DNA of 9,553 bases from Okeania sp. (GTDB lineage Bacteria; Cyanobacteriota; Cyanobacteriia; Cyanobacteriales; Microcoleaceae): positions 1 to 9,553 of the forward strand of contig NZ_JAYKGW010000177.1 of assembly GCF_035285525.1 (NCBI RefSeq), written 5' to 3'. How positions within the stretch are numbered: position 1 is the stretch's first letter; each line of letters opens with the position of its first letter. Positions 1-9,553 of the stretch are shown in pieces. The notes below the pieces were generated by a model, which searched no databases, was not told the origin of the DNA, and was given only the letters and a program-made list of their open reading frames with translations. The position numbers were made by a program, and so were the translations under genes.

Positions 1-299
1 TGAAGTAACAAAACCCAACTTTTAACAACTTTGTGTAGATTGAAATGAAGTAACAAAACCCAACTTTTAACAACTTTGTGTAGATTGAAATGAAGTAACA
101 AAACCCAACTTTTAACAACTTTGTTTAGGTTTATATTGAGGTAAAAAAAACCCAACTTTTAAAAAATCTGTGTAGATTGAAATGAGGTAAAAAAACCCAA
201 CTTTTAACAACTTTGTTTAGGTTTATATTGAGGTAAAAAAAACCCAACTTTTAAAAAATCTGTGTAGGTTGGGTTGAGGTAAAAAAACCCAACTTTTAA
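1..299. repeat. Tandem array of 45/46-bp units, 6 full copies plus one partial, truncated by the window edge
   Basis: Unit boundaries read directly: 1-45, 46-90 (identical), 91-136, 137-182, 183-228, 229-274, and a partial unit 275-299. The conserved core is tgaRgtaaMaaaacccaacttttaa. The remaining ~17 nt takes only three alternating forms (ctttgtgtagattgaaa, ctttgtttaggtttatat, tctgtgtagRttgRRt). Units 91-182 and 183-274 form a 92-bp higher-order repeat. Confidence 0.95.
266..297 (+). terminator. Hairpin plus T-run formed by the last junction of the tandem array (intrinsic-terminator-like)
   Basis: gttgggtt (268-275) pairs with aacccaac (286-293), an 8-bp stem with a 10-nt loop, followed by tttt (294-297). 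Only the last full unit carries ggttgggt in place of gattgaaa, which creates the complementarity. Any gene it would terminate lies off-window to the left. Confidence 0.25.
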
Positions 300-450
300 G
301 ATCAAATCTGCTGGCTTTGGAGAATAAGATTCTACCATCATAAAAGAGCAAAAACTCCTAGTTTGTAGAGGGTATGGTTCCCGAAAAATTGGATACAAAA
401 CCCTACGATATTAAATTCTACCGATGCTACCGGATTTGATATAAAAAGAT

Positions 451-547
451 TATCAGGACTAAAAAAATTAGAAAAGCAATTTCAATTGAGATTGCTTCGC
501 TGTTGCTCGCAATGACAGAAATACCTTGTTTTGCGTAAGTCCTGATT
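451..547. repeat. MITE-like short element bounded by inverted repeats
   Basis: atcaggact (452-460) and agtcctgat (538-546) are perfect 9-bp inverted repeats. There is an internal hairpin, aagcaat (474-480) with attgctt (491-497). The right end carries the dispersed motif gcgtaagtcct. It has no coding capacity. Confidence 0.4.
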
Positions 548-605
548 ATATAGCAATAGGGTTCAGTTAAGGGTTGTTTTTAAAGTTTTGTAGTCTGAAA
601 ACCCT

Positions 606-640
606 AATTATTAATTATTAATTATTAATTATTAATTATT
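606..640. repeat. Heptanucleotide microsatellite (aattatt)x5, STRR-like
   Basis: Five perfect head-to-tail copies of aattatt at 606-640. The last base overlaps the stop codon (640-642, tca = TGA on the minus strand) of the Cas4-like gene. Heptamer tandem repeats (STRR) are characteristic of heterocystous cyanobacteria. Confidence 0.9.
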
Positions 641-1545
641 CAACCACTTCTCTCAAAAAAACTCTGACACCTTTCCCTCTGAGGACAAATATCACACAAA
701 TACTCTTTCTCCGTCCGTGGAGGTGGATCAGATTGAAACCGCTCCCATCTCAACCACTCCCGCATTTCCTCTAACTTACCCGGAACTAAACACTCCACCA
801 CACTCTCCAACTTTTTCCATGAATAATAATACTCCCCCAACTCAGGCAAAACCCAATAAACAACAGTATCAACAGGCACTTTTTTCTTTTGTTTCAATAA
901 AAAACTATAGAGAGCAACCTCTATCAACTGAGACGATACTTCCGCAGTTTCATAAGTTTGAAAATGAAACACACACAAGCGACGAGACTCAAAATCAAAA
1001 ATTAAATTATTAACCTTTCCTGTTAACTTTTGAGCCTTACCATCTGGTATTTTAAAAGTATAATCTACAGGTATTTCTCCCTTAATTAATGTGCGACGAA
1101 ATACAACACTTTCATGGCAGTAACGCCGATTTTTAACAATGATTTCAGTTATATGAAAAATTATTTTAATTAGTACCTGCCAAACTTCATACAGGCAGGT
1201 TGCTAAACTAATATTTTTAGTAATAATTGTTTGTAAATAAGGAAAGAAAATCAACTCATAAAATAATTGTTGTATTTGATTAGCGATCGCCCCTACCTCC
1301 AATCCCTCAAACTGTCCTGTAAACAAAACCTGAACTTTAGATTCTTGCCGAATCATATTAATTAATTGATTAACTAAATCAACAAAAGCACGATCGATTT
1401 CTGGGATATAATCCTGTGGCAAAAAGAGATAATCACCTCCAAAACTTTGTTTTAAATAAAACAAACGGGGGCAATCAAAAGCAACTTTAACATCATTAAT
1501 ATTAAATGGTGGAGATTGTAATTGAGGTTTATTACTTATTGGCAT
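640..1545 (-). CDS. Cas4/RecB-family PD-(D/E)XK superfamily protein with a 4-Cys (Fe-S type) signature; catalytic residues apparently substituted
   Basis: 301-aa ORF. The N-terminal FDCPRLFYL (C25) plus C-terminal C284-x2-C287-x5-C293 (CDICPQRERC) match the Cas4/AddB-type cluster pattern of one N-terminal Cys plus CxxCx5C. TGKVNNLIF...CVFHFQT occupies the position of the G-x-h-D-x-h ... h-h-(D/E)-x-K-T strands, and it is followed by a QL...Y helix. Confidence 0.75.
   Translation of the reverse strand: MPISNKPQLQSPPFNINDVKVAFDCPRLFYLKQSFGGDYLFLPQDYIPEIDRAFVDLVNQLINMIRQESKVQVLFTGQFEGLEVGAIANQIQQLFYELIFFPYLQTIITKNISLATCLYEVWQVLIKIIFHITEIIVKNRRYCHESVVFRRTLIKGEIPVDYTFKIPDGKAQKLTGKVNNLIFDFESRRLCVFHFQTYETAEVSSQLIEVALYSFLLKQKKKVPVDTVVYWVLPELGEYYYSWKKLESVVECLVPGKLEEMREWLRWERFQSDPPPRTEKEYLCDICPQRERCQSFFERSG
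1283..1290. repeat. HIP1 octamer GCGATCGC
   Basis: Exact GCGATCGC. This highly iterated palindrome is typical of cyanobacterial genomes and is used here as a taxonomic hint only. Confidence 0.8.
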
Positions 1546-1664
1546 TGACGGACTATTTTAATTTTCCTGTTTTTTCAAGTAATTAACGTAACTATGGTTT
1601 TCAGAACTTCCATTCTGGAATGCTGCGCCAACAGCTATCATGCCAAATCCGGCATAATAATTAT

Positions 1665-1703
1665 GACAATAAACCGGGTTTATTGCTGGGATGCGTAAGT
1701 CTT
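1665..1703 (-). repeat. Diverged partial copy of the 'aggacttacgca...aaacccggttt' dispersed element
   Basis: The reverse complement reads aagacttacgca-tcccagcaat-aaacccggttt. The element at 5805-5889 reads aggacttacgca-aag-aaacccggttt. The segment contains the 8-1-8 palindrome aataaacc-g-ggtttatt (1668-1684). Confidence 0.45.
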
Positions 1704-1791
1704 GATAGTGCTATAGCCATTCTTATAAATTATCAGTTTTGTCTATAACAATCAGTTGTAGTTTGTGAGAGTTTGTAATATTTTATCTAAC

Positions 1792-1823
1792 GGGGTTTGG
1801 AGACCAAACCCCTACAGTTTTTT
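1792..1823 (+). terminator. GC-rich hairpin with a downstream T-run in the NTPase/Cas4-like intergenic spacer
   Basis: ggggtttgg (1792-1800), loop aga, ccaaacccc (1804-1812), then tacag and tttttt. The T-run is on the plus strand, although both flanking genes are on the minus strand, so it may be a repeat-family hairpin, a terminator of an unannotated plus-strand RNA, or a bidirectional stop. Confidence 0.3.
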
Positions 1824-1946
1824 CTCACATCTCATTCCTGATTGCCATACAATTAATTATAATCATCAATTATACATTCCTGGTTAAAAAAACCATCAAC
1901 TCTCAGTCAATAAACTAATAGCTCAATGCTAAAAGCTGATAGCTAG

Positions 1947-3941
1947 TTAACCAGGAACAAAACAAATTAATTGTTCATCCACATTTGATGTAGGGGCAAG
2001 AATTTTTATTTTTTGTTCTCCCTCAAGTTGTGCAATTATTAGATCAACTTTTGAATGCTCTATTTTGATAAATTGATTTAGTGTATTTTCCAGAATGCTG
2101 TTGCGTTCTATAAAACTTTTTTGTCTAATTAAATTTAACACAAAATTCTTAATTTCATCTAAATCTGGATGATTTTGCTTTTCTTGAATATTTGTAGGAA
2201 AAACTATAGACAAATCTTGTAATAAACTACAGTTATTGAAAATTTGTGATTCACAAATTATCTCTTCTAACTGTTTCAAACTAATAATCTCATCTTCAAT
2301 CGCTAATTCATTAGCCAGGGCAGCATTCACCAAACTATGATATGTAGCCAGAAAATAAACCGACTCCAAATTAGGTATAATGTGAATATTTTTTGACCTA
2401 CCTTGGAAAATTTTTCTATACATTCTGTAACTAAGATTATTAACATTTCCTACATCAGCAGCTCTCAGCAAATATAAAGTTTCACATAACTTTTTATCCA
2501 CAACTTTCTGGCAAGCATTCATCGTATTGAAAAAGCTATTCATATTTGGATCTTCAGTCCAAACTACACCAATAATTTCTTCTTGATTTTGTTGTTTATA
2601 ACTCAAAGAATAGTTAGCATATTTCCCACTTAATAATTTAGTTTTCACCTCCTGATATTGTAAAGCATTTAATACTTCTGCTAACATCCGAATCAATTCC
2701 GGTGCTGCTAAATAAGTAATTTTACTAATTTTTTTCTGAGTCTTGTTGTAGTTTTCTTGCCAAATCAACTTAAAAGTTTCCCAATGTGTTTTTGGTACTA
2801 AATCTTGACTATTTTCTGTCTGATTTAATAATTTTATTTTGTACTGCTCATATTCCTTACGTCCTAACTCTAATATATTCCGAGGTAGAGTTTTACCACT
2901 GGGAAACTTCTGTTCTAATATTTCTTTTGACAAAGGGAATATAGCAGATTCAGGCTGTGGTTTTGCCAGAGAATATAAAAGATTTAATCGAGCTGCTAAT
3001 ATAGCTTCACCCTGTTCTAAACTAATGGGTTTTAAATGAAAATATCCCGCATTAACTCTCGCTTTATCTGCTGGTTGAATCAAGACAGAATTTTGTTTCC
3101 AGGTACTCGTAATAATACTAATAATTATCAAAAAATTCTGTGGATAGTGAGTATGAATACTAGAATTAACATTAAATAATGCTTGTAAATCTAAAGTTCC
3201 ATTTAACAACCGAGGAATATTATCAAGATTATCAAAACATAAAACAATAGGTTGAGACGCAGCCGAAATAATCCCCAAATTAGTAATAATTTTTTGGGCA
3301 GAATCTTCAGAATCTATACTACCTCTAATTCCCAAAGATTTTAAATCCCCCTCATCTAAATCATCCCCCCGTAACCACTCACAAGCAACATCCCTATACT
3401 TAGAATCTAGTAGATGATAAAGAGCGCTGAAAAAATCATTAGGATTATAAATTCCAGAAGGGTAAATTGCCTTGAGATTTCTGATAAATACTCTTCTTTC
3501 ACCAATAATTTTTTGGAGCAAACCACTATTTTGGAAAGTCAATAAACCTTTGAGCCATAGTAACAACTGAGAATCTGTTTTACCCTCCGGAATTTTCATC
3601 AAACAATCAACAGTTTGGCGTAAGATATGTCGCCAAATATAATCGCTATCAGGCCAAGGATCAATATAAACAAAAAAAGCCTTGGTATTGAATAATTTTT
3701 TGATTCTTCCTAAAAGGTAACTTTTACCAGAACCAGAATCACCCGTAAGTATTAAAGTACGAGGATTATGTTCCTGAGCAACCTGCTCCAATACTGTTTC
3801 TATATCACTGATAATATTTTCATGGATAGAATCAACATTTAGACTAGGATTTTGTTGCTCTTGCCAAAAATTAATGGTATAAAGAGTAACGGGGTCGAAA
3901 GGATTCGGTTTTCTTTGAATAATCTGATCTATAGATTCCAT
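1947..3941 (-). CDS. P-loop NTPase, ORC/Cdc6- or STAND-like (AAA_16-like) with an uncharacterised ~340-aa C-terminal region
   Basis: 664-aa ORF. Walker A is GDSGSGKS (aa 67-74, nt 3720-3743, checked codon by codon). Walker B-like is IVLCFDNLD (aa 232-240). A sensor-1-like hydrophobic strand ending in polar residues is LIIISIITST (271-280). HLKPISLEQGEAILAARL (302-319) resembles the 'h-x-L-x-P-L-s-x-e-E-a' lid motif of ORC/STAND ATPases. Confidence 0.85.
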   Translation of the reverse strand: MESIDQIIQRKPNPFDPVTLYTINFWQEQQNPSLNVDSIHENIISDIETVLEQVAQEHNPRTLILTGDSGSGKSYLLGRIKKLFNTKAFFVYIDPWPDSDYIWRHILRQTVDCLMKIPEGKTDSQLLLWLKGLLTFQNSGLLQKIIGERRVFIRNLKAIYPSGIYNPNDFFSALYHLLDSKYRDVACEWLRGDDLDEGDLKSLGIRGSIDSEDSAQKIITNLGIISAASQPIVLCFDNLDNIPRLLNGTLDLQALFNVNSSIHTHYPQNFLIIISIITSTWKQNSVLIQPADKARVNAGYFHLKPISLEQGEAILAARLNLLYSLAKPQPESAIFPLSKEILEQKFPSGKTLPRNILELGRKEYEQYKIKLLNQTENSQDLVPKTHWETFKLIWQENYNKTQKKISKITYLAAPELIRMLAEVLNALQYQEVKTKLLSGKYANYSLSYKQQNQEEIIGVVWTEDPNMNSFFNTMNACQKVVDKKLCETLYLLRAADVGNVNNLSYRMYRKIFQGRSKNIHIIPNLESVYFLATYHSLVNAALANELAIEDEIISLKQLEEIICESQIFNNCSLLQDLSIVFPTNIQEKQNHPDLDEIKNFVLNLIRQKSFIERNSILENTLNQFIKIEHSKVDLIIAQLEGEQKIKILAPTSNVDEQLICFVPG

Positions 3942-4025
3942 ACTATAATTTGTTCATCTTTTGCAGAATGGTTAGAAAATTACGATACCAAATATAGCGC
4001 TATGCGCAAGTAAGATAAGGGAGCA

Positions 4026-4054
4026 TTGACTTAATCAAAGACTAACGATATTAT
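4026..4054 (+). promoter_or_regulatory. Near-consensus sigma70-type promoter motif on the plus strand (TTGACT-17 nt-TATTAT)
   Basis: ttgact at 4026-4031, a 17-nt spacer at 4032-4048, and tattat at 4049-4054. It points away from the NTPase gene and would read antisense into the wHTH gene. AT-rich DNA produces chance matches, hence the low confidence. Confidence 0.25.
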
Positions 4055-4149
4055 ACGTTATCAAGCATATCATGTTTTGCGCCAGCGTTCGGAGTAAACA
4101 ACCTGAATATCTGTGAATAATAAACCATCGACGGTCTCAGTAAAATCAA

Positions 4150-4177
4150 GTAGGGACGTTCCATCGAATGTCCCTAC
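4150..4177. repeat. Dispersed palindromic hairpin element (gtagggacgtt family); possible minus-strand terminator of the wHTH gene
   Basis: gtagggacgtt (4150-4160) pairs with aatgtccctac (4167-4177), an 11-bp stem with one G-T pair and a 6-nt loop. On the minus strand the stem is followed by ttgatttta. The same 11-mer starts a second hairpin at 7888. Confidence 0.6.
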
Positions 4178-4379
4178 ACATCTGGTTGTCACTTTATGTG
4201 AAGCTTTGTATCAGTTTTATAGATCGGCAGTGTCGCAATAAGCAACAACTAGAGCGGTTGAATTAACTATTTGGGGCTAGTAACGGAGTAGATGGAATCA
4301 ATTACTACAAGAGCAAATCTCCGCGTCCCCGTGTCAAATATTAAAAACATACCTGTTTAAGCTATTCCCTACTCCCTAA

Positions 4380-5204
4380 TTAGTAAGAAATGATGAAAAA
4401 TAAACATCCGCCAATATCTTGAGGAATACCTGCTTCAATTTGTTCTGGTGTGTAAGCTCTTACCTCCTGTAGGGAACTTAATTCTATCTGGTCACTTCTT
4501 TCTAGACGATAGAGTGCTTGATCTAATTCTGTTCGAGATAAAGGAGGCTGTAGTTTTTCTCGTAAATGAAAAATTGGCAAATAGTTATCTGTACCTAGAT
4601 TATGGTCTAAACCTCGAATCACAGCTAAAATCTCAGAGTCAGTAGGTTTACCATTCGACATCTTTGAAGTTATCTTTTGATCTGGCTTAGAGTAGTCAGA
4701 ACAAATATTTGTGCGCATTAACTGGAGGTAATCACTTAACATTTTCAAAGAAATTTCTTTTGCCGTACTGCGGGAGGAATATCCTTGGCATAAAAATTGT
4801 TTTCCTTTTTCTGTTAGCCATACTTCTTTGATTTTCTGAGCAACAACCTCAATCAAACCTTGGTCTGCTAAATCTGCAATAACAGCTTGTCTATAAGTAG
4901 AGTTTATACCAGTCTCCGATGGAGGAATAGCACCCTTAACAGTTGCCTTGAGCAACTTTAACTCTTCCTCAGTTATTGAGCTGACAACTTTTTTACTATC
5001 TAGCAGTAATTTTCCCTGGGGTGATATATTAATTTTTGTAACTTCCTTAGTAAACTTTACTAATCCTTGATCACAAAGTCGGTAACAGATTTCATCCCGT
5101 TCAGAAACCTTCATTTCAGGTTCTGGCTGGATTTTACTAATAGAGACTCTATAGTTTTTGTAGCCTAATAATTTCAAAAGAAACTTAAGATATTTAATAT
5201 TCAT
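4380..5204 (-). CDS. Hypothetical protein with repeated winged-helix-like (wHTH) units; likely DNA-binding
   Basis: 274-aa ORF. There is an internal duplication of the pattern L-x-DQGL-h-x(9-11)-h-x-h-[ST]-x-x-GK-x-h-L: RLCDQGLVKFTKEVTKINISPQGKLLL and DLADQGLIEVVAQKIKEVWLTEKGKQFL. A third related unit is near the C-terminus (LDQALYRLERSDQIELSSL). No enzymatic motif was recognised. An alternative start is at M31. Confidence 0.65.
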   Translation of the reverse strand: MNIKYLKFLLKLLGYKNYRVSISKIQPEPEMKVSERDEICYRLCDQGLVKFTKEVTKINISPQGKLLLDSKKVVSSITEEELKLLKATVKGAIPPSETGINSTYRQAVIADLADQGLIEVVAQKIKEVWLTEKGKQFLCQGYSSRSTAKEISLKMLSDYLQLMRTNICSDYSKPDQKITSKMSNGKPTDSEILAVIRGLDHNLGTDNYLPIFHLREKLQPPLSRTELDQALYRLERSDQIELSSLQEVRAYTPEQIEAGIPQDIGGCLFFIISY

Positions 5205-5706
5205 GCGATCGTCCGTTACCCACTTGCAAAAATCAGCTAATTAATATTATTATTATTTTAATTAAATAGGTAAAGCTTGACTATTTTTTGTAAAAAAGTT
5301 AAAAATAACTTCAGGTAATTTAATGGAGTTGTGCCAAATTCCATAAACGAAAATCTAAATGCCTTACTCTATAATCAGCTTATGATAACTAGATTTGGTG
5401 TTATGTGATCGCGTCCTGACATGGCCAGAAAAAAATCTGCCCTCAACCGACTTAGATCGTAAACATTAAATCTGAGCAATATTCCTCAAATTTTCTCTCG
5501 GAAAATTCCTAATTAACTTGTAGGATGTCTATAGATTTAGATCTAAATTTCCACAAGTAAGTCAAGGAATACGGTCGGGAAATCAAGAGATGTCAATGTC
5601 TCTGGATGAGTAACTAATGATGCTCTCAGTAGAAGCATAAAAATCGAAATGTCATTAATTGTGATATTCTTAGATCGGTTTTATGAATTAGCTGAGTAGC
5701 TTATAA

Positions 5707-5792
5707 ATATAGGACTTACACGGGAAGAACCCGGTTTCTACAATAATATAGTTGTTTTGAGCAATAGATATCTACCCTCGTACCGGGTTTCT
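5707..5792 (+). repeat. Copy 1 of a duplicated ~85-bp structured element
   Basis: atataggacttacacgggaagaacccggtttctacaataatatagttgttttgagcaatagatatctaccctcgtaccgggtttct. aacccggt (5728-5735) pairs with accgggtt (5782-5789), closing a ~46-nt domain that contains the palindrome tagatatcta (5765-5774). Confidence 0.85.
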
Positions 5793-5804
5793 CCTAAGTT
5801 AAGT

Positions 5805-5889
5805 ATATAGGACTTACGCAAAGAAACCCGGTTTCTACAATAATATAGTTGTTTTGAGCAATAGATATCTACCCTTGTACCGGGTTTCT
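5805..5889 (+). repeat. Copy 2 of the duplicated ~85-bp structured element
   Basis: Nearly identical to 5707-5792. The differences are clustered in the head (acgggaag vs gcaaagaa) plus one c/t change. The closing stem is longer here: agaaacccggt (5822-5832) pairs with accgggtttct (5879-5889). A 12-bp spacer (5793-5804) separates the copies. Confidence 0.85.
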
Positions 5890-6417
5890 GGGTTCACATG
5901 GTTTTAGTCCTGAATCTAGTCTCAATGTGGCCGTTTTGACTGAAATTGTACTTCATAAACAAGCAATGTGGAAATCATGGTGTTAACCCATTAAACCTCA
6001 AAGCTAACAAACAATAAGTATGTTAAAGTAGTCATAAGAAAACAATCTGGGTAAACCCAAAAAATTAGACTAAGGCGTGGTAAAAACCAACAAGTTCAAA
6101 TGTAATGCTGGTGAGCGTACCTATAATCTATAATATATAAAGCTTGTAGCCTAAGAATTAATCATAATTTCCCAGATTTAGTTATCATAAATCTGTTAGG
6201 CAGCATTGAGCATTTACTAATTCTCACCACCTAAACCCTATTTTTTCAAACTGGGATGAAATTTAGAATGTTTCCAACTACTGGGAATCCTAAAAATTTT
6301 GAATTTTTCCAAAGTGATAAATAAGGAGTCACAAATTAGCTATAATTGGGTTCATACTGCCTATTATAAAGTTCTGAACAATATTTGATGTTAGGAACCA
6401 AATAAAGTTGTAAGCAA

Positions 6418-7605
6418 ATGGTTTCATCAATGCAAAAAGATCGAGCAGTAAGTTTGGAATTGATTCCCATATCCAAAATTACTGTGCCAGAGTCTCAGGA
6501 GAAAGATATTCCACCTGAAAGACATCAAGCTCTACTTAAGAGTCTTGCAGATCAAGGTTGTAACTTGATTCCACTACTTGTTAGATTAAAGGAGAACTAC
6601 GACTCTGAATCTGAACAGCAATACGAAATTATTCGTGGTGCTGATTGGTGTCAAGTTGCCAAAGAAATTGAAATCGAGGAACTATGGGCCTGGGTTTATG
6701 AAATGTCAGATGAACAAGTAGAAATAGCTATAGCAGAGATAGAGCAGTTAACTTATCAACTACATATCTCTGAAACACCAAACTTCGATCATCTACTGCA
6801 GCAACTTGAGGTATCATTTAATCAAAAAGTAGATTCTTTAACCAAAGAAATCGCTCAATCAATGAATAAAAATGAGGAGGTTATCAAAAAACAACTAAAA
6901 TCTTTTGACCAAAAAGTAGATTCTTTAACTCAAAAAATCGACCAATCAATGAATAAAAATGAGGAGGTTATCAAAAAACAACTAAAATCTTGGCAGGACA
7001 AAAGCATTGACATTAATCAAATTGAGCAGCTCAAAGATTTGATTACAAGCTTAGAAAATTCAATTAACAATAAGGTAGAAACATTGGCAGGAAAAATCGC
7101 AAGCTCAACAACTAAAAAAACAACATCTATTTCTACAGGAGTGAAAATGGAATTATTATCAAAACAACTTGACGATCTTGATAGACAAATAGAGAAAAAA
7201 CTCGAAGGGATGGTCAAAACAGTTAATCAGTTTTCTCAGTCAATTCAAGACTTAGAAGATGACTTAAAAGTTCAGGTCTCAGCCGTTCGACGTCATTTGC
7301 AGGCAATGCCAGAATTTGATTCTGTTGCCGAAGTAGAAACTAAAACTGATACACCAAGCAAGACAACGACCAAGAGTAAGTCCACTTCCACAACCTCTAA
7401 ACCTAAGACGACTAGCACAAAAACTACTACTAGAAAGACTAAATCTAGCTCACAGGTGGAGCCAGAAGTTCCCATTGATGATTATGATACTAAGTCACTG
7501 AGACAACTGAAGAAAATCGCCCAAGAACGGAAGTTGCGTGGTTATGCGCGGATGAAGCGTCCGGAAATTCTTAAGGCTCTTCGGGAAGCTGATGCTGCTA
7601 GTTAG
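6418..7605 (+). CDS. Chimeric protein: ParB/Srx-like N-terminal domain, long coiled-coil with an internal repeat, S/T/K-rich linker, and a C-terminal Rho_N (SAP/HeH-like) motif
   Basis: 395-aa ORF. The N-terminus, LELIPISKITVP...LLKSLADQGCNLIPLLVRL...YEIIRGADWCQVAKE, follows the ParB N-domain pattern (i-x-v-x-x-i ... S-i-x-x-x-G-x-x-x-P-i-i-V ... y-x-i-i-x-G-x-x-R-x-x-A), but GADW replaces the GERR arginine patch. Aa 309-345 are almost entirely T, S and K. The C-terminal LRQLKKIAQERKLRGYARMKRPEILKAL closely parallels the E. coli Rho N-terminal helix-extended-helix (ELITLGENMGLENLARMRKQDIIFAIL). Confidence 0.8.
   Translation: MVSSMQKDRAVSLELIPISKITVPESQEKDIPPERHQALLKSLADQGCNLIPLLVRLKENYDSESEQQYEIIRGADWCQVAKEIEIEELWAWVYEMSDEQVEIAIAEIEQLTYQLHISETPNFDHLLQQLEVSFNQKVDSLTKEIAQSMNKNEEVIKKQLKSFDQKVDSLTQKIDQSMNKNEEVIKKQLKSWQDKSIDINQIEQLKDLITSLENSINNKVETLAGKIASSTTKKTTSISTGVKMELLSKQLDDLDRQIEKKLEGMVKTVNQFSQSIQDLEDDLKVQVSAVRRHLQAMPEFDSVAEVETKTDTPSKTTTKSKSTSTTSKPKTTSTKTTTRKTKSSSQVEPEVPIDDYDTKSLRQLKKIAQERKLRGYARMKRPEILKALREADAAS
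6817..6990 (+). repeat. In-frame 87-bp (29-codon) tandem duplication inside the ParB-like gene
   Basis: 6817-6903 encodes FNQKVDSLTKEIAQSMNKNEEVIKKQLKS and 6904-6990 encodes FDQKVDSLTQKIDQSMNKNEEVIKKQLKS. I count 7 nucleotide differences, all in the first 39 nt. The last 48 nt of each copy are identical. Confidence 0.95.
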
Positions 7606-7636
7606 GATCGACTTAATCCTGAGTATTGAAAGTTGC

Positions 7637-7660
7637 CCCATTCATTATGGGATGATTTTA
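7637..7660 (+). terminator. Weak hairpin plus T-rich tail downstream of the ParB-like gene
   Basis: cccat (7637-7641) pairs with atggg (7647-7651), with a 5-nt loop, followed by atgatttta. The stem is short, so this is tentative. Confidence 0.2.
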
Positions 7661-7887
7661 ATATTCCCCCAAAAATTTGTCCGGATCGAGCAATAGCTTC
7701 AGCTTGTGCAAGTTTAACAAATGAAATAGACTTCTCCAAAAATTAATCTCAAACCCTTGAAATACTAAGGTAGAAATTTAGTGGTTGGAGATGTCTAATT
7801 AGGTAGGGCTGGCGCTCAAAAGTCTTTTGGTTAAGAATAGGAAGAAGTCAGAGTCCAGAATCCAAAAGGAATAAAGATTATAGAAGA

Positions 7888-7915
7888 GTAGGGACGTTGT
7901 ATGCAACGTCCGTAC
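7888..7915. repeat. Second member of the gtagggacgtt palindromic hairpin family
   Basis: gtagggacgttg (7888-7899) pairs with caacgtccgtac (7904-7915), a 12-bp stem with one mismatch at 7912. It shares its first 11 nt with the hairpin at 4150. Confidence 0.6.
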
Positions 7916-8182
7916 AGAATAATCAACAGCATGATTTTCAGCCCCTATCTTACCTGCCTAAATTGTGATCTTGACAATTTTGGATTTGAGAACGCATCAA
8001 CTCCACTTGTTATAGAGATAGGAAAATAATGTGGCATCATCATTAAATTTGATAAAATATCGGTCTGTGGCAGCATCAAAACCAGAGGGTATATTATTAA
8101 TTTGACTGGTAGTCCTGTATATGGTGTTGTATAACAGATTAGCTATAATAAAGACAAATTATAGATAGGACTTACCTACCTT

Positions 8183-9391
8183 ATGAGAATTTTAATGATT
8201 TCCTCTACTTTCCCTTATCCTCCTAGCCAAGGTGGTACACACATTAGAACATTTAATTTACTGAAATATCTGAGCCATAAACACTCTGTTACTTTGGTAA
8301 CACAACGTTCTCCAGATGTCAATGATGCGGAGGTAGATTCATTGCGAGCTTTTGTAGAAGAGTTGGCCATGTTCCCCTGTCCTCAAAAACCTAATCAAGG
8401 AATTGGGCAAAAGCTCAGACGTTTTAGTAATTTTTTAATTGAAGGTACTCCACCAAGCGTTCTCTCAAGATATTCCCCAGAAATGCAAAAATGGATAGAT
8501 GATTTTGTGGGAGCAGGTAAATGTGAGGCTATATTGTGCGAACATTCTGTTAATGAAATTTATGTCCGCCCTCAATGGCAGGAGAAAGTAAAAACCTTAG
8601 TTAATGTCCACAGTTCAGTTTATGGTAGTTGTCGGCTACAGTTGGAAACTGGTACGGAAGAGAAACCGTGGCGAGATAGAATTAATCTTCCTCTACTCCT
8701 GCGTTATGAAAAACGGTATTGCTCAAAATTTTCTCATATAGTGGCAACAACTGAGGATGATGGGAAACAATTGCAGGAATTTAGCCCAAATAGTAAAATT
8801 GCTGTTATTCCCAATGGGGTAGATCTTAGTCAGTTTCCTTATCGTAGTGCGGATCCAGGAGGAAAAAAATTAGTTTTTGTGGGAGCTATGGATTATTTAT
8901 CTAACATTGATGCCGCTCGGTTTCTGACTCTGGAGATATTGCCGAAGGTACAAGAACGTTATCCGGATACAACTTTAGCATTGGTAGGGACAAGACCTGT
9001 ACCGGAAGTAAAGGAACTTGCAACTCATCCAGGAGTAAAAGTTACGGGTCGTGTACCTTCAGTGGTAGATTATTTTCATCAAGCTACGGTTTGTGTAATT
9101 CCTATGCGTAGTGGTTTTGGGATTAAAAATAAAACTTTAGAGTCAATGGCAACAGGTATCCCGGTTGTGGCCAGTGACCGGGGGTTAGAGGGGTTAGCAG
9201 CTGATGGTGCAGATACACCACTTAGAGCATTAAGGGCTAATGATGTGGGAGAATATGTAGAGGCTATTGGGCGATTATTTGAGGATGGACAGTTGAGACA
9301 AAAGTTGTCAGAGAACGGGCGATCGCTCATCGAAACCGACTATACTTGGGAGGTTCAAGGTCACCGCTATGAGCAGGTTTTACTAGGATAA
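8183..9391 (+). CDS. Glycosyltransferase, family 4 (GT-B fold, 'glycosyl transferases group 1')
   Basis: 402-aa ORF. The N-terminus MRILMISSTFPYPPSQGGTHIRTFNLLKYL is the typical GT4 N-domain start. The C-terminal domain has LVFVGAMDY...LALVG...V.VTGRV and the nucleotide-sugar-binding helix GFGIKNKTLESMATGIPVVASD (the G-x-x-NK-x-LE-x-MA-x-G-x-PVV variant seen in exopolysaccharide-associated GT4 enzymes). It has higher GC than the minus-strand genes and contains a HIP1 site. Confidence 0.9.
   Translation: MRILMISSTFPYPPSQGGTHIRTFNLLKYLSHKHSVTLVTQRSPDVNDAEVDSLRAFVEELAMFPCPQKPNQGIGQKLRRFSNFLIEGTPPSVLSRYSPEMQKWIDDFVGAGKCEAILCEHSVNEIYVRPQWQEKVKTLVNVHSSVYGSCRLQLETGTEEKPWRDRINLPLLLRYEKRYCSKFSHIVATTEDDGKQLQEFSPNSKIAVIPNGVDLSQFPYRSADPGGKKLVFVGAMDYLSNIDAARFLTLEILPKVQERYPDTTLALVGTRPVPEVKELATHPGVKVTGRVPSVVDYFHQATVCVIPMRSGFGIKNKTLESMATGIPVVASDRGLEGLAADGADTPLRALRANDVGEYVEAIGRLFEDGQLRQKLSENGRSLIETDYTWEVQGHRYEQVLLG
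9319..9326. repeat. HIP1 octamer GCGATCGC
   Basis: Exact GCGATCGC within the glycosyltransferase gene. Confidence 0.8.
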
Positions 9392-9420
9392 TGAAAAAAA
9401 AGATTGATAATGCCAATAGT

Positions 9421-9480
9421 AGGGGCGGGTTTTTATCTAAGAGTTCAATGCTCAACCCAAAATTAAGTAAACCCGCCCCT
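9421..9480. repeat. GC-rich 12-bp inverted repeat (MITE-like ends, or a long-loop hairpin downstream of the glycosyltransferase gene)
   Basis: aggggcgggttt (9421-9432) is the exact reverse complement of aaacccgcccct (9469-9480), which recurs at 9530-9541. The arms are separated by 36 nt. The right arm is followed by gaaaattaatttttt. Confidence 0.6.
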
Positions 9481-9553
9481 GAAAATTAATTTTTTATCTA
9501 AGAGTTCAATGCTCAACCCAAAATTAAGTAAACCCGCCCCTGAAAATTAATTT
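9430..9553. repeat. Perfect 61-bp tandem duplication running into the window edge
   Basis: 9430-9490 and 9491-9551 are identical (tttttatctaagagttcaatgctcaacccaaaattaagtaaacccgcccctgaaaattaat). 9552-9553 begin a further copy. The true copy number is unknown because the window ends. Confidence 0.95.

Follow-up and report, generated by a model that had tools for sequence, protein, structure and literature searches.

The window analysed here, a stretch of 9,553 nucleotides from Okeania sp., carries three minus-strand ORFs that encode an RcaD-like DNA-binding protein (gene 1), an RcaG-like AAA+ ATPase (gene 2) and a Cas4-like protein of PD-(D/E)XK fold (gene 3), together with a divergently oriented neighbour and several repeats (Table 1). 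An earlier interpretation made without database searches (hereafter the sequence-only reading) had placed the three genes at positions that match the ORF calls exactly and had given spacer lengths of 438 and 401 bp, which the ORF coordinates confirm; the repeats and hairpins it described in and around the trio are likewise present. As it also stated, cas1 and cas2 ORFs are absent from the window, as is a CRISPR array. For gene 1 the 274-aa start looks right and the 244-aa NCBI call too short, because the N-terminus is conserved in homologues.

Table 1 Features of the window, with positions counted from its first nucleotide
Feature	Position	Strand	Basis or remark
rcaD-like DNA-binding protein, 274 aa (gene 1)	4380..5204	-	ORF, homologues, model, profile matches
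Spacer, rcaD-like/rcaG-like	3942..4379	-	438 bp
rcaG-like Orc/Cdc6-family AAA+ ATPase, 664 aa (gene 2)	1947..3941	-	ORF, Pfam, model, Foldseek
Walker A GDSGSGKS, residues 67-74, K73	3720..3743	-	alignment of homologues
Walker B region IVLCFDNLD, residues 232-240	3222..3248	-	alignment of homologues
Alpha/beta insert after AAA+ lid, residues 386-590	2172..2786	-	model DSSP and conserved residues
C-terminal winged helix of ATPase, residues 592-664	1950..2168	-	model: helix-strand-helix-helix-strand-strand
Spacer, ATPase/Cas4-like gene	1546..1946	-	401 bp
Cas4-like PD-(D/E)XK-fold protein, 301 aa (gene 3)	640..1545	-	alignment to long orthologues
Degenerate active site: N179, H194, Q196	958..1011	-	alignment
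C-terminal CX2CX5C: C284, C287, C293	667..696	-	alignment
Tandem array, ~46-nt units	7..327		directly downstream of Cas4-like gene
ParB_N – coiled coil – Rho_N protein, 395 aa	6418..7605	+	neighbour, divergent from trio

Spacers, neighbours and base composition

The spacer between genes 1 and 2, whose length in clade relatives ranges from 155 to 1140 bp, contains a hairpin repeat (4149-4178) that recurs at 7887-7916. In related genomes this spacer is conserved only over the ~70 nt adjoining the ATPase start (3942-4013). A perfect hairpin (1792-1812) likewise lies in the spacer between genes 2 and 3, where conservation among relatives is confined to the ~50-60 nt adjoining the start of the Cas4-like gene. 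The tandem array occupies the place taken in relatives by the FtsK part of the third gene or by a ParB/ParA pair. Synteny of the ParB_N–Rho_N neighbour is kept throughout the Okeania clade, and we treat this gene as an unproven candidate member of the module.

The trio genes have a GC content of 31.5-35.3%, compared with 41.4% in the glycosyltransferase gene, and the low GC on which the sequence-only reading based an accessory island is thus real as a number. The lineage background, measured over 296 kb of related loci, is 35.0% and so lies at the level of the trio, with similar GC3 (0.23-0.28 in the trio, 0.29 in the background). As the composition of the trio equals that of its lineage, AT-richness is no sign of an island. 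GC skew across the window shows no switch at the trio locus.

The RcaD-like and RcaG-like proteins

The model of the gene 1 product comprises three winged-helix units (residues 3-69, 73-140 and 189-273), with a long helix at 153-170 and a disordered linker at 170-183, and its family profile matches the SlyA and Z-alpha domain winged helices (E 3e-4), in keeping with the earlier suggestion of a DNA binder built from repeated winged helices. No specific relationship to DndG or FokI was seen for this model with Foldseek. Among 1280 homologues, those of Planktothricoides (49% identity to the window protein), Scytonema and Fischerella (45-46%) are named 'transcription factor RcaD', while the Trichodesmium orthologue is 76% identical.

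RcaD of Calothrix sp. PCC 7601 (also Fremyella or Tolypothrix) is a 285-aa protein that binds the cpc2 promoter; the gene directly downstream encodes RcaG, described as a putative ATPase with a possible part in that binding (Noubir et al., Mol Microbiol 2002, as summarised in PMC2799420). Two members of the RcaD family have been shown to bind DNA; the Lyngbya majuscula homologue 7968 bound promoter DNA in gel shifts, and a Trichodesmium orthologue stands beside RcaD in the table of 7968 homologues (Jones 2009, PMC2799420). From database names and this published BLAST table, genes 1 and 2 are identified as orthologues of Calothrix PCC 7601 rcaD and rcaG. The two pairs share gene order and similar sizes, the RcaD name is borne by related Nostocales orthologues, and the order rcaD then rcaG is conserved among the loci examined.

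Across 50 homologues of the ATPase, no variation is seen at Walker A residues G67, G70, G72 and K73, the last of which is the lysine named in the sequence-only reading. In the Walker B region the invariant D237 is followed by Q or N instead of E and then by D240, a NACHT-like D-x-L-D pattern, and several homologues bear precomputed NACHT matches. Pfam returns AAA_16, KAP and AAA_22 near or below threshold, and orthologues carry the source names 'Orc1-like AAA ATPase' or 'KAP P-loop'. The AlphaFold model (pLDDT 85.5, pTM 0.85) is more specific: its best Foldseek matches are ORC subunits, Cdc6 and archaeal Orc1 (E 7e-6 to 5e-4, probability 1.0), to which all of the top 13 PDB matches belong (E 7e-6 to 6e-5). 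The ORC half of the proposed STAND/ORC-type NTPase is therefore supported by the fold. Its STAND/Avs half is not, as NACHT and nSTAND matches of the window protein are confined to the P-loop level and all fall below threshold, the model contains no TPR, WD40 or LRR sensor repeats, and PADLOC gives no Avs match.

The core of the insert between the AAA+ lid and the C-terminal winged helix runs helix, three strands, helix, strand, as in restriction-endonuclease (REase) folds. On this secondary-structure topology it is a candidate for an inactive REase fold, and its position matches the 'inactive REase' described in PMC10853773. Neither its conserved residues nor the model contain a D…(D/E)xK nuclease motif, and hhalign against the Cas4-like family gave no match.

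Distribution of the module and reduction of the third gene

Full-length RcaG homologues are spread across cyanobacteria (at least 387 species genomes), and all 80 RcaG loci examined are from cyanobacteria or unnamed MAGs. An rcaD gene adjoins rcaG in nearly all of these loci, and the two proteins co-diverge (Spearman rho 0.78); for the neighbouring GT4 gene, co-divergence reaches no more than a moderate level (rho 0.36). All three genes are under purifying selection at dS up to ~1, with dN/dS between 0.14 and 0.39 (0.14-0.25 for the RcaD-like protein, 0.19-0.25 for the ATPase). GT4/GT2 glycosyltransferases and ParA/ParB are common neighbours of trio loci across cyanobacterial orders, and searches yielded no match in a phage collection and a single plasmid. 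With neighbours this stable and composition at background, the variable accessory island of the sequence-only reading has to be abandoned; the trio is the Okeania form of a cyanobacterial module that is ancient and has been passed on mostly by vertical descent. The distribution looks patchy, in that the BLAST table of Jones 2009 (PMC2799420) has no Nostoc PCC 7120 or Synechocystis entry, which is weak evidence.

A long fusion gene lies directly downstream of rcaG in about 45 of the 80 loci. This usual third gene encodes ~860 aa combining a 3'-5' exonuclease, a Cas4-like PD-(D/E)XK nuclease and an FtsK α/β motor; the exonuclease, of DEDD type, usually but not always accompanies the FtsK–Cas4-like fusion. 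Intermediate forms retain PDDEXK plus FtsK (loci L021 and L022, Pseudanabaena) or exonuclease plus PDDEXK (proteins P0141-P0145). In a non-cyanobacterial genome (69% GC) a single 1348-aa polypeptide joins an RcaG-like ATPase to PDDEXK and FtsK, which ties genes 2 and 3 together functionally. Throughout the Okeania/Trichodesmium/Dapis clade, the window included, the third gene encodes the Cas4-like domain alone.

The window protein is 44% identical to residues 182-480, the PDDEXK_1 region, of an 876-aa Lyngbya protein with Pfam matches to DNA_pol_A_exo1, PDDEXK_1, FtsK_alpha and FtsK_SpoIIIE. Together with four cysteines, this alignment bears out the Cas4/RecB-family PD-(D/E)XK fold assigned earlier. 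C25 (1471-1473) and the C-terminal CX2CX5C form a predicted Cas4/AddB-type four-cysteine cluster; of its members, C284 is nearly invariant and the other three (C25, C287, C293) fully so. The catalytic residues, by contrast, have changed: N179 takes the place of the motif II Asp, with H194 and Q196 at the acidic and Lys positions of the motif III (D/E)xK, giving N…HxQ where long forms have D…EYK or D…DYK. Gln takes the place of Lys in all five Okeania-clade sequences of the alignment, and the active REase residues are retained in the Lyngbya, Scytonema, Coleofasciculus and L037 orthologues. The 301-aa protein is predicted to be catalytically dead, and the annotation 'PD-(D/E)XK nuclease family protein' that it carries in clade genomes should not be taken to denote an active nuclease. 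This replacement had escaped the sequence-only reading.

No FtsK domain or relic was detected in the window, at the tandem array or elsewhere, and 17 related loci gave none either with the cut-off relaxed to E 50. As the window is a 9.5-kb contig and 22 kb of the complete Trichodesmium genome was covered, an FtsK/nuclease partner may be encoded elsewhere in the genome. An exonuclease relic was likewise not found in the window, including the spacer upstream of gene 3. Judged by these alignments, the Cas4-like protein is the sole surviving domain of an ancestral exonuclease–nuclease–FtsK fusion. With a dead nuclease site and neither motor nor exonuclease, the trio is therefore no nuclease-based immune effector by that route.

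Could gene 3 then be a decaying, functionless remnant beside an rcaD–rcaG pair that alone matters? The loss of two domains and all three catalytic residues, a dN/dS of 0.24-0.39, above that of the other two genes, and the existence of genomes with no third gene beside rcaG would be consistent with decay. However, an intact ORF of the 301-aa type persists at 68-84% identity in 20 protein clusters from Okeania, Trichodesmium, Dapis and Microcoleaceae MAGs, its dN/dS stays far under 1 for dS values as high as 0.7, all four cysteines are invariant, as are many residues of the fold, and the short stretch upstream of its start is conserved. We consider decay very unlikely.

The gene neighbourhood raises a different alternative, in which the module serves chromosome or replicon maintenance through origin-like loading, segregation or double-strand-break processing: the ATPase and winged-helix protein would mark sites at which ParA/ParB and, ancestrally, the FtsK pump and nucleases move or process DNA. 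In Nostocales and Oscillatoriales the next genes downstream encode ParA, or ParB together with ParA, the ParB_N–Rho_N gene lies upstream in the Okeania clade, the ATPase has an ORC/Cdc6 fold, and the cyanobacterial 'FtsK' entries listed in a review belong to the HerA/YjgR clade (PMC7766704). The combination of a pump, a Cas4/AddB-like nuclease and an exonuclease also resembles the end-resection logic of HerA–NurA or AddAB. Yet the module appears to be absent from many cyanobacteria, the motor has been lost in several lineages that keep the other genes, adjacency to ParA may be inherited synteny only, and the flat GC skew of the window gives no hint of an origin-like locus. A maintenance role thus seems improbable to us, if somewhat less so than simple decay of gene 3.

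Role of the module and comparison with known systems

We favour, as the probable explanation, that the trio derives from a system known by computational prediction and has lost its effector, being kept as an ATP-dependent DNA-binding complex. In the Okeania/Trichodesmium/Dapis lineage, gene 3 would have been stripped of its exonuclease first, of the pump next and of the nuclease active site last, while the four-cysteine cluster was retained. We infer that the RcaD-like protein binds DNA, that the RcaG-like ATPase assembles on or remodels the DNA complex through ATP binding or turnover in the manner of Orc/Cdc6, and that the dead Cas4-like protein is kept as a subunit for structural reasons or for binding DNA ends. 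Such a complex would have no restriction activity of its own through gene 3, and by analogy with RcaD at phycobiliprotein promoters its likeliest role may be in host gene regulation or DNA organisation.

The parent system in question is the 'Orc/CDC6 – HerA/FtsK capture' class, predicted by computation only to counter invaders (Rakesh, Aravind & Krishnan, Nucleic Acids Res 2024; PMC10853773). Since genes 1 and 2 are rcaD and rcaG and the whole architecture was described in 2024, the trio is not the undescribed module, mapping to no named system, that it had been taken for; profile searches do lead, in part, to a described system. Both the earlier fold assignments and the underlying logic of a DNA binder, an NTPase and a nuclease fold hold, and 'defence or DNA surveillance' is fair for the ancestry of the trio, given the prediction for the parent family.

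Active defence nevertheless deserves separate consideration: the ATPase and winged-helix protein might still sense invading DNA and trigger another effector, for which the ATPase insert, the ParB_N–Rho_N neighbour or growth arrest are candidates. Besides the predicted anti-invader role of the parent architecture, there are distant relatives of the ATPase that carry fused NucS or HerA domains, and some adjoin a pAgo gene and MNT-like, toxin-antitoxin-like genes, an adjacency that speaks for a conflict role in the wider family. Shuffled domains, tandemly expanded paralogues and losses are also what conflict systems typically show, and a Pseudanabaena copy sits on a conjugative megaplasmid, adjoining IS21 and a helicase. 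Against this, PADLOC gives the window proteins no significant match beyond the P-loop, the nuclease site is dead and the motor absent, the insert has no nuclease motifs, chromosomal neighbours are stable across orders with composition at background, and the anti-invader role of the family is itself a computational prediction. A defence system still active in Okeania is in our view unlikely.

Among other known systems, Cas4/AddB-type 4Fe-4S nucleases share with the window protein their fold and the C…CX2CX5C pattern (C25, C284, C287, C293; cluster binding predicted), and long gene 3 orthologues match PDDEXK_1, Dna2 and PADLOC Cas4 models. The window protein differs from Cas4 in the replacement of the catalytic Asp, Glu and Lys and in having no cas1, cas2 or CRISPR array alongside. 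DndFGH and SspFGH also pair an ATPase with a subunit of several winged helices and with a large subunit that unites REase and HerA/FtsK, and the FtsK part of the Lyngbya orthologue matches the PADLOC SspH model at E 2e-65. Only this captured motor is shared, however: a DndF kinase-type protein, a DndH core and nearby phosphorothioate genes are missing, no dnd or ssp genes occur among the trio neighbours, and the window ATPase matches SspF only over its P-loop (residues 45-89, E 3e-5). HerA–NurA and AddAB/RecBCD are DNA-end processing machines to which the ancestral gene 3, in that it joined a ring-type pump for dsDNA to nucleases acting on each strand, is analogous; its nuclease partners are not homologous to NurA, and for the pump-less window copy the analogy is void.

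The closest resemblance is to the capture systems, whose Orc/CDC6 AAA+ ATPase with an insert before a C-terminal winged helix, REase-fold nuclease and FtsK with an FtsK-alpha domain, optional 3'-5' exonuclease fused to the pump and separate protein of 2-4 winged helices all recur in the cyanobacterial orthologues. The window retains the Orc/CDC6-family ATPase (by model and Foldseek), and the winged-helix component with three units, and its insert (386-590) ahead of the winged helix (592-664) is a candidate counterpart of the inactive REase; an active REase nuclease is absent from its gene 3 product (N179…H194-x-Q196), and the HerA/FtsK pump from the window and the 17 related loci. Capture systems occupy 'mobile gene neighbourhoods' (PMC10853773), whereas the cyanobacterial branch is chromosomal with stable neighbours, and the main text of that study does not mention cyanobacteria. 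For RcaD and RcaG, in turn, the role described is the regulation of phycobiliprotein operons during chromatic adaptation (PMC2799420), and in the literature searched we found no link between them and an FtsK-nuclease gene or a defence-like architecture.

We tentatively suggest that RcaD may serve as the DNA reader, and RcaG as the Orc/Cdc6 subunit, of an FtsK-nuclease machine that is ancient in cyanobacteria and of the defence-system type, and that in Okeania and Trichodesmium an immune-type surveillance complex may have turned into a host DNA-binding regulator. This would join two literatures, the 2002 work on pigment regulation and the 2024 capture systems, that do not cite each other among the papers searched. 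The classic RcaD phenotype would then need re-reading, and cyanobacteria, for all their lack of a canonical FtsK, would possess a soluble FtsK pump equipped with two nucleases. Okeania and Trichodesmium would be a natural experiment in which pump and both nuclease activities were lost while selection preserved the sensor half together with a dead Fe-S Cas4 scaffold, a clean stepwise loss of effectors of the kind that shows how hosts re-use defence-type machinery.

Identity of the trio

The window is a complete 9553-bp contig of an Okeania sp. The open reading frames and the spacers of 438 and 401 bp agreed exactly with the sequence-only reading when re-examined, and NCBI entries from the same contig are 100% identical to all three proteins. 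Searches of the window proteins against Pfam, NCBIfam and PADLOC gave sub-threshold or P-loop-only matches, among them weak matches of the ATPase to AAA_16, KAP and AAA_22 and faint winged-helix matches of gene 1; the gene 3 protein matched PDDEXK_1 at E 0.16. PDB sequence searches with each protein singly returned nothing useful, and the ATPase family profile matched PDB entries at the P-loop only. Rfam and tRNA scans found nothing in the window, and a terminator scan found sites no more numerous than in shuffled sequence, which does not settle the operon structure.

Features of the window, with coordinates
Feature	Position	Strand	Description
Gene 1, RcaD-like	4380-5204	minus	winged-helix protein, ORF of 274 aa
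Gene 1, upstream part	5115-5204	minus	extra ORF stretch ahead of the NCBI start
Gene 2, RcaG-like	1947-3941	minus	ATPase, ORF
Gene 3, Cas4-like	640-1545	minus	ORF of 301 aa
ParB_N-Rho_N gene	6418-7605		divergent neighbour; ParB_N, long coiled coil, Ser/Thr/Lys-rich stretch, Rho_N (SAP-like) domain
Coiled-coil repeat	6813-6986		in-frame 87-nt (29-aa) tandem repeat in the divergent neighbour
Conserved leader stretch	5997-6417		stretch of about 420 nt preceding the ParB_N-Rho_N gene, about 80% conserved in Okeania and Dapis
Glycosyltransferase relic	8027-8098	minus	72 nt, conserved as far as Nostocales
Tandem array	7-327		directly downstream of the Cas4-like gene; about seven units of about 46 nt, two alternating subtypes
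Paired copies	5728-5889		two 65-nt copies, 97 nt apart, upstream of rcaD
Hairpin element	4149-4178, 7887-7916		two intergenic copies of AGTAGGGACGTT…AACGTCCCTACA
Terminal duplication	9430-9551		61-nt unit duplicated exactly and in tandem where the contig ends

Structure prediction upheld the folds that had been proposed for genes 1 and 2. The gene 1 model consists of three winged-helix-like units linked by a helix and a disordered linker; Foldseek gave weak matches only, to multi-winged-helix proteins, and the family profile matches SlyA and a Z-alpha winged helix. NCBI starts this gene at Met31 (244 aa), but the longer ORF is the better model because homologues share its N-terminal MxxKxLKFLLKLL. 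The ATPase model (pLDDT 85.5, pTM 0.85) finds its best Foldseek matches in ORC subunits, Cdc6 and archaeal Orc1 (E 7e-6 to 5e-4, probability 1.0). Residues 386-590 are modelled as an alpha/beta insert of restriction-enzyme-like topology, without a catalytic motif and followed by a winged helix, a candidate fold that fits the 2024 description of an inactive REase before a C-terminal winged helix; an hhalign comparison of the ATPase and Cas4-like families, testing kinship of the insert, recovered the P-loop only. The Walker B motif of the ATPase reads D-N-L-D, and because the usual catalytic Glu is missing, a slow, switch-like ATPase is suggested.

Scytonema, Fischerella and Planktothricoides orthologues of gene 1 are labelled 'transcription factor RcaD' by their sources. 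RcaD of Calothrix PCC 7601 binds the phycocyanin-2 promoter, and RcaG, a putative ATPase encoded just downstream of it, may assist this binding (summarised in Jones et al. 2009, PMC2799420). The same study showed in gel shifts that the RcaD homologue 7968 binds promoter DNA, and its table of 7968 homologues holds, with RcaD, the Trichodesmium orthologue of the window protein (PMC2799420). These source names, the homologue table and gene adjacency together identify genes 1 and 2 as an rcaD/rcaG pair.

Distribution, synteny and genomic setting

Full-length homologues of the ATPase and winged-helix proteins are many, and cyanobacterial in every case with a source-named organism. Scanning one genome per species for ATPase relatives gave at least 387 positive genomes, the best 80 of which are all cyanobacteria or MAGs and cover Nostocales, Oscillatoriales, Coleofasciculales, Leptolyngbya-like groups, Pleurocapsales and Chroococcidiopsidales. 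The winged-helix gene lies directly upstream of the ATPase gene in nearly all of these best 80 loci, and the two proteins co-diverge (rho 0.78). The ATPase family is small, with 736 matches at E ≤ 1e-3 in 1.84 billion representatives (full-library profile-free search).

The accessory AT-rich island posited from sequence alone does not hold. GC content of the trio (31.5-35.3%) is that of the background (pooled 35.0% over 296 kb of related loci), and GC3 is 0.23-0.28 against 0.29 in the glycosyltransferase gene, whose GC excess is confined to codon positions 1 and 2. Background composition and conserved synteny led us to reject horizontal acquisition of such an island; the trio had no match in the phage collection and a single one, a Pseudanabaena megaplasmid, in the plasmid collection. 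That replicon (Pseudanabaena sp. PCC 7367 plasmid pPSE7367.01, 183710-203737) is a 329-kb conjugative megaplasmid carrying the trio at 40% identity, with nuclease and FtsK but no exonuclease, beside IS21, a SWIM zinc-finger protein and a DEAD/DEAH helicase. Spacer lengths within the trio differ between close relatives, and only the 50-70 nt adjoining each downstream start codon are conserved, which fits a lineage with long, repeat-rich intergenic regions.

A GT4 gene lies less than 10 kb from the module in 36 of 81 loci. In relatives a family-2 glycosyltransferase gene stands between it and rcaD; this Okeania has lost that gene and keeps a short relic (tblastn E 5e-5). In distant orders the module is flanked by GT2 genes and by ParA or ParB/ParA genes, and all through the Okeania clade the ParB_N-Rho_N gene is syntenic with the trio. 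A chromosome-maintenance role tied to ParA/ParB would be in keeping with such neighbours; we regard it as distinctly improbable.

The stretch ahead of the ParB_N-Rho_N gene holds no ORF, and its indels are not multiples of three. In it AATCTGGGTAA and TTCCCAGATT form an invariant long-range pairing and two pairs covary, a pattern suggestive of a structured RNA, either a leader or a regulatory one; Rfam gave no match.

Domain loss and active-site loss in the third gene

The gene that follows rcaG in Lyngbya, in Scytonema, in Fischerella and in about 45 of 80 loci encodes a protein of about 860 aa that combines a DEDD 3'-5' exonuclease, a PDDEXK_1 nuclease, FtsK-alpha and an FtsK/SpoIIIE motor, with neither membrane anchor nor gamma domain. 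Variants include the order nuclease, exonuclease, FtsK (Coleofasciculus), nuclease and FtsK without exonuclease (the two closest outgroup loci and the Pseudanabaena megaplasmid), exonuclease and nuclease without FtsK, and, independently, a form made up of the nuclease only, its site intact (locus L037). In Okeania, Trichodesmium and Dapis the nuclease fold is the sole remaining domain, and the window protein aligns with the nuclease part alone of the long form (44% identity). The loss is clean rather than a recent pseudogenisation, because sensitive tblastn, run on the window and on 17 related loci, detected no relic of the exonuclease or of FtsK.

The active site has been lost as well. Where the long form has its catalytic D…(D/E)xK, the window protein reads N179…H194-x-Q196, Q replacing the catalytic lysine in all five Okeania-clade sequences aligned, and all four cysteines are retained. 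Because catalytic residues are replaced and cysteines kept, we predict that the product is an Fe-S scaffold without nuclease activity. That the third gene is functionless might be read from these losses, but is highly improbable: dN/dS, calculated against 16 relatives, is 0.24-0.39 for this gene and 0.14-0.25 for genes 1 and 2, so that it is under purifying selection and, by this measure, not a pseudogene.

That genes 2 and 3 are functionally linked is indicated at sequence level by a distant relative in a 69%-GC non-cyanobacterial genome (locus L085, 7129-12047), in which RcaG-like ATPase, PDDEXK, FtsK-alpha and FtsK form one 1348-aa chain; the protein encoded ahead of it is 288 aa long, and its C-terminus is similar to the last RcaD winged helix. 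Other distant relatives of the ATPase are fused to a HerA/DndH-like motor or a NucS nuclease, the latter adjoining a Piwi (prokaryotic Argonaute) gene (L087, 2409-7935).

RcaG paralogues stand in tandem, two or three per genome, in Laspinema, Microcoleus vaginatus and a related MAG (L062, 6800-20253; L029, 6725-14272; L046, 8986-20238); they are 42-58% identical within a genome, and rcaD is present beside them once or twice. At L062 and L029 the genes that come next, on the other strand, are a ParB-like/ParA pair. Such paralogues may hint at hetero-oligomeric Orc-like assemblies.

Proposed role and comparison with known systems

The observations of the sequence-only reading stand, and its interpretation does in part: the system is not undescribed. 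The two named genes date from a naming in 2002, and the class has been described by computation as 'HerA/FtsK capture' systems (Rakesh, Aravind and Krishnan 2024, PMC10853773). These comprise an Orc/CDC6 ATPase whose C-terminal winged helix is preceded by an inserted, inactive REase, a second REase component that is active, and a HerA/FtsK domain, some of cellular type with FtsK-alpha, sometimes with a fused 3'-5' exonuclease or a separate protein of 2-4 winged helices, and an anti-invader role is predicted for them (PMC10853773).

Since pump and nuclease are missing, the trio should be unable to restrict DNA by the ancestral route; that it is still active as a defence sensor with a different effector, in line with the role predicted for the class, is unlikely. 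We posit that the RcaD-like protein would bind DNA, that the Orc/Cdc6-like ATPase would join it in an ATP-dependent assembly, and that the dead Cas4-like protein would stay as a structural partner, the likeliest role being host regulation or DNA organisation, as reported for RcaD. A motor-less, nuclease-dead derivative with such a role is favoured with moderate confidence; its identity alone is held with high confidence.

Two other identities were rejected: CRISPR-associated Cas4, cas genes and arrays being absent (the tandem array is not a CRISPR because unique spacers are absent), and STAND/Avs, there being no sensor-repeat domain and an ORC-like fold. Cyanobacteria are absent from the main text of PMC10853773, searches for RcaD did not return that paper, and our literature searches found none tying RcaD/RcaG to an FtsK fusion. 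The cyanobacterial module has the same architecture as the 'HerA/FtsK capture' systems, which joins RcaD/RcaG to an FtsK-nuclease machine, whereas the window trio lacks the motor and has a dead nuclease, a stepwise loss of effectors with the remainder kept.

What the first reader, a model, noticed from the sequence alone, without database searches (positions are those of the whole stretch)
958..1020. Cas4-like protein keeps its Fe-S cysteines but seems to have lost the catalytic D / (D/E)xK triad
By manual alignment to the canonical Cas4/RecB nuclease core (G-x-h-D-x-h, about 14 aa, then h-h-(D/E)-x-K-T), the sequence reads G176-K-V-N179-N-L ... V-F-H194-F-Q196-T. The motif II Asp is therefore Asn (codon 1009-1011), the motif III acid is His (964-966) and the Lys is Gln (958-960). 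All four cluster cysteines are intact: C25 at 1471-1473, and C284, C287 and C293 across 667-696. This pattern suggests a nuclease-dead Cas4-fold protein retained for DNA-end or structure recognition or as a scaffold, which would be unusual for a stand-alone Cas4-family gene. D184 and E186 (IFDFES) lie between the two strands and might substitute, so inactivation is an inference and not a fact.
Basis: inference. Interest (0 to 1): 0.65.

Follow-up and report, generated by a model that had tools for sequence, protein, structure and literature searches.

The report
Catalytically dead Cas4-like operon remnant
This 301-residue cyanobacterial protein is the surviving middle domain of a much larger exonuclease-nuclease-DNA-pump protein; it has kept its fold and iron-sulfur cysteines but lost all five active-site residues, so it most likely binds DNA or partner proteins rather than cutting DNA.

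Summary
ORF 640-1545 (-) has a Cas4/AddB/Dna2-type fold. It keeps C25 and C284/C287/C293.

A family profile aligned to mouse Dna2 places V55, N179, H194, Q196 and E209 at the columns of the Dna2 active-site residues His164, Asp278, Glu299, Lys301 and Gln314. All five are replaced, not three. D184 and E186 cannot substitute, because active relatives vary at those columns.

The gene is not stand-alone. It is the third gene of an operon conserved across cyanobacteria:
- a multi-winged-helix protein;
- an Orc/Cdc6-type AAA+ ATPase;
- an ~860-aa protein made of a 3'-5' exonuclease, a Cas4-like nuclease and an FtsK motor.

This matches the 'HerA/FtsK capture' counter-invader systems predicted by Rakesh et al. 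(NAR 2024).

In 59 species genomes outside one clade the Cas4-like domain is canonical. In Okeania, Dapis, Trichodesmium (Tery_0153) and related Microcoleaceae, the exonuclease, the motor and the active site are all gone. The ORF nevertheless stays intact, with dN/dS about 0.30, and its partner genes show about 0.19.

Best reading: a nuclease-dead Fe-S module retained as a DNA-binding or scaffolding subunit. This is a new variant of a computationally predicted system. Its biochemistry is untested.

The parts
640..1545 (-). Gene for the 301-aa nuclease-dead Cas4/AddB/Dna2-like Fe-S protein. It is identical to an Okeania sp. hypothetical protein and orthologous to Tery_0153.
   Evidence: ORF list. 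100% match to P0001. AF2 model with pLDDT 80.6 and pTM 0.74. Foldseek top hits are ACE1, AdnA, SSO0001 Cas4, AddB and Dna2. Tery_0153 identified.
1381..1383 (-). V55, at the column of the metal-ligand His (Dna2 His164; family motif G-x-x-F-H).
   Evidence: His in 61 of 62 canonical loci; V/L/I in the dead clade. Profile alignment to Dna2. Role of His164 from PMC4716839.
1009..1011 (-). N179, at the motif II Asp column (Dna2 Asp278).
   Evidence: Asp in 62 of 62 canonical loci; Asn in 26 of 27 loci of the dead clade.
958..966 (-). H194-F-Q196, at the motif III (D/E)-x-K columns (Dna2 Glu299 and Lys301).
   Evidence: Column 194 is E or D in 62 of 62 canonical loci, against H/N/D (and S in one metagenomic protein) in the dead clade. 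Column 196 is K in 61 of 62, against Q in 27 of 27.
919..921 (-). E209, at the motif IV Gln column (Dna2 Gln314, which buttresses the Lys). Y213 (907-909) is retained.
   Evidence: Gln in 62 of 62 canonical loci; A/G/E in the dead clade..
1471..1473 (-). C25, the first Fe-S cluster cysteine (C-P-R-L-F motif; aligns with Dna2 Cys137).
   Evidence: Invariant in all loci. Alignment to Dna2.
667..696 (-). C284-x2-C287-x5-C293, the C-terminal Fe-S cysteine triad.
   Evidence: Invariant in all full-length members, including all dead ones. Aligns with the C-x2-C-x5-C of Dna2 and type I-C Cas4.
1546..1946 (.). 401-bp spacer between the ATPase gene and the Cas4-like gene. In canonical relatives the ~180-aa 3'-5' exonuclease domain is encoded here, 10-50 bp after the ATPase stop.
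   Evidence: Gene coordinates. No exonuclease relic by tblastn at E<=1. Sequence read.
1..639 (.). Region downstream of the gene, where canonical relatives encode the FtsK-alpha/FtsK motor. Here it is non-coding, with a 45-nt tandem repeat (1-299) and (TAATTAT)x5 (605-640).
   Evidence: No FtsK relic. Tandem Repeats Finder.
1947..3941 (-). Second operon gene: a 664-aa Orc/Cdc6-type AAA+ ATPase with Walker A G67-x2-G70-S-G72-K73 and Walker B D237. The model also shows an alpha/beta insert at about 385-580 and a C-terminal winged helix at about 592-661.
   Evidence: Weak Pfam AAA_16/KAP/AAA_22 hits. AF2 model with pLDDT 85. Foldseek top hits are Orc4, Cdc6, Orc1 and archaeal Cdc6. Invariant Walker residues. 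UniRef name 'Orc1-like AAA ATPase' for Tery_0152.
4380..5204 (-). First operon gene: a 274-aa protein with at least two winged-helix domains (DndG-like multi-wHTH partner).
   Evidence: The profile of 28 orthologues hits MarR/SlyA wHTH (residues 69-173, E 6e-5) and Z-alpha-type wHTH (187-243). It lies next to the ATPase in nearly all loci.

Best explanation
The protein is a nuclease-dead Cas4/AddB/Dna2-type domain.

What it descends from. Its ancestor was the central domain of an ~860-aa effector made of a 3'-5' exonuclease, a Cas4-like PD-(D/E)XK nuclease and an FtsK-alpha/FtsK DNA motor. That effector is encoded after a multi-winged-helix protein and an Orc/Cdc6-type AAA+ ATPase. This gene set has been predicted computationally to be a 'HerA/FtsK capture' counter-invader system.

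What changed. In the common ancestor of Okeania, Dapis, Trichodesmium and some other Microcoleaceae, the exonuclease and the motor were deleted. K196Q is shared by all members of the clade and so came first. The remaining active-site residues then went: H55 to V/L/I, D179 to N, D/E194 to H/N/S, and Q209 to A/G/E.

What remains. The fold is kept, with its N- and C-terminal helices stapled by a cluster bound to C25 and C284/C287/C293.

How it most likely works (inferred). It still forms the Fe-S-supported DNA-binding groove or tunnel of this fold. It acts as a non-cutting DNA-end or ssDNA-binding subunit, or as a scaffold, for the still-intact ATPase and wHTH proteins.

Shown here: homology, fold, loss of all five catalytic residues, loss of the flanking domains, operon context and purifying selection.

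Inferred: cluster binding, DNA binding, and physical association with the ATPase.
For: Fold:
- AF2 model with pLDDT 80.6.
- Foldseek hits to Fe-S Cas4-family nucleases ACE1, AdnA, SSO0001, AddB and Dna2, E 7e-6 to 7e-4.

Catalytic columns:
- The family profile aligns to mouse Dna2 (E 1e-5). It places family H/D/E/K/Q on His164/Asp278/Glu299/Lys301/Gln314, and the cysteines on the Dna2 cluster cysteines.
- The roles of those Dna2 residues come from the crystal-structure paper.
- The window has V/N/H/Q/E at these columns.
- All 59 species genomes outside the clade are canonical. All 21 species genomes inside it (27 loci) are degenerate, with the four Cys kept wherever the region is present.
- Column 194 varies within the clade (H/N/D/S), as expected for a residue no longer used.
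- Changes are focused on the active site, while 77 of 102 highly conserved columns are kept.

Ancestry:
- The clade is monophyletic and nested among full-length forms in a neighbour-joining tree.
- There is no exonuclease or FtsK relic within +-8 kb in 23 loci.

Selection:
- Median dN/dS is 0.30 (range 0.20-0.44, 91 pairs). The same domain in canonical relatives gives 0.175.
- The partner genes give 0.19 in the dead clade.
- The ATPase Walker A and B residues are invariant.

Link to the ATPase:
- Gene order is conserved in about 85 loci.
- P0147 fuses AAA_16, PDDEXK and HerA domains in one polypeptide.

System identity:
- The ATPase has an Orc/Cdc6 fold and the first gene is a wHTH protein.
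- The FtsK part of relatives matches the SspH and DndH C-termini, 1e-66 and 4e-111.
- The description in PMC10853773 fits this gene set.
Against: - There is no biochemistry. Cluster binding, DNA binding and lack of nuclease activity are all inferred from sequence.
- I could not inspect model coordinates. The active-site assignment rests on profile alignment to a solved structure, not on superposition.
- E157, a conserved acid just before the first core strand, is retained, as are T197 and Y213. Some PD-(D/E)XK enzymes work with Gln or Glu in place of Lys (BglII and BamHI, from my own knowledge), so K196Q alone would not prove inactivation.
- dN/dS is about 1.7-fold higher than in canonical relatives, so constraint is relaxed.
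- With the exonuclease, nuclease and motor all gone, it is unclear what output the remaining three-protein set produces.
- The 130-990 bp spacer to the ATPase gene in this clade leaves co-transcription unproven.
Confidence: 0.66

Rival explanations
1. The gene is a functionless relic. After the exonuclease and FtsK modules were deleted, the leftover domain is drifting slowly and has no role of its own.
For: - All enzymatic parts of the effector are gone.
- dN/dS is higher than in canonical relatives, 0.30 against 0.175.
- The spacer to the ATPase gene is long, variable and repeat-rich.
- One Trichodesmium MAG copy (L032) is broken into a 141-aa ORF.
Against: - The ~301-codon ORF, with a conserved start, is intact in 26 of 27 loci across at least three genera, at up to 32% amino-acid divergence.
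- dN/dS is far below 1 in all 91 pairs.
- All four Cys and 77 of 102 highly conserved columns are kept, and the changes are focused on the active site rather than spread evenly.
Confidence: 0.14
2. The system is still a working restriction-type machine. The dead Cas4-like protein acts with a nuclease, exonuclease or FtsK/HerA motor encoded elsewhere in these genomes (a split system), or with the neighbouring ParB_N-Rho_N protein.
For: - The ATPase and wHTH genes are as constrained as in canonical relatives, dN/dS 0.19.
- The family is modular. FtsK or the exonuclease has been lost or split in other lineages that keep canonical motifs: P0022-24, L043, L069 and L088.
- A ParB_N-Rho_N gene sits divergently upstream in the dead-clade loci but not beside the operon in canonical ones.
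Against: - No FtsK or exonuclease homologue lies within +-8 kb in 23 loci.
- No evidence links the ParB-like gene functionally to the operon.
- Whole genomes of this clade could not be searched with the tools left.
Confidence: 0.13
3. The protein is still a nuclease. It would use a non-canonical site, for example E157 with H194 and D184/E186, or N179/Q196 acting as in Gln-type PD-(D/E)XK variants.
For: - E157, T197, Y213 and D184/E186 are conserved within the clade.
- His can ligate metals.
- Lys-less PD-(D/E)XK enzymes exist (my own knowledge).
Against: - All three metal ligands, the Lys and its buttressing Gln are replaced together.
- Column 194 is H, N, D or S among close relatives.
- In canonical relatives, column 184 is mostly N, and H, S, K, Q, L or R in others. 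Column 186 can be A, Q, T, P, N, S or D. Neither column is part of the ancestral site.
Confidence: 0.05

Closest known systems
Orc/Cdc6-coupled 'HerA/FtsK capture' counter-invader systems (Rakesh, Aravind and Krishnan, NAR 2024, PMC10853773); a computational prediction with no experiments found
   Same: The gene set matches the paper's description:
- an Orc/Cdc6-type AAA+ ATPase with an insert and a C-terminal wHTH;
- a separate multi-wHTH (DndG-like) protein;
- in relatives, a restriction-endonuclease-fold nuclease fused to an FtsK-alpha/FtsK motor and sometimes to a 3'-5' exonuclease.
   Different: - In this window the nuclease is dead, and both the HerA/FtsK motor and the exonuclease are absent.
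- In cyanobacteria the operon is not obviously mobile. It is syntenic with GT4/GT2 glycosyltransferase, ParA-like and IleRS genes across orders.
- I did not find the degenerate Trichodesmium/Okeania form mentioned in the paper or in its one supplementary file held as text.
Dna2, AddB and AdnA nuclease domains (Fe-S 'iron-staple' RecB-family nucleases)
   Same: - The fold and the C...C-x2-C-x5-C cluster cysteines match.
- The profile aligns to Dna2 across all motifs.
- In Dna2 and AddB the cluster domain supports the loop that makes the DNA tunnel (PMC4716839).
   Different: - Those domains are active nucleases fused to SF1 helicases.
- This protein has none of the five catalytic residues and no helicase.
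CRISPR-associated Cas4 (PF01930/TIGR00372; SSO0001 4ic1, type I-C Cas4 8d3l)
   Same: Same fold and cysteine pattern. There are weak profile hits: 8d3l E 0.046 and 4ic1 E 0.3. Foldseek gives E 9e-5.
   Different: - No cas genes or CRISPR array lie in the window or in related loci.
- The protein carries a ~100-residue helical insert (48-152).
- The catalytic residues are lost.
- The window protein does not reach any Cas4 model threshold.
ACE1, Argonaute-associated Cas4-family enzyme 1 of cyanobacteria (9iac, 9iab)
   Same: It is the best Foldseek match (E 7e-6), and it is also a cyanobacterial Cas4-family protein that is not associated with CRISPR.
   Different: - Sequence identity is only 11-14% and TM-score 0.33-0.49.
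- No Argonaute gene lies nearby.
- I did not align ACE1's active-site residues here.
Inactivated nuclease-like domain of RecC, and the inactive REase inserts of DndH-related systems
   Same: Both are precedents for a RecB/REase-fold domain that has lost catalysis and is kept as a DNA-guiding or DNA-binding module. The RecC case is from my own knowledge. The inactive REase (iREase) case is in PMC10853773.
   Different: - RecC has no Fe-S cluster and is not a homologue at the family level.
- The iREase of this system sits inside the Orc/Cdc6 protein, not in this gene.
DndH and SspH (phosphorothioate-linked restriction subunits)
   Same: The FtsK/HerA parts of canonical relatives match the C-termini of SspH (1e-66) and DndH (4e-111).
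   Different: - The window protein has no such motor.
- There are no dnd or ssp modification genes in the window.
- The match of the ATPase to SspF covers only the P-loop.

Membership tests
Cas4/RecB-family PD-(D/E)XK nuclease with Fe-S cluster (PF12705 PDDEXK_1 / PF01930 Cas_Cas4) | Fold of the Cas4/AddB/Dna2 nuclease domain | tested here: met
   The AF2 model (pLDDT 80.6) hits ACE1, AdnA, SSO0001, AddB, Dna2 and RecE by Foldseek, E 7e-6 to 7e-4, TM-score 0.3-0.49.
Cas4/RecB-family PD-(D/E)XK nuclease with Fe-S cluster (PF12705 PDDEXK_1 / PF01930 Cas_Cas4) | Four cluster cysteines, C ... C-x2-C-x5-C | tested here: met
   C25, C284, C287 and C293 are present and invariant across the family. 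They align with the Dna2 cysteines. Actual cluster binding is not testable here.
Cas4/RecB-family PD-(D/E)XK nuclease with Fe-S cluster (PF12705 PDDEXK_1 / PF01930 Cas_Cas4) | Metal ligands: His (G-x-x-x-H), motif II Asp, motif III Asp/Glu | tested here: not met
   V55, N179 and H194 sit at the columns of Dna2 His164, Asp278 and Glu299.
Cas4/RecB-family PD-(D/E)XK nuclease with Fe-S cluster (PF12705 PDDEXK_1 / PF01930 Cas_Cas4) | Motif III Lys and motif IV Q-x3-Y | tested here: not met
   Q196 replaces Lys and E209 replaces Gln. Only Y213 is kept.
Cas4/RecB-family PD-(D/E)XK nuclease with Fe-S cluster (PF12705 PDDEXK_1 / PF01930 Cas_Cas4) | Score above the Pfam gathering threshold | tested here: not met
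   PF12705 gives 12.3 bits against a cut-off of 22 (E 0.16), covering residues 202-294 only. 16 of 20 relatives match PF12705 at E<=0.1, best 1.2e-19. Homology to the family is therefore secure through intermediates.
CRISPR-associated Cas4 | Genomic association with cas1/cas2 or a CRISPR array | tested here: not met
   There are no cas genes among the window ORFs or in the related loci whose genes were listed. The only repeats are head-to-tail tandem arrays without spacers.
Orc/Cdc6-coupled HerA/FtsK capture system (PMC10853773) | Orc/Cdc6-family AAA+ ATPase | tested here: met
   The AF2 model of ORF 1947-3941 (pLDDT 85) has Orc4, Cdc6, Orc1 and archaeal Cdc6 as top Foldseek hits. Walker A and B residues are invariant.
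Orc/Cdc6-coupled HerA/FtsK capture system (PMC10853773) | Inactive REase domain inserted between the AAA+ core and the C-terminal wHTH of the ATPase | tested here: inconclusive
   The model shows an alpha/beta insert (about 385-580, helix, three strands, helix, strand) and a C-terminal winged helix (about 592-661). The insert was not searched on its own, so a REase fold is not shown.
Orc/Cdc6-coupled HerA/FtsK capture system (PMC10853773) | Active REase-fold nuclease | tested here: not met
   The only candidate, ORF 640-1545, lacks all five catalytic residues. It is canonical in 59 species genomes outside the clade.
Orc/Cdc6-coupled HerA/FtsK capture system (PMC10853773) | HerA/FtsK ATPase domain | tested here: not met
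   It is absent from the window and from +-8 kb in 23 sister loci, even at E<=1. It is present and fused in most canonical loci. The rest of these genomes was not searched.
Orc/Cdc6-coupled HerA/FtsK capture system (PMC10853773) | [quoted passage not shown] | tested here: met
   The profile of ORF 4380-5204 orthologues hits MarR/SlyA and Z-alpha winged helices in two separate regions. A specific relationship to DndG was not shown, since there was no PADLOC DndG or SspB hit.

The most novel reading that the evidence does not exclude
A lineage of marine filamentous cyanobacteria that includes the bloom-forming diazotroph Trichodesmium has turned a predicted DNA-destroying anti-invader machine into an effector-less complex. 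The complex would consist of an Orc/Cdc6-type ATPase, a multi-wHTH protein and an Fe-S Cas4-fold DNA binder, and it is still under selection.

That would mean the recognition half of these systems has a function independent of cutting or pumping DNA. Possibilities include occluding or silencing particular DNA ends or replication intermediates, or a regulatory role in which the Fe-S cluster reports redox or iron status.

A second, independent clade (P0032, P0033, P0041, P0061, P0087) also has a dead site but intact cysteines. This would make 'Fe-S Cas4 fold as a non-catalytic DNA-binding module' a recurrent solution.
Probability: 0.3. Interest if true: 0.6.

Novelty: new variant of a known kind. 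Interest (0 to 1): 0.42.

Why it matters
- The parent operon is widespread in filamentous cyanobacteria. At least 104 species-level genomes encode a relative. It has only been predicted, never tested.
- This clade offers a natural minimal version. It separates the recognition and scaffold parts (ATPase, wHTH protein, Fe-S domain) from the destructive parts (exonuclease, nuclease, motor).
- If the dead protein still binds a cluster and DNA, it would join RecC-type domains as an example of a nuclease fold reused as a DNA-binding module. It would also isolate the role of the Fe-S 'staple' from catalysis in an easily purified 301-aa protein.
- For annotation, NCBI names such as 'PD-(D/E)XK nuclease family protein' for these proteins overstate their activity.
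- It is not a new kind of system. The loss of function itself is a common evolutionary outcome.

Tried and rejected
- Direct scans of the window protein. Pfam gave only a sub-threshold PDDEXK_1 hit. NCBIfam and PADLOC gave nothing. A single-sequence PDB search gave nothing.
- The first profile (A1) against PDB hit only RNase D/NrnC-type exonucleases, because the alignment carried the fused N-termini. A domain-only profile (A4) was needed to reach Dna2 and Cas4.
- D184/E186 as substitute catalytic residues: rejected. These columns vary in canonical relatives (184 is mostly N; 186 can be A, Q, T, P or N).
- CRISPR link: rejected. There are no cas genes, and the repeats are plain tandem arrays.
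- Relics of the exonuclease or FtsK in the flanks of 23 sister loci: none at E<=1.
- The apparent similarity of the N-terminus MPISNK to the exonuclease motif RPLSDK in the MAFFT alignment is too short to interpret.
- Rfam and tRNA scans of the window found nothing.
- The promoter and terminator scan was no better than shuffles.
- Literature. Searches for Tery_0151 to Tery_0153 found no paper. The 2004 FtsK-HerA paper is not held. The 'FtsK' used in Anabaena two-hybrid work is All7666, and I could not tie it to this operon. The one held supplement of PMC10853773 has no cyanobacterial entries.
- A tblastn with the second degenerate clade against the fetched loci showed only about 45-50% identity to the canonical genes and no separate paralogous copy. 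Their origin stays open.
- I ran no further search on an FtsK query. Only 120 hits are listed, so absence from Trichodesmium or Okeania could not have been concluded from it.
Full report
**Observation.** The minus-strand ORF 640-1545 encodes 301 aa. It is identical to a hypothetical protein of an Okeania sp. contig of the same length as the window.
- G176, N179 (1009-1011), H194 (964-966) and Q196 (958-960);
- C25 (1471-1473), C284, C287 and C293 (667-696);
- D184 and E186.

Direct database scans are nearly silent. Pfam gives PDDEXK_1 at E 0.16, below threshold. NCBIfam, PADLOC and a single-sequence PDB search give nothing.

**Fold and catalytic columns.** An AlphaFold2 model built on 20 homologues is confident (pLDDT 80.6, pTM 0.74). 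Its best PDB matches are all Fe-S Cas4-family nucleases: ACE1, AdnA, SSO0001 Cas4, AddB and Dna2, followed by RecE.

A profile of the domain alone (alignment A4) hits mouse Dna2 at E 1e-5 and aligns motif by motif:

| Family motif | Dna2 residue | Window residue |
|---|---|---|
| G-x-x-F-H | His164 | V55 |
| G-r-l-D | Asp278 | N179 |
| v-E-f-K-T | Glu299, Lys301 | H194, Q196 |
| Q-v-A-l-Y | Gln314 | E209 |
| C-P-R | Cys137 | C25 |
| C-x2-C-x5-C | the Dna2 cluster triad | C284, C287, C293 |

The Dna2 structure paper states that His164, Asp278 and Glu299 ligate the catalytic metal. It also states that Lys301 holds the attacking water and that Gln314 buttresses Lys301 (PMC4716839). Y213 and the conserved E157 remain.

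D184 and E186 are not a hidden site. In catalytically canonical relatives, column 184 is mostly Asn and column 186 can be Ala, Gln, Thr, Pro or Asn.

**Relatives.** Close homologues (68-84% identity, about 301 aa) come from Okeania, Dapis, Trichodesmium and other Microcoleaceae. The T. erythraeum IMS101 orthologue is Tery_0153.

More distant homologues are multidomain proteins. The Cas4-like domain is preceded by a PF01612 3'-5' exonuclease, or by a YbjN domain. It is followed by an FtsK-alpha/FtsK or HerA ATPase.

A scan of species-representative genomes found 104 loci and returned 80. I mapped all genes in these by tblastn and ORF extension:
- In 59 species genomes (Nostocales, Coleofasciculaceae, Argonema, Aerosakkonema, Prochloron and others) the gene order is a ~280-aa protein, a ~690-aa ATPase and a gene of usually ~860 aa encoding exonuclease, Cas4-like domain and FtsK. 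All 59 carry D / D-or-E / K.
- In 21 species genomes of the Okeania-Dapis-Trichodesmium group (27 loci counting the window and earlier fetches) the third gene is only ~301 aa.
  - Column 55 is V/L/I and column 179 is N (D in one locus).
  - Column 194 is H/N/D and column 196 is always Q.
  - Column 209 is A/G/E.
  - All four cysteines are present wherever the region is present.

No exonuclease or FtsK remnant lies within 8 kb in 23 of these loci, even at E<=1.

A neighbour-joining tree puts the clade on one long branch nested among full-length forms. K196Q is shared by all members. D179 survives in one locus (L028) and D194 in another (L018). So the Lys went first and the acids later.

102 columns are at least 90% conserved in canonical relatives, and 77 are kept in this clade. 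The non-conservative changes are essentially the active-site motifs.

**Selection.** Pairwise Nei-Gojobori dN/dS gives these medians:

| Set | Gene or domain | Median dN/dS |
|---|---|---|
| 14 genomes of the dead clade | Cas4-like gene | 0.30 (range 0.20-0.44, 91 pairs) |
| 14 genomes of the dead clade | ATPase | 0.19 |
| 14 genomes of the dead clade | ~274-aa protein | 0.19 |
| Canonical relatives | Cas4-like domain | 0.175 |
| Canonical relatives | exonuclease | 0.19 |
| Canonical relatives | FtsK | 0.13 |

The remnant is therefore under relaxed but clear purifying selection. Its partners are as constrained as ever.

**The system.**
- The 664-aa neighbour models confidently (pLDDT 85). Its best structural matches are Orc4, Cdc6, Orc1 and archaeal Cdc6.
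- The model also shows an alpha/beta insert and a C-terminal winged helix.
- Walker A and B residues are invariant in both clades.
- The 274-aa protein has at least two winged-helix regions.
- P0147 fuses AAA_16, PDDEXK and HerA domains in one chain. This links the ATPase and the Cas4-like domain functionally.
- The FtsK parts of relatives match the C-termini of SspH and DndH.

This led to Rakesh, Aravind and Krishnan (NAR 2024). They describe 'HerA/FtsK capture systems' in which an Orc/Cdc6 ATPase, carrying an inserted inactive REase and a C-terminal wHTH, is combined with an active REase and a HerA/FtsK domain. Some versions have FtsK-alpha, some have a fused 3'-5' exonuclease, and some have a DndG-like multi-wHTH protein. 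The authors propose that these systems intercept invading DNA.

The cyanobacterial operon fits that description. I found no experimental work on it, and no paper mentions Tery_0151 to Tery_0153.

In cyanobacteria the operon is stably syntenic. A ParA-like gene lies within 8 kb in 41 of 62 canonical loci, and directly downstream in the loci I inspected. GT4 and GT2 glycosyltransferase genes lie upstream, and IleRS lies nearby. It therefore looks vertically inherited rather than mobile.

**Explanation and rivals.**
- Most likely (about 0.66): the protein is a nuclease-dead Fe-S domain kept as a DNA-binding or scaffolding subunit of the ATPase/wHTH pair. The catalytic loss, the domain losses and the selection are shown. 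Cluster binding, DNA binding and complex formation are inferred from what the fold does in Dna2 and AddB.
- Slowly decaying relic (about 0.14). Intact ORFs, focused substitutions and dN/dS of 0.3 argue against it.
- Split system whose motor or nuclease is encoded elsewhere, or which uses the neighbouring ParB_N-Rho_N protein (about 0.13). This was not testable, because whole genomes could not be searched.
- Non-canonical active nuclease (about 0.05). Simultaneous loss of all five residues and variability at column 194 argue against it.

**Verdict.** It is wrong about the gene being stand-alone. The finding is a degenerate, previously unremarked variant of a computationally predicted system. 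It is moderately interesting, mainly as a natural experiment that separates recognition from destruction and the Fe-S fold from catalysis.

Noticed in passing
window 1-299, 605-640, 5707-5889, 9430-9553: The non-coding DNA is rich in repeats. A 45-nt tandem repeat x6.6 sits at the contig end, just downstream of the dead gene, where relatives encode FtsK. (TAATTAT)x5 follows the stop codon directly. There is a 97-nt repeat x1.9 between the wHTH and ParB-like genes, and a perfect 61-nt repeat x2 at the other contig end. None has spacers, so they are not CRISPR arrays.
   Followed up: partly
window 6418-7605 (+): This 395-aa protein has a ParB_N domain, coiled-coil repeats (an in-frame 87-nt tandem repeat at 6823-7021), a Ser/Thr/Lys-rich tract and a C-terminal Rho_N domain. 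It lies divergently next to the operon in most dead-clade loci, but not beside it in canonical loci. Its arrival may coincide with the loss of the effector domains. No functional link has been shown.
   Followed up: partly
window 640-1545 compared with L018, L010, L007 and others: Synonymous divergence of the Cas4-like gene is lower than that of the two upstream genes in several genome pairs. Window against L018 gives dS 0.27, against 0.81 and 1.09. This may reflect recombination or gene conversion of this gene among lineages, or extra constraint on its synonymous sites.
   Followed up: no
proteins P0032, P0033, P0041, P0061, P0087 (metagenomic): A second, separate clade has degenerate Cas4 motifs (for example D/N/Q, I/V/P, P/Q/Q, S/H/S). 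It keeps all four cysteines. P0033, P0041 and P0061 were confirmed by Pfam to retain the FtsK motor plus an exonuclease or YbjN N-terminus. So loss of catalysis with retention of the Fe-S cysteines has happened at least twice in this family.
   Followed up: partly
L001 10001-11473 (Symploca sp. SIO2E9, P0025): This is an exonuclease plus Cas4-like protein without FtsK and without the ATPase or wHTH neighbours. It has H55N and K196Q but keeps D179 and E194. It may be an independent, partial inactivation in a different context.
   Followed up: no
L088 7992-8885 (Aphanothece hegewaldii); L043 and L069; P0022-P0024: The effector is modular. Aphanothece has a 297-aa Cas4-like protein with no exonuclease or FtsK fusion but with canonical D/E/K. 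L043 and L069 lack only the exonuclease. P0022-P0024 lack only FtsK. Loss of the flanking domains does not by itself entail loss of the active site.
   Followed up: partly
L029, L033, L039, L041, L053 at about 10150-11100 (and 41 of 62 canonical loci): In the loci inspected, a ParA/CbiA-family ATPase gene follows the exonuclease-Cas4-FtsK gene on the same strand, about 150-200 bp downstream. It may be a fourth member of the ancestral operon. That ParA-like gene was found in only 3 of the 27 dead-clade loci.
   Followed up: no
window 717-1013 (+): A 98-aa antisense ORF lies inside the Cas4-like gene and overlaps the motif II/III codons. There is no evidence that it is a gene, and I did not examine it.
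   Followed up: no
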